Below are positions 1 through 64,000 of a stretch of DNA of 64,000 bases, in pieces; within the stretch, counting starts at the first letter, position 1, and each line of letters begins with the position of its first letter. The stretch lies in NCBI GenBank assembly GCA_965116875.1, contig OZ220733.1, positions 2,080,001 to 2,144,000 of the forward strand, written 5' to 3'. A program made the position numbers and the translations under genes. Under the pieces are notes generated by a model. It saw only the letters and a list, made by a program, of their open reading frames with translations. It made no database searches and was not told the DNA's origin. The DNA is from Candidatus Latescibacterota bacterium. Lineage in GTDB: Bacteria > Latescibacterota > UBA2968 > GCA-2709665.

Positions 1-511
1 TCTCCATTTCCGATCCCGTTCCGATGACTCTCAGACTGACCACCTGCTCTTCCAGACCGCGCTCCAGGTCGTGCAGATAGTGCATTCGCGGGTCCTGGTT
101 GAGCTTCCTGTTTCTCACGTACCATGCCATGCCTCCATTGGTGATATCGCGGTAGTAACATCGGTCGGTATCGCCGTCATAAGTCGAGATGAAGGGCACG
201 TGGCCGGAACGAGCAATCAGTTGCCACAGTCCGGGCAGGATATCGCGGTGCAGTTCGTGGACCACATAGTGCCGACCGCCAACCAGATCGGAGACGAAGG
301 CGCCGTTGACTTCAACGACCGGCAAACAAAGACGCAGGCCAGCCAGCACCTGGCGCATGGAGGCGATACTGCGTGCGCTGGCCACAGTGAATAGCAGACC
401 CTGATCCATCAACGTGTTAAGGGTATCCCTGCTGTATCGAGATAGAGTCGTTTCGCTATCCAGAAGTGTGCCATCCAGATCGGAGATGTAAAGGGAAGGA
501 TCGGGGAGCAT
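1..511 (-). CDS. Cof-type HAD-IIB family hydrolase (3' end runs off the window)
   Basis: Not in the ORF track; translated by hand from ATG at 511: MLPDPSLYISDLDGTLL...LLFTVASARS...LPVVEVNGAFV. Shows HAD motif I (DLDGT), motif II (ASAR) and the Cof-type NGA motif. Confidence 0.85.
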   Translation of the reverse strand, partial: MLPDPSLYISDLDGTLLDSETTLSRYSRDTLNTLMDQGLLFTVASARSIASMRQVLAGLRLCLPVVEVNGAFVSDLVGGRHYVVHELHRDILPGLWQLIARSGHVPFISTYDGDTDRCYYRDITNGGMAWYVRNRKLNQDPRMHYLHDLERGLEEQVVSLRVIGTGSEME

Positions 512-756
512 CAAGTTTTACCGTTGTTTCGCTGCCCGCTCATGTGCTTATATTTCTCCTGGAGATGCCGAGAATATACCTCTGAGCGGTAGAATCTACA
601 ATGTTCGGAAAGGGCGATTCTTCCAGGCTGTAGCAGATGCCCAACCAGACATCCGATCTCAGTCGAATACTCGCCAAGACTTGTCGAAATCCCAAACCAT
701 CGGGCATAACCACGCCGCTGAACTCTGGCACTTCTGTCAAATCGGAGTCGACCGCA

Positions 757-1230
757 ATGCAGGTCTCTCGCTTTCGAAGTTTCCTGTTTCATTTGGCGAG
801 TATCTATTGGAAAGTGTTTCGCCCGAAGACGTTCGGTGTAAAAGGAACTCTCCCACATCCGGATGACGATCGGCAGATCCTGTTGATCCGAAACACATAT
901 GGGAACACAATGCTATGGAATCTTCCCGGGGGTGGCTACCAACCGAAACGGGAATCGCCCGAACGCGCGATCGATCGGGAGATCAGGGAAGAGTTGTCGG
1001 TTACGCCATACAACACGGAACGATTGGGGCAGTACCGAACTGACACGGAGGGCAAGCGTGACACGGTAATCATATTTCTTTGTCGAATAACTGCAGATCG
1101 CGAGAGAGGTAGTTCAGAAATTGCCGAGATAAGATGGGTTTCACTGGACAAACTCGATCAACTCCAAAACATCGCGCGGGTAGCAGTCCACGGTATTGAA
1201 CTCTTCAAGAAAAGATTGAACCTCATATAG
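757..1230 (+). CDS. NUDIX hydrolase
   Basis: Nudix box WNLPGGGYQPKRESPERAIDREIREELSV. ATG at 757 follows GGAG (744-747), so it is preferred over the ORF-track start at 637. Confidence 0.85.
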   Translation: MQVSRFRSFLFHLASIYWKVFRPKTFGVKGTLPHPDDDRQILLIRNTYGNTMLWNLPGGGYQPKRESPERAIDREIREELSVTPYNTERLGQYRTDTEGKRDTVIIFLCRITADRERGSSEIAEIRWVSLDKLDQLQNIARVAVHGIELFKKRLNLI

Positions 1231-1329
1231 GTATTACGTTGATACGTGGCGTGAGCTTAGGTCGATCAGTCCTGAAGCGAGGATGGGATTGGGCAGCGAT
1301 CTGAAATTTCCATCTACGGCTATCAGGTC

Positions 1330-1893
1330 TCATTGAAGAAGCTCTTTCCGGTTCGGCATACGAGTGATAACATACTGTTTCACCTGCTCATACACCTGAT
1401 CCTCGCCGCCGCTGGCATCGACGGAATGCACCTCTGTACGATTTAGTTCCTGCAGGTAGTTCCAGATATTGCGGACTTTCGGCTCAGTCCTGAAGTATGA
1501 AGGAGCTGCGTAACCCTCCGGCGTGGCACGATGCCGCACTTCAAGCCGCTCCAGACACACTTCGTGCGAACATCGGAGAACGACGGGAATGAACAGCGTG
1601 CGCGGATGCCGTTTGAGAATGCCATCCAGCTTCCGCCACTGGAAATCCCATCCCAGGGTCAGGTCGAGAACCACGCTGGCGGACGACGTGATGAATTCAT
1701 CGCAAAGCCGGAATAGTACGTCGTACGCTACGCGGTACGCGTCAATCCTCCCCTCCCGGATTCCTTTCGACCCCTCGATCGTTCGACCGATGATATCCGA
1801 ACTCAGACAGGGCAGATTGAACTCGCTGGAGAGTCTCCGGCAAACCGTCGTCTTCCCGGCGCCGGGGAATCCGCCTATTGCAATCAATGCCAT
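1330..1893 (-). CDS. AAA_33-type P-loop kinase/ATPase
   Basis: N-terminal Walker A GFPGAGKTT, SVVLD strand and ERLEVR lid, typical of small NMP/gluconate-kinase-like proteins. Confidence 0.8.
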   Translation of the reverse strand: MALIAIGGFPGAGKTTVCRRLSSEFNLPCLSSDIIGRTIEGSKGIREGRIDAYRVAYDVLFRLCDEFITSSASVVLDLTLGWDFQWRKLDGILKRHPRTLFIPVVLRCSHEVCLERLEVRHRATPEGYAAPSYFRTEPKVRNIWNYLQELNRTEVHSVDASGGEDQVYEQVKQYVITRMPNRKELLQ

Positions 1894-1968
1894 CCGATGC
1901 TCTCTGGCAGGGAGATGACGCGCGAAATTCGATTCACGTACAGGATGGTACGGACGTTTTTTCAGCCG

Positions 1969-3099
1969 CTAAGCCAGCTCCACCTTGAACAGGAAGCTCG
2001 CGCGGAAGTGGTTGTCCGATTCGGCCACGATGAACGTCTTCGCGTCCACCATGCACATATGGTGCGCCAGCCAGCACCGCGTACCGTCCTGCGTATCCTG
2101 AATCGGCCCGAGGTTATCGAACCGCCGGGTTTCCCGGTCATACGTGAAGAAGTGCGTATCGTAGTTTCCGCCGCTGACCCCATAGATCAACCCGTCGGGG
2201 CCCTCGATCAGTCCCTTCATACGCGGCGCGACATAAGGTTTTCCCAGATACGTCGCGCACACGCCGGTGCCGCTGTGATCCACCTGTACCAGCGCCCCCG
2301 CGCTGGTTCCGACGTACATCGTCCCGTCCTCCGTCAGCAGCGACGAATCCATCTGATTCGACCCCTTAATTCCCGGCGAAACGTCCGGCAGGTCCACGTT
2401 CGTAAAGTCGATCTCGTCCCTGGCAGGATCGTATCGAAGCAGTGGATAACGCCCGGCCCATTGCATCAGTTCGTACGTGTGCCAGGCGCCGCCGTCCGCG
2501 TCCAGGGCGAGATGCTCGGTGGATACGTCGCCCAGCATGGTCAGCACACGCGCGCTGTCGCTACCGATATCGTATCGAAACATCTTTCGTCCGGGAAACG
2601 TATCGCCGTAGATGACGCCCCGCCGGCGGTCCAAGACGAATCCCTGAACGTAGTCGTGCTCGATCGGGATGCACAGGAACTCGTACTCTCCGGTCCGGGG
2701 GTCGTATCGGAAGATCGGTCCGCCCGTAGCTTTCGGCCAGATGTCGGCGTCGCCCAGTGTGGCGACACCCGCGTACACGCGTCCCTCGTCGTCCACCTCC
2801 AGGCCCTGGTGGATCTTGCTTCCGTACCGGTCCCTCTCCCCGGGATAATTCAGGGACGTCCACGTACCCGTCGCCGGGTCGAATGAGTAGAAGATGTCCC
2901 TGTCCAGCGCGGTCAGCCCCACGTAGACCAGGCCGTCTATCGGGTTGTAGCACACGCACGTGGGAGAGATCCACTTCCGGCCGAAGACCTCGTCTTCAAT
3001 CCAGTCCTCGCTCGCCTTCCACTTCGTGAAGTGGTTCCACTTTTCCATACTGATTTCGCATTCCCGAAGCCGATGGGCGGTGATTCTTTCTATCTTCAT
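1969..3099 (-). CDS. Beta-propeller repeat protein, function unknown
   Basis: Repeated blades of the form D-G-x-[VI]-Y-x-G...F-x-Y-D-P-x-T-G. ATG at 3099 has a GAGG RBS; alternative start at 3048. Confidence 0.7.
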   Translation of the reverse strand: MKIERITAHRLRECEISMEKWNHFTKWKASEDWIEDEVFGRKWISPTCVCYNPIDGLVYVGLTALDRDIFYSFDPATGTWTSLNYPGERDRYGSKIHQGLEVDDEGRVYAGVATLGDADIWPKATGGPIFRYDPRTGEYEFLCIPIEHDYVQGFVLDRRRGVIYGDTFPGRKMFRYDIGSDSARVLTMLGDVSTEHLALDADGGAWHTYELMQWAGRYPLLRYDPARDEIDFTNVDLPDVSPGIKGSNQMDSSLLTEDGTMYVGTSAGALVQVDHSGTGVCATYLGKPYVAPRMKGLIEGPDGLIYGVSGGNYDTHFFTYDRETRRFDNLGPIQDTQDGTRCWLAHHMCMVDAKTFIVAESDNHFRASFLFKVELA

Positions 3100-3160
3100 G
3101 ATTTTACCCTCGAGTGTGGACGTATGTTTTTCTGCGCGTGCATTCGGGTTTACCGCCGAA

Positions 3161-3931
3161 TCAGCCGGATTCCGCCCTTTGCGATGGAAGGACGGCAATC
3201 AGCCGGCAGGGCGCCGCGCACGCGCCTCTGATTTTCATCGGCAAAGCGATCAGCCGGATTCGGGGGGCGGCAATCTCCGCCACGTTCATCAGCGAACCGA
3301 TCACCAGAACGCCGGATCTCATCAGCATGGGCCAGAAGCTCGGTTCTTCCTCTCCATCGTGCCAGCTCGCCATGTCCGACGCCAGGATCGAAGGCTCCTG
3401 ATTCACCGCCCAGTCGATCGCGTCGTAGCTGAAATGCGGCGTCAGTTCGCAGCGAATGTCGCCGCTGCCAAACCGGTCGTATCCCGTGGCGACCAGGATT
3501 GCGTCCCCCGGATGGATCGTTTCTCCCAGGTCCGCCAGAGCACGACCCAGGTCGGCGGCGGTCACCTTTTCGTCCTTCCCCCTGGGAATATGCATCACCA
3601 CCGCGGATACGAACAGCCGTTCCAGGCCGACTTCGGAAATCGACTCCATTTCAGGATAGAGGTGTGCTCCGGTTTCCAGATAGTTTCCGGCCTGCACGCA
3701 CATACGAACTTCCTGAGTGTAACTGCGGTACTCGCGGCCCATGCACAGGGCCTCCATTTCTTCGTCCAGTTCGTGCATCCTGAACGAGGGCAGCGTACCG
3801 GTCATATCCACGGGCATACCGTTGAAGTAATCGCAGGTGAGGTCGACGAGCCGACCCACGTCCCACGTCTGGTTCAACGCTACACCCGAAACCCCGCCGC
3901 CGCCCGATTCTTCTGTTCTATCCGACTTCAT
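3161..3931 (-). CDS. Cyclase (kynurenine formamidase-like) family protein with a degenerate metal motif
   Basis: RLVDLT...GMPV start, PGDAILVATGY, C-terminal LIALPMKIRGACAAPCRLIA. GGAGG RBS before ATG 3931. Confidence 0.8.
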   Translation of the reverse strand: MKSDRTEESGGGGVSGVALNQTWDVGRLVDLTCDYFNGMPVDMTGTLPSFRMHELDEEMEALCMGREYRSYTQEVRMCVQAGNYLETGAHLYPEMESISEVGLERLFVSAVVMHIPRGKDEKVTAADLGRALADLGETIHPGDAILVATGYDRFGSGDIRCELTPHFSYDAIDWAVNQEPSILASDMASWHDGEEEPSFWPMLMRSGVLVIGSLMNVAEIAAPRIRLIALPMKIRGACAAPCRLIAVLPSQRAESG

Positions 3932-4034
3932 GTCTTGCCTCCGTTTGCGCAAGCAGCTTCGGAATCAGATGTCAGGTTCATTTTACAGGTTCAACGCACC
4001 CGACGAACGCCAATAGGATTTGACCTTGAGCCGC

Positions 4035-4147
4035 TCCCTGAGCTTGTCGAAGGGTCGGCGAAGTGGTATCGATCGGATTGCAAATCGCTGGCATTTCGAC
4101 AAGCTCAATGACCACGCGTTTACAGGCTAACTTCGACTTGCTAAATG
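4035..4147. repeat. REP-like inverted repeat pair (TCCCTGAGCTTGTCGAAGGG / CATTTCGACAAGCTCAATG) plus a degenerate third copy
   Basis: TGAGCTTGTCGAA (4039-4051) and its reverse complement TTCGACAAGCTCA (4095-4107); CTTCGACTTGCTAAATG at 4131-4147. Confidence 0.65.
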
Positions 4148-4243
4148 TAAGTCTAGACTATTGCTTACGCTGGCGGCATGGAGTCAAGATTAGCAGACGC
4201 GATCGTTGAACGATACGCAGCGCAAATTCACCCTATCCCGCCC

Positions 4244-6208
4244 TTATGCATAGGGAAAGAACGCATTTGAGACGGTTCCCGTAAAGTAGTCCACAGCGAT
4301 CCAGACGCCGGTGCAAACGGCCTCTCCAATGATGATTCCCATAAAGAACGGACGCGTCGACCTGTACAGCCGGGCGCCCCCGAACCTCAGCACGAGGTTC
4401 TTGACGCCCCAGGCCAGGAATACATTGATAAAGAAGTAATCCGTATAGGCAATCGTGCTGACCGGAAGCGCGACAGGATGCAGGGGCCACCACACGAACC
4501 GCGCACGCATCGCCGCCAATAACGCCGCAATGGCGCCCCCCAGCCCCAGATACAGAAATCCTCTCGTGAAGATCGGACTCGGCTCAAGCATGCGCCGCCC
4601 GACAAAGGCATCGAACGGAAGACGCGCGTAGTCCAGAAAGTGCCGGTCGAGATTCAGCCCGCCGTGCCCGTAGCCAAGCTTCAGCGTCATCGTGCCCGCA
4701 GTGATCAGCCCCACCGCCAGCGCCAGCCCCATCGCCCACACCAGGCCCCGCCTCCGTGCGAATCGCCGCGCAAGAAAGAGGGCGCCCGCCGCCCTGGGCA
4801 TCAGCGTACTCGTTCGCGTCATCGTCCAGGCGTAGCCGAACCCCAGCGTCACCAGTCCTGCCGGGCCGAAAGCGGAAGACCCGATCATGCACACAGCGAA
4901 CTCAGACGGATTGATGGGTGAGTACGCGGTGACGAATCCGGTCTCACTCACAACACGCGCCATCACCAGGAACACGATGAAACAGGATGCGAACAAGACC
5001 AGGATCACCGGCGGAGACATCCCGGCCTGGTACAGCCAGCACCCCAGATAGAGGGTTCCTCCGCCGATCCCGATCACCGCTGCCCGGTAGGACATCACCT
5101 CCTTTGAATCGTCCGCCGCGGATGGTCTTCCCAGCGCCGTGGCCGCAACCTGGCGCAGGTGTTCGCGCCCAACCCACAGGCTGTACGCGGCCAGGACCAC
5201 CATGTAGCCCATGCCCATCAGGGCCAGCGACGCGTGTCCCTGGGAACTGAAACGGCCCACCACGCCCGAGACATTGTAGCGTTCCGCACCCAGGATTGCC
5301 AGTACTCCCCGGACAATCTTGGAGATCACGTTGAACACCCAGATGCTCAGGCTCACGTCCGTATTCACGAAATAGGAGTACCCCAGAATAGCGAAGTGCA
5401 GCCTGAGGCGCAAGGGCGTCGTACCGTCGAAAATCCAGATATCGTGAACAAGGCCGATCCGCGGGATCGTGTGAAAATAGTGGTGCAGCGCGTTAATCGA
5501 ACCGATCGCGAACGGAATCGCGAAACCCGCCCACGTCAACCGGCTCCTGAAGAGCCGTCCCACCCTTCCGCTTCGGGTCTCGCTCACCTCCAAAGGTACC
5601 TGCATGATGGGAAACGCGAACCGTTCGTGGTCCTCCCACTGCTTTCGCAGGATTACCGCCAGGCAGATCAGTACCCCGAGAAGCACCAGCAGAAACGCGC
5701 CCCAGCTCACGAGCGGGACGAGCCATGCCTCCCACGGCGGGGAAACCCCGTCGGGCAGCCCCTCGTAGAGTCCCCGGACGACCTCGATGTCCCGCGGCGC
5801 CGTCCAGGTGACGATGTTGGGCAACACGGCCTCCAGGTCGCGCCGCTCGGGAGATGCATAGTAGGTGACGCCGGTGAGGTACGAGATCAGGTGCTTGACC
5901 ATTTGCGAAACGGGCAGCAGAAACAGAAACATCACGTAAATGGCCAGCAGTTCGCCGCGATTCAGAGCGAGTCGTTTCTTAAGCGCGGCAAGCAGCGGAT
6001 TGGCGAACAGGACGAGCAGGAAAAGGAGTACCAGCGCGCCGCGGTCTATGAAATACGCGTTCAGCCAACGGCCCTGGATTACCATGCGATTGTAGGGCAG
6101 CACCAGTCCCAGAAAGGCGCACAGAGCAAGGCCGATCAGAAATGCCCGGGGGCTCAGGCCGTCCCGTCCGTCTTCATCGGGCGCGTGGTAGCCGGGTTCG
6201 CGGTTCAT
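4244..6208 (-). CDS. Polytopic membrane protein, DUF6785/DUF6784-type putative transporter
   Basis: Many hydrophobic helices; motifs ILRKQWEDHERFAFP, WWPLHP and RFGGARLYRSTRPFFMGIIIG recalled for this family. Start trimmed to MNREPG. Confidence 0.65.
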   Translation of the reverse strand: MNREPGYHAPDEDGRDGLSPRAFLIGLALCAFLGLVLPYNRMVIQGRWLNAYFIDRGALVLLFLLVLFANPLLAALKKRLALNRGELLAIYVMFLFLLPVSQMVKHLISYLTGVTYYASPERRDLEAVLPNIVTWTAPRDIEVVRGLYEGLPDGVSPPWEAWLVPLVSWGAFLLVLLGVLICLAVILRKQWEDHERFAFPIMQVPLEVSETRSGRVGRLFRSRLTWAGFAIPFAIGSINALHHYFHTIPRIGLVHDIWIFDGTTPLRLRLHFAILGYSYFVNTDVSLSIWVFNVISKIVRGVLAILGAERYNVSGVVGRFSSQGHASLALMGMGYMVVLAAYSLWVGREHLRQVAATALGRPSAADDSKEVMSYRAAVIGIGGGTLYLGCWLYQAGMSPPVILVLFASCFIVFLVMARVVSETGFVTAYSPINPSEFAVCMIGSSAFGPAGLVTLGFGYAWTMTRTSTLMPRAAGALFLARRFARRRGLVWAMGLALAVGLITAGTMTLKLGYGHGGLNLDRHFLDYARLPFDAFVGRRMLEPSPIFTRGFLYLGLGGAIAALLAAMRARFVWWPLHPVALPVSTIAYTDYFFINVFLAWGVKNLVLRFGGARLYRSTRPFFMGIIIGEAVCTGVWIAVDYFTGTVSNAFFPYA

Positions 6209-6240
6209 TCCTGATATGGTCCCTTCAATTCGTGAACGTG

Positions 6241-8334
6241 TCACTCCCACTCCGCCACCAGGGGAATCACGCCGTCCGCATGGGTGATCCGCAGAGGACA
6301 TCGGACGGACCCGGAATCGAGCAAAGCGTCCGCCGCGCAGGATGCTTCCGTCAGTCCGTTGAAGATTCGCGAGAGCCGCTTCCCCTCTGGAATCCGGAAT
6401 CGGATCGACACGGTCGCCTCCGCTCCGAGGTACGACGCGAGAATTGCGATGGCGTATCGAGGCCCCACCTGGGGGAAGAACTGGAACGTGTTCATTCCAC
6501 GCCGGTCCCAGGGGCGAAGCCGCTGGTAGGCCGTTTCCGGCGGGAAATCCTCCACCTCGACCCACGCCGGCCGGCGAGCCAGGAACCTGACCACATTCCC
6601 GATCAGCCGGCGCGTGTGGTTTGGCAGCTTCACCAGAGGTTCATACCCCGGCTCGCGATGATGGAGCACGGGATCGCCCGCCAGGTAGACGAACCTGCCT
6701 TCGCCCACAAGGCTCGAGACCAGTCCCGGCGCGCCCGTGTCGCGTCCGTCCGCGTCCACGAGCGTCGCCCAGACTTCCCCTTCCACACGGCCGATTCTGT
6801 ATGGATTCTCCACGACCACCGGCGCCGTGATGTTTTCCCGCACCGGACAGGCGCTCGTAAACGCGAGACTGTACTGCCCCGCCAGCCTGTCGCCGCTGCA
6901 CAACGCACCCCATTGTGAAGGCAAACCCTCATCGACGGGGACTCCCTCCTCGTCGTACAGTCCCAGGTCCGCGATCGCCAGAACCCGTCCGCCGCCTTCC
7001 AGATAGGCCGTGAGCCTTTCCCGCTGTTGCAGGGAGAGACAGCAAACGTGGGGCAACACCAGCGGGTCGTTCCGGCTCAGATCCGTTTCCTCCAGGCGGC
7101 TGTCCCACACGAACGCATAGGGCAAACCCTCGTCCCGCAGTATCCGCGCAACGGGATGGATCGCCAGAGCGTCGTAGTCCACGTCGTGATACCGCCACAC
7201 CTCGCTCTGTATGGAATGCAACAGGCTGCAGGAGAATTCCGGTTCCGTCTCCTTCAGATAGCGATCCAGGCGGAGCGTCTCCATATACCCTTCGTACTGC
7301 GCCGGCGACGTCCGCAAGGTCTCGTAACACCACGGACTCACGTACTCGGCGCCCACCGCAAACGGCAGGATACCGATCCACTGGCCGTCCTTGCGCGTCA
7401 TCTCCAGCGAAGTGCCGGGACAGAACGCCTGCACCGCCAGTCGCAGCGGCTTTCCCTGAAGCGCGCCGACGAAGATCGAGGCCATGTCGAGTACAATGGG
7501 GAAACGCGGCGTGAAATGATGGGTGCCCCGCGTGACGCCATGGTAAATCCCGGTGTTCATCGTATCCAGGGCGCGGCTCATCGCCCCCAGATCCACTGCG
7601 GAAGCCCACGGCCGGATCCCCATCAATTCGGTACACGCCGTGGCCATGCCCACCCCCAACCCGGGGCGTACTTCCCGTACCGTATCCCGAAACTCCGCGT
7701 GTACCGCCGTCCACTGTTCGAATCGCCACTTGATCCAGTTTCGCCACAACGCGTCTTTCCAATCGATCCCGGTTGGCGGTTCCTCTCCGTAACGGTCCGC
7801 AAAACGCGCGCGGCAGAAGTCGCAATAGCAGGCCATATCGCCGTACGCGCCCAGAAATCCTTCGTCGTTCAGGTACACGAACCTCAGCGCCGGAATCCGG
7901 GTCAACTTGCGCAACTCCGCCTTATATTGACTCTTGTTCGCTTCGTTGAAGGGACAGAGCCAGTTCACGCTTCTGATGCGGCCTTCCACGGAGGTCAGGT
8001 CGCGGGACGCCTGTCCTGAGGCCGTCTCCCGGCTGCGTTTTCCTGTTCCGTCGCCCCGCAGAACCATCCGACGATCGGGATGATCCAGCACGACCCGCTC
8101 GTGATATTTCATATACCCCGTATTCACGAGCACGCCCATCCCTTCCCGTTCGGCCAGTCTTCCGACTTCCATTGCGGTGGACAGACGAAGCCCGCCGATA
8201 TCCACGCCGGATTCAACCTTGTTCACGAAAAAATACAGGTCCGTGAAGCCCAGATTTCTGGCTTCAGGCACGACATCTTCCGGAACCCAATCCGTGGGGA
8301 TGTGCAGGTGGGCGAGGCGTCGTATTTCACGCAT
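6241..8334 (-). CDS. Putative glycoside hydrolase (GH42-like TIM barrel plus glutamine amidotransferase-like trimerisation domain)
   Basis: WLCPFN...YLNDE...CYCDFCRARF zinc motif; later LVLPHVCCLS...LTAYLEGGGRVL...GEGRFVYL. Confidence 0.65.
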   Translation of the reverse strand: MREIRRLAHLHIPTDWVPEDVVPEARNLGFTDLYFFVNKVESGVDIGGLRLSTAMEVGRLAEREGMGVLVNTGYMKYHERVVLDHPDRRMVLRGDGTGKRSRETASGQASRDLTSVEGRIRSVNWLCPFNEANKSQYKAELRKLTRIPALRFVYLNDEGFLGAYGDMACYCDFCRARFADRYGEEPPTGIDWKDALWRNWIKWRFEQWTAVHAEFRDTVREVRPGLGVGMATACTELMGIRPWASAVDLGAMSRALDTMNTGIYHGVTRGTHHFTPRFPIVLDMASIFVGALQGKPLRLAVQAFCPGTSLEMTRKDGQWIGILPFAVGAEYVSPWCYETLRTSPAQYEGYMETLRLDRYLKETEPEFSCSLLHSIQSEVWRYHDVDYDALAIHPVARILRDEGLPYAFVWDSRLEETDLSRNDPLVLPHVCCLSLQQRERLTAYLEGGGRVLAIADLGLYDEEGVPVDEGLPSQWGALCSGDRLAGQYSLAFTSACPVRENITAPVVVENPYRIGRVEGEVWATLVDADGRDTGAPGLVSSLVGEGRFVYLAGDPVLHHREPGYEPLVKLPNHTRRLIGNVVRFLARRPAWVEVEDFPPETAYQRLRPWDRRGMNTFQFFPQVGPRYAIAILASYLGAEATVSIRFRIPEGKRLSRIFNGLTEASCAADALLDSGSVRCPLRITHADGVIPLVAEWE

Positions 8335-8428
8335 ACCTGAATCTCCAGTCAGGGTCGTACGCGGGAAGGCACGGGCCGAAACACGCGTATCGGGTCAGGG
8401 AAAGACACCTGTACGAGCGAGGCGCTGT

Positions 8429-9532
8429 TCAACGAGGGTAGGCGACTTCGGTGTACCTGTCTTTGCGGAGCGGAAACGGATGTACCCGCATTCTCCGGTC
8501 GGCGGAGGTCATAAAGATTGCATGGGACGTAATCCAGTTCGCAATGTTGGCCTCCGGCATCTGCAGGATACGACCGGGGGCGTGCAGGTCGAATGCAAAA
8601 TCGACCAGCTCGTCGAGTGTGGACATCCGCGCAAACGCATCCCTGTGGTATTGCACGTACTGCACGCGGTTCTGCGAATTGTAATAGTAGGGGCTCGTCC
8701 AGAACTCCGGTTGGAACTTCCGCGCCGGATCCTGAAGATCCGGATGCTGCCAATGGTTCACCTCCAGGACCATGCCGTCTTCGGGTTCGCGAAATGCGAT
8801 ATTTCCCGACTCCAGTTCGAAACCGAGGACGTTGCCCCGGGCGTCCACAGCCGTGCCGGTCAGCCCCTTCAGGCCGGAAATCCGGTATTGTGAAAGAAAC
8901 CGCCTGACGTCCTCGCAGTCACTGCAATGCTGGGGAACCAGCCCTGTGATCTGAAACAGATTGACGTGTTCCGGATTGTCCGGCCAATGGAATTTCGGCG
9001 CCCCCGACGCCCAGCCCGTCAACAGACCGGCGTCGTTGACCGACGTATGGACCACGCAGAAGTGATGCCCGCCCATGCCCACGTATCCGTGCGGGCGGCA
9101 ATCCGGAAACGCGGCCACGAAGCGATCCCTGAGGAAGTACTCCGTTCCCGCGGCATCGGAAGGGTCGTACGTCCGCAACAGGGCCGGTCCGTCCTCCCGA
9201 AGCAGAATTCCGAACGCGGAACAAGCTTCTTCGTCGCGGCCGGTATTGACTATGTGCAGATAGTACGTGTGATCGAAATTATCGATACCCGCCGCCGCGC
9301 CGTAAGCCTCCATCCGTTCCATGAAATCCGGAAACTCACGCCGCATAAACGCCATGTTCTTGCGAAAGTAGGGGTGGTCGAAATCGTGAGGCCACGTCAA
9401 CCATTCCTTCAGCCGCGAGCGGAGAAAACCCGGGTCCAGGGAACCGTGAGCCCTGCCCATCTCGGCGGGGCTTCCCCGGAACACGTGGAATTTCACCGGT
9501 CCTTCGCGAAGCAAACCTACAGGATCGGGCAT
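8429..9532 (-). CDS. C45 family autoproteolytic acyltransferase/peptidase (Ntn hydrolase)
   Basis: GSPAEMGRAHG start, nucleophile motif EEACSAFG, VNDAGL, VNHW. GAGGAG RBS. Confidence 0.75.
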   Translation of the reverse strand: MPDPVGLLREGPVKFHVFRGSPAEMGRAHGSLDPGFLRSRLKEWLTWPHDFDHPYFRKNMAFMRREFPDFMERMEAYGAAAGIDNFDHTYYLHIVNTGRDEEACSAFGILLREDGPALLRTYDPSDAAGTEYFLRDRFVAAFPDCRPHGYVGMGGHHFCVVHTSVNDAGLLTGWASGAPKFHWPDNPEHVNLFQITGLVPQHCSDCEDVRRFLSQYRISGLKGLTGTAVDARGNVLGFELESGNIAFREPEDGMVLEVNHWQHPDLQDPARKFQPEFWTSPYYYNSQNRVQYVQYHRDAFARMSTLDELVDFAFDLHAPGRILQMPEANIANWITSHAIFMTSADRRMRVHPFPLRKDRYTEVAYPR

Positions 9533-9616
9533 TGAACTCTCCTCAGATTCCGCCGATGGTCTCAGCAAACAGACCCTGTGGAATGCGACGAGCCGGAAAA
9601 TAGCGCCCTCGAAAAA

Positions 9617-9684
9617 GAGAACCCGCCTGAAAACCCTGCAAGCCTCGCAATAGATGCTCGTCAGGTGTGTTCAGACGGGTTCTC
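9617..9684. repeat. Long-loop inverted-repeat element, copy 1 of 3
   Basis: GAGAACCCGCCTGAA ... TTCAGACGGGTTCTC with internal GCAAGCC, downstream of paralog 1. Confidence 0.7.
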
Positions 9685-9715
9685 AGGATCTGACTTCCCG
9701 GCTGACCGTATGGCG

Positions 9716-11542
9716 CTACTTGAGGTACAGCAGCCGTTGCGTCTGCGCACCGCCAGGATAGCTCAGGTGGGCAATATACACCCCCGTCGACAGCAGCGTG
9801 CCGCCCTCGTCACGCGCATCCCACCTGACCTGGTACGAACCTGCCGTTCGTGTCTCATCCACCAGTGTCCGTACGGGTTGCCCCAGCAAGTTGTAGATCA
9901 CGAGCTTCACCGGACCCGGGCCGGACAGGTGGTACGTGATCACGGTCGCGCTGTTGAACGGGTTGGGTGAATTGGGCGCCAGACCGCTGGCTTCCGGCAC
10001 TGCCTCTGCTGAGAACGCCGGCTTGGCAGCGGCTTCAGGACTGGATGCGGCCAGGGCCTCGGCACGTATAACCCGCGCTGTGCCGCCCAGCGTCAGTTCC
10101 AGAACCTGGCGTTTATTGAGATTGAGCGGAATGCTGTTCCACTCCCCCACGATCTCGCCTTCGGTGTTCCGTGCCCGCGCCCTGTAGTATCCGGACCCCA
10201 CATCCGCACCGGAAATAGTCAGGTAGAAGGAGCCGTTCGCATCGGTGACGCCGCTCCAGGCGTAGTCGGACGGCCGCCCGGCGATGGCGCGGGAGAATTC
10301 CACGTCCAGCCCTGCAACCGCATCACCCAGCACCGTGGCCCGCACGTCCGTACGGCGAACCGCCGCGATATCGGATGCACGACCATAAAAGCCCGATCCG
10401 ACGATGATGTCAGCCGAGACTGTGCTTCCGTCCGGTCTCTGTAACTCGACGGCGAACTCACGTGCGTAGCCCACCTTGGGGATATCGGCGCTGTCGGTGT
10501 CGTCGGTGGGATCGTCGAAGAAATACTGTACGAAGCCGCCTTCAGGGTTGCCCTTGGCCGCCTCGATGACCTGCGGCAGAATGAACTCTCCGGTCACGGC
10601 GTCGTGGACGGTCGGCACCAGAGGCCGATACTCGAACCTGTCCGGAAACGCTGCGTGAAATAAGATGATGTTGCTTGCAAGATCCAGGACGTAGAGATAC
10701 ACGGAACCGTGTCTCCAGGGCCCGTCCGGATCCCGCAGGGCGATCCTGGCTTTCGAGGCACCGGCTGCACCGCCGGTCTTCATAAGTTCAAGGAAGTATT
10801 CTCCCGCCCCCGTGACGTAGGCCTTCAGGGTCTCGCGGTCCACCACGTCCTCGGCAGTGACCTCCGGGTCGCCGTAATCGATCTCTTCATCAACCACGTG
10901 AGATTCGTCGAGGTCGAATCCCATGAGCAGTACAACCGGAGTCCCTATATTGGGCGAGACATATACGGCGGCATGGCCCGAGGCGCCTGGCATACCAGGC
11001 TGAACGAATGGTCCATCCGGTTCCTGTGACAAAACGCCCATGACGGTGGTGAGAGCCTGGCCCATAACGGCGGGATCGGGAGATGCCAGATTCGCCAGAT
11101 CGGCCAGGGATACGCCCAGTGCCCGAAGGATCGCTCCATAGATCACGGGGTTGAGCAGACGGCCCGACAGCGCCATGTCCTTCGCGTGAATATACACTCT
11201 TCCATCCAGCGTCAGGCTCACGATGTACGTGGAACCGGAACGCCAGATCCCATCATCCTTCCTTATGATACAACCGATATATATCCCCTGCTCCAGGGTC
11301 GCAGCCCCCGCGGCGTATTCTCTGGATCGCTCGCGCACTGCCAGCGCGAAGTCCTTGAGAGTAGCGCTTCCGTCTTCCACCTGTTGCGCCGTCACACTTG
11401 GGTCGTCAGGGTGCGTCGCACCTTCAGGGAGCGGACATACTGCCACGGCCGGACGCGCGAATGCAAAGACGGCGGCCAGTATGAGCAGACCTGCAACGGG
11501 GTTTACGTATGCCTGCGCGAACAGTGTTCGGAACTTTTTCAT
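9716..11542 (-). CDS. Secreted Cache-like-domain protein with C-terminal FlgD-Ig/T9SS-type-A-like tail, paralog 1
   Basis: Signal peptide; sCache-like GPWRHGSVYLYVLD...FHAAFP...EAAKGNPEGGFVQYFFDDP...PKVGYA; tail PNSPNPFNSATVITY...IYNLLGQPVRTLV...WDARD...TGVY...LLYLK. Confidence 0.75.
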   Translation of the reverse strand: MKKFRTLFAQAYVNPVAGLLILAAVFAFARPAVAVCPLPEGATHPDDPSVTAQQVEDGSATLKDFALAVRERSREYAAGAATLEQGIYIGCIIRKDDGIWRSGSTYIVSLTLDGRVYIHAKDMALSGRLLNPVIYGAILRALGVSLADLANLASPDPAVMGQALTTVMGVLSQEPDGPFVQPGMPGASGHAAVYVSPNIGTPVVLLMGFDLDESHVVDEEIDYGDPEVTAEDVVDRETLKAYVTGAGEYFLELMKTGGAAGASKARIALRDPDGPWRHGSVYLYVLDLASNIILFHAAFPDRFEYRPLVPTVHDAVTGEFILPQVIEAAKGNPEGGFVQYFFDDPTDDTDSADIPKVGYAREFAVELQRPDGSTVSADIIVGSGFYGRASDIAAVRRTDVRATVLGDAVAGLDVEFSRAIAGRPSDYAWSGVTDANGSFYLTISGADVGSGYYRARARNTEGEIVGEWNSIPLNLNKRQVLELTLGGTARVIRAEALAASSPEAAAKPAFSAEAVPEASGLAPNSPNPFNSATVITYHLSGPGPVKLVIYNLLGQPVRTLVDETRTAGSYQVRWDARDEGGTLLSTGVYIAHLSYPGGAQTQRLLYLK

Positions 11543-11647
11543 GACAGTCCTCCCTCCCGTGAAGACAAGGCCGCAAGAGCGACCACGACTGGTTTTCTTC
11601 TTTACGATACATCGGTCCAACACACGGGACCACATCTACAATTGGGG

Positions 11648-11676
11648 ATATTAATTAAAGCTCACCAGTTATGCAA
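11648..11676 (-). promoter_or_regulatory. sigma70-type promoter of paralog 1
   Basis: TTGCAT-N17-TAATAT on the minus strand; the same architecture precedes all three paralogs. Confidence 0.65.
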
Positions 11677-11683
11677 ATAAAAA

Positions 11684-11744
11684 AACCCGTCTGAAATCAC
11701 AGCAAGCCTCGTTCTTCGGGCTCAGGGGCGATTCCGGACGGGTT
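11684..11744. repeat. Long-loop inverted-repeat element, copy 2 of 3 (possible minus-strand terminator)
   Basis: AACCCGTCTGAAATC ... GATTCCGGACGGGTT with internal GCAAGCC; preceded by an A-tract (U-tract on the minus strand). Confidence 0.7.
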
Positions 11745-11778
11745 CTCAGGTTGGAGGCATCTAATCGACCGTTCGACG

Positions 11779-13590
11779 CTATTTGAGGTACAGCAGCCTT
11801 TGCGTCTGCACACCGCCAGGATAACTCAGTTGTGCGATATAGACTCCCGTCGACAGCAACACACCATCGTCGTCGCGCGCGTCCCACCTGACCTGATAGC
11901 TGCCCGCCGCACGGGTCTCATCCACCAGCGTCCGTACGGGCTGGCCCAGCACATTGTAGATCACCAGCTTCACAGGTCCCGCGCCGGCCAGATGGTACGT
12001 GATCAGCGTGGCGCTGTTGAACGGGTTCGGCGAATTGGGCGAAAGACCACTGGCTTCCGGCACGGCCTCCGCCGCAAACGCCGGCTTGGCGGCAGCCTCC
12101 GCCTCCGCCGAGGCCAGCGATTCGACCCGTACGACTCTGGCGCTTCCGCCCAGCGTCAGTTCCAGAAACTGGCGCTTATTGAGATTGAGCGGAATGCTGC
12201 TCCATTGCCCCACGATCTCGCCCTCGGTGTTGCGAGCGCGGGCTCTATAGTAGCCAGCCGCTGCATCCGCGCCGGAGATGGACAGGAAAAAAGAGCCGTC
12301 CGCGTCCGTGACGCCGCTCCAGGCGTAGTCGGGCCTCCGGCCTGCGATTGCGCGGGAGAATTCGACGTCCAGCCCGGCAACGGCGCCCCCCAATACCGAG
12401 GCCTGCACGTCCGTACGGCGACCCTTAGCGACATCGGATGCGCTTCCGTAAAAGCCCGACCCGATGATGACGTTGAATCGGACCACCAACTCGCCTCTTT
12501 CCCATCCACCCTTGAACTCACGGGCATAACCCACCTTGGGGATATCGGCGCTGTCGGTGTCGTCGGTGGGATCGTCGAAGAAGTACTGCACGAAGCCGCC
12601 TTCAGGGCTGCTCTTCGCTGCTTCGATAACCTGCGGCAGCACGAGTTCGCCGGTCACGACGTCGCGGACCGTCGCGATCAGAGGTCGCAACTCGTACCGG
12701 TCCGGATTCGCGCCATGAAACAGGATGATGTTACTGGCAAGATCCAGGACGTAGAGATACACGGAGCCGTGTCTCCAGGGACCGTTCGGATCCCGCATGG
12801 CAACCTTGGCCTGTGAGATGGCAGCGCGACCGCCGGTCTTCCCGAGACTGCCAAAGAAACGTCCTGCCTCCGCAACAAAGGCCTTCAAACTCTCCCGGTC
12901 CACGACGTCCTCTGCAGTAACGGCCGGGTCGCCGTAATCGATGTCTTCCTCAACCACGTGAGACGCGTCGAGATCGAATCCGGCAAGCAGTATGAGCGGG
13001 TCCGACCGCCGAGAACTGACGTAGGCGCTGGCATAGCCGGAGGCGCCCGGTATACCTGGCGAAACACCAGGAACAGGTGCGGTCGCATCAAATGCACCGT
13101 GCGGTTCCTGCAACAGCGTGGCCATTACGGAAGCCGGGTCGGTCAATTCTCCCGGGGCGACTCCCAGCGAAACAAGGATTCGTGCAAGAATCGCGCGATT
13201 AAGGAGTCTGCCCGACAACGCCATGTCTTTGGAATGAACGAACACCCTGCCGTCCAGTGTCATCTGCACAAGGTAGGTGGAACCGGAACGCCAGGGCCCT
13301 CCCTCCTGCCTGACCAGGCATCCAAAGTGGTACGCTTGCTCCCCTCCCGCCACGGAAATGTCTTTGAACTGATCTCTTGCAACCTGTGCGAACTCATCCA
13401 GGCGGGCACTGCCGTCTTCCACCTGTTGCGCCGTCACACTCGGGTCCGCAGGAGGCGTCACGCCGGGAGGGAGTACGCAATCTCCCTGCGCCATGGCGGG
13501 GGGCGCATCGAAAAAGACGCCGGCCAGGACGAGCAGGCTGACAGCTGGAATAAAGGATGCCGATGTTAACGATGTTCGAGCTTTCTTCAT
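11779..13590 (-). CDS. Secreted Cache-like-domain protein with FlgD-Ig/T9SS-like tail, paralog 2
   Basis: Same architecture as 9716-11542. Start MKKARTS with GAGGGAG RBS. Confidence 0.75.
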   Translation of the reverse strand: MKKARTSLTSASFIPAVSLLVLAGVFFDAPPAMAQGDCVLPPGVTPPADPSVTAQQVEDGSARLDEFAQVARDQFKDISVAGGEQAYHFGCLVRQEGGPWRSGSTYLVQMTLDGRVFVHSKDMALSGRLLNRAILARILVSLGVAPGELTDPASVMATLLQEPHGAFDATAPVPGVSPGIPGASGYASAYVSSRRSDPLILLAGFDLDASHVVEEDIDYGDPAVTAEDVVDRESLKAFVAEAGRFFGSLGKTGGRAAISQAKVAMRDPNGPWRHGSVYLYVLDLASNIILFHGANPDRYELRPLIATVRDVVTGELVLPQVIEAAKSSPEGGFVQYFFDDPTDDTDSADIPKVGYAREFKGGWERGELVVRFNVIIGSGFYGSASDVAKGRRTDVQASVLGGAVAGLDVEFSRAIAGRRPDYAWSGVTDADGSFFLSISGADAAAGYYRARARNTEGEIVGQWSSIPLNLNKRQFLELTLGGSARVVRVESLASAEAEAAAKPAFAAEAVPEASGLSPNSPNPFNSATLITYHLAGAGPVKLVIYNVLGQPVRTLVDETRAAGSYQVRWDARDDDGVLLSTGVYIAQLSYPGGVQTQRLLYLK

Positions 13591-13696
13591 CGCGGATCTC
13601 CCTCTCGTAAAAGGATGCTCACAAACGTGACCACAGCTGGTTGTCCACTCTCTGAGAATTGACGTTGTTACCCCTGACCGAATCCCGCAAACGCGC

Positions 13697-13725
13697 ATGG
13701 TAAGTGAATTCTTTCGGCCATGCAA
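13697..13725 (-). promoter_or_regulatory. sigma70-type promoter of paralog 2
   Basis: TTGCAT-N17-TACCAT on the minus strand. Confidence 0.65.
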
Positions 13726-13851
13726 ATGAAAAATAGCGACTAAGATACGTCTACACATCGGTCTGCGAGGGGGACAGAGTGACAGCCTGAAAGTCTCTGG
13801 TCCGGTCCCGGTATGTATTCGCCTTTTTCAGTAAGTATGCCCCTTGAAGCA

Positions 13852-13917
13852 AGAACCCGTCGGAGGACTCAGCAAGCCATGCGATCAGGGTTCATCAGGT
13901 CTTTCCGGACGGGTTCT
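13852..13917. repeat. Long-loop inverted-repeat element, copy 3 of 3
   Basis: AGAACCCGTCGGA ... TCCGGACGGGTTCT with internal GCAAGCC. Confidence 0.7.
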
Positions 13918-13951
13918 CAGGAGAATACGACCTTCAATCAACGGATTCGCG

Positions 13952-15802
13952 CTATTTGAGGTAGAGCAGCCGTTGCGTCTGAACACCGCCGGGATAGCTC
14001 AAACTTGCAATATACACTCCCGTAGACAACATCGCGCCCCCGTCGTCTCGCGCATCCCACCTGACCTGATAGCTTCCCGCCGCGCGAGACTCATCCACGA
14101 GCGTCCGTACGGGCTGACCCAGCACGTTGTAGATCACCAGCTTCACAGGACCGGCGCCGGCCAGATGGTACGTGATCAGCGTGGCGCTGTTGAACGGGTT
14201 CGGCGAATTGGGCGAAAGACCGCTGGCTTCCGGCACAGTCCCGGTTTCGAAAACCGGCTTGGCGGCAGCCACCGCCTCCGCCGCAGCCAGCGATGCCACC
14301 CGAACGACTCTGGCGCCACCGCCCAGCGTCAGTTCCAGGGCCTGGCGGCGGCCTTCGTTCAGAGGGATGCTGCTCCACCGGCCCACGACCTCGCCTTCGG
14401 CATTGGTGGCCCGGGCCCGGTAGTAACCGCTCACCCCATCCGGGCCGGAGATGGTCAGCGACAACAGGCCGGCGGCATCGGTGACGGCGCTCCACGCGTA
14501 GTCGGACTGCCGGCCGGCGATGGCACGGGAAAACGCCACGTCCAAACCCTCGACGGAGTCGCCCAGCACCGTGGCCTCCACGATCGTGCTGGGATCCGTC
14601 GTGACCACGTCAGCGGGTGCGCGCCCATAGAACCCCGAGCCGACAATGAAGTTGTACGGGACGACCCTTCCACCTAACTCGGTTTGCGTTTTGAACTCGC
14701 GTGCGTATCCCACCTTGGGGATATCGGCGCTGTCGGTGTCGTCATTGGGATCGTCGAAATAATACTCCACGAAGCCGCCTTCCGGGTCACTCTTCGCCGC
14801 TTCGATGACCTGCGGCAGGATGAGTTCTCCGGTAACCGCGTCCCGGACGGTCGCGATCAGAGGTCGAAGCTCGTATCTGTTCGGAAACGCAGCGTGTATT
14901 TGGATTACGTTGCTGGTCGTATCCAGGACATAGATGTACACGGAACCGTGTCTCCAGGGCCCGTTCGGATCCCGCAGTGCGATCCTGGCGATCCCACCGG
15001 GGAAATTGCCGGTTTTCCGAAGTTCGATACAGTACTCCCCTGCTGCCGTGACGAAGGCTTTCAGGGTTTCTCGATCTACCACGTCCCTGGCGGTAACGGC
15101 CGGGGTAATGTGATCGATCTCTTCTTCAATTACGTGAGTTTCATCGAGCTCGAAACCGGCGATCATCACAAGCGGACCTCTAAAAAAGTCCGAAAAATAT
15201 GCAGCGGCATAGCCGGAGGCGCCCGGTATGCCGGGTCGCAGGCCTGATATAGGGGCGGTCGCGTCGAATGCGGCATCCGGTCCTTGCGTCAATACATGAA
15301 CCACGTCTGCATTCGCCTGGGCGGCAATCGCAGAATCGGTAGACTCCAGGTTGGCCAGAACGGTTGAGGGTACTCCCAGGGCAGAAAGGATCTCTGAATA
15401 AATAATCGGGTTGAGTCGCCTGCTCGACAATGCCATGTTCTTCGCGTGAATCAAAACACTGCCATCGGCCCTCATAACCACGATGTAGGTGGAACCGGAA
15501 TGCCAATAACTCCCTTCTTCCCGGAAGAGACATCCGTAGTAGACCACTTGTCCCAGATTCTCAGCCGTCTGGAGCTGCATAACGAATTGCTCCCTCGCGG
15601 CAAGCGTGAAGTCCTTCAGGCTGCCGCTGCCGTCTTCCACCTGCTGCGCCGTCACACTCGGCGCCACAGGGGATGTCACGCCGGGAGGGGGCGGACATTC
15701 TGCCAGGGCGGGCGGCGCGCTGGCGCAGACGCCGGCCAGCACGAGCAGACCGAATACAGGAATCAAGGATGCCGGAGTAAATAGGATTCGAACCTTCACC
15801 AT
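13952..15802 (-). CDS. Secreted Cache-like-domain protein with FlgD-Ig/T9SS-like tail, paralog 3
   Basis: Same architecture as paralogs 1 and 2. Start MVKVRIL after AAGGAG. Confidence 0.75.
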   Translation of the reverse strand: MVKVRILFTPASLIPVFGLLVLAGVCASAPPALAECPPPPGVTSPVAPSVTAQQVEDGSGSLKDFTLAAREQFVMQLQTAENLGQVVYYGCLFREEGSYWHSGSTYIVVMRADGSVLIHAKNMALSSRRLNPIIYSEILSALGVPSTVLANLESTDSAIAAQANADVVHVLTQGPDAAFDATAPISGLRPGIPGASGYAAAYFSDFFRGPLVMIAGFELDETHVIEEEIDHITPAVTARDVVDRETLKAFVTAAGEYCIELRKTGNFPGGIARIALRDPNGPWRHGSVYIYVLDTTSNVIQIHAAFPNRYELRPLIATVRDAVTGELILPQVIEAAKSDPEGGFVEYYFDDPNDDTDSADIPKVGYAREFKTQTELGGRVVPYNFIVGSGFYGRAPADVVTTDPSTIVEATVLGDSVEGLDVAFSRAIAGRQSDYAWSAVTDAAGLLSLTISGPDGVSGYYRARATNAEGEVVGRWSSIPLNEGRRQALELTLGGGARVVRVASLAAAEAVAAAKPVFETGTVPEASGLSPNSPNPFNSATLITYHLAGAGPVKLVIYNVLGQPVRTLVDESRAAGSYQVRWDARDDGGAMLSTGVYIASLSYPGGVQTQRLLYLK

Positions 15803-15907
15803 CACGGTTCTCCTTTCCGAAAAGACAAGGCACCTTTGGAGACTACGGCTGGCAGACTTCGCACTGAAAAACGGACCTTTCGCTTCGGGCTGAATCCGCA
15901 AACGCGA

Positions 15908-15936
15908 ATGTTAGGTGAATTCTATCCGCCATGCAA
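15908..15936 (-). promoter_or_regulatory. sigma70-type promoter of paralog 3
   Basis: TTGCAT-N17-TAACAT on the minus strand. Confidence 0.65.
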
Positions 15937-16094
15937 ACAAAAAAACCGTCTACGTATACTTTCGCGTTAGTGTAGCAAATTGTGACAGCACGGTCACGGC
16001 ACGCTGCCGCGGATACCGGGCGCCGGCGGGGCGTCGCGCGGGCCGTCAGTTTGAGACCATGTGCTGGCACCGCCATAGCATGATTCAGAATCGT

Positions 16095-16127
16095 AAAAAA
16101 AACACCCCGGCAAGAAACCGGGGTGTT
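16095..16127 (-). terminator. Rho-independent terminator after the PorV-like gene
   Basis: AACACCCCGG-CAAGAAA-CCGGGGTGTT stem with an adjoining A-tract on the plus strand. Confidence 0.8.
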
Positions 16128-16175
16128 GATCCTGCTCGTAATTACCTTGCACGGCAATGGCCAATCAAACTCGCA

Positions 16176-17129
16176 TCAAAACGATCCGCTCAGGCTGAAA
16201 CGAAGCGGCGGTTCGAAGTCGTTGCCGTCGCTGTACGCGAAATCCACGCGGACAACCTTGCCCTCGACGGGCTTGACCTTCAAACCCAGGCCCAGACTGA
16301 ACACTTCCGTATCGTATCCGGGTTTGACGCCGGCCCGCAGCGCGAATGCGTTCTGGAGCCAGAGTTCGCCGCCGATGCGATACCGGGGCTCGGAGTAATC
16401 CGTCGCGTAGTGACTCTCTCCTGTCAACGTCAGATAGGAGAGATCGCTGCCTCTTTCTCCGAAGACTTCCATTGCGAAACCGAAATCGAACGCGACCGGC
16501 ATCTGATAGTTGAGTTCGCGGGACTCGATGTCCTTACCCAGGTTCTTGAACGCCATCCCAAGCCGAAGGCTCCTGAACCCTGTGTTGAACGTCGTGCCGA
16601 AATTGAAGTCCACGCCGGTCAGCCTGTCGACGTCGATGGTTTCCTGCGTCCACCTCACCTGGAATCCGAACGAGAGCTTGTCGGTCAACTTCGTCGCGTA
16701 GGAAGCGCCAACGCTGAAGTCGCCGATTTCAAGCATCCGGCCGGTCCCGACCGGCTGGTAAATCGTCGTCTCCTCTACCTCCGGAACCGAAAACGCCATC
16801 ACGGCCAGCCCGACCACACCGCGTGTCGTATTGTAGGCCAACGCGCCCGAATAGAACCGGGTGTCCACAAGCCAGCGGGTGTATGAAAGGGTGTACTCCC
16901 TCTCTTCCACATTGGTGAGTCCGGCCGGGTTTACGAAGATCGTGCTGATGTCGTCGGCAATGGCTGTAAACGCCCCGCCCATGCCGGCGACACGCGCCCC
17001 ATGGTCCACCTTGTGCACGGAGAATACGGCCTGGCCGAGCCGCTTCTGCGTGTCGCTGTAAGCGGTCTCGGGCAGCAACAGCGCGTATCCTGCGCCGGCC
17101 AGGATTCCAATCCACAAGATCCGTTTCAT
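16176..17129 (-). CDS. PorV/PorQ family outer-membrane beta-barrel protein
   Basis: GARVAGMGGAFTAIADDISTIFVNPAGL signature, amphipathic strands and a terminal Phe. Confidence 0.8.
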   Translation of the reverse strand: MKRILWIGILAGAGYALLLPETAYSDTQKRLGQAVFSVHKVDHGARVAGMGGAFTAIADDISTIFVNPAGLTNVEEREYTLSYTRWLVDTRFYSGALAYNTTRGVVGLAVMAFSVPEVEETTIYQPVGTGRMLEIGDFSVGASYATKLTDKLSFGFQVRWTQETIDVDRLTGVDFNFGTTFNTGFRSLRLGMAFKNLGKDIESRELNYQMPVAFDFGFAMEVFGERGSDLSYLTLTGESHYATDYSEPRYRIGGELWLQNAFALRAGVKPGYDTEVFSLGLGLKVKPVEGKVVRVDFAYSDGNDFEPPLRFSLSGSF

Positions 17130-17210
17130 AGGTCTGTTCCTTATCCGTTTCGGTTGAACGGTTCGACGAACACGCGAACCGGGATACCAGGACGCACTGA
17201 TGCGGCCGTC

Positions 17211-19517
17211 TCACTTGCTGATCACGAAAATCCCCCGTTGCACCCTTCCGGACGTGCCATCCACCTGCGATTCGACCACGTAGAAGTATACGCCGGCCGA
17301 CGCCGAACCGACGTTGTCGATGGTTGTCTGGCTCCAGGTGGTTTCACCCCGCCCCTGGTCGTCGTGATTCACCTCGGCGATCAGATCCCCGGCAACCGTG
17401 TATATCCGAATCTGGCATTTCCGGGGGATGTTCAGAAACCGGATCTGGCCCTTGGTCTCGTAGGCGTGCGCGCCGTCGTCCCGGTACGGATTGGGGGTGA
17501 CAATCACCTTCCTGTCCAGTTGGTCCGACTGCGCCGTGGAAGGGACGTACGGCGTCGAGACTTTGACGCCGTTCACCCACTGTTCCGGCGAACTGTTTCC
17601 GCTCTCCAGGGACGGAATCGCCATGCCCGTCCCGTTCCAGTCGTTGTGCGCGGCGCTGTAGGTGCGGACGCTGTAGTCATACAAAAACCCCGCAATCGAC
17701 TTTTTGTCGACGAATTCGTACTTGCCTCCGCTGTAGAATATGTCTGACTTCAGCGGGATTTCCACCATCAGCTCCCAGGCGTCACGCTTGAAGAGGGACC
17801 GGTAGACCCGGTAGCCCAACACGTCATTGGCCTCCGCACCCGAGTAGTCCGGATTGGCCGCGCCGTCGGCCGTGTCGTCCCATACCAGATTAATGAATCC
17901 CTCGGTCGTTACGCCTGCATCCACCTTCACGTCCGGCGGCGCGTCGGGAAGGTCGTAGTTCCACTGAAAGGCTTCCTTGGCCCTGTTAACGTGCTTGACC
18001 AGGTTGTTGAACGCCTTGTCCGTACGCATCTCGTCCTGATTGCCCTGCTTGGCCCAACCCCAGATATTCTCTTCCACGGGAGCTGCGGCCGCGAGGACGA
18101 AGACGAATTTCGCCTTTTCGCCCGGCGCCAGGTCGTAGGGTCCGTACGCGATCGACCCGTGCCAGGCCCCGACCACCGGTGGATTGTCCCTGATATCGGA
18201 TTCGGCGCCCGCCAGCATGTCGTAGATTTCCCGGTAGGAATGATTTTCCTGGTCCGGCTCATCGAAGTCGCCGCGATTGCGGTATTCCCACCACCGTACC
18301 GTATGAGGCTGGTCTTCGAACCTTGGGGCGACGTAGTTGCCGTCGCCGTTCGTGTCGTAGGAAAAGGCGCCCGGGTCGTTCGAGGTTGACGGCAGGTACG
18401 CGATGGGCGCGAATCCCGCGTACTGAAATGCCGTCAGTTCGCCAGGTACGCGCACCTGCGAGGGTCGCCCGCGATACCCGGGATTTGCCGTGGACGGGTT
18501 GTACGGCTTGCCAATGTCGTCCCCCGGCATCAAGGGGTTATCCCCATCAAAGGCGTACCACATTTTCATGCCCGTTCCCGAAGCGGGTCCGTCGTAGTTG
18601 GCCGCTTCCGTAAACTTGAACCAGTCGTCGTTGTCTGCCAACTTGGTATTTCGATACCAGGCATCGTAGTTCATCCATCCGTGACCGGACTGAGAGATGA
18701 AGAAGCGGACGGAAAAAGCGAAGAACGTGTCGTTCAGCTGCAGCCCTGCGCCACCGTTCAGGTCCGCCGCGCCGTCCCCGTCCGAGTCCCCGGTATTCTC
18801 GAACTCGTAGTCCATGATCTGGAAGTCATCGTAGTCGGGGTAGCTCCACGTATACACCTTTTTGGTGACTGTGATCCCCCGCTTCGTGGTCCAGCGCATG
18901 ATGAGAATGCTCTCGGGAAAGTTATCTTTATCCGAATCCATATAGTGGCCGTACCGGTAGTTGTGAATCTCGGTAACGTACCTGCTTTCCACGGGGGACT
19001 CGCCCGGCCACCAGTTGGCCATCGCAGGACCCACTGGAGAATAGTTCGGGTATCCGATATTCGCTTCCGGCCCCATGGACGCATCGTAGGACATCATCCT
19101 GATGTCATCGGTGATCGCGCGGGGCTTGGAGATCGACACGTAGTACTCGCCCTCGGGATCGTCCCCCACGCGCGTTGCTATGTACGTGCTGAAACCGGGC
19201 ATCGTGGCCGTGGATTCGAACAATGCCGCGTAGGCCGGATGCAGGGTTCCCCAGTTCCGCTCTCCCCAGTAGTCCTGGAATTCCGTGGAATACTGTCGCG
19301 TCCACACGCCGGGATATTGCATGCCCATCTGGCGGTAATAGCTCAGCCAGGCGTCCGGGTCTTCGGAAACGCCCTGGGTCCCGTAGTTCCAGAACATATC
19401 CCACACCTTCGCGCGGGTCTGGAACCTGTGGTTCTCCTGCGACCCGGCGGGGTCAGGCACGCACAGAAGCAGCACAAGAAGCACAGCCATCGCCTCGATC
19501 TTCGGAATCTTGCTCAT
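17211..19517 (-). CDS. Secreted protein with FnIII-like domain and T9SS-like C-terminal sorting domain
   Basis: Signal peptide; PDAPPD...LVWD...GYRVYRS...YDYSVRTY (FnIII); KVIVTPNPY...IRFLNIP...IRIYTVAGDLI...SAGVYFYVV tail. AAGGAG RBS before 19517. Confidence 0.7.
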   Translation of the reverse strand: MSKIPKIEAMAVLLVLLLCVPDPAGSQENHRFQTRAKVWDMFWNYGTQGVSEDPDAWLSYYRQMGMQYPGVWTRQYSTEFQDYWGERNWGTLHPAYAALFESTATMPGFSTYIATRVGDDPEGEYYVSISKPRAITDDIRMMSYDASMGPEANIGYPNYSPVGPAMANWWPGESPVESRYVTEIHNYRYGHYMDSDKDNFPESILIMRWTTKRGITVTKKVYTWSYPDYDDFQIMDYEFENTGDSDGDGAADLNGGAGLQLNDTFFAFSVRFFISQSGHGWMNYDAWYRNTKLADNDDWFKFTEAANYDGPASGTGMKMWYAFDGDNPLMPGDDIGKPYNPSTANPGYRGRPSQVRVPGELTAFQYAGFAPIAYLPSTSNDPGAFSYDTNGDGNYVAPRFEDQPHTVRWWEYRNRGDFDEPDQENHSYREIYDMLAGAESDIRDNPPVVGAWHGSIAYGPYDLAPGEKAKFVFVLAAAAPVEENIWGWAKQGNQDEMRTDKAFNNLVKHVNRAKEAFQWNYDLPDAPPDVKVDAGVTTEGFINLVWDDTADGAANPDYSGAEANDVLGYRVYRSLFKRDAWELMVEIPLKSDIFYSGGKYEFVDKKSIAGFLYDYSVRTYSAAHNDWNGTGMAIPSLESGNSSPEQWVNGVKVSTPYVPSTAQSDQLDRKVIVTPNPYRDDGAHAYETKGQIRFLNIPRKCQIRIYTVAGDLIAEVNHDDQGRGETTWSQTTIDNVGSASAGVYFYVVESQVDGTSGRVQRGIFVISK

Positions 19518-19552
19518 ATCCAGGGTCTCCTTCGTGACGGCATCGAATCTTA

Positions 19553-19714
19553 GAAGCTGTTTTAAAATTACCGGTGAGATCCCGAGCGCGAGCGAAAAAG
19601 TGGCGGCCAAGGCGGGAAAACTCGCCCATATTTGTCTATACGGGTGGGTTTGCCCAACGCCGGCCGGCGCTTTTGCAGCCGCGCGAAGACCGCTGGGAGT
19701 CTTAAAACAGCTTC
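19553..19714. mobile_element. 162-bp MITE-like element with 13-bp terminal inverted repeats and TTA target-site duplication
   Basis: GAAGCTGTTTTAA ... TTAAAACAGCTTC, flanked by TTA at 19550-19552 and 19715-19717. A partial second copy lies at 58119-58212. Confidence 0.75.
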
Positions 19715-19741
19715 TTAGGACAACCTGTTTGCCCGGCTGAA

Positions 19742-22700
19742 TCAGAACCGCAATCGAATACCCACGTGTGTGATGCGCGGATCGCCTACGTACCGGCTGC
19801 GGTCCTGGAAATCGCCGTAGTTGAGATAATTCGCATCGTTCGGCCGGGGCCTCTGCAGCCCCCACCACATATAGTCTGTTCCGGAAGCCAACGCGTCCTT
19901 CTGATTGAACATATTGAACACCTCCAGAAAGACGTCCGCGCTGGCGCGGCCCAGTTCAAAGCGTTTCTGCACGTTCAGGTCCATCACGGTGCGCAATGGA
20001 CCTCGTGCGATCTGGCGTGTACCGTCCAGGACCAGATACGTAAACTGGGACCCGGTATAGATCCGGTAGATCAGGTTGGCGTTGACGCCCCCGAGAATCG
20101 TGTTGCCGCCGATCTTCGGACCCATCCCGAAATCCTGCGGCGTAGACAGGAACATCTGAAGACTGCCCTGGCTCCTGCGGCCCACGTCCGTACCCTCGTT
20201 CGCCCTGTGACCATGTACGATCCACAGGCCGCGGGCCCCTTCACGGGCGGCATCCGAAAGCCACTCTTCCTCCCAGGTGGGCACAATGGCGTCCCTGTTT
20301 GTTGCAAAGTCGTAGACGTAACCCCCCGCCACCCGCCGGTCCGCCTGGGCGGCCCGTATGGCCTCGTTGGCTCCGTGACCGATGATGCGGATCTGTTCAT
20401 CGGTAAGGGTGACAGGACGTTCCGAACTGCCCGTGACCTCCCAGGCGAAGAAATAGTTCCCGCTGGCGATGTAATTCGAGTCCGGGATTACCGTTGCGCC
20501 GTTGCTGACGGCGCCGCCGCCGCCGAGACTGTAGTCGCTCCAGGCCAGGTTGAGCGCGGCGCGGAACGAGAAGTAGTGGCTGAAGCCCTTCCTCAGACTG
20601 AACTCCAGGCCGCGCGTGTCTTCGAGGCGGATGTTTGAAAGGGTGCTGGAGAGACGCTGGCGGAGGCGGACGCCCGCGCCGCGCAGCTCAGGATAGAGGA
20701 ATACGTCCCAACCTCCGGTTTCCTGGAAGGAGGCGCTCTTGTAAAACGTCGCCAGCGCCAGGGTATAGTCGGATACGATATTCCAGTCCGCGCCCAGTTC
20801 GAAGCTTATCGTCCGCGCGGTATTGTCCCATATCGGCCTCGAGATGGACGTGGGCGCCGGACGGTAGTGGCTGGTGTATTCGCTGAAACCGATGCCCGGT
20901 ATCCCGTCTCCCGAACCGAACCACTGGTCGTGAAACATCTGGTAGAAACTCGGCAACTGGTAGAAATGCCCGTAGAAGAAATGGAGGCTTGACCGGTAGG
21001 TGATGGGGTGCGAGATCCCCAGCCGCGGACTCCAGTTCACAATGGGCTTCATCGGGTACCTGGGCGCCGTGAGATATCGCGACATCGTGGTATACTGAAA
21101 TGCCCGCAACGCCCCCATCACCGGAACGTCGGCGCCCCAGAAACGGTCGTAGCGGATGCCCGCGTTTACGATGAAGCCCTCGAACTCCATCTTGTCCTGG
21201 ACGTAGGCCGCGAACTGCCTGGGCGTTATCGGCTGTCCTGGCTCGGGGTTGCCGATGTATAGAATCTGTTTCCGCGCGTCGCCGGGCGTATTGCCCTCAC
21301 GGACGAAATGATTGCTGTAGCCCGTGAAGTCGATCCCGATCTTGGAAAAGTGCGTCTTCGTAAGCTGGCTCGAAACGTCGAACTTGAGCGTGCTCCTGGT
21401 CTGCTGGCCGAACGTATACGCGCGCACGCTTCCCCGGCCCGTGTAAAACCATCCGTCCGCATCCGTCCCGATGTCCGCTGTCGTATTCGAAACGCCGCTG
21501 GTATCCTGTGTACTCTGATACCGCGAGATTCTCATTTCGTAGAAGGTCCGCGGACTGATCGTGTGCGTGATCACGCCGTAGAGGACGCTCTCCGTATTGA
21601 TCGTCTCCCCCGCGGGCGACCCTTCAGGCAGGAAAACGTCGCGGCCCGGTCCCCTGAGGACGTTCCGGACGGACGGGGTTGTTCCGCCCAGCCCGCCGTT
21701 GTTAAAGACGGTCCACCGGTCGTAAATCCAGCCGATCTGCATCTTGACGTTGTCGTGCGCCCTGACGGTCAACTTCGCCGTGTTCCGGGTATTGAAAGGT
21801 CTTACGGACCACGCCCCCGGAAATCTGGCGGCATCACGCCGGAGTCGCGAACTCACGAAAAAGGACGTTTCAGGCAGGAGCGGGCCGCCGAGATAGGCGT
21901 CGAAATAGTGACCCCGCTGGTCCGTATAGTTCGTCCGCTGGTGTACAAGCGCGCCGGTCTCCGGGTCCACTTCCGAAGTCCACGCGGGATCGTTCCACCG
22001 CATATGTCCGCGGTGTTCGGGGGCATCGTAGACGTTGGCGCCCCAGTGTTTCTTGCCGCCGGGCGTCAGCCGGTACTCGGCCTCGCCATGGTAGTTGGAT
22101 CCGCCGTCCCGCGTTACCATCTGCACCACGCCCGCCTGCGCGTTTCCGTACTCGGCGTTCATCCCGCCCGTGATTACGGAGACCTCCTGCAGCGCCTTCA
22201 CGTTGGCGCCCCACCACTGGCTGCCCCGGGACGTGGGACCCGCGCGTCCGTCCTGGTTCTGCAAACGCACACCGTCGACGTAGATCAGATTGTCTTCCAC
22301 CTGGCCGCCGCGGATCACCCCGCTGCCGTCAACCGCGACGCCCGCTTCCAGTGCCACGAACTCCGAGGCGTCTCTGAGAATCGGCGTCCGCGCAATATCC
22401 TGGGCGGTCACCACGTACCGGCTCTCCGTCTTGTCGGGCTCCACGGGGGGCGCTTCCGCGACGACGACCATCTCCTCCAATTCCAGCTCGGTCTCGCGAA
22501 GCTGAAAATCCACCGTATTGGTGAAGTCGGACCGGACCTGGATCTGCTCCTGTGTCACCGAGTGATAGCCAACCATGGAGGCCGTCATCTTGTAAACACC
22601 GGGATCGACGGAGATGATCACGAAAAACCCCTCGGCATCCGTGGAGGCGCCCAGCCGCGATCCCTCGATGACCACGCTGGCGCCCGGCAGCCCTTCACCA

Positions 22701-22819
22701 CTTTCGTCGGTCACCTTCCCGACGATTTTCCCCGTCGTCCCGGCCGATGCCTCCCCCGCCAGAACAAACGCGGCAAAGAGTGCGATCATGACGGTAAAAC
22801 CGGTCCTTGACATGTACAT
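19742..22819 (-). CDS. TonB-dependent receptor with N-terminal carboxypeptidase-regulatory-like domain
   Basis: GTTGKIVGKVTD..GEGLPGASV; plug IRGG...YVDGV...ITGGMNAEYGNAQAGVV; C-terminal PRITHVGIRLRF. Confidence 0.9.
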   Translation of the reverse strand: MYMSRTGFTVMIALFAAFVLAGEASAGTTGKIVGKVTDESGEGLPGASVVIEGSRLGASTDAEGFFVIISVDPGVYKMTASMVGYHSVTQEQIQVRSDFTNTVDFQLRETELELEEMVVVAEAPPVEPDKTESRYVVTAQDIARTPILRDASEFVALEAGVAVDGSGVIRGGQVEDNLIYVDGVRLQNQDGRAGPTSRGSQWWGANVKALQEVSVITGGMNAEYGNAQAGVVQMVTRDGGSNYHGEAEYRLTPGGKKHWGANVYDAPEHRGHMRWNDPAWTSEVDPETGALVHQRTNYTDQRGHYFDAYLGGPLLPETSFFVSSRLRRDAARFPGAWSVRPFNTRNTAKLTVRAHDNVKMQIGWIYDRWTVFNNGGLGGTTPSVRNVLRGPGRDVFLPEGSPAGETINTESVLYGVITHTISPRTFYEMRISRYQSTQDTSGVSNTTADIGTDADGWFYTGRGSVRAYTFGQQTRSTLKFDVSSQLTKTHFSKIGIDFTGYSNHFVREGNTPGDARKQILYIGNPEPGQPITPRQFAAYVQDKMEFEGFIVNAGIRYDRFWGADVPVMGALRAFQYTTMSRYLTAPRYPMKPIVNWSPRLGISHPITYRSSLHFFYGHFYQLPSFYQMFHDQWFGSGDGIPGIGFSEYTSHYRPAPTSISRPIWDNTARTISFELGADWNIVSDYTLALATFYKSASFQETGGWDVFLYPELRGAGVRLRQRLSSTLSNIRLEDTRGLEFSLRKGFSHYFSFRAALNLAWSDYSLGGGGAVSNGATVIPDSNYIASGNYFFAWEVTGSSERPVTLTDEQIRIIGHGANEAIRAAQADRRVAGGYVYDFATNRDAIVPTWEEEWLSDAAREGARGLWIVHGHRANEGTDVGRRSQGSLQMFLSTPQDFGMGPKIGGNTILGGVNANLIYRIYTGSQFTYLVLDGTRQIARGPLRTVMDLNVQKRFELGRASADVFLEVFNMFNQKDALASGTDYMWWGLQRPRPNDANYLNYGDFQDRSRYVGDPRITHVGIRLRF

Positions 22820-22926
22820 ACCCATCTCCTTCCACAAGATCCGTTCAGATACGACGATTCGGAACGACAACAAAATTGTCCATTGCTTTACCGGCCCAAT
22901 TCCGGAAAACATCCTCCATTTGAATT

Positions 22927-22961
22927 AACTAATATTAGCTATCGATTGACTTTATTGTCAA
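22927..22961 (-). promoter_or_regulatory. Promoter of the TBDR operon with overlapping palindromes
   Basis: TTGACA-N18-TAATAT on the minus strand. TTGAC-N6-GTCAA (22946-22961) overlaps the -35 and CTAATATTAG (22929-22938) overlaps the -10. Confidence 0.55.
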
Positions 22962-23085
22962 GAGAAATATCGTCCCTCTGTAAAAATAGCCGGGCATGCA
23001 AGCTCCCGGCGCGAAGGCGGATCCGCGTCTCTGTTGAATGGTGTTCATCCGCAACAATTCAGGCCCTTGTCACCGACTCTCAATC

Positions 23086-24513
23086 TCACGTCGCGCTCAA
23101 CAGTGCCACAGCGCCGTCCACCAGCGCTTCGCCCCCGTCCGGACCCACCGGAGTGAACGCCGTCTCGTAGCCGCCCTTTTCGAAGGCTTCCCGTTCGGCG
23201 ATGTAGCTGACCGCTCCGAATTCGTTCGCGAGCGCGGCGATCAGCAGCCGATGGGAACCGGACCTGGCCCGAATGTCCGTACCGAGAGATACGAACGGTT
23301 CTCCGGGAAGCCCGAGAAAGACCCCTTCGCCGACCCCAAGCGCCTGAACCTCGGTGAGGTGATGGGATTCGGGCGCTTTTCGCTGCCAGTCCGCGAGAAT
23401 CACGCCATCCGCGTGTCGGTATCCTTCCTTCAACGGAAGCGCCACTTCCTTCCGGCGGGCCCGGAGTTCCGGGGACTCGTCCCAGTGAACGATCCCGCGG
23501 ACGGCCGCCATCGCTCCGTCCGCCACCCGGCCGCCCAGACGCGCCAGTTCACGGTCGAATCCACGCTCCCTTCTTGCGAGACCCGCTTCGGGGGCCTCGC
23601 CGGACCGGGTCCTCCAGACCGCCTCGATATCGATATTCCAGATGGGCGTCACGTCGCCCTCGGGGCCGGACGTATATAAAACGACCGGTGGTTCGCCCCC
23701 GTCGCGCCCCCAGGTTTTCGCCACCCGATCGGACGCCGCGCCCGCGATCTCGGCGGAAATACCCGATCCGCAGAAAATCCAGGGATGGGTACCGTAATTG
23801 ACCACCGCCGCCAGCGGCGCTTCCGTTCCCTGCTCTTTCACTGCGAATACCCGCACCAGCGGATCGACACTCGTGCGCGAAACCACGCGGACGCCCTCGA
23901 CGGGGTCCCGCCGGGGATCTCCCCAACTGCCGTCCGACATCAGCACGCGCCTTGAACTGGCCACGCCCTCCACCCGGGCCTCCCCGAATCCCACCGAGGA
24001 CGGCCGCAGCGTGCCGTACGCCTCCTCCACCGCCTCGACCGCCTGCGCGACAAACCGCGCCTTCCATTCCACGTCCGTTTCGCCCACCCAGCTGGCAGAC
24101 GACGATACAGACGTAACCTGGCCCATGGCGGCGGGCGCCGATCCATCGCCGCGTATTGTGAGACGGGCCATGTCTTCGGGGCTGTACGCGGTGGCCACCG
24201 GGCAGAAAGCCGGTCCCGAATGGGTGTGCGTCGCGCAGACCATGATTGTGTCAGGACTCAGTCCGGTCCGCTCCGCGGCGCCGTGACGGACCTGCTCCGT
24301 GGCAACCGCGTCCACGCCCGTCAGGTCGACGGCAACCAGGGCCCACGCCCGGCTCCCGTTTCGCAGGACCAGCGCCCTGGCGTAGAGATCGTCGTGTACG
24401 TAACGCGATCTGATATCCCCGGAAGCCCGCGGGTTCCACCCGGACAGCGACACGCCCACCGGCGGTGTGATCACCCGCTGGGCCGCGCCTGCATACAGAT
24501 TCTGACGATTCAT
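23086..24513 (-). CDS. Neutral/alkaline ceramidase-like amidohydrolase
   Basis: AGAAQRVITPP, HDDLYARALVL, ATHTHSGP, NYGTHP, LPGEPF motifs. Confidence 0.75.
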   Translation of the reverse strand: MNRQNLYAGAAQRVITPPVGVSLSGWNPRASGDIRSRYVHDDLYARALVLRNGSRAWALVAVDLTGVDAVATEQVRHGAAERTGLSPDTIMVCATHTHSGPAFCPVATAYSPEDMARLTIRGDGSAPAAMGQVTSVSSSASWVGETDVEWKARFVAQAVEAVEEAYGTLRPSSVGFGEARVEGVASSRRVLMSDGSWGDPRRDPVEGVRVVSRTSVDPLVRVFAVKEQGTEAPLAAVVNYGTHPWIFCGSGISAEIAGAASDRVAKTWGRDGGEPPVVLYTSGPEGDVTPIWNIDIEAVWRTRSGEAPEAGLARRERGFDRELARLGGRVADGAMAAVRGIVHWDESPELRARRKEVALPLKEGYRHADGVILADWQRKAPESHHLTEVQALGVGEGVFLGLPGEPFVSLGTDIRARSGSHRLLIAALANEFGAVSYIAEREAFEKGGYETAFTPVGPDGGEALVDGAVALLSAT

Positions 24514-24610
24514 ACCTGAAATTCCCGCCGGTGTGAAAGGAATCTGTAAGCCTTCGACTCTCGGCGAACAGTACATCCCACACCGCAACGGGGTCTACCT
24601 TCTACTACAC

Positions 24611-26782
24611 TTACCCCGTTCTTTCAAAACTGAAGATCCGCCCGTCATACGTTCCAACAACCAGGCCGCCCTCTACCGTGCACGGAGACGCCGTGATCGG
24701 GGCGCCGAAGGCAGCGCTGTCCATGCATCGGCCCGAAGCCGGGTCCAGCACGTACAGCAATCCGTCGCACCCGCAGACGATGAGGGAACCTTCGTGCATC
24801 ACCGGAGCGGCCAGAATGGACCGCACGCCCCGGCGATACGGAACCATATCCAGCAGGTCGTCTCCCGTCCGGAACCGCCAGTGCAGCGCACCGTCGTCCA
24901 TGCCGAAACAAAGGGCTTCGCCTTCCGGGGTGGTCGCAAAGATCCGATCGTCGCCAGCCAGCAGCCCCGTGGGATACCGGGAGGGTAGAATCGGTCTTTC
25001 CCAGACGACCCCGCCGGAGTCCCTTTCGACGGCGACGAGAAGCGAGGGCTCGCCGGAGAAGTGATGGAGGTCTTTCGAGCCGCCCCCGCTCAGGAGAAGG
25101 TCTCCCGACAGAACCGGTCCGGCATAGGGAAACTCGACACCTGCCTGCCGTTCCCAGACCACGTCCCCCGTCGCGCGGTCCAGCGCCACAAGCCCCCGTC
25201 GCTGCACGAGAAGGAGAAGCAGGTCTCCGGAGACCTGCGGGCTGGCAAAACACGCCCAGTTGTCACGGTCTTCGTTCACCGTATGCCAGAGCCTCCGACC
25301 CGAGGCCAGATCGAAAGCCGCGTAACCCGCCTTGGCGCCCGCGTAGACTGTACCATCCGCGATCACCGGAGCGGTATAAACCCAGCGCTCCGGATACTCG
25401 GGCAGGTCCGCCTCCCACGTCGAACCGCCGGACACCGCGTCCATCAGATGCACGCGACCGGTTACGGACACCGCCGCGCAGGCGTCGCCATTCACAGCGA
25501 CGCTGTTCTTTACAGCCGCATCCGTCCCGGAGTGCCAGACCAGATCCCCGCTCGCGGCATCGAGGCAGCAGACGCCTGCCTGCACCGGCCAGCCTTCGTC
25601 GCGCAGGCTGAGAAACACGCGTTCACCGGACGAAACCGGCGCCGCCCGGTGAAGCCCGCCCGGAATCTCCCGCGCCCATTTCAGGCGAAACGATCCGCCG
25701 TCGAATCCAATGTCCCGCGGGGACTTCTCCCGCGAATTTGCCGCAACGTTGGCGGCCTGGAGTACGCTCAGGCCGAGGGCGGCGCCACGATCGCTGAACC
25801 GCACCACGCGGTACCCCCGGGGAGACGTGTCGATTCCCCCGAAACAGACCGGCGGGGCGGCGGCCACGACCATATCGCCGGTCGAATGAACCTTGCTGGA
25901 GTGCCAGTGTCCGTGCAGGACGAGTCGGACGTTGTACCTGCTCAGTTCGCGCAGAAATGACACGGGCGGCGGCGTATGGACCACGACGACGATTTCACGG
26001 TCAGCGGGTTGAAGCGCGAGGTCCGACCGGAGCCACTGCGCCTTGCGCTCGAGGTCCGCCGGAGGGTAGTACGCGTCTTCATTCGGGAAAAATGCAAAAT
26101 GGCGTCCGCCCCAATCCAGACTGTAATACGTTGGCCCGAAAAACGCCTCGTAGTGCAGCGTCGCCGGAAGACCGGCGAACTTCCTGCCGATCTCCTGCAA
26201 TTTCGGGTTGTTCGGCGTGGCTTTCAATTCAACGAACTCATCAACTGAAATACCGCCCATGCGCTCCTGGTTCCCGTCGTGTCCGCCGAACAGCGGGAGG
26301 ACCGGGATCGAGATCGTCCGGACGGCGTCGCGAAAGGCGGTCAACTGGTCAATCGTCCCCCAATCCGTAAGGTCGCCGCTGGCGATGATCAGATCGGGCT
26401 TCGCCTCCCGTTCGATCCGGCGCAGGGCTTCCGAAAGCACGGGACCGGAAGTCAGCGTATCTCCTTCCGTAACGATGTGGGTGTCGGTAATCTGTGCGAG
26501 TGTGAACGACCGACGGGCCCGATCGGGAGACGGCGTAAGCCGGAAATCCACTCCGTCTTGCGCTTCCGACCCGTCCAGCGTGGATCGATAGTACCCGTCC
26601 TGTGCGGAAAAGCCGTCCGGAACCGTGATAAACACGAACCGGTGCGTACCGGTTTCCACGTTGATTTCGTACCGACCCTCAACGTCAGTCTGAACGATTC
26701 GCTCACCGTTCGAAACCGAAACTCCGGCCAGGCCTTGCTCCGACCGGTCAACAGTTACGCGCCCTTTAACCTGAATTCTCAC
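24611..26782 (-). CDS. Metallophosphoesterase fused to a PQQ-like (BamB-type) beta-propeller
   Basis: GVSVSNG N-terminal domain; ITDTH, SGDLT, GGHD, HGHWH; C-terminal repeats LDAASGDLVW and similar. Confidence 0.8.
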   Translation of the reverse strand: MRIQVKGRVTVDRSEQGLAGVSVSNGERIVQTDVEGRYEINVETGTHRFVFITVPDGFSAQDGYYRSTLDGSEAQDGVDFRLTPSPDRARRSFTLAQITDTHIVTEGDTLTSGPVLSEALRRIEREAKPDLIIASGDLTDWGTIDQLTAFRDAVRTISIPVLPLFGGHDGNQERMGGISVDEFVELKATPNNPKLQEIGRKFAGLPATLHYEAFFGPTYYSLDWGGRHFAFFPNEDAYYPPADLERKAQWLRSDLALQPADREIVVVVHTPPPVSFLRELSRYNVRLVLHGHWHSSKVHSTGDMVVAAAPPVCFGGIDTSPRGYRVVRFSDRGAALGLSVLQAANVAANSREKSPRDIGFDGGSFRLKWAREIPGGLHRAAPVSSGERVFLSLRDEGWPVQAGVCCLDAASGDLVWHSGTDAAVKNSVAVNGDACAAVSVTGRVHLMDAVSGGSTWEADLPEYPERWVYTAPVIADGTVYAGAKAGYAAFDLASGRRLWHTVNEDRDNWACFASPQVSGDLLLLLVQRRGLVALDRATGDVVWERQAGVEFPYAGPVLSGDLLLSGGGSKDLHHFSGEPSLLVAVERDSGGVVWERPILPSRYPTGLLAGDDRIFATTPEGEALCFGMDDGALHWRFRTGDDLLDMVPYRRGVRSILAAPVMHEGSLIVCGCDGLLYVLDPASGRCMDSAAFGAPITASPCTVEGGLVVGTYDGRIFSFERTG

Positions 26783-26818
26783 CTGCCGCCTCCTGTTCCG
26801 GGAATCTCAACCCGTTTC

Positions 26819-27271
26819 TTACGCTTCCACGGGCTGCCAGATCTCTATGGGAATGCCGTCCGGATCGAGTATGTAAAATGCGATGGCAGCCACACTTCCG
26901 TCGCGGACGATTTCCGTTGGTGGGCTCATTGCAGGCGCCCCGGCCGCGGTCAGACGTTCGTATTCGGCCGCGGCGTCTTCCACCTGCAGCGCCAGGCTGG
27001 ACGCCCCCACGCAGTTATTGCGCAATTCACGCGCGATGGACCTCGGGTTCTGAAACTGAACCAGTCCCAGGACAAAGCCCGATGGCCGGTGCAGAAGCAT
27101 GCCCACCCGCAAGCTCACGTCCTGCATGTTCATGATCGTATCGTAGGATGCAAGCCCTTCCCGCGCGGCCTCATAGGTGACTTCGAACCCGAGCAGGTCC
27201 CGATAGAACGTGAGCGACCTGTCCAGATCGCCTACCGAGTACTTGACGTGATGGACCTTCGTAAACGCCAT
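26819..27271 (-). CDS. VOC/glyoxalase family protein
   Basis: VHHVKYSVGDLDRSLTFYRDLLGF ... FYILDPDGIPIEI. This is the C-terminal part of ORF-track 26819..28210. Confidence 0.85.
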   Translation of the reverse strand: MAFTKVHHVKYSVGDLDRSLTFYRDLLGFEVTYEAAREGLASYDTIMNMQDVSLRVGMLLHRPSGFVLGLVQFQNPRSIARELRNNCVGASSLALQVEDAAAEYERLTAAGAPAMSPPTEIVRDGSVAAIAFYILDPDGIPIEIWQPVEA

Positions 27272-27306
27272 CGACGCACCTCGCGTGCCGGTTGCAAGTC
27301 TCACGC

Positions 27307-27957
27307 TCATCCGGGCGGCCAGGCCCGGTGGCGCGTGCAATACCGGTCCACCGCGTCGAGGTCGACCTCGACACCCATGCCGGGACCCGCGGGAATCAGC
27401 ACGAGTCCGTTTTCGACTTCCAGGTCCCGGGTGAGCAGATGGGACTCCCGCAGCCACGGCCCTGCCTGGTCGGGGGTGGTGCGCGGCATCCAGTAATCCA
27501 CGGGCACCCGGTCCCGCCACGCGCCTCCCCACAGCGCACACAGGGGCAGACCGGCGCGCCTTGCCGTGAGATCGCTGAGGGCCATCTCCACGAGAGCCTG
27601 CAACGGATGGCGCAGTCTGTGCTGAAGATTGGCAGGGTCGGCCGCGTACGGAGAGGGCGGCGGCGGACGCTGCCAGTAAAGCGCACCCTCGGGCCACAGG
27701 TCCAGGAAGGAAAGCCTGAGTTCCGTGACCGGAATGTCCACGAGACCGGACAGTGCCTCGTCGGTAGACGACCGGGAACCGGACCTTACCGCCTCCCCCC
27801 ACCCTTCGAAGCCGTCTTTGTCCGTGATGCACAGCACATACCGGTCGTCGATACCGGTGGGATTGGCCCCGAATACGGGGCTGGAGGCCCATTCCTCGAG
27901 CAACGGAACCGTAACTTCCCAAAGCCTGGCCTGTGCGATGACCGGTGAAGCAGCCAC
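27307..27957 (-). pseudogene. Mandelate racemase/muconate-lactonizing (enolase superfamily) gene with most of the TIM barrel missing in frame
   Basis: Capping domain TDKDGFEGWGE...EMALSDLTARRAGLPLCALWGGAWRDRVP is joined almost directly to the C-terminal ENGLVLIPAGPGMGVEVD; only 216 aa. Confidence 0.65.
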
Positions 27958-27971
27958 TGCCGGTCTCCAAT

Positions 27972-28784
27972 CTATGTTTCGTGTTCCTGGCGTGCCCGGA
28001 ACGAATCCCGTTCTCCGAACACCTTGACGTAGTTCTGGCCCGACATCTGTCCGCCGTCCGCCACGATGCCCTGGCCGGTGACGAACGCGGCCCCGTCCGA
28101 CGCGAGGAAGAAGATGATGCTGGCGATATCCTCAGGGCTGCCGATGCGGTTGAGCGGTATGAGCCTGAGGTAATTCTCCACGAAGACCCGATCTTCGAGC
28201 AGGTCCCCATGAATCGGCGTGTCGATAAACCCCGGCAGCACCGCGTTCACGCGGATGCCGTCGCCGCCCAGTTCCACGGCCAGCGTCCGCGTGAGGGCCA
28301 GCAGTGCGGCCTTTGCGGCGTCGTACGTCGCCGCGCGCGGGCTGCTCGACAGGGCGTTCCGCGAAGCCACGTTGACGATGGCCGCACCGTCCACCCGCTT
28401 CATCCCGGGGACAAACCCGCGGATCAGCGCGGACGCCCCAACAAGATTGGTATTCAGGGAGGTTTCCCACATTTCGTCAGTCGTTTCGGTGATATCCGCA
28501 TAGAGGCACACGCCCGCGTTGTTCACCAGCGCGCGCGGCGGGCCGAGCGCCTCGACAATCCGCCCGGCGAGCGGCGTGAGGGACCCCACGTCGGCCAGGT
28601 CGCAGGGAAACGCGTGGATCCGCGGGCCGATTTCCGATTCCGTCAGCCGGTCCAGTCCCTCCCGCGAACGGTCCAGCGCGGCAACGACGAAGCCCGCGGC
28701 GACGAAGCGCTCCACCGCGGCCTTGCCGATGCCGCTGGCGCCGCCGGTCACCACGGCGAGAGGGTCGGATAAGCGTTGAGACAT
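27972..28784 (-). CDS. SDR family NAD(P)-dependent oxidoreductase
   Basis: TGGASGIG, NNAG, YDAAK, IRVNAVLPG, ADGG. Confidence 0.9.
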   Translation of the reverse strand: MSQRLSDPLAVVTGGASGIGKAAVERFVAAGFVVAALDRSREGLDRLTESEIGPRIHAFPCDLADVGSLTPLAGRIVEALGPPRALVNNAGVCLYADITETTDEMWETSLNTNLVGASALIRGFVPGMKRVDGAAIVNVASRNALSSSPRAATYDAAKAALLALTRTLAVELGGDGIRVNAVLPGFIDTPIHGDLLEDRVFVENYLRLIPLNRIGSPEDIASIIFFLASDGAAFVTGQGIVADGGQMSGQNYVKVFGERDSFRARQEHET

Positions 28785-28822
28785 TCGATATTTCCTATCT
28801 CCTGAACGGTCCGTTCGCGGAC

Positions 28823-29896
28823 TCAAACCAGTGTGAACCTCGTGAACCTGTCGAGAGAGGGGAGCCCTTCGTTCAGCCACATCTCGCGATTCCTGCTCAC
28901 GAGTATCACGCCGAAATTCGTGATCATGTTGTTCTCGTTATTCCGCGGCCGCTGGCAGAGACCGCCCGGACTGTACTCATCCATCAGGACCTCCTGCATC
29001 TCCCGAAGCGTGAGCGATTTCCCCCCGTTTCCGAATCTCCCGTAGAGGTGGGCGATCCGGTTCAACGAATTCTGAAAATACCGTGTACTGATGAAACCGG
29101 GATCCCATTTCCAGCCCACGGCCTGCATCTCTTCGCTGAAATAATGGTTGGTGGAGAAGACGACGCCATGCTCCGGCTCCCGTACCCCGTTCATGGCGCA
29201 CGCGTTCTCCGTTGCCGCCGCGTTTCCCTCCTCGTCGGCCAGCACGATGTTGATGCCCTTTCCGGTCAGCGTTGTTCGCCTCAGGAAATCAACGGCCTCG
29301 CTCACGTTCCCGCACCGCTGCAGCACAAGACGGGGGGCGACGTGCTGCGGCACGCCGGACCCGTCCTGCCTCTTCATTGTGGGATGCCCCGAGTTCGTCC
29401 CGACGCAGAGCCCCGCCTCGTTTACGCCGCATTCGGTCCACACCGTCCCGATCTGGTTTACGCACAAAACGTCGTACCCCACGTCCGAACGTATCGTCAG
29501 GATCGTGAGCCCCCCAAGGCGGTCCGAATCCGGGCGAAAACTTCCGTCGTCGGTCTTACCGAGGATGGGCCCCACGTCGCTGGCGGCAAACGCAACGCTG
29601 CTGCAGGCGAGATCGTCGGCCATCGCCGGGGCGACGGCGTTGTAGGTACTCTTGTAGAACGCTCTCTCGTCAGAAATCCCAGCCCCTCGTGCGATACCGC
29701 GAATCTCTTCGATGATTTCCGGGAATTCGGCACGCAGATGCCCGCGCATCGCCTCCATCAAGGCGGTCTGCCGGGTCCGCACTTCGCTGATCCCGGAAAA
29801 ACGGGGGAGGCTTCCGCGAATCTCCTTCCTGAACCGGCGCCCGATCTGCTCCCCACGCTGAAATGGCGTTCCCTTCGCTTCGAATTCAGGAATCAT
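28823..29896 (-). CDS. C45 family autoproteolytic acyltransferase/peptidase
   Basis: GTPFQRGEQIG, LACSSVA, GVNEAGL, STNHY, NSLNR. Start MIPEFE overlaps the upstream gene end. Confidence 0.8.
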   Translation of the reverse strand: MIPEFEAKGTPFQRGEQIGRRFRKEIRGSLPRFSGISEVRTRQTALMEAMRGHLRAEFPEIIEEIRGIARGAGISDERAFYKSTYNAVAPAMADDLACSSVAFAASDVGPILGKTDDGSFRPDSDRLGGLTILTIRSDVGYDVLCVNQIGTVWTECGVNEAGLCVGTNSGHPTMKRQDGSGVPQHVAPRLVLQRCGNVSEAVDFLRRTTLTGKGINIVLADEEGNAAATENACAMNGVREPEHGVVFSTNHYFSEEMQAVGWKWDPGFISTRYFQNSLNRIAHLYGRFGNGGKSLTLREMQEVLMDEYSPGGLCQRPRNNENNMITNFGVILVSRNREMWLNEGLPSLDRFTRFTLV

Positions 29897-31550
29897 CGTT
29901 CGCTCCCCCGTCCGTGCAGGTCCTCCAGCAGGGCAGGTCCGCCGCGTCCCGGATCCTGTGTGCGTACTCGAACAGCCGCCCGAGACGCCGGACCGTCTTC
30001 TCCCGGCCGCTGGCGTCGCGGACCTCCACATAGAGCGGGCCGCGGGTGATCTGATGCGTGGACCACGCCCACAGAAAACCGGCAAAGGAAATCCGGCCGC
30101 CGAATAGCTCCGTGATCTCGTGATGATTGGAAAGCGCGCCCGACGTGGGATCCGTGCCGACCTGGTGGATGTGATATCCAAGGATTCGCCGCCCGAGGCG
30201 GGCATACCAGTCCCCGAGGGGTTGCAGATTGTCCAGATCGCCCCCGTTGTTGCGCGCGTGACCCACGTCCAGCAACGCGCCCACCCTCGATCCGGCCGCA
30301 TCCCCCATTTCAACTGTGACCGCGTCGATCCATCTCAGGTATTCGTCGATCCGGGTGGCGAATTCCCTCACCGGCGAACCCGCGGGCGTACCGGCAGGAT
30401 TGTGGATGTTCTCAATCGCGATCCCAACGCCGGCGCCGGCCGCTTCCCCGAATAAATCCGCGTAAGCTGCCACGAATTCCAGGAAGCATCCGGTGGGTTC
30501 CGGTCGATCTTCCCGAACACGCTCCATTGTATTTGCGTTTGCCCTGGGGACGTGAACCGTCAGGCTGTTCGCGCCCGCCGCCAACGCGCAATCCACGTGC
30601 GCCCGGACTCTCTCCACGCCCCCGACGCGTCCGGTCCGTGGGGTCCATTTCACGTCGGGCAGGTGATAGGACAGATACAGAGGACCCCGACTTCGAAGAT
30701 CACGAAGCGCGCCTGAAAGCGCACGTGGCGAAAAATCGAGGTCCGTCGGCCGGATTTCGAGGCAGGACAGGCCGGAAGCCAGGGTCTCCCGCGCCGCCGT
30801 TACCGGATCGCCCTGTATCGACCATCCCACGGGCAGCATTCCATTGGGCAGGTCCGCGGGCAGCAGCCGCATCGCGGGCGTCCAGGGAATGAACGTCTCC
30901 GTCCAGGAGCCCTTTTGACCACTCTCGAAAAGGTTGATCCCCGGAAGGTCTCCGATCGCCTTGTCCGGATCCAGCCCGCGGACCACGACCTCGACGAAGC
31001 CGTTTTCGCGCCGGGTCCGGTGGAAGTGGCTGTGTCCGGCGACGAGAAGCTCGACGCCGTTCTCAGAGAGCCAGCGCGTAAACCACGCACGGGCCTCTCC
31101 GTCCATCCTGTCCAGCGGATAGTGGGTGATGACCAGCAGCCGCTGTGCGCGGTTCGACAGGAGACTCCGCTTCAGCCACGAGCGTTCGTGGCCGGGAAGG
31201 CTCCCGGTCGACGTATCGGGCAGGAGAACCAGCAGGTCGCCGAACGCGGCCGCACGGCGTTCGGGCGACGCCAGGTTTTCGAACACCGACATCGCGTGCC
31301 CGCCCCGTCGTTCCGCGTTGCCCGGGGTAAAGAGTACTGGGACTTCGACCCGGTCCAGCGCCTCCAGGCAGCATGTGGCCGAAACAGCCGTTGAAAAGGT
31401 CGTAACGTCTCCGGCCACAGCCAGGAAATCCGGCCTTTCCATGTTCACACGGTCGACCGCCCAATGAAGCGCCTGGCGGGCAGCCGTATCCGGGTTGTCC
31501 GAAAGATGGAGGTCGGCAAGCACGATAAATCGATGCGTGTCTTGGGTCAT
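29886..31550 (-). CDS. Metallophosphoesterase fused to a xylose-isomerase-like/AP-endonuclease-2 TIM barrel
   Basis: ADLH, AGDV, PGNAE, THYP, GHSH; then IAIENIH, LDVGHA, YHIHQ, NHH. Confidence 0.75.
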   Translation of the reverse strand: MTQDTHRFIVLADLHLSDNPDTAARQALHWAVDRVNMERPDFLAVAGDVTTFSTAVSATCCLEALDRVEVPVLFTPGNAERRGGHAMSVFENLASPERRAAAFGDLLVLLPDTSTGSLPGHERSWLKRSLLSNRAQRLLVITHYPLDRMDGEARAWFTRWLSENGVELLVAGHSHFHRTRRENGFVEVVVRGLDPDKAIGDLPGINLFESGQKGSWTETFIPWTPAMRLLPADLPNGMLPVGWSIQGDPVTAARETLASGLSCLEIRPTDLDFSPRALSGALRDLRSRGPLYLSYHLPDVKWTPRTGRVGGVERVRAHVDCALAAGANSLTVHVPRANANTMERVREDRPEPTGCFLEFVAAYADLFGEAAGAGVGIAIENIHNPAGTPAGSPVREFATRIDEYLRWIDAVTVEMGDAAGSRVGALLDVGHARNNGGDLDNLQPLGDWYARLGRRILGYHIHQVGTDPTSGALSNHHEITELFGGRISFAGFLWAWSTHQITRGPLYVEVRDASGREKTVRRLGRLFEYAHRIRDAADLPCWRTCTDGGANDDS

Positions 31551-31595
31551 TTCCGGTTTTTTCTCATACCGGTTCTCCGATAGGTACCCTGAAGA

Positions 31596-32333
31596 TCAGT
31601 TCGCGTAGCTGTGTCGGCCCGGATTTCCTCGTGCGAGGTAGAGACGGAGCCCGTCCCAGTCGAACCCGGACGGAGAAACGAACGTGCGGTCGATTGCGGC
31701 ATGGGTCGAGATGTATTTCAACGTGATTCCGCAACGCCGACGGGACGACCGGTTGGGATTGGAACCATGCAGAATCCACGGGTCGTGAACGGAATACTCA
31801 CCCGCGCGCAGCTGCACGTCCCTGGCGTCCGAGAGGTCCGGATTCTCCAGTGACATCGGCAGCGTCGTGCCGGAGTCCAGATCCACCTTGTGCAACAGCA
31901 CGGCTCGCTCCCGGTGGGTGCCGGGAAGCACCCGCATGCAGCCGTTCTCCGCGTCGGAATCGTCCACCGCCAGCCAGAGTGTGAACGTATCCATCGGCTC
32001 GATCGGAAAAAACGCGGCATCCTGATGCCAGTCTACCGCCAGGCCGTCGTCCGGGCGTTTGCTGATCACGTAGGAGGTGAACAGCGCGACGTCCGGCCCC
32101 ACGATCTGTGCCGCCACGTCGATGAGACCGTCGCTCAGGAAGAGATCGCGAAGATATCCGTTTTCGTAGTGGAGCGACGGCATGTTCTCGGGCCGCCGGC
32201 CCGATGGAAGGCTCTCGATAATGGAATCCAGTTCGCCCCGCAGCCTTGCGAGCTCGATGTCATCGAGAATCCGTCCGCCGGCGGCATAGCCCTCGTTACG
32301 GTACTGTTCGAGTTGGGCATTCGTGAGCGACAT
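31596..32333 (-). CDS. Phytanoyl-CoA dioxygenase (PhyH) family Fe(II)/2-oxoglutarate dioxygenase
   Basis: WHQD, WLAVDDSDAENGCM, LHGSNPNRS..RR. Confidence 0.9.
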   Translation of the reverse strand: MSLTNAQLEQYRNEGYAAGGRILDDIELARLRGELDSIIESLPSGRRPENMPSLHYENGYLRDLFLSDGLIDVAAQIVGPDVALFTSYVISKRPDDGLAVDWHQDAAFFPIEPMDTFTLWLAVDDSDAENGCMRVLPGTHRERAVLLHKVDLDSGTTLPMSLENPDLSDARDVQLRAGEYSVHDPWILHGSNPNRSSRRRCGITLKYISTHAAIDRTFVSPSGFDWDGLRLYLARGNPGRHSYAN

Positions 32334-32337
32334 GGCG

Positions 32338-34521
32338 TTACCCTTCCGCGTTTTCCGTCCGGGTCGATTCCTGAATGCGTTCCGGTTCGCCGTCCCGCGC
32401 GGCCGGCGACTCCGATGCCTGCAGGTACTTTGCAATCAGCCTCTCGTATATGCCGACGAATTCGGATCGCCCGTTGTGCAGGTTGTAGAAATAGCACATC
32501 GGGTTCGGATTGATCTCGATCACCCGGAATCCCGCGGACGACCGAATCACATCGATCGCATAGAACCCCAGCTCGATAACGCCCGACACCCTCGCCGTCA
32601 GCCGCGACAGCGCATCGATCAGTTCCGGTGCGTCCACCGGCCTTGCGCTTCCGGTTGGCCCGTGCAGCGGATTCAGGTCGCGGCTCGGCGATTCGCTGAC
32701 TTTCTCGTACGCCAGCAGCAATTCATCCCCGGCGGCGACGACCCGATACTCGGGTCCGCTGACGTGCTCCTGAACCAGCATCAAATTGTCCAGGAATCCG
32801 CTGTTTTCGAACAAGCTCCGCAGACGTCTCTTCAGATCGCACCGGTCTCCCTCCAGGAATACGCCCTGGGCCAGCGACCCTCTGTTTCGCTTGACGACGA
32901 CGGGATAGGAAAACCGACGTTCAACGTCCGAAACCACCGCGTCGACGGACGCATGAGTCCGGTAACGCGAGAACCGTTCGTCCGCAAATGGATTGAACGC
33001 CACCAGGGTTGCAGGAAGCGGAAGCCCGGCCCGCGCGAACAGTTCGTACTGGTATGCCTTGTCCTCCGCCAGGCGGGCAGCCACGTAGTCGTTGAACGGA
33101 TGCCGGTTGCGCAGAAAATAGACCGGCCCCCGTCCGGGCGGCCGGATGCAGACCAGATTTCCGTCTTCCGAAGCCGGTTCGACTCGAACACCCAGGTTGG
33201 CGCCGGCTTCCGTGAGGCACGCGAGACTCTCCTTGTGCAGGTCCTCTCCGAACCCGTCCCGCTCGCACGGCAGCCCCAGCGCTTCGCGCGCCCTGCCAAT
33301 GAGATGCAGCGATCCCATGATACAGACGTGACTCTCCTCCCGCAACCCCGCGCGTCCGAGCGCGTCCGCAATGTCATGTGCGCAACGGGCGGAAAGCCCC
33401 GTGGGAAGGCTCTGCCGCAACACGTCGACAGCCAGGGCTTTCGGGTGGTCGGATCTTGTCAGCACCACTTTTTTTGCCAGCGGCCGGATCGCTTCGAGTA
33501 TCCCCCCGGCGTCGTGACCCGCGTTCACCCCCACCACGAACGTCCACTGCTTCGACATCCTGCCCAGATCGTCCGCAAGGGCCGCGGCGCCGGAAGGGTT
33601 GTGCGCGCCATCCAGTACGACCCGGGGGGTTCGCCGCGCCACCTCGAATCTGCCCGGCAGGTCGAGACCGGTCAGGGCCGCGCTGATCCGGTCATCCGAA
33701 AGGTCCTCCCCCACAAGGTGGCGCCCGACCGCAATCGCCAGCCGGGCGTTCTCCCGGAATACGGACCCGCGGTCCGGCATATCCGGACGCGGGAAATCCG
33801 GAGCTGCGCAAACCCGGTCTCCGTCCGTTTCGACGACGCGAAGATCCACGTCCCGGTCCCGGCACTCGCGGCGCAACAGCGCGAGCACATCAGGTTTCTG
33901 CGTGGCCGAGGTGAAGAGCGGCCTTCCGGCACGGGCGATTTCGAGCTTTTCCAGTGCGATCGCCTCCACCGTATCGCCCAATATTTCGGTATGATCGAGA
34001 TCGATCGACGTGAGGACTGCCACACCCGCATCCCAGGCGTTGGTTGCGTCGAATCGGCCGCCCAGACCCACCTCGAACACCCCGATTTCGACGCCGGCAT
34101 GTGCGAACATGGACGTCGCCAGCGCCGTTAACGCCTCGAACCTGGTAAAGGAACCGTATCCCTCCCCTTCGAATCCGCGCGTGCGATCGTAAAGGTTGGA
34201 GATCCACTTCGCCCAGTCGTCCTTATCCAGAATCCGGCCCTCGATCCGGATGCGTTCGCGGATCGTGTGCAGGTGCGGCGAGGCGTAGACGCCGGTCCGT
34301 CGGCCGCATGTCCGGAGCAGGGCGGCAATGACGCTTGCCACCGTTCCCTTGCCGTTCGTACCGCCCACGATGACAGTCGCAAAATCCCTCTGTGGACTTC
34401 CCATCCGTCGCAAGAGGGCCCGCATCCGGGGCAGATAGTCCTCCGGCGAACCCGCCGCCGTCCCGTCCCGTTCCCAGTCGTGAAGCGTATTCAGAAAGCG
34501 TTTGCCGCGAGAATAGTCCAT
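32338..34521 (-). CDS. folC: Folylpolyglutamate/dihydrofolate synthase fused to a C-terminal RimK-like ATP-grasp domain
   Basis: GTNGKGT, SPHL...ERI, EVGLGGRFDATN, DHTEILG, LDGAHNP; then DKAYQY...YPVVVK..RGS...VQEHV...AIDV...IEINPNP. Alternative start at 34572. Confidence 0.85.
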   Translation of the reverse strand: MDYSRGKRFLNTLHDWERDGTAAGSPEDYLPRMRALLRRMGSPQRDFATVIVGGTNGKGTVASVIAALLRTCGRRTGVYASPHLHTIRERIRIEGRILDKDDWAKWISNLYDRTRGFEGEGYGSFTRFEALTALATSMFAHAGVEIGVFEVGLGGRFDATNAWDAGVAVLTSIDLDHTEILGDTVEAIALEKLEIARAGRPLFTSATQKPDVLALLRRECRDRDVDLRVVETDGDRVCAAPDFPRPDMPDRGSVFRENARLAIAVGRHLVGEDLSDDRISAALTGLDLPGRFEVARRTPRVVLDGAHNPSGAAALADDLGRMSKQWTFVVGVNAGHDAGGILEAIRPLAKKVVLTRSDHPKALAVDVLRQSLPTGLSARCAHDIADALGRAGLREESHVCIMGSLHLIGRAREALGLPCERDGFGEDLHKESLACLTEAGANLGVRVEPASEDGNLVCIRPPGRGPVYFLRNRHPFNDYVAARLAEDKAYQYELFARAGLPLPATLVAFNPFADERFSRYRTHASVDAVVSDVERRFSYPVVVKRNRGSLAQGVFLEGDRCDLKRRLRSLFENSGFLDNLMLVQEHVSGPEYRVVAAGDELLLAYEKVSESPSRDLNPLHGPTGSARPVDAPELIDALSRLTARVSGVIELGFYAIDVIRSSAGFRVIEINPNPMCYFYNLHNGRSEFVGIYERLIAKYLQASESPAARDGEPERIQESTRTENAEG

Positions 34522-34609
34522 ACAGACAGGGTTCCCGTCCAAAACATCAGGCCCGGTTTCGGTGTCGCGCATGCAGGATTGGCGACAGGAGGCAGCCCGT
34601 CCCTAACAT

Positions 34610-34644
34610 AAAAAAAAACCCACCTGGAAACAAAAGGTGAGTTT
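34610..34644 (-). terminator. Probable terminator after rpmB
   Basis: AAACCCACCT...AGGTGAGTTT stem with a plus-strand A-tract. Confidence 0.55.
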
Positions 34645-34726
34645 ATCCGGCCCGGCATCCTCTCTCGGCGCTTCCCCGCCTCTCTGGAGGGAACCGCGGG
34701 GGACGTCCGACGACGTCGGTTGCAGC

Positions 34727-34918
34727 TTACGCTGCCTTGTTCACGCGGCCGAGTTTAATACACTTCGTGCAGACCTTGATCCGCCTGGCCGTCCCGTCCA
34801 CCAGCGCACGCACACGCCTGAGATTCGGATTGAACCGCCGCTTCTTCTTATTATTGGCGTGACTGACGTGGTTGCCAACCATCGGGCCCTTTCCGCAAAT
34901 GTCACATCTAGCAGCCAT
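34727..34918 (-). CDS. rpmB: 50S ribosomal protein L28
   Basis: [33 protein letters not shown]...KVCTKCIK (zinc-binding form). Confidence 0.97.
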
Positions 34919-35052
34919 CTCCAGTGCCTCCGGAATTCCTTTATTCTATTCGCCCTGTCATCTTGAAGTTGAAACCGATACGCGCCCACGTCCCCCGGCG
35001 CCCTCCGAAAAACGACGAGACGCCCCGGCGACGCGCTGTATCCAACACAACA

Positions 35053-35080
35053 AATATACCTGTCAGACGTCACTTGTCAA
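35053..35080 (-). promoter_or_regulatory. Probable rpmB promoter
   Basis: TTGACA-N16-TATATT on the minus strand. Confidence 0.5.
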
Positions 35081-35210
35081 GAAAGAACCCTGATCGGGAT
35101 CCCTTTCAGCGACTCGGGATCCCTGCCGGGAGCCCCGCCTTTCCACGCGTGCGGTTGGACGTTTCGCAGGTTGCGTCGGGTTTCGCGCGTCAGGATATGA
35201 ATGCCGCCCG

Positions 35211-36437
35211 TCATCTCGGAGGCTGACTTGAGGTGCGGAATCGTACGAACCACAGTTCAACATTCGGAAGCGTTCCGGTGCTGAACACTGCACAGGGCTC
35301 GCCGGGTATCAGGCTACCGCTGGCCGGTGCGATCCCGTACAGGAAAAATGCATTCTTCAACCCGAAACCCTCAAAGCTACCGAGGGCAACCGCGGACCAG
35401 CTTCGGGCGCTATCTTCGCCGCGGTACAGCAGGAGCGCGTTTCCTGCGGTGCTGGACGTCCACATTCGCCCGCGTTCGCGAGGACTCTCGAAGATCGCGG
35501 CGATTCCCGCGCTTCCAGTGAATACCGCCTTCCACCGGCGCTGATCGGGATCCCGACGGTAAACGAGCAGTTGGTTCTCTCCTCCCTCGGGCCGGAGTGT
35601 GGCCGTCACAAACAGCGCGCCGTTTTCCGATCGCCAAATCGACTGGGCGAAGGCGAGGTTCTGTTTCCATGGATTCACGTCGGCGATCACTTCCGAAACG
35701 GCTGACGCCGGGTCACCATATGGCACGTACAGGTAGTTAATCCGGTTGTAATAGGAACTGCGGTAGGCGTTATTACTCACGACGAGGTGGAAACCCTCGC
35801 CGTCCGGGACGATCAGTGGGTACAGCCACGTCGTCCACGGCTCAATCGACCGCTGCTCCCGCGCAAGAACAAACGGGCCGGCCCAGGAACCGGACTCCAG
35901 GTCGACCCACGCGACCTGAAAGGAATAGGACCCGGGTCTGCCGATATATCCAAGGACGAGCCGATCGCCGTCCATGGCCGCACCGATATAGCCGGCGCGA
36001 TCCAGCCCGACCGGCAGCGCGATCCGGGCGAATCCGCGGGGGTCGCCGCGCCTGCGCTGATGCAGAATCCGGGGTCCGGTGTCGCGGCGGGCATGGATGA
36101 GTACGAGGCGCCGTCTCGAGTCCAGCAGGACCATCCCCGGTTGATGGTGGAGCCCCTCCCATTCGAAGAACGTCTCCCAGCCGTCTTCCGTACTCCGGTA
36201 AACTGTCCCCCTGGCGGCGTCCTGGCGCGGCCCCCACCGGCCCAGCGTGTAAAAATGGTCGCCGTCGAACACCAGCTTGGGCGCATTGTAGCCCCAATAC
36301 GGGCTGACCGATGCAATGCCGCTGTCAATGCGGGTCAGTTCGAAGTCCACTTCCGCCTCCTGCGCGGCCAGAGGCAGGACGCCTGCCAGCAGTACGAACC
36401 ATCCACTGAAGAACGATTGAGAGATCAGGCGTATCAT
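35211..36437 (-). CDS. Secreted hypothetical protein, probable beta-propeller
   Basis: Signal peptide ending LPLAA-Q; beta-rich sequence with Asp-box-like segments (YRSTEDGW, YRGEDSARSW). Confidence 0.55.
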   Translation of the reverse strand: MIRLISQSFFSGWFVLLAGVLPLAAQEAEVDFELTRIDSGIASVSPYWGYNAPKLVFDGDHFYTLGRWGPRQDAARGTVYRSTEDGWETFFEWEGLHHQPGMVLLDSRRRLVLIHARRDTGPRILHQRRRGDPRGFARIALPVGLDRAGYIGAAMDGDRLVLGYIGRPGSYSFQVAWVDLESGSWAGPFVLAREQRSIEPWTTWLYPLIVPDGEGFHLVVSNNAYRSSYYNRINYLYVPYGDPASAVSEVIADVNPWKQNLAFAQSIWRSENGALFVTATLRPEGGENQLLVYRRDPDQRRWKAVFTGSAGIAAIFESPRERGRMWTSSTAGNALLLYRGEDSARSWSAVALGSFEGFGLKNAFFLYGIAPASGSLIPGEPCAVFSTGTLPNVELWFVRFRTSSQPPR

Positions 36438-36565
36438 ACGTTTTTGGCGGATCAGCAACCATCTTCCGCTTGACAAAATTCAGCGCATCGACCATTTTTT
36501 CTGCAGGTCCTGCGGTCAACTCGTTCTGAAGTTCTCCCGCCGCCCGTCGTTCCGGGGAGTTCCCA

Positions 36566-37909
36566 ATGCCGTCAGTAAACCTCATAACGCTCGGATGTCC
36601 CAAGAATACCGTCGACTCGGAACGTATGCATCGTCTGTTGGAGCGCAACGATTACGTCGTGGCAGAAGAACCCGATCACGCGGACATCATCGTTGTGAAC
36701 ACGTGCGGCTTCATCGAACCGGCCAAGGAGGAGTCCATCGCCACAGCCCTCGAAGCCGCGGACTACAAGGAGACCGGCAACTGCAAGGGCCTGATTCTCA
36801 CCGGGTGTCTGGCCGAACGATACCGCGGGGAACTCGAAGCGGATATTCCCGAGGCCGACCTGGTCGTGGGCCTGGCCGGCGAACGCGAGATCGTCTCCCA
36901 TTGCGACCGGCTGCTGGGTATCTCGCGGCCCCGCGTCTATCGTGACGAAGGCGCCCGTCACCTGCTCACCCCCGGTCACTGGGCCTACCTGCGCATCTCC
37001 GACGGCTGCGACAGGACCTGCACCTTCTGCGCCATACCCGGTATACGGGGCGCGAACCGCAGCGAGTCCATCGAGGTCCTGGTTGCCGAAGCCTGGCGCA
37101 TGGCCGCAGGCGGCGTGAAGGAGATCGCGCTGATCGCCCAGGATACGATGCGTTACGGCGCCGACCTCTACGGTCGTCCGCGCCTGGTGGACCTCCTGCG
37201 CGAACTCGTGCGCATCGACGGCCTCGAATGGATCCGCCTGCTCTACGCGTACCCAACCGGCTGGCGGGACGACCTGATCGACCTCCTGGCGCGGGAGGAA
37301 AAGCTGTGCGCGTACTTGGATATGCCCATCCAGCACGCTTCCAATGCCATGCTCAAAGCGATGAATCGCGGCGCCACGGTGGAAAATACGCGCTCGCTAA
37401 TACGAAAACTCCGGGACCGGGTGCCCGGCCTGACGCTACGCTCCTCCGTAATCGCGGGTTTTCCCGGCGAAAGAGAGGAACACGTACAGGAACTTCTGGA
37501 GTTTGTCGAGGAGATCCGCTTCAACCGGCTGGTCGGCTTCCTCTACTCGCACGAGGAAGGCACCCGGGCAGGTCTCCTCGAGGACGACGTGCCGGAAGAC
37601 GAGAAACGGGACCGGCTGGACCGTATCCTCAGCCTCCAGGCCGTAATCTCATCCGAAATCACCTCCGGGTACGTTGGCGAAAGCCTCCGCGTCCTGGTCG
37701 ACCGTCCCGCCGACGATCCTTCCAGCGACTATGTCGGTCGAACGCGAATGGATGCTCCGGAGATCGATGGCGAAGTTTTCGTTTCAGGCGAAGCGCAAAT
37801 CGGCGAGTTTACCGACGTTGAGATTACGGACGCGCTCGATCACGACCTCATCGGACGATCCACGGCCGTCCCGCGCCTGCTGGATATCGCCGCGCCGGGG
37901 GGCCAATGA
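36566..37909 (+). CDS. rimO: Ribosomal protein S12 methylthiotransferase
   Basis: TLGCPKNTVDSE, NTCGFIEPAKEESI, GCDRTCTFCAIP, DAPEIDG TRAM domain. Confidence 0.95.
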   Translation: MPSVNLITLGCPKNTVDSERMHRLLERNDYVVAEEPDHADIIVVNTCGFIEPAKEESIATALEAADYKETGNCKGLILTGCLAERYRGELEADIPEADLVVGLAGEREIVSHCDRLLGISRPRVYRDEGARHLLTPGHWAYLRISDGCDRTCTFCAIPGIRGANRSESIEVLVAEAWRMAAGGVKEIALIAQDTMRYGADLYGRPRLVDLLRELVRIDGLEWIRLLYAYPTGWRDDLIDLLAREEKLCAYLDMPIQHASNAMLKAMNRGATVENTRSLIRKLRDRVPGLTLRSSVIAGFPGEREEHVQELLEFVEEIRFNRLVGFLYSHEEGTRAGLLEDDVPEDEKRDRLDRILSLQAVISSEITSGYVGESLRVLVDRPADDPSSDYVGRTRMDAPEIDGEVFVSGEAQIGEFTDVEITDALDHDLIGRSTAVPRLLDIAAPGGQ

Positions 37910-38382
37910 CCGTCATCGCCGCCATGGCCGACAACCGGGTGATCGGTAAAGACAATGCCATGCCATGGCGCATCTCCGAGGATCTCGTGCATTTCAAGAG
38001 AACGACCACGGGCGGCGTTCTCATCATGGGGCGCAAGACTTTTGAGTCCATCGGCTGCAGGCCCCTGCCGAACCGCCCCCACGTCATCGTCAGCCGCTCA
38101 CTCCCGGAAACCGCCGGCGTCGACGTCTGCCGCACGTTCGAAGCGGCGCTCGAGAAAGCCAGGTCCTACGGGAAGCCCGTGTTCAGCGCGGGCGGCGCCG
38201 AGATCTACCGCCAGTCCATTCCCCATGCGGATCGAATGTATCTCTCGCGCATCAAGGGCGACTATTGCGGCGACACGTACTTCCCCGAATTCGACGAGAG
38301 CGAATGGCGACTGACCAGGGAAGAAGAACGCGCCGAATTCACCCTGTGCGTGTATGAAAGAAGGGTAGAAGTGAGAGGGTAG
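37906..38382 (+). CDS. folA: Dihydrofolate reductase
   Basis: IGKDNAMPWRISEDLVHFK, MGRKTFESI, PLPNR, GGAEIY, GDTYFP. Confidence 0.95.
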   Translation: MTVIAAMADNRVIGKDNAMPWRISEDLVHFKRTTTGGVLIMGRKTFESIGCRPLPNRPHVIVSRSLPETAGVDVCRTFEAALEKARSYGKPVFSAGGAEIYRQSIPHADRMYLSRIKGDYCGDTYFPEFDESEWRLTREEERAEFTLCVYERRVEVRG

Positions 38383-38546
38383 ACGGCAGAAGAAATTCTT
38401 GCCCAATCTGCTCTTCTTCTATGTCTCCGGTCTGAACTCAAACCTCACGGGGCAGACAATCTCTCCCGTCTCCCGTCTTCCGTCTAACCGTTTTTATTGA
38501 CCGCTGACGGCCGAAGGCCATTCCGGCAGGGAATATAGGGAATATA

Positions 38547-39383
38547 ATGAAACAATACCTCGATCAGCTACGATATATTCTGGACAACGGCGTCAGAAAG
38601 GAGGACCGGACCGGCGTCGGCACGATCTCCTGTTTCGGCCTGCACGCGCGGTACGATATGAGTGACGGATTCCCCGCCGTCACCACGAAAAGGCTCGTGT
38701 GGAAATCCATGCTCTCCGAACTCCTCTGGTTCATCTCGGGATCCGACAACATCAACGACCTGAAGGAGATCTATCCCTACAACAAACTCTGGGACGGCAA
38801 CTACCAGGACTACCTCAAGAGAATCGGCCGGGGCGACAACAGCGGATCGATGGGGCGCATCTACGGCGTACAGTGGCGGGATTGGCGGGGAGCGGAGCGG
38901 AACGTGGACCAGTTGAGCGAGGTGATCGACCTGATCCGCACCAACCCCGATTCAAGGCGCATGATCGTGAACGCCTGGAATGCCGCCGAAGTCGCTCCCG
39001 AGGACGTCGCCCTTCCTCCCTGCCACTCCTTCTTCCAGTTCTACGTTGCGGAAGGCAGACTTTCCCTGCTGATGTACCAGCGTTCGTGCGACATGTTTCT
39101 CGGCGTCCCGCTCAATATCGCCTCCTACTCACTCCTGCTGCACATGGTTGCCAGGATCACGGGCCTGGAACCGGGCGAATTCATCCATACGCTGGCCGAT
39201 GCCCACATCTACCTGAGCCACCTGGACGCGGTCAGGGAGCAACTGTCCCGCGAGCCGTTCCCGCTTCCGCGCATCCATATCGCGGACCGCGGCCAGAAAA
39301 CCATAGACGAATTCGTCTACGACGACTTCCGGCTGATCGACTACCGCTGCCATTCCGCTGTCAAGGCCGAAATGGCGGTGTGA
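38547..39383 (+). CDS. thyA: Thymidylate synthase
   Basis: DRTGVGT, PDSRR, ALPPCH, YQRSCDMFLGVPLNIASY. Confidence 0.97.
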   Translation: MKQYLDQLRYILDNGVRKEDRTGVGTISCFGLHARYDMSDGFPAVTTKRLVWKSMLSELLWFISGSDNINDLKEIYPYNKLWDGNYQDYLKRIGRGDNSGSMGRIYGVQWRDWRGAERNVDQLSEVIDLIRTNPDSRRMIVNAWNAAEVAPEDVALPPCHSFFQFYVAEGRLSLLMYQRSCDMFLGVPLNIASYSLLLHMVARITGLEPGEFIHTLADAHIYLSHLDAVREQLSREPFPLPRIHIADRGQKTIDEFVYDDFRLIDYRCHSAVKAEMAV

Positions 39384-39443
39384 ACATACGTCGGGAGTCG
39401 GTCCTGCCACAACTTCTGTTTCCCTTTCGCGAGGAATTTCGCC

Positions 39444-42400
39444 ATGTCAGATCCAGCAATACCCTGGCGCCCCAGGGTTATCCTCCCGGGACGCAGCTTC
39501 CGCCTGCCCGTTCAGGCGGCCGATGGCAACGTTAACCTGTCCGCCGAACACTTCGAAACAATCGCCACGAGGTGGTCCGATCGGGACGCCGCGCTCTACC
39601 ACTATCTCCGGTCTCCCGCACGGGCGGGGGAATATACTCTCAGCGCCACGCACGGCGGCGGATCAGCGGAAACAACGATCCGCGTCAGCACCCTGGACGA
39701 CCTGCGCCGTCCGCATACCTACAACGGCGCGGCCTGGCCCCGCCGCTGGCCTCTGGAGAGGAATTACCGGTCGACGAAAACACGGCAGACGATGCAGAAC
39801 GAACCCTTGCCGGATCGATTTGACGAAGAAACCGTGGCGTGGTTGTCTGCCCAGTCAGATGAAATCCTCTGGGCGCAGCTCCCCAACTCGGAACTGCCCA
39901 AGGCCCACTTTGCCAACTGCCACCAGGGCTGTCCGAACTGCGGTACGGCGATCTTCAGATACAGCGGTTTTTATCCCTGGGTGCGCAGCCACCATCCGTG
40001 TGATTTCAGGTCCGAGTGTCCCAACTGCGGTTCAGCCTATCCGAGCAACGACCTGGCGGGCGAAGACTTCATTTCGGGCGAACATCCGGACGACGGTTTC
40101 GGATATTTCGACGCCGAGGGCCACATCTACCTTTTCGCCGCGACCTATCACAGGGATCAATGCCGCAGCTACAATTCGGGAATCGCCGCGATGACGAACG
40201 CGCTCCGCGCCGGCGGGTTCCATGAAGCTCGCGCGAGGCAACTCGGGCTGCTCCTTCTGCGCTATGCAGAGGAAGAACTCTACCTGGCCTCGGTCCCCCA
40301 GTTCCGCTACGGCCCGTCGAAGGGCGTGGAAGAACCCTGGGACTGGGGCCAGCCGGACTGGGCCGACGACTCCGACCCGGTCCAGGCGCTTCGGGCCAAG
40401 GGCAGCATCCGTTACAGCATCGATACCCCGTATCTGATCGAAAGCCTGGCATTGGCTTACGACACGGTCTGGCCGTTGATGCGCGAAGACCGCGAGCTCA
40501 TTGGACGAGCCCGGGCCGTGGGCATCTCCGTGCGGTCCCCCGAGGACGCCTGCCAACTGACGGAAGAGATGCTGGCCGCCCTGCTTCAGGTCACGCTGGA
40601 CCGGGGCGCGTCCAGCAACCTTCCCAGAGAGAGCCAGGGAGCGCTCAATATCCTGCGGTGCCTGGACCGGCCCGACGCTCGGGACGTGATGGAGTGGGTC
40701 TACGACGAGGGACCGGACACGCTGCGGGTCTTCACCACAAACGATTTCTTCCCGGACGGCATGCCGCAGGAGGCCACCGGTGGTTACAATTCTATCCACA
40801 GCGACGGCTTGTTCGACCTGGAGCATCACCTGCGTCATCTGCGCGACCTGCAACCTGAGGCCTACCCGGCGTCCGACTTCCCCTCGCTCTTCGAGGATCG
40901 CCGTGCCGCACACGTTCCCCGGGCGCTGCACGAAATCACGATGTGCGGCAAGTCGTATTTCCAGTTCGGGGACGGGTCCGCGCCGGGTTCCGCGGGCTCC
41001 AAGGGAGAGGGAACGATCCGGCTGGAAAACGACCTCTTTCACGCGCCGATGGATCCCAATCTTCTTGCGAGAGCCTTTGCGTTCACGGACGACCCGCTTG
41101 TGCGGGAGATCCGGTCGGCCGTTGAGGAACGCGGGCACCGGGCTCTCGGCCCCACGGTCCACGACGGCGTTGGCATCGCGATCCTCCGAACCCGCGAAGC
41201 GCCCGAACGTGCCGCGGCCGGCATCGTCTACGGGGACACCCTCCACCATCGCCACCGGGACCTTCTGGACGTGCAGTTGTTCGCTTTCGAGCGTCCGTTT
41301 CTGACCGACCTCGGATACCCTCAGTCCTGGGCCAGCATGTCCCCCTGGGAATCCCACTGGGCAACCCATAACACCGTCTGGTCCGACCTGCCTCCGGGTG
41401 AATCCGTCGCCGCCGGCCGGGGGCGCCTGGTGCGCAGCCTGTTCGTCGACGGGCTGCAGGTCCTGGACGTCGAGGCGCACCGTTGGTCGCACGAGGAGTC
41501 GCGAGGCTGGCACAGGCTCGGGGTAGCCTACCGTCGGCTTATCGCCCTCGTCGAGACCGACGGCGAAGGCGTCGCCCTCATCGACCTTTCACGGATTACA
41601 GGAGGCGGTGACCACTGGCGTACCTGCCGTGGCCTGGAAGGTAGTTTCCACTCGGACAACGCCGGACTCCTGCCGCGAACCGGAACCGTCGCCGGTCCCC
41701 GTATCGAACGCGGGCAGACGGACAATCTTCCTCATCCGGACCACACCGCCCTGGCGTATATGGATGACGTGTCGGCCGGCCAGGCGCCTCCTTCGTTCAG
41801 CGGGGCCTGGCGCTCACAGGCCGAACCCGCCGTCCATCTGGATCTTCATCAGGTCCACGTCTCTCCCGGTACCCGTCTTTTCACCGCACGTGCGGCACAG
41901 GCGATGGGGACACCCGATGAGTCCAACTACCTGTATTCTCCGGTCCTGTGGCGACGGTCGCCGCAGGACGACACCACGTGCGTCGATCTCGTATTCGAGC
42001 CCCGAACCGGCGAAGCGACCGTTGCGGAAGCCGTCGCCGTATCCGCGGATGCTCCCACCGCCGCGGGGGTCAGACTGACCACGGCGCACGGCAAAACGAT
42101 CGTGCTTTACTGGTCGCCCGAGGCCGGTCCGGCCGACGCCACGCGCTTTGAAGACGGCGTCACGTTGCACGGCGGCTTCGCGGCCGTGGTGGACGGACGG
42201 ATATCGACCGTGGGCGCTTCCGCGTTCCACTCCCCGGCGACCTCGATTGCAGTCGATCGGGCGCGGCAGGCCGGCCGCATCGTCGCTCTCGACCGGGATG
42301 CGTGTACGATCGACGTGGAGGGCCTGGAGGGCGTCGCCGCCGGGGACCGTCTGACCGTGAATCCCGACGAACGCGCCCACACCTACCGTGTCGAAGCCGT

Positions 42401-42761
42401 CGAACCCGTTGGCGCGCCGATCCTTCGCCTGACGCTGGACGTCACCTCCCTGCTCGGCCGGGCGAGCGTGGTCGCGGCCCAGGACGGTAGAATCGACTTC
42501 GGCTTTCACATCCTTGCGAAGTCGGGAAACCTCAACGGCACTCGGATTCAGACCGGCGCAAACGACGACTGGGCGGTGATTTCCAACGCGAGCAATGAGC
42601 GTTCCTGGCCGCCCGGCCCCGTGCGCACCACGGTCCTCATCGACCCCAACAGGGGCGACGGGGACCGGCTTCTGAATCTGGCAACCGGCGCATGGGTTCA
42701 GATCGTGGACTACGTCGTCGGCGATTCGGTCCTCTACGAGCCAGTCGGGTCCAGTGGATGA
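39444..42761 (+). CDS. Large heparinase II/III-like protein with N-terminal CxxC pairs
   Basis: 1105 aa; EATGGYN, QFGDG, HHRHRDLLDVQLF...LTDLGYP, ATHNTV resemble the heparinase II/III C-terminal region; two CPNCG motifs. Confidence 0.55.
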   Translation: MSDPAIPWRPRVILPGRSFRLPVQAADGNVNLSAEHFETIATRWSDRDAALYHYLRSPARAGEYTLSATHGGGSAETTIRVSTLDDLRRPHTYNGAAWPRRWPLERNYRSTKTRQTMQNEPLPDRFDEETVAWLSAQSDEILWAQLPNSELPKAHFANCHQGCPNCGTAIFRYSGFYPWVRSHHPCDFRSECPNCGSAYPSNDLAGEDFISGEHPDDGFGYFDAEGHIYLFAATYHRDQCRSYNSGIAAMTNALRAGGFHEARARQLGLLLLRYAEEELYLASVPQFRYGPSKGVEEPWDWGQPDWADDSDPVQALRAKGSIRYSIDTPYLIESLALAYDTVWPLMREDRELIGRARAVGISVRSPEDACQLTEEMLAALLQVTLDRGASSNLPRESQGALNILRCLDRPDARDVMEWVYDEGPDTLRVFTTNDFFPDGMPQEATGGYNSIHSDGLFDLEHHLRHLRDLQPEAYPASDFPSLFEDRRAAHVPRALHEITMCGKSYFQFGDGSAPGSAGSKGEGTIRLENDLFHAPMDPNLLARAFAFTDDPLVREIRSAVEERGHRALGPTVHDGVGIAILRTREAPERAAAGIVYGDTLHHRHRDLLDVQLFAFERPFLTDLGYPQSWASMSPWESHWATHNTVWSDLPPGESVAAGRGRLVRSLFVDGLQVLDVEAHRWSHEESRGWHRLGVAYRRLIALVETDGEGVALIDLSRITGGGDHWRTCRGLEGSFHSDNAGLLPRTGTVAGPRIERGQTDNLPHPDHTALAYMDDVSAGQAPPSFSGAWRSQAEPAVHLDLHQVHVSPGTRLFTARAAQAMGTPDESNYLYSPVLWRRSPQDDTTCVDLVFEPRTGEATVAEAVAVSADAPTAAGVRLTTAHGKTIVLYWSPEAGPADATRFEDGVTLHGGFAAVVDGRISTVGASAFHSPATSIAVDRARQAGRIVALDRDACTIDVEGLEGVAAGDRLTVNPDERAHTYRVEAVEPVGAPILRLTLDVTSLLGRASVVAAQDGRIDFGFHILAKSGNLNGTRIQTGANDDWAVISNASNERSWPPGPVRTTVLIDPNRGDGDRLLNLATGAWVQIVDYVVGDSVLYEPVGSSG

Positions 42762-42813
42762 CAGATACAAGATTGCCGGACTGAAGAGTTATCGCGATCG
42801 ACACCTTGACAGG

Positions 42814-45022
42814 GTGGAGCGGACATTCCTGTCTGCTCGCATCAATTAGGCCGAAGGCTTGGAATGTAGTCGCCTGGCACGTCAAGACACACCACCCGAA
42901 TGATCCGAATGGCCTTTCTTCGGAGTAGGCCTGACTGATCAGGCCAAACTCGAGCAACAGTTCGACAGGGTGGAGCGGACATTCCTGTCTGCTCACGTAC
43001 ATAATACCGAAACAGGCATTTGCTGTGTCGAAACACATCGCAACTCGCCGCCGTCTACCCTAATGGAAAAAGGTCGGCGCTATCTAGTGGATACTCCTTC
43101 CCCAGGTGACGCGATCCCTGTCGCAACCGGACTGTGCGACCACGAATATTGGATACATTAAGGCGAGCAAGGCTTGCTTCAACCTGCAGTCCGGCAGAAG
43201 AAACATGAGGCAGGCAGACAGGAATGTCCGCCCCACACTCAGAGTCGCTTCCACAATGTCTCCGAAAGCCATTGTGCGAGGTTGTAATTGGGCGATTCAC
43301 GACCTATGCGGGCTGACCCACGACATTTGCTTCAAAGGGAAGTGGAGGCAAGTAAGGGCATTTTTTCTCGGTCGTTGTTAGATTCAAGCGATACCTTGAA
43401 CACGGGATTTTGAGGGTGGAGCGGACATTCCTGTCTGCTCACGTACATAATACCGAAATCGGAATCTGCTGTGTCGAAACACATCGCAACTCGCCGCCGT
43501 CTTCCCCACTGGAAAAAGGACGGCGCTATATATTGGATCACATTTCGCCTGGCTGATGCGATCCCTCGAAACAAGCATCGCGCCCTGCGCCAGGAACGCA
43601 ACCTCTGGCTGAGTCGTCACCCCGAACCGTGGACTGACACGGAGTGGAAGGAATACAGTCGACGGTTCGAAGAGAAAATGGAATACTGGCTCGACGCTGG
43701 CAAGGGTAGTTGTCTCCTGGCGTGCGTCGACGCGCGTGAGGTCGTAAAAAAGTGCATTTTGCGTTTCAACGGCGAAAGGTTACGACTTCACTCGGCCGTG
43801 ATAATGCCTACACATGTTCACGGCCTGATCGAGCCGTTTGAAGGCCATGAGCTTTCGAGGATCCTGCAGGGCATAAAAGGCGCATCTGCTCGGGGTATCA
43901 ACAAGCTCAGGGGCGTCACCGGCAGTGTTTGACAGGACGAATCCTATGATCACGTCGTGCGCAGTGAAGAACAGTATTGGCGTTTCGTGCGGTATATTGC
44001 GGAGAACCCCTCGAAAGCCGGACTGCGCGACCACGAATATTGGATTCATAAAGGCGGAGCAAGGCTTGCTTCAACCTGCAGTCAGACAGAAAAAACATGA
44101 GGCAGGCAGACAGGAATGTCCGCCCCACACTCAGAGTCGCTTCCACAATGTCTCCGAAAGCCACTGTGCGATGTTGTAATTGGCCGATTCACGACCTATG
44201 CGGGCTGACCTACGACATTTGCTGCAAAGGGAAGTGGAGGCAAGTAAGGGCATTTTTTCTCGGTCGTTGTTAGATTCAAGCGATACCTTGAACATGGGAT
44301 TGTGAGAGTGGAGCGGACATTCCTGTCTGCTCACGTACATAATACCGAAATCGGAATCTGCTGTGCCGAAACACATCGCAACTCGCCGCCGTCTTCCCCA
44401 CTGGAAAAAGGACGGCGCTATATACTGGATCACATTTCGCCTGGCTGATGCGATCCCTGTCGCAACCGGACTGCGCGACCACGAATATTGGATACATTAA
44501 GGCGAGCAAGGCTTGCTTCAACCTGCAGTCCGGCAGAAGAATCATGAGGCAGGCAGACAGGAATGTCCGCCCACACTCAGAGTCGCTTCCACAATGTCTC
44601 CGAAAGCCATTGTGCGAGGTTGTAATTGGGCGATTCACGACCTATGCGGGCTGACCCACGACATTTGCTTCAAAGGGAAGTGGAGGCAAGTAAGGGCATT
44701 TTTTCTCGGTCGTTGTTAGATTCAAGCGATACCTTGAACACGGGATTTTGAGGGTGGAGCGGACATTCCTGTCTGCTCACGTACATAATACCGAAATCGG
44801 AATCTGCTGTGACGGAACACATCGCGACTCGCCGCCGTCTTCGCTAATGGAAAAAGGACGGCGCCATGTACTGGACCACCTTTCGCCTGGCTGATGGGAT
44901 CCCTGTCGCAACCGGACTGCGCGACCACGAATATTGGATTCATAAAGGCGGAGCACGGCTTGCTTCAACCTGCAGTCCGGCAGAAGAAACATGAGGCAGG
45001 CAGACAGGAATGTCCGCCCCAC
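42814..45022. repeat. Array of REP elements and RAYT-derived tandem units
   Basis: Forward REP GTGGAGCGGACATTCCTGTCTGCTC at 42814, 42970, 43416, 44308 and 44754. Inverted REP GGCAGACAGGAATGTCCGCCCCAC at 43213, 44105, 44552 and 44999. Unit periods are 446, 892 and 446 bp. Confidence 0.9.
43471..44100 (+). pseudogene. REP-associated tyrosine transposase (RAYT, Y1 HUH family) with an internal nonsense codon
   Basis: RRRLPHW...YWITFRLAD, HUH motif VIMPTHVH, IKGASAR, then GSV*QDESYDHVVR...RYIAENP. TGA at 43930-43932 replaces the conserved Trp of WQxExYDH. Confidence 0.9.
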
Positions 45023-45073
45023 CTTCAAACCTGCTGCCGCAGCCTCGACAACGACCAATAAACCGGGATCTTA

Positions 45074-45352
45074 ATGGATAACGCTCAGGTCCAGCTCGAC
45101 GGAGACCCGCGCAAGCTCGCGAGAGCCATCTGTCGGGCCGCGCGGGAGTCCTGCCGCGAAAAACACGGACGTCTGCCAGGCCGGGACGACATGAAGGCCG
45201 GCATGGAAGCCGAAATCCCCGCGCTTGCGAAACAGATGGTCGAGGCGCTGGACAGCCATGCGCGCGACGTCTACCTCATCAATGCCCTCGAAATCCTGGC
45301 GCTCTACTATGCCCGGAGCGAGCTGGAACAGGCTTCGAAACGTCCGGAGTGA
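45074..45352 (+). CDS. Small helical hypothetical protein
   Basis: 92-aa ORF with codon usage like its neighbours (G/C third positions); no recognised family. Confidence 0.55.
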   Translation: MDNAQVQLDGDPRKLARAICRAARESCREKHGRLPGRDDMKAGMEAEIPALAKQMVEALDSHARDVYLINALEILALYYARSELEQASKRPE

Positions 45353-45400
45353 ATTCGCGGATTCGCGACGTGGATATGGAAATAACAACCAAAAAAAGTA

Positions 45401-45429
45401 TTGACATGTCCACACACACTTGTGAGTGT
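45401..45429 (+). promoter_or_regulatory. TTGACA box followed by palindromic operator-like ACACACAC-TT-GTGAGTGT
   Basis: TTGACA at 45401-45406 after an A-tract; palindrome at 45412-45429; second copy inside 51336-51367. Confidence 0.55.
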
Positions 45430-45783
45430 CAGCCTCGAATCGCCTGAACTGTGACGCCGAAATCGGATTCGGTCTATTGAGTACCAGGGAGTCTTTCGCT
45501 GCAGATTGCGATCAGAGGTGGGATACGGAGGGTTATTGCGACCGGTGTGTCAGCGGCGGTCGTTCTTTGCGAACAGGGCTTTCACCATTCGCCAGAACAG
45601 ACCGGCGCCGACAATCAGTATCAGCGCGGAGGAAATCAGCAGAACGATGCGGATGACAACCGGAAAATCTTCAAAGATTGGCATAATGCGAAACCGTTGA
45701 TTTGCTTGGCGTCGTGATTGAACAGCAAGACGGAGACCAAAGCATCATCCGCCTCACCCGGCGTCGTCATACGGAGAAGAACG

Positions 45784-46530
45784 ATGACCCAGGCAACGAT
45801 ACTGGTCGCACCCACGGCGGACGACAACTGCCTGACGCAGGTTGTGGATGCGCTTCTGCACAGGGGAGTGTCGGTTGAGGCAGGCGTTCTGGATGGCTGT
45901 CCCGCGGTGGAAGAGGCACTGGCGGCATGCATTGAACAAGGAGCGAAGCGGATCGCGGTCCTGCCGTACATGTTTCGCGAGGACGAACAGGTTCTGCATC
46001 GGTTCCGACAGCGCCTGGGCAGGTTTCAAAAGGATCATGCCGATCTGGAAATCCACGTCGCGCCGGCGGTCGGTTTCGACGCGCGGCTGGTCGAAATCGC
46101 GCAGGATTACATCGAACAGACGGAATTCGGGCTGCACAATGATGACGGCCCGTCGTTGCTGACGATGGATGGATGTCTACCGGGGCCGATGGTCTTCACG
46201 TACGCGGACCTGAGTGGGCTTCCCGGGCAGATCGAGGACGTCGGCCGCATCATTACCGGGCGCCGCGGATCCGCGGTTTCCGTCGCCGGTCTCTTGAGAA
46301 GCGCCGCCGTGGGCGACGACGCGCGCCAGGCCGTTTTTCATTCGGCCGATGACGGGTACTTTGCCCGCGTCTCCCTCGCTGCGGCAGTTGAAAACGGCAT
46401 CCTCGTTTACCGCATCGGCGAACATCCGCTGCCGGAAAGACTCGGCGGCCCGATAAGACTGTTCATTCCCGAAACCGACGACAGATGCGCGAACGTCAAA
46501 AACGTGGTCCGAATGGAGTTGATCCCGTAG
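45784..46530 (+). CDS. Degenerate CbiX/SirB-like domain fused to a molybdopterin-oxidoreductase-like domain
   Basis: PAVEEALAACIEQGAKRIAVLPYMF...APAVGFDARLVEI (CbiX-like); FTYADL..LP...PLPERLGGPIRLFIP...NVKNVVRMEL. GGAG RBS. Confidence 0.65.
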   Translation: MTQATILVAPTADDNCLTQVVDALLHRGVSVEAGVLDGCPAVEEALAACIEQGAKRIAVLPYMFREDEQVLHRFRQRLGRFQKDHADLEIHVAPAVGFDARLVEIAQDYIEQTEFGLHNDDGPSLLTMDGCLPGPMVFTYADLSGLPGQIEDVGRIITGRRGSAVSVAGLLRSAAVGDDARQAVFHSADDGYFARVSLAAAVENGILVYRIGEHPLPERLGGPIRLFIPETDDRCANVKNVVRMELIP

Positions 46531-46602
46531 TACCGACTCCGGCAACCGTCAGCGCGATCCTGAGCGCGGCTGAACAATTCTGCCTGAATTGGCCTCCGGG
46601 TA

Positions 46603-46631
46603 TTGACTTGAAATCAACAATCGGTTACTCT
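46603..46631 (+). promoter_or_regulatory. sigma70-type promoter of candidate sRNA copy 1
   Basis: TTGACT-N17-TACTCT. Confidence 0.6.
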
Positions 46632-46636
46632 TTACA

Positions 46637-46720
46637 TGAATCAGGACGCGGGCCTCTGTCTTGTGCTCCGTCTGCCGTCCCCCCGGCAGCCGGAATTACG
46701 GATAGAGGCCCGAATCAATT
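46637..46720 (+). ncRNA. Candidate structured small RNA, copy 1
   Basis: Leader TGAATCAGGACG; stem CGGGCCTCTGTC/GATAGAGGCCCG; apical hairpin CTGCCG-TCCCCC-CGGCAG. Homologous to 51442-51528. Confidence 0.5.
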
Positions 46721-46743
46721 GAGGACTGCGCTGCAAACGTAAA

Positions 46744-49700
46744 TCAGATCTGACCGAAGGCGTCTGCGAACTTCACAAAGTCGCCGAAACCGATGGCGCC
46801 ATCCTCATCCAGGTCGAACTTTGCGTCATATCCCGCGTCGCCTTCCCGCAGTCCGAAATGTCGCACGAACAACACAAAGTCAGCGAAGTTGACTGCCCCA
46901 TCACCGTCGAAATCGGCGTCGGGAGTTTGCGGAGGCACGGGAGGAGGCGGTACGTCATCGGCGAGATCCCATATCAGCATCGAGCCATCCCGCGATCCGG
47001 AAACCAGCGTGCTCCCGTCATCCAGGAACGCCACCGAATACACCCAGCCGGCATGCCCCTCCAGCCTGGCGGTCTCCGTCGTCGTGGCTACGTCCCATAT
47101 CCGGACGGTGCCGTCCTGCGATCCGGAGGCCAGCATACTCCCATCCGCGGAGAACGCCACCGAATACACCCAGCCGGTATGCCCCTCCAGCCTGGCGGTC
47201 TCCGTCCGAGTGGCCACGTCCCATATCCGGACGGTGCCGTCCTGCGATCCGGAGGCCAGTGTGCTCCCATCCTCGGACAAAGCCAACGAATAAACCCATC
47301 CTCCGTGTCCCTCAAGCGTGGCAACTTCCGTCCTCGCCGCCACGTCCCAAAGCTTCACGGTACGATCGCTGGACCCGGAAAACAGCGTATCCCCATCTGG
47401 TGAAAACACCACCGAGGCGACCCCGCCCGTGTGCTCATGCCCTTCGAGAACGGCAATCTCGGCGTGGGTCGCCAGGTTCCACACCGTCGCGGTACCCTGC
47501 CGCAATCCGGCAGCCAGTGTGCTCCCGTCCCGAGAAAACGCCACTGAATACACCCAACTGCGCGCGTCAAAGGTCGCAACCTCGGATCGTGCCGCCATGT
47601 CCCACAGCCTCACGGTATGGTCGCTCGAGCCTGAGGCCAGCTTGGCGCCGTCGGACGAAAACGAAACCGAGCGCACCCAATCCGTGTGCCCTTCCAGGGC
47701 AGCCACCTCGGTTCGCGTCTCTGCGTCCCACAACCGCACCTTGTTGTCCAGCGAACCGGTGGCGAGGATGCTCCCGTCGGGCGAAAGCGCCATCGACGTC
47801 AACGACCGATGCCCGTAAATGGCTGCCGAATTTCCCGTTTCCAGGTCCCGGACGATGACGTTGCCGTCCTCCGACGCGGACGCGAGAGTGGAGGCATTCC
47901 GCGAGAATGATACGGAATAGACCGGGTGGTTATGCTCTTCCAGCGTGTTGATCAGTTCCCGCGCGGTGACGTCCCAAAGCTTGACCCTGCCGTCGGTCGA
48001 ACCGGAGGCCAGTGTGGCGCCGTCACCTGAAAACGAAACTGAGGCGACGGGACCGCCATGCCCTTCGAAACGTGCGACCTCGATTTGCGCGACCACGTCC
48101 CACAGCCTTACCGAACGGTCGCTTGATCCTGAGGCCAGCATGCTCCCGTCCGGGGAAAACGCCACCGACGTGATGCCATTCGCATGCCCCTCGAGCGTGG
48201 CGACCCGGGCTCGCGCGGCCACGTCCCACAGACTGATCGTATTGTCGCTCGATCCCGATGCCAGCCTGCCGCCATCGGGAGAGAACGCCACCGAAGCGAC
48301 CCCAACCCGCTCGCGTTGCAAGGTGGCGACCCATGTACGCGTGACCAGATCCCATAGCCGGACCGTGCCGTCCTCGGACCCGGAGACGAGTGCGGTCCCG
48401 GTGGACGAGAACGCAACGGAACTGACGCCGTCCGTATGCCCGGCAAGGGTGGCGATCCTCGCGCCTGATGAAACATTCCAGAGTTCGATCCGCCCATCGT
48501 ACAACCCGGCGGCGAGGTTCCCCCGGCGGGAGAACGCCACAGTGCGAACACGACCGCCGCCAGGCAACAACACGGCTGCGCGGGAGACGATCGCGTCATA
48601 CAGCCACACGCCCACACCGCTGGCAACGGCCAACGTGCGTCCATCCGGAGACAGGGCGACCGCCCGGTCGCCCTGGGCGATTGCGCCCTTGCCCAGGCGC
48701 GCCGTGGCCCGCCAGGGCAGTTGCCACTTCCGGTAGTCTCCGTCCATTGTGATCACGGAAGCGCCTACTGCGTCAGCATTGAAGGTCGCCAGTTCCCTGC
48801 CGCCAAGGGTGACCACGACGGCATTCGCGCCGGCCCGGTTCCCCAGGGTCAGGGTGACGGCTGCCCGGCCGTCCGCGCCCGTGCGGGTATGCTGGACTGT
48901 ATAACTGCCGCTGAGCCTGCCCTGGCCGGCGGTAACCGCAAACGTGACCGCGGCATCGGGCAAGGGATCGCCGTTCCGATCTTTCACTTCCACGACAAAC
49001 GGGTCCGCAAGAGGCCCCCCGGGCGCGCCCTCCTGTCCATCTCCGGAGATCACCTCCAGCGCGAATGGCTGCAACCTCGGCCACTCCGACAGATCCCACA
49101 GCAGCACCGTGCCGTCTTCCGACCCCGAGGCCATCGTACCCCAATCCGGCGAAAACGCGACGGAATTGACATTGGCGTTATGCCCCGTCAGCGAAACGAC
49201 CCCGGTTCGCGCGCCCACCTCCCATATCCGGATCGTGTTGTCGTCTGATCCGGACGCCAGCCTGCTCCCATCCTGTGAATACGCCAGGGATGTTACGCCG
49301 CCCTCGTGTCCCAGAAGGGTTGCGGCCTGCGAATGGGAGGCCGCGTCCCACAGCTTGACCGCATTGTCGCTCGATCCGGAGGCCACCGTTCTCCCGTCCT
49401 GCGAAAAAACCACGGCATTGACACTCCCTCTATGCCCCTCAAGCGCGGCGATGCGCGATTGCGAGGCCACGTCCCACAAAATGACCGAGCCGTCCTTCGA
49501 GCCGGCCGCCAGCGTCTCCCCTTCAGGCGAAAACACCACCGATGCGATTCCGTCCGAACCGCCGTCCAGGGTCGCGGTCAGCCGCCGCGTATCGTCTTCC
49601 CACAGCAATACCGTTCCATCATCCGACGCGGTCGCCAGGATGGTCCCGTCGGGCGACCAGGCCGCCGCATTGACGCCGTCCTCATGTCGTTCGAAGGCGG

Positions 49701-50976
49701 CGGCCACCGTCTGCGCGGACATGTCCCAGAGAATGACCGTACTGTCTGCGGATGCGGTGGCAAGCGTGTCTCCGGCCGGCGCAAATGCCACGGAAGTCAC
49801 GCTGCCGTCATGCCCCCGGAGGATACCGAACTGCATGCCCGCGTTCACGTCCCACAGCTCGACCGCGCCGTGTACGGAACCGGTCACAAGCGTGTCCCCT
49901 GCCTGCGTAAATGCAAGCGACGTGACGGCGGGTTTGTGGCCGCCGAATGCGATAAAGTAGCCTGTCTCTACATCCCAGTACCGGGCCGTACCATCCTCCG
50001 AGGTGGTGGCCAGTATGCTGCCGTCCATTGAAAACACGACTGCAGTGACGCTTCCCGTATGGCCTTCAAGGGCGTCGAACTCTCTTCCTCTGTTGACGTC
50101 CCAGAGCCTCACCACCCCATCCTCTGATACGGCGGCGAGCGTGTCCGTTTGCGGTGAAAACGCGACCAGCGTGATAGGACCTGTTTCCGCCTGGAGGGTG
50201 TCTGCCGCGGATAGCGAGGCGACGTCCCACAGCAGGACCAGACTGTCGCCTGACGCGGTGGCCAGTGTGCCGCCGTCTCGGGAAAACGACAGCGCAGTGA
50301 TACGTTTCGGAACCCCGTCGAGGCTGCCGACCCGCGTTCCGGTACTTACGTTCCACAGCAAGACCTCGCCGTCTTCCGACGCGGCGGCCAGCGTGCCGCC
50401 ATCCGGCGAGAATTCAACCGAAATGACGGTCTCCGTATGCCCTTCAAGGGTCGCCGCCAGTGTGCGAGACGCCGCATCCCACACAGAAACTGTGCCATCT
50501 TCCGAGGCTGCGACCAACGTGTCCCCTGTCGGCGAGAACAATGCCGAAGAGATATCGCCCGCAAGCCCGTTGAGAGTCCCAGTCTCCGATCGCGTCGCGA
50601 CGTCCCAGAGCAATACCGCGCCATCCTCCGTAACGGCCGCCACCGTCCCCCCATCCTGAGAAAAGGATACGGAATTGACCCGAACGTGACTCGGCAACAG
50701 CGCAAGGGTGTGGCCCGTCGCCCCATCGTACAACCAGACACCGATGCTGCTGGCCACGGCAAGCGTATGCCCGTCGGAAGAAATGTCCACCGTGCGGTCA
50801 CCGGAGCCGATCGCTCCTTTACCCAGACGCGCGGTCGCACCGTCGGGCAGATGCCGCGTCCGGTGGTCCTCCTCCATCGCCTCGGCGGCCGCAGCGCACA
50901 CCGGAACCCCGCCGAGTACAGCGGCGAGCGCCAGAATCGACACTGTCAATTTCCCGTTGAAATACGCGCTGCCCAT
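46744..50976 (-). CDS. Secreted WD40-repeat protein: two WD40 blocks, central Ig-like (Big-1-like) domain, C-terminal EF-hand/dockerin-like domain
   Basis: More than 20 repeats of GH..V.SV.FS.DG..LASGS.D.TV.LWD; ISGDGQEG...PFVVEVKD...VTFAVTAG; DFDGDGAVNFADF...FDLDEDGAIGFGDF. Confidence 0.9.
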   Translation of the reverse strand: MGSAYFNGKLTVSILALAAVLGGVPVCAAAAEAMEEDHRTRHLPDGATARLGKGAIGSGDRTVDISSDGHTLAVASSIGVWLYDGATGHTLALLPSHVRVNSVSFSQDGGTVAAVTEDGAVLLWDVATRSETGTLNGLAGDISSALFSPTGDTLVAASEDGTVSVWDAASRTLAATLEGHTETVISVEFSPDGGTLAAASEDGEVLLWNVSTGTRVGSLDGVPKRITALSFSRDGGTLATASGDSLVLLWDVASLSAADTLQAETGPITLVAFSPQTDTLAAVSEDGVVRLWDVNRGREFDALEGHTGSVTAVVFSMDGSILATTSEDGTARYWDVETGYFIAFGGHKPAVTSLAFTQAGDTLVTGSVHGAVELWDVNAGMQFGILRGHDGSVTSVAFAPAGDTLATASADSTVILWDMSAQTVAAAFERHEDGVNAAAWSPDGTILATASDDGTVLLWEDDTRRLTATLDGGSDGIASVVFSPEGETLAAGSKDGSVILWDVASQSRIAALEGHRGSVNAVVFSQDGRTVASGSSDNAVKLWDAASHSQAATLLGHEGGVTSLAYSQDGSRLASGSDDNTIRIWEVGARTGVVSLTGHNANVNSVAFSPDWGTMASGSEDGTVLLWDLSEWPRLQPFALEVISGDGQEGAPGGPLADPFVVEVKDRNGDPLPDAAVTFAVTAGQGRLSGSYTVQHTRTGADGRAAVTLTLGNRAGANAVVVTLGGRELATFNADAVGASVITMDGDYRKWQLPWRATARLGKGAIAQGDRAVALSPDGRTLAVASGVGVWLYDAIVSRAAVLLPGGGRVRTVAFSRRGNLAAGLYDGRIELWNVSSGARIATLAGHTDGVSSVAFSSTGTALVSGSEDGTVRLWDLVTRTWVATLQRERVGVASVAFSPDGGRLASGSSDNTISLWDVAARARVATLEGHANGITSVAFSPDGSMLASGSSDRSVRLWDVVAQIEVARFEGHGGPVASVSFSGDGATLASGSTDGRVKLWDVTARELINTLEEHNHPVYSVSFSRNASTLASASEDGNVIVRDLETGNSAAIYGHRSLTSMALSPDGSILATGSLDNKVRLWDAETRTEVAALEGHTDWVRSVSFSSDGAKLASGSSDHTVRLWDMAARSEVATFDARSWVYSVAFSRDGSTLAAGLRQGTATVWNLATHAEIAVLEGHEHTGGVASVVFSPDGDTLFSGSSDRTVKLWDVAARTEVATLEGHGGWVYSLALSEDGSTLASGSQDGTVRIWDVATRTETARLEGHTGWVYSVAFSADGSMLASGSQDGTVRIWDVATTTETARLEGHAGWVYSVAFLDDGSTLVSGSRDGSMLIWDLADDVPPPPVPPQTPDADFDGDGAVNFADFVLFVRHFGLREGDAGYDAKFDLDEDGAIGFGDFVKFADAFGQI
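47026..47272. repeat. Near-identical 126-bp tandem duplication (one WD40 unit) inside the WD40 gene
   Basis: GAACGCCACCGAATACACCCAGCCGG... starts at 47026 and again at 47152. Confidence 0.85.
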
Positions 50977-51335
50977 GCCAGACCCCTTTTCCGTTGCCAC
51001 GATGGTGAAAACCTCCACCCGCTTCGCGCGTGGTGGAAGCTCCGGGGTTCGACCACGGGGAGTGTCGCGCGCGGAACCCGGATCAAACCCTCAGCGTCGC
51101 AATAATATACGCGAATTGCGGGTAGATTTGTGATCTTTTTTCATAAAGACCGGGGGCTGGTTTCGGGGAAATTTAAGATTTCCACGCGGCGTTTGATCAG
51201 GCCCCTGGCCGCTACCGGGAGACGAAGAAGACGCAAAAGGCTGAAGCCGTAGCATCAACGGTCGACCAGGGCGCCGCGGCTCCCGCGTTCTCCTTGCCGG
51301 CGGTCAGACGGCGATCCGGAATGCCGCTCGCCTGA

Positions 51336-51367
51336 CCGATCTACACACACTTGTGTGTGTAGATCGG
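51336..51367. promoter_or_regulatory. Perfect 15-2-15 palindrome, operator-like
   Basis: CCGATCTACACACAC-TT-GTGTGTGTAGATCGG; the core is shared with 45412-45429. Confidence 0.6.
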
Positions 51368-51406
51368 GTTCCGCTCTTCGCGACACGGGAATTCGGCATA
51401 TGGGTC

Positions 51407-51435
51407 TTGACTGGAAGGCGGGAATCGGATATATC
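51407..51435 (+). promoter_or_regulatory. Promoter of candidate sRNA copy 2
   Basis: TTGACT-N17-TATATC, sharing AATCGG just before the -10 with copy 1. Confidence 0.5.
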
Positions 51436-51441
51436 TAATTG

Positions 51442-51528
51442 TGATTCAGGACGCGGGCCCCATTCGAGTACTCAGCCTGTTTCTCCCTCCCGGCAGGCGT
51501 AGATTCGAATCGGGGCCCGTATTTCATT
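51442..51528 (+). ncRNA. Candidate structured small RNA, copy 2
   Basis: Leader TGATTCAGGACG; stem CGGGCCCCATTCGA/TCGAAT(C)GGGGCCCG; apical hairpin GCCTGT...TCTCCCTCCC...GCAGGC. Confidence 0.5.
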
Positions 51529-51580
51529 ACCCCCCGGCGATTTCCTGAACGCGCGCTGGACCCGCGTGCAAGGCAAACTG

Positions 51581-52207
51581 TCACCACACGGCGGGATGGC
51601 TGCCGGCCAGAATCAGCGGGCGGACGGATTCGGCCTGGTACTGCGCAGCCGTAATCAGTTCGTCGTTCAGGAGTTCCAGTAGCAGGCGGTTTCGGAGATT
51701 GATCGCGTGTTCCGGTTCGTCTACCGGGGGAGGCGCGTCGGGAAAGCGGGCGAGATGGAACAGCAGGATGGCTTCTCCCGTGGTCATCTGCCCGGGAGAT
51801 ATTCCAAAATAGGCGCGCGCCGCGCGTTTGAAACCCGATACGGAAGTACCTCTGGGCAGGGCGAACGGCGTCCGTTCGAAAAAGAAAGCCTGCAGGCTTT
51901 CTTTTTCGTATTTGCGGGCGATCAGGAAGGCGAAGCAGGCGCGTTTGAACCCGCCGACAGCGTCCGGACCAACCGGAGGCGCCAGTTGTTCCGCGAGAAG
52001 CCGGGAAAGGTCTGCCGTGGAAAGCGAGTCCGCAACCCTTTTCAGAATGGAAGGGAGGCCGGACGCCGCGGGCGCTTCCGGTACAGCGCCAAGAAGGCCG
52101 TCCAACTCACTCGAATACCCGTTGAGGACAACGCCTGCAAGCGAGGCCGCGAGCGCCACCGGTATCATGATCATCAGGACGGATCGAAGAGAGCGTCGTG
52201 GCATCAT
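51581..52207 (-). CDS. Membrane-anchored, degenerate GT51 transglycosylase-like protein
   Basis: N-terminal TM helix; ARKYEKESL, GFKRAARAYFG, EAILL, RNRLLLEL..DELIT match the C-terminal GT51 motifs; catalytic EDxxFxxH is absent. Confidence 0.6.
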   Translation of the reverse strand: MMPRRSLRSVLMIMIPVALAASLAGVVLNGYSSELDGLLGAVPEAPAASGLPSILKRVADSLSTADLSRLLAEQLAPPVGPDAVGGFKRACFAFLIARKYEKESLQAFFFERTPFALPRGTSVSGFKRAARAYFGISPGQMTTGEAILLFHLARFPDAPPPVDEPEHAINLRNRLLLELLNDELITAAQYQAESVRPLILAGSHPAVW

Positions 52208-53514
52208 CCGTGGTCCAGAATCCAATCCGCGGCGGCGCCGAGGTCGTCGGCAACGAGATCCGCGTGTCCGGGATGCATCTTCGCCAGCGCCTCAGGACCG
52301 GAACCCGTTCTCACCAGGATGGACGCGCGACAGCCGGCGTTGCGCCCGGCGTCCACGTCGGTCTTCCGGTCGCCTACCATCACTGATCCGGACAGGTCCA
52401 GATTGAGGTCTTCGGCTGCGGCGTACAGCATATCGGGACCTGGCTTTGTTTCCGGAGTATCGGTGCGATGTTGCGGCAGCACGGCGTTCCGACTGCCATA
52501 GCGGCAGTAGACCCCGTCCAGTTCCACGCCTGAAACACCAAGCAGAGCGGCCATGCGGTCGTTCACGGCCCCAACGGTCTCGGCGGTGACGTATCCCTGT
52601 CCCACGGCGGTCTGGTTCGAAACGATGACCAGAACGTAACCGGCGCGCTTCAACTTCCCAAGCGCTTCCGCCGCACCGGGCAGCAGGTGGAAGTGCTCCG
52701 GACCGGTTCGGTAGGCGGGAGCCGGGCTGACGGTGCCGTCACGATCCAGGAAGACGGCGCGCCGCTTTGGCGCGTTCGCCCGCAGAAGACGGCATTCAGT
52801 CTGCGTGACGCCGCCCCCGTCGATGGCGTAGATGCGAAACGGATGCGGCGGCTCCCCGAACGCGGGCGCGTTGGCGAAGTAAACGTGTCCTTCCCTGAAC
52901 AGACTGTCCCCTTTGTGATAGTGTCCGCTGAGTACCAGGCGTACGCGGCTGTCGGCCAGGAGGGCCGCCTTGATGCTTTCGGCTTCCCGGTAGGCGTGGG
53001 GATAGCCGCCCGTGCGCTCCGGTGCGACGAGGTAGTGCTGGAGGTGGATCTGCGGCGACGGGTCGTCGTCGTTCATCGCGGCGACGAAGCGTTCACGCTG
53101 CGCCCCCATTCGCTGGGGAAAATTGGCGTCCACTTCATCGTCGAAAAACAGCAGAACGCGGTGGCCGGCAACGTGAAAATCCGCGGGAAGGTCGCCATAG
53201 ACACGGTGGAAGGACTCCGGGTGGTCGTGGTTGCCGTAGAGAAAGGCGACGGGGCAGGTCAACGGCGCGAATCGTTCGCGGACCAGACGCAGGTCTCTTT
53301 CGCCGAGGGCGATGAGCTTCGCATCGTGCATCCCGTAAAACGGATGGTCGACCAGGTCGCCGGTAACGACGACGAGATCCGGGGACTCCCTGCGAATGCG
53401 GTCCACGGCCTGAGACATCAGATCCGGCATGTGCCGGCTCAGGCGCCGGGAAATGGTGGAGGTGCCGGGAAGATGATGGCGGAGATGAAAGTCGGAAATG
53501 TGGGCGATCTTCAT
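52204..53514 (-). CDS. Metallophosphoesterase fused to a GmhB-like HAD-IIIA phosphatase
   Basis: ISDFH, TGDL, GNHD, SGHYH; then AVFLDRDGT, VSNQ, KPGPDML, MVGDRKTD. Confidence 0.85.
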   Translation of the reverse strand: MKIAHISDFHLRHHLPGTSTISRRLSRHMPDLMSQAVDRIRRESPDLVVVTGDLVDHPFYGMHDAKLIALGERDLRLVRERFAPLTCPVAFLYGNHDHPESFHRVYGDLPADFHVAGHRVLLFFDDEVDANFPQRMGAQRERFVAAMNDDDPSPQIHLQHYLVAPERTGGYPHAYREAESIKAALLADSRVRLVLSGHYHKGDSLFREGHVYFANAPAFGEPPHPFRIYAIDGGGVTQTECRLLRANAPKRRAVFLDRDGTVSPAPAYRTGPEHFHLLPGAAEALGKLKRAGYVLVIVSNQTAVGQGYVTAETVGAVNDRMAALLGVSGVELDGVYCRYGSRNAVLPQHRTDTPETKPGPDMLYAAAEDLNLDLSGSVMVGDRKTDVDAGRNAGCRASILVRTGSGPEALAKMHPGHADLVADDLGAAADWILDHG

Positions 53515-55518
53515 TCAGGCATCCATTTTACGGGAACGATCGGAATTCGTAATCCAGTTGTGCAACGCGGTTCGGCTGATACGGCGCGCAGAAATCCGCA
53601 GCTCCGGGCCGGCTTCCGCGGCGCGGTAGAATGAGCGGAATTCGTCGATAGGAAACCCGTTGCCTGCGTTGTGGACGTAGAGCGGACCGGGTGCGATCAG
53701 CGCGGCGGCCGCGCGGAGGTCGCCGGCGGCGCGAATTGCAGGGATGAAGAGGTGTTCGGCCCAATAGACGTCGTCATTGGCGCGGAACCGGTTTCCGTCG
53801 ATGATCGTGCGGCCGACGTCCGGCGCGAGGGCCCGCGCGAACAGGCACCACGGGCCGGCCTCGCCCATGCCTGCCACGTGGCAGACGGTCACGTCTCCGC
53901 GGGAGCGGAGATACGCCAGCGCCGTCAGAATGTCCTGGATTCGGCAGGTTGCATCGCTGGGGTTGTACGTATGGAAGTGCGGCGCGCTGGTGTCCCGGAC
54001 GCCGGTGTTCGAAGGCGATGCGCCAACCAGGAACGGACTGATGGTGAGAACACGCAGGCCCCTTCGGAGCAGATCGTCGACTGCGGGGCCGGGCATGCCG
54101 CTTTCGGGGTTGGAGAGGGCGTCAATGCCGCCAGGGTGTACGAGCAGCGCGCCGGGCGATGTCTTCCGGCCGTTTCGCGGCAGGAACAGTCGCGCCGGAA
54201 CGCGGTCGCCGAAATCCAGCCGCCCGATCAGGAGCCGCTGGACGACAAATCTGCTGTTCCTTGTTCGGCCCATGTCCCTGACCAGCGTCGCCTTCGGATA
54301 CCCGGCGGCGACGGCATGCCGGAGGGCCGGTGCGAAACGCGCTTTGAACCTGCGCAATGAGGCCGGGCTGTCGGGCAGTGCGTCTCCAAGACGCGACTCG
54401 GACCTGGCGATCAGGAAATTCGTGAGCCCGTTCGCGTCCAGCGCACCCGCGGGCGGCTTCCTGTCATGGAAAACAAGCAGGCCCTCGTCGGGCTCAACGG
54501 CAAAGGACGTCTCCCTGAACGGCTCGTCCCTGCCCAGCAGCCATCTTCCGAACCACCGGTAGACAAGCTCCCGGCTCTCGCGGTTGTAGTTGTGCCCGGC
54601 ATCGACCTGCGCGGTGGAGACCCTGTCTGCAGCGTCGTACAAACTGTAGACTTCCCGTATGGCAGGGTATTCCAGTTCGGGCGTATTGCACGTCCAGTCG
54701 CCGGAGGCGGAAACGATGAAAAGAGGGCGCGGCGCCATGGCGGCCGCGATCTCGACGTTGTTGATATCCAGACGGAGGTGGCCCTGGTTTTCACAGTTGC
54801 ATCCGCCCTGCATGTGGGCCGAGACCATATTGACGGGGGCCGCCACGCTCACCCTGTCGTCCACCGCCGCCAACAGAAAGGTCTGGGTACCGCCGCCGGA
54901 AGCGCCTGTGCAGCCGATCCGGTCCGGGTCCACGCCCGGCAGCGACTGCAGGAAGTCGATAACGCGGATGCTGTTCCACAGTTGCAGCCCCAGAACGCCG
55001 ATCCCCCACAGGTCTTCCCGGGTTCCGCCGAATTCACGATGCTCGATCTGGCTGCTGTCGTTGTATCCCGCCATGTCATACGAAAACACCACGTGACCCT
55101 GCCTGGCCAGGTTGATACATCGTCCAGGTATGGAAGCAAAGGACGCATCGTCATTTTCCAGACGGCCGCGGCGGCAGTGGCCGTGCGGGCAGGCGATCCC
55201 GGGGTGGGGTCCGGCGTCGGACGGACGATACAGGTTGCCGCACACGAGGAACCCCGGTAACGACTCGAAGAAGACTTTCTCCACGGTATAGCCCCTGCGT
55301 TCCACGCGTCCGAAAATGCGCGCATTGAGCGGGCTCTTCCCGGGCAGCGGGTACAGGCCCGCCACAACGAGAATATGTCGGCGTATCCGTGCGGCGCGAG
55401 CCTTCCATGCGTTCAGGGAAGACCAGGAGGCAAGCGTCCACGGCGTGTGTACGTGACGCGACTCCGCCAGGCGCACGTCGGTTATAGCCTCGGAGGTCTG
55501 ATCTGCAACGGTACCCAC
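53515..55518 (-). CDS. Acetylxylan esterase-like alpha/beta hydrolase with a second degenerate hydrolase domain
   Basis: YTVEKVFFES.PG, PHGH, VDPDRIGCTGASGGGTQT, GGCNCE, GHNY. GTG start at 55518 with GGGGAG RBS. Confidence 0.8.
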   Translation of the reverse strand: MGTVADQTSEAITDVRLAESRHVHTPWTLASWSSLNAWKARAARIRRHILVVAGLYPLPGKSPLNARIFGRVERRGYTVEKVFFESLPGFLVCGNLYRPSDAGPHPGIACPHGHCRRGRLENDDASFASIPGRCINLARQGHVVFSYDMAGYNDSSQIEHREFGGTREDLWGIGVLGLQLWNSIRVIDFLQSLPGVDPDRIGCTGASGGGTQTFLLAAVDDRVSVAAPVNMVSAHMQGGCNCENQGHLRLDINNVEIAAAMAPRPLFIVSASGDWTCNTPELEYPAIREVYSLYDAADRVSTAQVDAGHNYNRESRELVYRWFGRWLLGRDEPFRETSFAVEPDEGLLVFHDRKPPAGALDANGLTNFLIARSESRLGDALPDSPASLRRFKARFAPALRHAVAAGYPKATLVRDMGRTRNSRFVVQRLLIGRLDFGDRVPARLFLPRNGRKTSPGALLVHPGGIDALSNPESGMPGPAVDDLLRRGLRVLTISPFLVGASPSNTGVRDTSAPHFHTYNPSDATCRIQDILTALAYLRSRGDVTVCHVAGMGEAGPWCLFARALAPDVGRTIIDGNRFRANDDVYWAEHLFIPAIRAAGDLRAAAALIAPGPLYVHNAGNGFPIDEFRSFYRAAEAGPELRISARRISRTALHNWITNSDRSRKMDA

Positions 55519-55671
55519 GTGGTGATACTCCCCGGTTTCACGTTCGTCCGAAAACCGCAAGACGCGACGGATTGCGGAAAGATAAACCCGGCGACCACGA
55601 AATGCAAGGCGCATCGGGGCAATAATCGGATCCGCAGATCCGGCTGGATTGATGCAGGGGATTTCGCTATA

Positions 55672-55700
55672 TTGACGCGTCAAACCTATGGCGGTATACT
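55672..55700 (+). promoter_or_regulatory. sigma70 promoter upstream of the RidA-family gene
   Basis: TTGACG-N17-TATACT, followed by an AGGAGG RBS. Confidence 0.75.
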
Positions 55701-55719
55701 CAACACAGGAGGCAGAGCG

Positions 55720-56103
55720 ATGGGCAAACGGGAGATCAAACACCCGGACAAACAGGTGGATACGGGAGCGTATTCGGCGGCGGTGGAAGCGGATGGCTGG
55801 GTCTTCGTGAGCGGACATGCGTCGCTGGATCTGGTCACGGGCGAAGTGATCGGCGACGATATAGAGACCCAGACACGCACGACGCTGGAGCATATCCGGA
55901 AAGTCCTGAGTGAAGCCGGCTGCACGATGGACGACGTGGTCAAGTCCACGTGCCACCTGGCGGATATCGGTGATTTCGCCGCATTCAATGGCGTGTATTC
56001 GGAGTTCTTCGCTGGCGTTCGACCGGCCAGAACCACGGTGCAGTCCGTACTGCCGGGAATCCTTGTGGAAATCGACGTGGTCGCCAGAAAGCCGCAACCA
56101 TAA
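55720..56103 (+). CDS. RidA/YjgF/UK114 family protein
   Basis: GAYS, FVSG, DVVK, FNGVYSEFF..RPARTTVQ, LVEIDVVA. Confidence 0.9.
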   Translation: MGKREIKHPDKQVDTGAYSAAVEADGWVFVSGHASLDLVTGEVIGDDIETQTRTTLEHIRKVLSEAGCTMDDVVKSTCHLADIGDFAAFNGVYSEFFAGVRPARTTVQSVLPGILVEIDVVARKPQP

Positions 56104-56133
56104 TCCAACGAGCCGGCGCGGGACCGACCCCGG

Positions 56134-58110
56134 GTGACCTTGACCATGGCTGTCACGGAAAACGAGATTGCCTTTTTCAGATACCGCAACCGGTTGATGG
56201 CCGGGGTGTGTCTGTCTTCCGCGGGGGGGAAAGCCCGTTTCGCGACGGCCCGGAAGGAAACTGTGACCACGCCGGTCAGGAACGTGCTGCTCTGTACCGG
56301 TGATACGGCCAGAGACTGGACGCGCGCGGCCGAGTGGATGACGCGCGCGGAGGAGGAGAGCGAAGGCATAGACCTCGTGGATGCGTGGGAGCTTGTTCGT
56401 GACGAAGCGGACGTGTGGACCGTGGATGGATTGGCGGATCTCTATTTCGGCGGCGAGCCCACGACGAGTCAGCTGGCCGCGTTGCTGGTCCAACTCGAGC
56501 AGAACCTCTATTTCGAGGCGGAAAGGCGCGGGGGCGGGTATCGCGCATTGAGCGAGGAAGAGGTCCTGGCGCGACGGGCCGCGGTTGTCCGTCAGGAAGC
56601 GCGCAACGAGGAAAGGGCCGGATTCCGGCGTTGGCTGCTGGAATGCACGGACGAATCGCCGGAGATTGTCGGCGGATGGGTCGACAGGCTGAAGGACTAC
56701 GTGCTGCACCGGGAGAGAAGTGTTCACGCCGGGTGGGTGGAACGCATGGCGGGCGCGCCGGTGGATCCGCGATTTGTCTTCAATCGCCTTGTCCACGACG
56801 GCATATGGGAGCCGGATGAACACCTGGACCTGATCCGGGCCGAGGTGCCGATCGAATTTCCGGCGGCTGTCATCGGGGAGGCGGAGGGTTTGTGTCTGGC
56901 GTCGTTGCTGGACGACGGCCGGCGACGGGATCTCACGGATCTTGCGGTATACACGATCGATGACGCGGCAACCACCGACATGGACGATGGCGTATCGGTC
57001 CTGATGAGATCCGACGGTACCAGGCAGGTCGGGGTGCATATCACCGACGTGGCGGGATTGGTTCATCCTGACTCGGAGACCGACCGGGAGGCCGCGTCAA
57101 GGGTGTCGAGCCTTTACTTCCCCGACGGGAAGATCCCCATGTTTCCGGAGACGGTTTCCAGCAATCTGGGCAGTCTGCGACCGGGCGCGCCGCGGCTGGC
57201 TGTGAGTCAGCTGTTCGAAGTTTCCGCGGATGGTACGGTCGGAAGCGTTGACATCATTCCATCGATCGTTCGATGCCGTGAAAAGCTCTCGTATGAAGCC
57301 GTGGACGGGATTCTTCGGGATCCGTCCCATTCACTGAACTGCGACATGTCCGCGCTGCACGCGGTAGCCGAGTGGCACTGCATGGAGCGCCTGCAGAACG
57401 GCGCAATAGACGTGGAACATCCCAATCGCCGAATTGGAATTGCGGCTGACGGGCAAATCGAATTCGCATTGCACAACGGCAGGTCTCCCGCCAATCTGCT
57501 TGTGAGCGAGATGATGGTAATGGCGAACTCGGCGGTCGCGAGGTTCTGCCGGGACCTGGAACTTCCGGTGTTGTACCGGGTCCAGGCGGCGCCCGACCTT
57601 CAGGATTTCAGCGACGTGGAGAACGAGGTTTTGCGCCGGTACAGAGTGTTGCGGCGGATGCGCCGGGCGTCGATGAGCCTGGCGCCGGATTTGCACGGCG
57701 GACTGGGTGTGGAGGCATACTGCCAGGTCTCTTCGCCGTTGCGCCGGTACACGGACCTTGCGGTTCAACGCCAGTTGGCGGCGCATCTTCTGGGTCAGCC
57801 CCATCCCTACGACAGTGAGCGCATCCAGCGTGTGGTTTTCGAAGCCGAGGAACGCATGCGCAGTCTGATCCGTATCGAGCGGCAGCGGGAACGGTACTGG
57901 CTGTTGCGTTACCTGCAGGGACGGATAGGCGATGTCTTTGAGGCGGTGGCGCTGGAAACGCGCGATCGCGCCCTCCACGTCGAGGTGCTTGATTTCGCAT
58001 TCCAGACGGATATCAGGCCGTCCGTGAACGTGGAGCCGGGCGACAGCGTGTCCGTCCGGTTGGGACGATGCGATCCCTGGCTGGGCGATATTACCTTTTC
58101 TCCCGTGTAG
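56134..58110 (+). CDS. RNB-domain exoribonuclease (RNase II/R family)
   Basis: RRDLT...TIDDAATTDMDDGVS, HITDV, EMMVMAN, SSPLRRYTDL, C-terminal S1-like domain. Start could be 56146. Confidence 0.9.
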   Translation: MTLTMAVTENEIAFFRYRNRLMAGVCLSSAGGKARFATARKETVTTPVRNVLLCTGDTARDWTRAAEWMTRAEEESEGIDLVDAWELVRDEADVWTVDGLADLYFGGEPTTSQLAALLVQLEQNLYFEAERRGGGYRALSEEEVLARRAAVVRQEARNEERAGFRRWLLECTDESPEIVGGWVDRLKDYVLHRERSVHAGWVERMAGAPVDPRFVFNRLVHDGIWEPDEHLDLIRAEVPIEFPAAVIGEAEGLCLASLLDDGRRRDLTDLAVYTIDDAATTDMDDGVSVLMRSDGTRQVGVHITDVAGLVHPDSETDREAASRVSSLYFPDGKIPMFPETVSSNLGSLRPGAPRLAVSQLFEVSADGTVGSVDIIPSIVRCREKLSYEAVDGILRDPSHSLNCDMSALHAVAEWHCMERLQNGAIDVEHPNRRIGIAADGQIEFALHNGRSPANLLVSEMMVMANSAVARFCRDLELPVLYRVQAAPDLQDFSDVENEVLRRYRVLRRMRRASMSLAPDLHGGLGVEAYCQVSSPLRRYTDLAVQRQLAAHLLGQPHPYDSERIQRVVFEAEERMRSLIRIERQRERYWLLRYLQGRIGDVFEAVALETRDRALHVEVLDFAFQTDIRPSVNVEPGDSVSVRLGRCDPWLGDITFSPV

Positions 58111-58118
58111 TCTCCTCC

Positions 58119-58212
58119 GTGGGTGAATTTGACCCACGCCTACCGGCCTGCCAGCAGCGCAATACGCTGCGCAGGCAGGCGCGAAGACCGCTGGGATTTT
58201 TAAGACAGCTTC
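58119..58212. mobile_element. Partial (right-end) copy of the MITE at 19553-19714
   Basis: GCGCGAAGACCGCTGGGA...ACAGCTTC followed by TTA matches the right end of the first copy; the upstream GGGTG..TTTG.CC.ACGCC..CCGGC also aligns. Confidence 0.65.
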
Positions 58213-58228
58213 TTATGCGAGGGCATGC

Positions 58229-58933
58229 ATGGCAGGCAACATTCTGGTGGTTGAAGACGAAGTCGATATTCAGGAGATCGTCTCCTACAACCTGGAGAAG
58301 GCGGGATTTACAGTGGCTTCCGTGGATTCGGGCGAGGCGGCGCTCCTGTCGATCCGGGAGGGGCTCCCCGATCTGGTCGTACTGGACCTGATGCTGCCGG
58401 GAATGGACGGTTTGGAAGTATGCAGGCTGCTGAAGCAGGACGCGGCCACCCGCGATCTGCCCATTCTGATGCTGACCGCGCGCGCCGAAGAAGTAGACCG
58501 CGTCGTCGGCCTGGAACTGGGAGCGGACGACTATGTCGTAAAGCCGTTCTCGGCCCGTGAATTGACACTGCGCATCCAGGCCATCCTCAGGCGGTTGGCG
58601 GAAGGTGGGGATGCGGCATCGGCCGATACCGATCCGGAAGCCATGAGATTCGGTACCCTTACCATAGACAAAGCCGCCCACACGGTAACCGTGGACGGAG
58701 ATGTACTGGCGTTGACATCCACTGAATTCAGTTTGTTGGCCACGCTGGCGGAGCGCAGAGGGCGTGTGCAGTCCCGCGAAGAACTGCTGAACACGGTCTG
58801 GGGTTACGATTATGCCGGTTACGGCCGCACCGTGGATACGCATATCCGCCGGTTGCGGGAAAAACTGGGCGGCGCCAGTGAGAAGGTGGAGACGGTTCGA
58901 GGGGTCGGCTACCGATTCACGGGAGAACACTGA
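58229..58933 (+). CDS. phoB: OmpR/PhoB-family response regulator (probably PhoB/PhoP)
   Basis: VVEDE, PDLVVLDLMLPGMDG, GADDYVVKPFS, RTVDTHIRRLREKL, TVRGVGY; a PhoR-like kinase and ppk1 lie nearby. Confidence 0.7.
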   Translation: MAGNILVVEDEVDIQEIVSYNLEKAGFTVASVDSGEAALLSIREGLPDLVVLDLMLPGMDGLEVCRLLKQDAATRDLPILMLTARAEEVDRVVGLELGADDYVVKPFSARELTLRIQAILRRLAEGGDAASADTDPEAMRFGTLTIDKAAHTVTVDGDVLALTSTEFSLLATLAERRGRVQSREELLNTVWGYDYAGYGRTVDTHIRRLREKLGGASEKVETVRGVGYRFTGEH

Positions 58934-58942
58934 GGGGTTGAG

Positions 58943-60391
58943 ATGTTTACATTGGCGGCTTCATCCGAAAGCCAGGGCATTCCTTCACGGGCCGTCCTGA
59001 ACTTCCTCAATCGGGTCAACTCGGAACGCATCTGCATGCACGGGTTCCTGCTCGTGCGTCACAACAAGATCGCGGCCGAGGGGTACTGGGCCCCGTGGAC
59101 GCCTGAGCGCAAGCACCGCATGTATTCCGTCAGCAAGAGCTTCGTGGCGCTGGCAGTCGGCCTGATGGTCGACGAAGGCAGGCTCGCACTCGAAGATCGG
59201 GTCGCCGACTACTTTCCGGACAAGGCGCCGCGAGACCTGCATCCGTGGCTGTCTGCAGCAACAGTCGGGGATCTCCTGACGATGTCGACCCCGCATTCGA
59301 GAAACTCCTATACGCGAGACGATCCGGACTGGGTCCGGACCTTCTTCGAGATGACCCCGTCGCATCCTCCGGGATCGATCTTTTCTTACGATACAGCGGC
59401 AACGGTCGTACTCACGGCCGCGGTGGAACGACTTTCCGGTATGCCCTTCCTGGACTATATGCGACCGCGTTTCCTGGACCGGATCGGATTCTCCCCTGAC
59501 GCGTGGTGCATCCGCACGCCCGAGGGGGTTTCGTGGGGCGGATCCGGCGTCATCTGTACCCTTCGCGATCTTGCCAGAGTCGCGCTCGCGTGTATGAATG
59601 GAGGCACGTGGGGCGACCAAAGGGTCCTGCCCGAGAATTACGTGCGAGCGGCCACCGCCAGACAGATCGACAATGCCATCCGGGGCAATTGCGGATACGG
59701 GTATCAGATCTGGCGGGAGAAAGAGAACGGATTCTCGTTCCGCGGGATGGGAAGCCAGTACGCCATCTGTTTTCCCGACCGGGCGTTTCTGTTCGCGTGC
59801 ACCGCCGACACACAGGGCGCACCCGCCGGCAGCGCCATTCCCACCGTGATGCGCGAGGAACTCCTTCCCCACCTCTCAGGCTCCCCGCTCCCGGAGGACC
59901 CGGACGCCCGGACGGAACTGTCCGAAAAAATCGCGCGCCTGCAAGTCCTGCCGGTCCCCGGAAGACGCGACGCGGCGGCGGCATCGGGCGTGAACGGCGT
60001 CTGGTATGTTCTGGAAGACAACCCGATGGGGATCACCCGCACGCGCCTGTCCTTCGAGGGCGATCGGGGTGCGTGGGAGTACACCAATGGTCAGGGCGAC
60101 AATGTCCTGCGTTTCGGTATCGGACGCATGGTGTCCGACAAGTTCCCGCAGCGCAACTACTTCGGCGAACAGATCGGCGTGGTTCCAGGCGTCGAATACG
60201 AATGCCAGGCCTCGGCCGCCTGGATCGACGAACAGACACTGAATATGGAAGTTCTCATTACGGACATGTACCTTGGAAGGCTCATGATATCTTTCGCCTT
60301 CAAGGGCGAGGAGATCGGCGTCTTCATGACCAAGCAGGCCGAGTGGTTCCTGGACGAGTACAGCGGGTTCGCCGGAGGCAGGCGCATCTGA
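58943..60391 (+). CDS. Serine hydrolase, beta-lactamase class C-like family
   Basis: SxxK motif YSVSKS, LLTMS, PGSIFSY, GYGYQIW. Confidence 0.85.
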   Translation: MFTLAASSESQGIPSRAVLNFLNRVNSERICMHGFLLVRHNKIAAEGYWAPWTPERKHRMYSVSKSFVALAVGLMVDEGRLALEDRVADYFPDKAPRDLHPWLSAATVGDLLTMSTPHSRNSYTRDDPDWVRTFFEMTPSHPPGSIFSYDTAATVVLTAAVERLSGMPFLDYMRPRFLDRIGFSPDAWCIRTPEGVSWGGSGVICTLRDLARVALACMNGGTWGDQRVLPENYVRAATARQIDNAIRGNCGYGYQIWREKENGFSFRGMGSQYAICFPDRAFLFACTADTQGAPAGSAIPTVMREELLPHLSGSPLPEDPDARTELSEKIARLQVLPVPGRRDAAAASGVNGVWYVLEDNPMGITRTRLSFEGDRGAWEYTNGQGDNVLRFGIGRMVSDKFPQRNYFGEQIGVVPGVEYECQASAAWIDEQTLNMEVLITDMYLGRLMISFAFKGEEIGVFMTKQAEWFLDEYSGFAGGRRI

Positions 60392-60522
60392 CGATTCATC
60401 CGTGCTCTATCATTTGTCGTCCTTTGTCCTTTTTGCTGCCGAATGTCGAAGTTATTGTCGAAATTGTCTGAAATTTGATATATTCGATATGCGTCTGTCC
60501 AGACTCCATTCGGATGGCGAAG

Positions 60523-60789
60523 ATGAACTGGCCCTATTGGTGGAAATGGGAACTGGAAATCACCCCGCACGTCGAAAAGCGAATGGAGCAACGGGATTTT
60601 ACCGAAATTGCGCTGAGAGAGATGTTGGACCGTGCCGTGGGATTCCGGCCTGATGAGCAAACCGGCAGATATGTGGTTGAGAGCCGGTATCGTCGGACGG
60701 GTTGGGAGGTGATTGTCGAGCCGGATTCTGAATGTGAATTGCTTGTCATTGTCACCGCCTATCCAGTCGAAGAGAACAAAGAGCGATGA
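60523..60789 (+). CDS. DUF4258-like protein (putative toxin)
   Basis: TPHVEKRMEQR...VIVE...VIVTAY pattern; ATGA overlap with the next gene. Confidence 0.65.
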   Translation: MNWPYWWKWELEITPHVEKRMEQRDFTEIALREMLDRAVGFRPDEQTGRYVVESRYRRTGWEVIVEPDSECELLVIVTAYPVEENKER

Positions 60790-61055
60790 GAGACAGATAT
60801 CTTGAAATCACGTTTCGAAACGGGAGACCGCTGGCAGCGTACTTGTATTTCCCAAGAACGGCCGGAGCAAGGAGTGTACGGACGGTGAAGATTGGGAACG
60901 GATTACTGGTTGACTATGCGGCGGAAGGGCGCCCGATCGGACTGGAGATCACTTCCCCGACTCACGTGAATTCGGACCAGATTAACGAAGTGTTGAGGGA
61001 ACTGGACGTTCCCCAGCTTGATCCTGAAGAGTTGGATCCTCTTCAGGCAGCATGA
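60786..61055 (+). CDS. DUF2283-like protein (putative antitoxin)
   Basis: AAYLYF...SVRT...LLVDYAAEGRPIGLEI. Confidence 0.7.
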   Translation: MRDRYLEITFRNGRPLAAYLYFPRTAGARSVRTVKIGNGLLVDYAAEGRPIGLEITSPTHVNSDQINEVLRELDVPQLDPEELDPLQAA

Positions 61056-61220
61056 GTTGGTTTCGGACCGGCGGGAGCGTCCATCGAAAGTGTATCGGAT
61101 CAAGTTGAAGTCCTGGATTCCGGATTGTCCTATATGAATGGCCTGTGTCTCTTGCTTTAAAATCGGCACGGGTCATTTTTGTGAATTCCAGGACAGAGCG
61201 ATTCGGGAAAGGCGCATGAG

Positions 61221-63086
61221 ATGCGACTTCATTGGCGGCTGATGTTGCTCTGCGCGGCGGTGATCGCCATGGCCATGGCGGCCGTGCATCTGTATGCGTC
61301 CCGTACGATTCGCGAGGTCCTGCTGGCACAGCGGCGGGACGCGCTGACAACACAGGTCAGGACCGCCGCCGAGAATCTCGCCGACCGGTGGGAAGAGGCA
61401 ATCGCTTCCGGTACCTTGATTGAGATCGCAAACCGGACCGCACGGGCGCCGGACGTTCGCGCGTCTGTGATTGACGGCGCAGGGAACCTGTTGTGGGATT
61501 CGGAGGTGCGTGAGAAGGACCTCCCGCGGTTGCGGAACCAGGCGGAAAGCCCTGAAGTCCGGTCAGCCTGGGATGGCTCCGCGGGATGGCACGTCCGTAC
61601 CGGAGAAACCACCGGAATGCGAATGCTGTACGTGGCCAGGACCGTTCCCGGGTTGCGCGACGGGCGGGTGGTCGTTCGGCTGGCCGCGCCGCTGAGATAC
61701 GAGGGACCGCTGCAGGACCGTATCAATCGTGCGATCCTGCTGGCCTCCGTGCTGGGCCTGGCCCTTGCGTTTCTTCTGTCCCGCAGTGTCTCCCGGTCGG
61801 TGTCACGTCCCATACGGAAGCTGACCGGCGTCGCGCGCTCCCTGGTGGCGGGCGACTTCGATGACCCTTTGCCGTCCGGCGCTTTTCCGCGCGAAATCGG
61901 GGATCTCGCGCGGGCCCTGGACTCAACGCGGCAGCAGGTCCGGGACCGGATCGCGGCCATCCTTGGCGAAAGGTCACAATTCGAGACGATTCTCGCGGAC
62001 ATAACCGTGGGGATCCTCGTTACGGGACAGGACGGCCGCGTTCTGCTGACCAACCGCACGTTCGAGCGCCTGTTCGGCGTGACCTCCCCCACCGGGGGAC
62101 GGCTGCCGGTGGAAATGATCCGCGACATGCAGGTTCAGGAGGCAATCGAACAGACACTGAGGACCGGCGGCGCGCAGACGCGTGCGATGACGACTTCGGG
62201 GATATCCGAACGACATTTCGACGTGCACGTGGGACCCGTTCGGCGGGATGGCGTGGCGACGGGTGTGGTAGCGGTCTTCTACGACACGACCGAACTGCAT
62301 CGGCTGGAGCGTGCGCGCAAGGATTTCGTGGCCAATGTATCGCACGAAATACGTACGCCGCTAACGGCCATAAAAGGGTGCGCGGATACGCTGGCCGGGG
62401 GTGCGCTTGAAGACCGCGCAACCGCCGATCGATTTGTGCAGACCATACTCAGGCATTCAGACCGGCTCCAGTTGCTGCTGGAAGATCTGCTTGATCTGTC
62501 GCGGATGGAGTCCGACAGTCTGACAATGGAAATGGATGACTTCGCAATCCGGCGGGCGGTGGACCGGGCGTGCGACTCAGTCCGTCAACAGGCCGCCGGA
62601 AAGGACGTCTCCATTCTGGTGGAGGTTCCGGATGAATTGACGGTTCGCGGCGACCCGAAGCTGATCGGGCAGGCGCTGGTGAACCTGTTGGACAATGCGG
62701 TGAAATATACACCGGAAGGCGGGAAGGTTCGGGTTGCTGCCGAGCGGATCGGGACGGATGAGGATATCGCGGATTCCGGCGACACGCCGCTGTTTGTTCT
62801 GGCGGCGGATGCCGGCCGTCCGGATTCGGTTACGAGGCCGGACGGCTCAGCCGAACGCGTGGTGCTGGAAGTCGCGGATAACGGAATCGGGATCCCTTCC
62901 GATTCACTTCCGCGCGTATTCGAACGGTTTTACCGCGTGGAAAAGGGACGTTCCAGGAGTATGGGCGGAACGGGCCTGGGGCTTTCGATTGTCCGTCACG
63001 TCATTGAATCCCATGGAGAACGGGTATACGTGAAGAGCATACTCGGCGCCGGGTCGACGTTCGGCTTCACGCTGCCGATTGTATAG
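61221..63086 (+). CDS. phoR: PhoR-like sensor histidine kinase (TM-HAMP-PAS-HisKA-HATPase)
   Basis: RKDFVANVSHEIRTPLT, NLLDNAVKYT, DNGIGI, FERFYRV..GRSR.MGGTGLGLSIV. Confidence 0.8.
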   Translation: MRLHWRLMLLCAAVIAMAMAAVHLYASRTIREVLLAQRRDALTTQVRTAAENLADRWEEAIASGTLIEIANRTARAPDVRASVIDGAGNLLWDSEVREKDLPRLRNQAESPEVRSAWDGSAGWHVRTGETTGMRMLYVARTVPGLRDGRVVVRLAAPLRYEGPLQDRINRAILLASVLGLALAFLLSRSVSRSVSRPIRKLTGVARSLVAGDFDDPLPSGAFPREIGDLARALDSTRQQVRDRIAAILGERSQFETILADITVGILVTGQDGRVLLTNRTFERLFGVTSPTGGRLPVEMIRDMQVQEAIEQTLRTGGAQTRAMTTSGISERHFDVHVGPVRRDGVATGVVAVFYDTTELHRLERARKDFVANVSHEIRTPLTAIKGCADTLAGGALEDRATADRFVQTILRHSDRLQLLLEDLLDLSRMESDSLTMEMDDFAIRRAVDRACDSVRQQAAGKDVSILVEVPDELTVRGDPKLIGQALVNLLDNAVKYTPEGGKVRVAAERIGTDEDIADSGDTPLFVLAADAGRPDSVTRPDGSAERVVLEVADNGIGIPSDSLPRVFERFYRVEKGRSRSMGGTGLGLSIVRHVIESHGERVYVKSILGAGSTFGFTLPIV

Positions 63087-63105
63087 CAAAGCGAAAGAAG
63101 TGATG

Positions 63106-63140
63106 ACGGGGGATCGCAGAAGCGTCCCCCGTTTTTTTTT
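63106..63140 (+). terminator. Rho-independent terminator between the convergent phoR and ppk1
   Basis: ACGGGGGATCGC-AGAA-GCGTCCCCCGT stem followed by a long T-run. Confidence 0.85.
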
Positions 63141-63146
63141 CAGGCT

Positions 63147-64000
63147 TCAGCCTGATGGCGGGCCCGGTCCGTTGGCGGCGAAAAAGTCCGGAATCTCGAA
63201 CTGCTCCCCTCTCGCCAGCCCCATCAGGACTTCCTGCGAGGAAACGGCTGTCCGTCCGTTCGTCGCCTCGACGCGGCGATGGTCGCCGTCAGGCAGGACC
63301 TCGCGTGCTTTGACATTATCCGCCAGACATGGTGAGAGAATCCAGGACTGGATTCTCCGGATGAGTACCGGATCCTCGATCGGGCAGAGGATTTCCACGC
63401 GACGCCTGAGATTGCGAGGCATCCAGTCCGCGCTTCCCGTGTAAATCTCGGGTTTGGACCCGTTTTCGAACATGTAAATCCGGCTGTGCTCAAGATAGCG
63501 CCCGACAATACTCCTGACGCGAATTCGATCGCTGATTCCGGGAATGCCCGGGCGGATACAGCAGATCCCACGGACGATCAGGTCCACGTCAACGCCGTTC
63601 CGGGAAGCCCGGTAGAGCGCTCTGACGATCCTTGCATCCTGAAGCGAGTTCATTTTGCAGACGATGCGGGCCGGTCGCCCCCCCCTGGCGTGTTCAATCT
63701 CCCGATCGATTTTCGCAAGAATGGATTCCATCATATTAAAGGGAGCCACAAGCAGCTTTTTGACTTCAGGGCGTTCGGACTGGGTGGTGAGCAGGTTGAA
63801 CACCTCGGCCACGTCGCTGGTAATGTCCTCCCTGGCGGTCATCAAACCCAGATCCGTATATATCCGCGCCGTCGATGCATTGTAGTTGCCGGTACCGATG
63901 TGGACGTATCGGCGGAGGCCATCGGCTTCGCGCCGGACCAGCATGGAGAGCTTGCAATGCGTCTTCAGGCCAACCACGCCGTACGCGACGTAAACACCCG
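63147..64000 (-). CDS. ppk1: Polyphosphate kinase 1, C-terminal part (5' end outside the window)
   Basis: GLKTHCK, HIGTGNYNASTARIYTD, KMNSL, RYLEHSRIY, SADWMPRNLRRRVE. Confidence 0.95.
   Translation of the reverse strand, partial: GVYVAYGVVGLKTHCKLSMLVRREADGLRRYVHIGTGNYNASTARIYTDLGLMTAREDITSDVAEVFNLLTTQSERPEVKKLLVAPFNMMESILAKIDREIEHARGGRPARIVCKMNSLQDARIVRALYRASRNGVDVDLIVRGICCIRPGIPGISDRIRVRSIVGRYLEHSRIYMFENGSKPEIYTGSADWMPRNLRRRVEILCPIEDPVLIRRIQSWILSPCLADNVKAREVLPDGDHRRVEATNGRTAVSSQEVLMGLARGEQFEIPDFFAANGPGPPSG

Follow-up and report, generated by a model that had tools for sequence, protein, structure and literature searches.

A family of hairpin RNAs with a conserved anti-Shine-Dalgarno-like loop across one order of uncultured Latescibacterota

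Two homologous hairpin units on the plus strand of the window, i.e., the whole stretch of 64,000 nucleotides analyzed here, were found to belong to an RNA family that spans one order of uncultured Latescibacterota and thus extends beyond the genus of the window, that is absent from Rfam (including 6C, RsaE/RoxS, AbcR and alpha-r14) and whose conserved secondary structure is supported by covariation across the family. Each copy is probably an independent plus-strand sRNA gene of this order-wide family, acting on mRNAs by chaperone-free pairing through a loop that mimics the anti-Shine-Dalgarno (SD) sequence. Transcription, exact ends, base-pairing action and targets are what we infer from the sequence. 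The original prediction, namely an sRNA family of about 85 nt of an unrecognized type, is supported by the lack of Rfam matches, the covarying stems, the conserved loop and the promoter motifs.

The unit of copy A covers positions 46603-46720 and that of copy B positions 51407-51528, and all promoter, hairpin and loop elements described for them in the original prediction were recovered in both. In copy A, a -35-like hexamer TTGACT (46603..46608) and, after a spacer of 17 nt, a -10-like hexamer TACTCT (46626..46631) were read from the sequence, the latter directly preceded by AATCGG and followed by TGAATCAGGACGCGGGCC. The equivalent elements of copy B are TTGACT (51407..51412) and TATATC (51430..51435), likewise with a spacer of 17 nt and a directly preceding AATCGG, and followed by TGATTCAGGACGCGGGCC. 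The invariant AGGACGCGGGCC is common to both copies and lies between the AT-rich -10 region and a hairpin of 64-66 nt. The predicted sRNA of copy A (about 83 nt, predicted ends 46638..46720) consists of a 5' tail with the invariant AGGACG, the hairpin (46649-46712, closed by CGGGCC/GGCCCG) and a short A/U-rich 3' tail. Folding placed its apical loop UCCCCC (A-type) at 46678..46683 on the apical stem CUGCCG/CGGCAG, and this loop type is common to five copies on the CbiX side (G000, G002, G003, G006, and G008). The predicted sRNA of copy B (about 85 nt, predicted ends 51443..51527) contains the hairpin at 51454-51519 and, according to folding, the apical loop UCUCCCUCCC at 51483..51492, in which CCCUCCC is included. 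Between the copies, on the minus strand, lies a gene for an exported WD40-repeat protein of 1424 aa (46744..51018; recognized by Pfam WD40 families and its translation), which is separate from the RNA unit.

Comparison within the genus by blastn and covariance model R1 identified 23 copies in 15 of 15 genomes, with one or two copies each. In 13 of the 15 genomes, where both flanks are present, they lie between the transglycosylase operon and a CbiX-like gene; in the stretches examined of the remaining two, G007 and G013, no transglycosylase side was detected. The unit is kept in all 15 genomes while the flanking intergenic DNA is unalignable, hence the paired hairpins are real and beyond chance, and the conservation of non-coding sequence here is accounted for by the RNA. 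Copy A scored 93 bits with model R1 and 83.7 bits with R3, copy B 84.9 and 84.5 bits, respectively, and the next-best match in the window genome (5.45 Mb) reached 20 bits. This genome therefore holds two copies only, and not the hundreds of promoter-less ones that had been named beforehand as the mark of a repeat element. A third exact copy of a 14-mer, its sole other occurrence in the genome, is a chance match on the sense strand inside pdxJ. The window copies are a genus-specific, locally duplicated pair. Their reported bracketing of the WD40 gene is correct as to position, but the gene itself is incidental: it is present in 10 of the 15 genomes, and all five genomes without it keep the RNA gene or genes. 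As a side observation, RNA run X1 (share 0.07) gave short contigs (88-99% likeness) that match parts of the CbiX-like, WD40 and transglycosylase/HAD genes within their coding regions; they fall outside both RNA copies, are uninformative either way and, being contigs, cannot show ends or strand.

The predicted folds are far more stable than those of shuffled sequences: minimum free energies (MFE) of -46.8 and -43.0 kcal/mol were calculated for copies A and B (z-scores of -5.0 and -5.2), and 0 of 200 shuffles of either copy folded as well as the native sequence. The compensatory change between the two copies claimed in the original prediction is real but narrower than proposed, as the CUCUGUC/GAUAGAG stem is nearly invariant across the genus. 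Copy B of the window genome is the derived one, with six substitutions as compared to its closest orthologue (G004); these re-register the helix while stability is kept (-41.8 vs. -42.2 kcal/mol). Covariation within the genus alone is weak (2 of 24 pairs, a value reached by 42 of 500 shuffles). Across the family, in the structure-independent MAFFT alignment of 25 sequences (A5), 92% of cells pair as compared to 31-46% in slid controls, and changes on both sides were detected in 10 of 24 pairs, which none of 500 shuffles attained; in the model-fitted alignment of 26 sequences (A7) both-side changes were found in 17 of 24 pairs. Furthermore, the plus strand is favored, with 48 G-U cells vs. nine A-C cells (corresponding to G-U on the minus strand), and its MFE is below that of the minus strand in 22 of 23 genus copies, copy A included. 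A pseudoknot between the 5' tail and the loop was rejected by eye, since it is without conservation between the loop types.

Iterated covariance models (R1 to R3) were built outward from the window copies, as the original prediction had suggested, and by this route the pair became an order-wide family with covarying stems and a conserved loop, comprising 76 collected copies in 47 genomes, mostly two per genome. With R1, matches of 52.7 and 34 bits were obtained in two genomes from another family. R3 matched 20 of 22 genomes of family f1 and 27 of 31 of family f2; among the latter are 21 of 21 genomes of genus g6, which have two loci each. In a sample of the phylum 41 of 151 genomes were matched, all of them from f1 or f2 except for one weak match of 31 bits. 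Pattern scanning of genome contigs gave, among the matches listed (80 of at least 120 stretches), scores of at least 90 bits only for the known genus and of at most 25 bits for the others, and the scan of metagenome contigs returned three stretches with one true member. No homologue was found at the syntenic transglycosylase loci of four other genera, and the gene neighborhoods of type 1, type 2 and genus copies differ. HMMs built on sequence alone for the two types each match only 3 of the 23 genus copies (best scores of 20.4 bits for type 1 and 8.6 bits for type 2), so that the label 'type-1-like' for the genus copies is tentative.

The Rfam comparison called for in the original prediction returned no match in the window at the gathering threshold (Rfam 15). 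Copy A had no match at E-values up to 10, and the copy B stretch in the same range only four noise matches, which scored 16-17 bits (E about 1.2): a frameshift-element family matched once within the hairpin, and the three others, on an upstream palindrome, belonged to miRNA families. Likewise, four distant relatives were without match at E-values up to 1, and no tRNA or tmRNA was found in the window. Among the families without a match is 6C (RF01066). Identity with the SRP RNA was ruled out, the latter being present elsewhere in the genome (67 bits). Rfam finds no 6S RNA in the genome, yet the RNA is far too short for 6S and is without the central bubble.

The most conserved part of the family is the loop. 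CCCUCCC is kept in 69 of 76 copies while the stems vary: in 17 of 23 genus copies (with a C-run in the remaining six), 25 of 25 type 1 copies, 21 of 21 type 2 copies, four of five copies of other f1 genera and, by eye, two of two copies for G049 and G050 together. The loops UCCCCC and UCUCCCUCCC are unpaired in MFE as well as centroid folds. CCCUCCC is the complement of the SD-type sequence GGGAGGG and resembles the anti-SD sequence of 16S rRNA, and the earlier description of C-rich loops, one of them with the anti-SD motif CCUCC, was confirmed. The window genome indeed uses SD sequences: SD-like 4-mers peak at positions -14 to -9 upstream of starts, and of 4091 crude genes, 1156 have GGAGG within -25..-1 and 55 have GGGAGGG. 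The occurrence of the same anti-SD-like loop in nearly all relatives indicates that the RNA probably regulates translation.

A promoter-like motif is present at every copy, at the level of motifs. In the genus, the -35 element reads TTGAC in 21 of 23 copies and TTGCC in the other two, and the TA of the -10 hexamer as well as the preceding TCGG are invariant in all 23. The pattern TTGACN-N16-18-TAnnnT is found upstream of 13 of the 23 genus copies, of 21 of 21 type 2 copies (N17) and of four of five other f1 copies; of the remaining genus copies, two are those with TTGCC and eight have TATATC or TATATA as -10 element. In the window genome, it occurs within 150 nt upstream of 24 of 50 tRNA/tmRNA genes as compared to 34 of 5000 random windows. 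Measured against the E. coli consensus, the -10 hexamers of the window copies are weak (3/6 matches in copy A, 4/6 in copy B); TATATC of copy B, being without T at position 6, fails both the strict scan rule and the TAnnnT pattern, and a strict consensus promoter scan of 45500-52500 yielded no promoter-like site. The type 1 copies carry G[GC]AAC-N15-17-CGT at a fixed upstream distance (25 of 25 vs. 309 of 20000 random windows), which is presumably a promoter of ECF type; the ECF-sigma-like motif GGAAC-N16-CGT was found at none of the 23 genus copies. A strict pattern scan of five g6 genomes for an ECF regulon revealed none, but only the promoter of the sRNA itself in each genome and one other site (G026). 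With two classes of promoter in front of the same loop, one regulon may be under both stress-linked and constitutive control.

It might be argued that the hairpins are mere transcription terminators of neighboring protein genes, bidirectional in the genus, and that the RNA has no function. All copies sit near gene ends, where terminators are expected, and their stems are GC-rich; the window copies are located just 3' of minus-strand genes (24 nt past the WD40 stop and 54 nt past the transglycosylase stop), and type 1 relatives follow a co-directional methyltransferase gene by 20-60 nt and end in a U-tract. However, terminators keep no loop sequence, whereas here the loop is the most conserved part and the stems covary, and promoter motifs stand at fixed upstream distances in every class. 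The minus strand, on which the alignment shows CGTCCTGA after the stem of the window copies, is without U-tract, in addition to the G-U bias toward the plus strand noted above. In the window, in line with the original prediction of no long U-tail on either strand, a consensus scan revealed no terminator-like site at either copy. Plus-strand U-tracts after the stem (at least six T in eight) were found in 25 of 25 type 1, 21 of 21 type 2 and four of five other f1 copies, i.e., in 50 of the 51 non-genus copies counted, where they coincide with the relatives' own promoters and the conserved loop. Moreover, the gap of 54-62 nt from the transglycosylase stop to the hairpin holds another hairpin, stabler on the minus strand, in 10 of 13 copies, which implies that the transglycosylase mRNA may end before the element; this second hairpin was not pursued as part of the unit, the gap being without conservation. 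Finally, G003 has two full copies, 284 nt apart, without a gene between them. Taken together, a pure terminator role is unlikely.

Only 3 of the 23 genus copies have a plus-strand U-tract, and the window copies are among the 20 without, so that their 3' ends are uncertain. This would suit a role in cis, in which the genus RNA would extend into, or base-pair to, the 3' UTRs of the mRNAs from WD40 and the transglycosylase operon and alter their stability. Such a role would also fit the convergent layout, as 22 of 23 genus copies point toward a minus-strand gene whose 3' end is 24-264 nt away, the exception being the CbiX-side copy of G003, which faces the promoter of the other copy; for 12 of 13 copies on the transglycosylase side this distance is 53-62 nt. 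Relatives outside the genus, however, are not convergent with a gene and have strong U-tracts, and a cis role therefore cannot be the conserved role of the family. In addition, U-runs directly follow the stem in G001, G009, and G012, and the conserved loop would be left unexplained; regulation in cis is thus quite unlikely.

With respect to partners and targets, Hfq (PF17209) and CsrA (PF02599) were not found in the 97.7%-complete single-contig window genome. Duplexes of start regions with the loop or the 5' tail were energetically no better than those of coding-region controls, save for the shift to be expected from SD content, and the in silico duplex scans delivered no specific or conserved mRNA target. 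The best loop match, an ABC-ATPase signature, was discarded as it lies inside a coding region, and so was the second match, a cvpA-like gene, whose 12-nt complementarity exists in the window genome only, while in other genus genomes only the SD core GGGAGGG (or GGAGG) is kept; folding of the whole RNA against neighboring start regions gave a meaningless result. That no specific target emerged would be consistent with a decoy or scaffold whose C-rich loop is recognized by a protein instead of pairing with mRNAs, as would the invariant loop on a long stable stem and the 5' AGGACG, invariant within the genus. Yet both CsrA and Hfq were missing from the search results, a single loop differs from the repeated sites typical of sponges, and no candidate protein gene is consistently adjacent, which renders such a role improbable.

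The direct repeats flank a variably present gene, and G004 has one chimeric copy only, A-type in its promoter and upstream flank and B-type in the RNA body and the flank downstream (positions 41-127 are 92% identical to copy B; 99.7 bits), both of which might suggest DNA-level elements, such as recombination sites, cassette borders or a MITE, that mobilize the WD40 gene. This is very improbable: each genome has at most two copies and no match elsewhere was found in any genus genome, the element is kept in the five genomes without WD40, three genomes have WD40 with a single copy, relatives elsewhere in the order flank no variable gene, and neither attC-like core sites, as judged by eye, nor more than two copies point to an integron. 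The G004 chimera is the expected product of ordinary homologous recombination between two 125-bp repeats; this relative lost WD40 via recombination between its two RNA copies, and whether a genome has the gene would thus depend on the repeats and not on a mobile element. That the conserved stretch encodes a leaderless peptide of 23 residues is hardly credible, for although all 23 copies have ATG, GTG or TTG at the start of the 5' motif, only 13 keep the 23-codon frame open (in agreement with the earlier statement that there is no convincing conserved ORF) and in nine it is shifted or extended, with two-nucleotide indels shifting it in the five A-type copies, G010 and G014, a 1-nt deletion in the second copy of G011 and a lost stop in copy B of G000, in addition to a stop at codon 3 in the only copy of G004, and, moreover, the invariant first 19 nt show no synonymous variation while the remaining peptide varies freely, and the predicted start site lies at or downstream of NTG.

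Returning to an independent trans-acting sRNA gene, we propose that each copy is transcribed from a sigma-70-type promoter into an RNA of about 85 nt, which would consist of a short single-stranded 5' tail (AGGACG) and one long, imperfect, GC-rich hairpin with an apical C-rich loop, the hairpin also acting as terminator of its own transcript. The loop, with CCCUCCC (or CCCCCC) exposed, would pair with G-rich ribosome-binding regions of mRNAs and thereby block or modulate translation, presumably without Hfq or CsrA, as for 6C, RsaE/RoxS and cuckoo RNAs. A further-reaching and more tentative reading, possible but in our view rather doubtful, is a two-gene riboregulator system, the first to be proposed for Latescibacterota, in which paralogous CCCUCCC-loop sRNAs, one controlled by an ECF (stress) sigma factor and the other by the housekeeping sigma factor, would jointly tune the translation of strong-SD mRNAs chaperone-free; in the sponge-associated genus of the window the stress-wired promoter would have been replaced and the gene duplicated in place, with the direct repeats now mediating loss of the exported, eukaryote-like WD40 gene. 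In the literature searched, no described regulatory RNA was found for this uncultured phylum. With about 76 sequences, a covariance model and predicted ends, the family is a concrete target for sponge and sediment metatranscriptomes.

Several known sRNAs share parts of this design. RsaE/RoxS (Bacillota) and AbcR1/2 (Rhizobiales) occlude ribosome-binding sites by means of unpaired motifs that are C-rich or anti-SD; these RNAs have several C-rich regions and a separate terminator hairpin, and AbcR1/2 are Hfq-dependent tandem paralogues. Similar to AbcR1/2, the window copies are a paralogue pair, but the architecture differs from that of RsaE/RoxS and AbcR, there is no Rfam match, and, unlike for AbcR, Hfq was not found in the window genome. 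MicA, RybB, and MicL of enterobacteria are Sigma-E-dependent sRNAs, to which the ECF-like GGAAC-N16-CGT motif of the type 1 relatives (25 of 25) may be compared; by contrast, the window copies have a promoter of the TTGACT/TAnnnT type, and there is no relation in sequence or structure. According to the part of the source used here, the C-rich loops of the actinobacterial 6C sRNA are proposed to pair chaperone-free with G-rich ribosome-binding regions, and targets were validated experimentally (PMC6486639). The family described here resembles 6C in its C-rich loop, its Hfq-less organism and its GC-rich genome (59.6%); contrarily, 6C is described in that part as having two C-rich loops on two hairpins and as restricted to Actinobacteria (PMC6486639), and its covariance model had no match here. 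A close parallel is offered by the cuckoo RNAs of alphaproteobacteria (CcsR1-4/RSs0680, alpha-r14), for which the excerpt drawn on describes 2-4 adjacent hairpins, each with the motif, a C-rich anti-SD-like loop CCUCCUCCC as sole conserved sequence, and stress induction of some members (PMC4615179). As compared to these, the RNA of Latescibacterota has a single hairpin with a CCCUCCC or CCCCCC loop instead of CCUCCUCCC, belongs to another phylum and is known from sequence only. Both have in common, as far as that excerpt goes, the C-rich anti-SD-like loop, compensatory stems and several paralogous or clustered copies per genome, and the stress induction of some cuckoo RNAs (PMC4615179) finds its counterpart in the ECF-like promoter motif of one paralogue class here. 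The family adds an independent lineage to the recurring design of a hairpin with an anti-Shine-Dalgarno loop.

The two hairpin loci lie on the + strand at either end of a gene for a WD40-repeat protein (46744-51018, - strand). Copy A, which follows the end of a CbiX/molybdopterin-domain gene (45718-46530, + strand), adjoins the stop of the WD40 gene, and copy B lies between its start and the stop of a transglycosylase-domain gene (51581-52225, - strand), the last gene of an operon that also comprises a metallophosphatase-HAD gene and a gene for a 1183-aa esterase-like protein. Reading of the sequence and alignment of the two stretches located a -35-like TTGACT at 46603-46608 (copy A) and 51407-51412 (copy B), followed after 17 nt by the AT-rich -10-like regions TACTCT and TATATC, respectively, each with AATCGG immediately 5' of it; the predicted start of both copies is (A/G)TGA(A/T)TCAGGACGCGGGCC. 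The hairpins span 46649-46712 (apical loop UCCCCC) and 51454-51519 (apical loop UCUCCCUCCC), and the description of both copies in the original prediction matched base for base. Folding energies of -46.8 kcal/mol for copy A and -43.0 kcal/mol for copy B were obtained (z ~ -5), which none of 200 shuffles equalled. Neither promoter nor terminator was called at either copy by a consensus scan whose -10 hexamer rule is stricter than the hexamers found here; no U-tail is present on either strand of the two copies. Past the stem, the - strand of the window copies reads CGTCCTGA. The region upstream of the WD40 gene, on the gene's side of the copy B promoter, contains two perfectly inverted 15-bp arms 2 nt apart (51336-51367; CCGATCTACACACAC tt GTGTGTGTAGATCGG), possibly forming a hairpin or serving as an operator; Rfam gave only noise-level matches there.

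No Rfam family matched the window at gathering scores or the two copies at E values up to 10, and a tRNA/tmRNA search found none. The RNA family is new in the sense that it is absent from Rfam 15, and a search of a paper library for RNA regulators in the phylum Latescibacterota gave nothing relevant. The genome is a single 5.45-Mb contig (C1) in which blastn, a 14-mer pattern search and the covariance model agreed on copies A and B only. The only further exact occurrence of the 14-mer TCAGGACGCGGGCC (C1:547871-547884, locus L015), in sense orientation within pdxJ, is fortuitous and does not represent a target.

Blastn against 60 relatives detected the element in all 14 same-genus genomes and in no other at E below 0.05, and the fetched loci of the 15 genus genomes (the window's own included) held 23 copies. 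Within the genus, the (nearly) invariant parts are GGG, TTGAC and AA-TCGG-n-TA, followed by TGA and AGGACGCGGGCC, as well as the basal stem, the loop's CCC-CCCGG and GGCCCG, while the promoter spacer and everything beyond the element are free to vary. The gene order is likewise kept: esterase-like, HAD, transglycosylase, copy B, WD40 where present, copy A and the convergent CbiX-like gene. Among the 15 genomes (the window and loci L075-L088), 10 have the WD40 gene itself, with a copy on either side in seven (G000, G002, G006, G007, G008, G011, G013) and with the transglycosylase-side copy only in three (G001, G009, G012). Among the genomes without it, four have a single copy (G004, G005, G010, G014) and one, G003, has complete A-type and B-type copies separated by 284 nt of gene-free DNA (L076 6666-7084; 94 and 98 bits), hence both paralogues are retained even in the absence of the WD40 gene. 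The single copy of the closest relative, G004, is an A/B chimera, with the promoter and upstream flank of copy A (2 mismatches over 43 aligned positions) and the RNA body and downstream flank of copy B (92% identity along 87 nt). Such a footprint indicates deletion of the WD40 gene through recombination between the two direct repeats. Hence, what is conserved at this locus is the RNA gene, the WD40 gene being a passenger.

The N-terminus of the WD40 protein carries a signal-like hydrophobic stretch, an Ig-like segment splits its WD40 repeats into two blocks, and the C-terminus is, by eye, dockerin- or EF-hand-like in appearance. The gap between hairpin and transglycosylase stop (window 51528-51580 and its orthologues) measures 54-62 nt and contains unconserved small hairpins, mostly more stable on the - strand, which may be the terminator of the transglycosylase operon. 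Furthermore, short contigs from a metatranscriptome run labelled 'sponge metagenome' (X1) matched window 45700-52300, with 88-99% likeness to portions of the CbiX-like, WD40 and transglycosylase/HAD genes. This RNA library hence contained a related strain, the signal being either RNA or carried-over DNA.

Folding is better on the + strand for 22 of the 23 genus copies, and the 24 proposed pairs contain 48 G-U cells against only 9 A-C cells, which would be G-U on the opposite strand. Runs of 5-9 T right after the stem on the + strand were seen in G001, G009 and G012. The motif TTGACN-N16-18-TAnnnT was found up to 150 nt upstream of 24 of the 50 tRNA/tmRNA genes of the genome as compared to 34 of 5000 random windows; it fits 13 of the 23 genus copies, TTGCC occurs in 2 more, and TATATC or TATATA is correctly spaced in 8 of 23. 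Judged by these motifs, the promoter form of the genome's stable-RNA genes is the form present at the RNA copies. A tRNA-Sec gene is encoded in this genome and no 6S RNA was found in it by Rfam. Six or more T in a stretch of 8 were counted in the first 80 nt downstream of the stop for 448 of 3558 crude genes of the window genome, as compared to 250 in a coding control; U-tract terminators look scarce in this genome.

Through three successive covariance models the pair expanded into a family spanning the order, with about two copies per genome, a notable breadth. R1, built from the genus copies alone, gave no match in four sister genera (seven genomes) or at their syntenic loci, and over the whole order it matched two genomes of another family (52.7 and 34 bits). 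With these two relatives added (R2), three further genera were found. R3, comprising 26 sequences with the two G006 copies excluded to avoid reverse-strand hits, was positive in two families, f1 (20 of 22 genomes) and f2 (27 of 31; genera g6 21/21, two loci per genome, g7 1/1, g10 2/3, g11 1/1, g9 2/2, weak, and g8 0/3). In a phylum sample of 151 genomes, searched like other large sets with stricter filters that may lose weak members, all hits fell in f1 and f2 save one doubtful 31-bit match, and family f3 had none in 64 genomes.

On a MAFFT alignment not fitted to structure, both-side changes with pairing kept were observed in 10 of 24 pairs, a level reached by none of 500 shuffles, and 92% of the cells pair as compared to 31-46% in slid controls; the model-fitted alignment, which is biased towards structure, gave 17 of 24 pairs. 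Within the genus, covariation is slight (2 of 24 pairs, a level reached by 42 of 500 shuffles). Despite this stem turnover, the loop word CCCUCCC persists in 69 of 76 copies and is replaced in the others by CCCCCC-type runs or CCUUCCC, and at least 6 T of 8 directly follow the stem on the + strand in 50 of the 51 counted non-genus copies.

Outside the genus, two paralogue classes were distinguished. Type 1 lies 3' of a small-domain methyltransferase gene and 5' of a xanthine-dehydrogenase-like operon and carries G[GC]AAC-N15-17-CGT upstream in 25 of 25 copies (309 of 20000 random windows), the distance from the motif's end to the aligned start being 22 nt in 21 copies, 23 nt in 2 copies and 4-7 nt in the two weak g9 copies. 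We take this motif to have the shape of an ECF-sigma promoter; it was found upstream of none of the 23 genus copies. Type 2 has neighbours unlike those of type 1 and carries TTGAC(G/A)-N17-TAnnTT in 21 of 21 copies, a motif also present in 4 of 5 copies of other f1 genera. That one loop would be driven by two promoter classes is notable. Since R1 found type 1 members only and the best nhmmer scores on genus copies were 20.4 bits for type 1 vs 8.6 bits for type 2, the genus copies are tentatively placed slightly closer to type 1; within the genus, R3 detected no type 2 member. In f2 (L273 3090-3300, L274 4220-4400, L277, L278 and others), the xanthine-dehydrogenase-like operon of type 1 loci consists of three genes, GGAAC-N16-CGT overlaps the methyltransferase gene end, and a TTGACA promoter of the operon directly follows the U-tract.

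A cis-antisense role is possible in the window's genus, where the copies face gene ends, mostly without U-tracts, but it is ruled out as a role common to the whole family. Termination was the first rival to consider because each hairpin, read on the - strand, lies immediately behind a gene; pure terminators are nevertheless improbable, as they leave the conserved loop, the promoter motifs at fixed distance and the tandem pair in G003 unexplained. A protein decoy has a low probability. That the conserved stretch encodes a peptide is unlikely: a frame of 23 codons always starts with ATG, GTG or TTG, yet it is open in just 13 of 23 copies, being shifted by two-base indels in five A-type copies, G010 and G014 and lacking its stop in further copies, and in the only copy of G004 it stops at codon 3 even though this copy scores 99.7 bits with the RNA model, in keeping with the prediction's view that there is no convincing conserved ORF. 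DNA-level mobility of the repeats is unlikely, and the element is not a REP or MITE, for which hundreds of copies had been envisaged, since the genome holds just two.

A regulatory RNA acting through its loop is the preferred reading. The exposed loop is the only sequence kept order-wide and complements the extended Shine-Dalgarno (SD) word GGGAGGG. The window genome uses SD sequences, with a roughly six-fold peak of SD-like 4-mers at -14 to -9; of its 4091 crude genes, 1156 have GGAGG upstream and 55 have GGGAGGG. Neither Hfq nor CsrA was found in this genome. The loop of the predicted sRNA would pair with SD sequences of mRNAs, and because the loop is kept, SD sequences are in use, Hfq and CsrA were not found and 6C and cuckoo RNAs offer precedents, the RNA probably acts in translational control. 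Target scans in the window genome were unspecific, the best candidate being conserved in the SD core only. A second seed might be provided by the 5' AGGACG, which is invariant among the genus copies; no conserved partner was found for it. RNAs with a C-rich anti-SD loop are of a familiar kind. The C-rich loops of 6C RNA bind G-rich ribosome-binding sites chaperone-free (PMC6486639), a design that the RNA proposed here resembles. In cuckoo RNAs, similarly, the loop CCUCCUCCC alone is conserved, the stems are rich in compensatory changes and the copies cluster (PMC4615179), a design that the present family shares.
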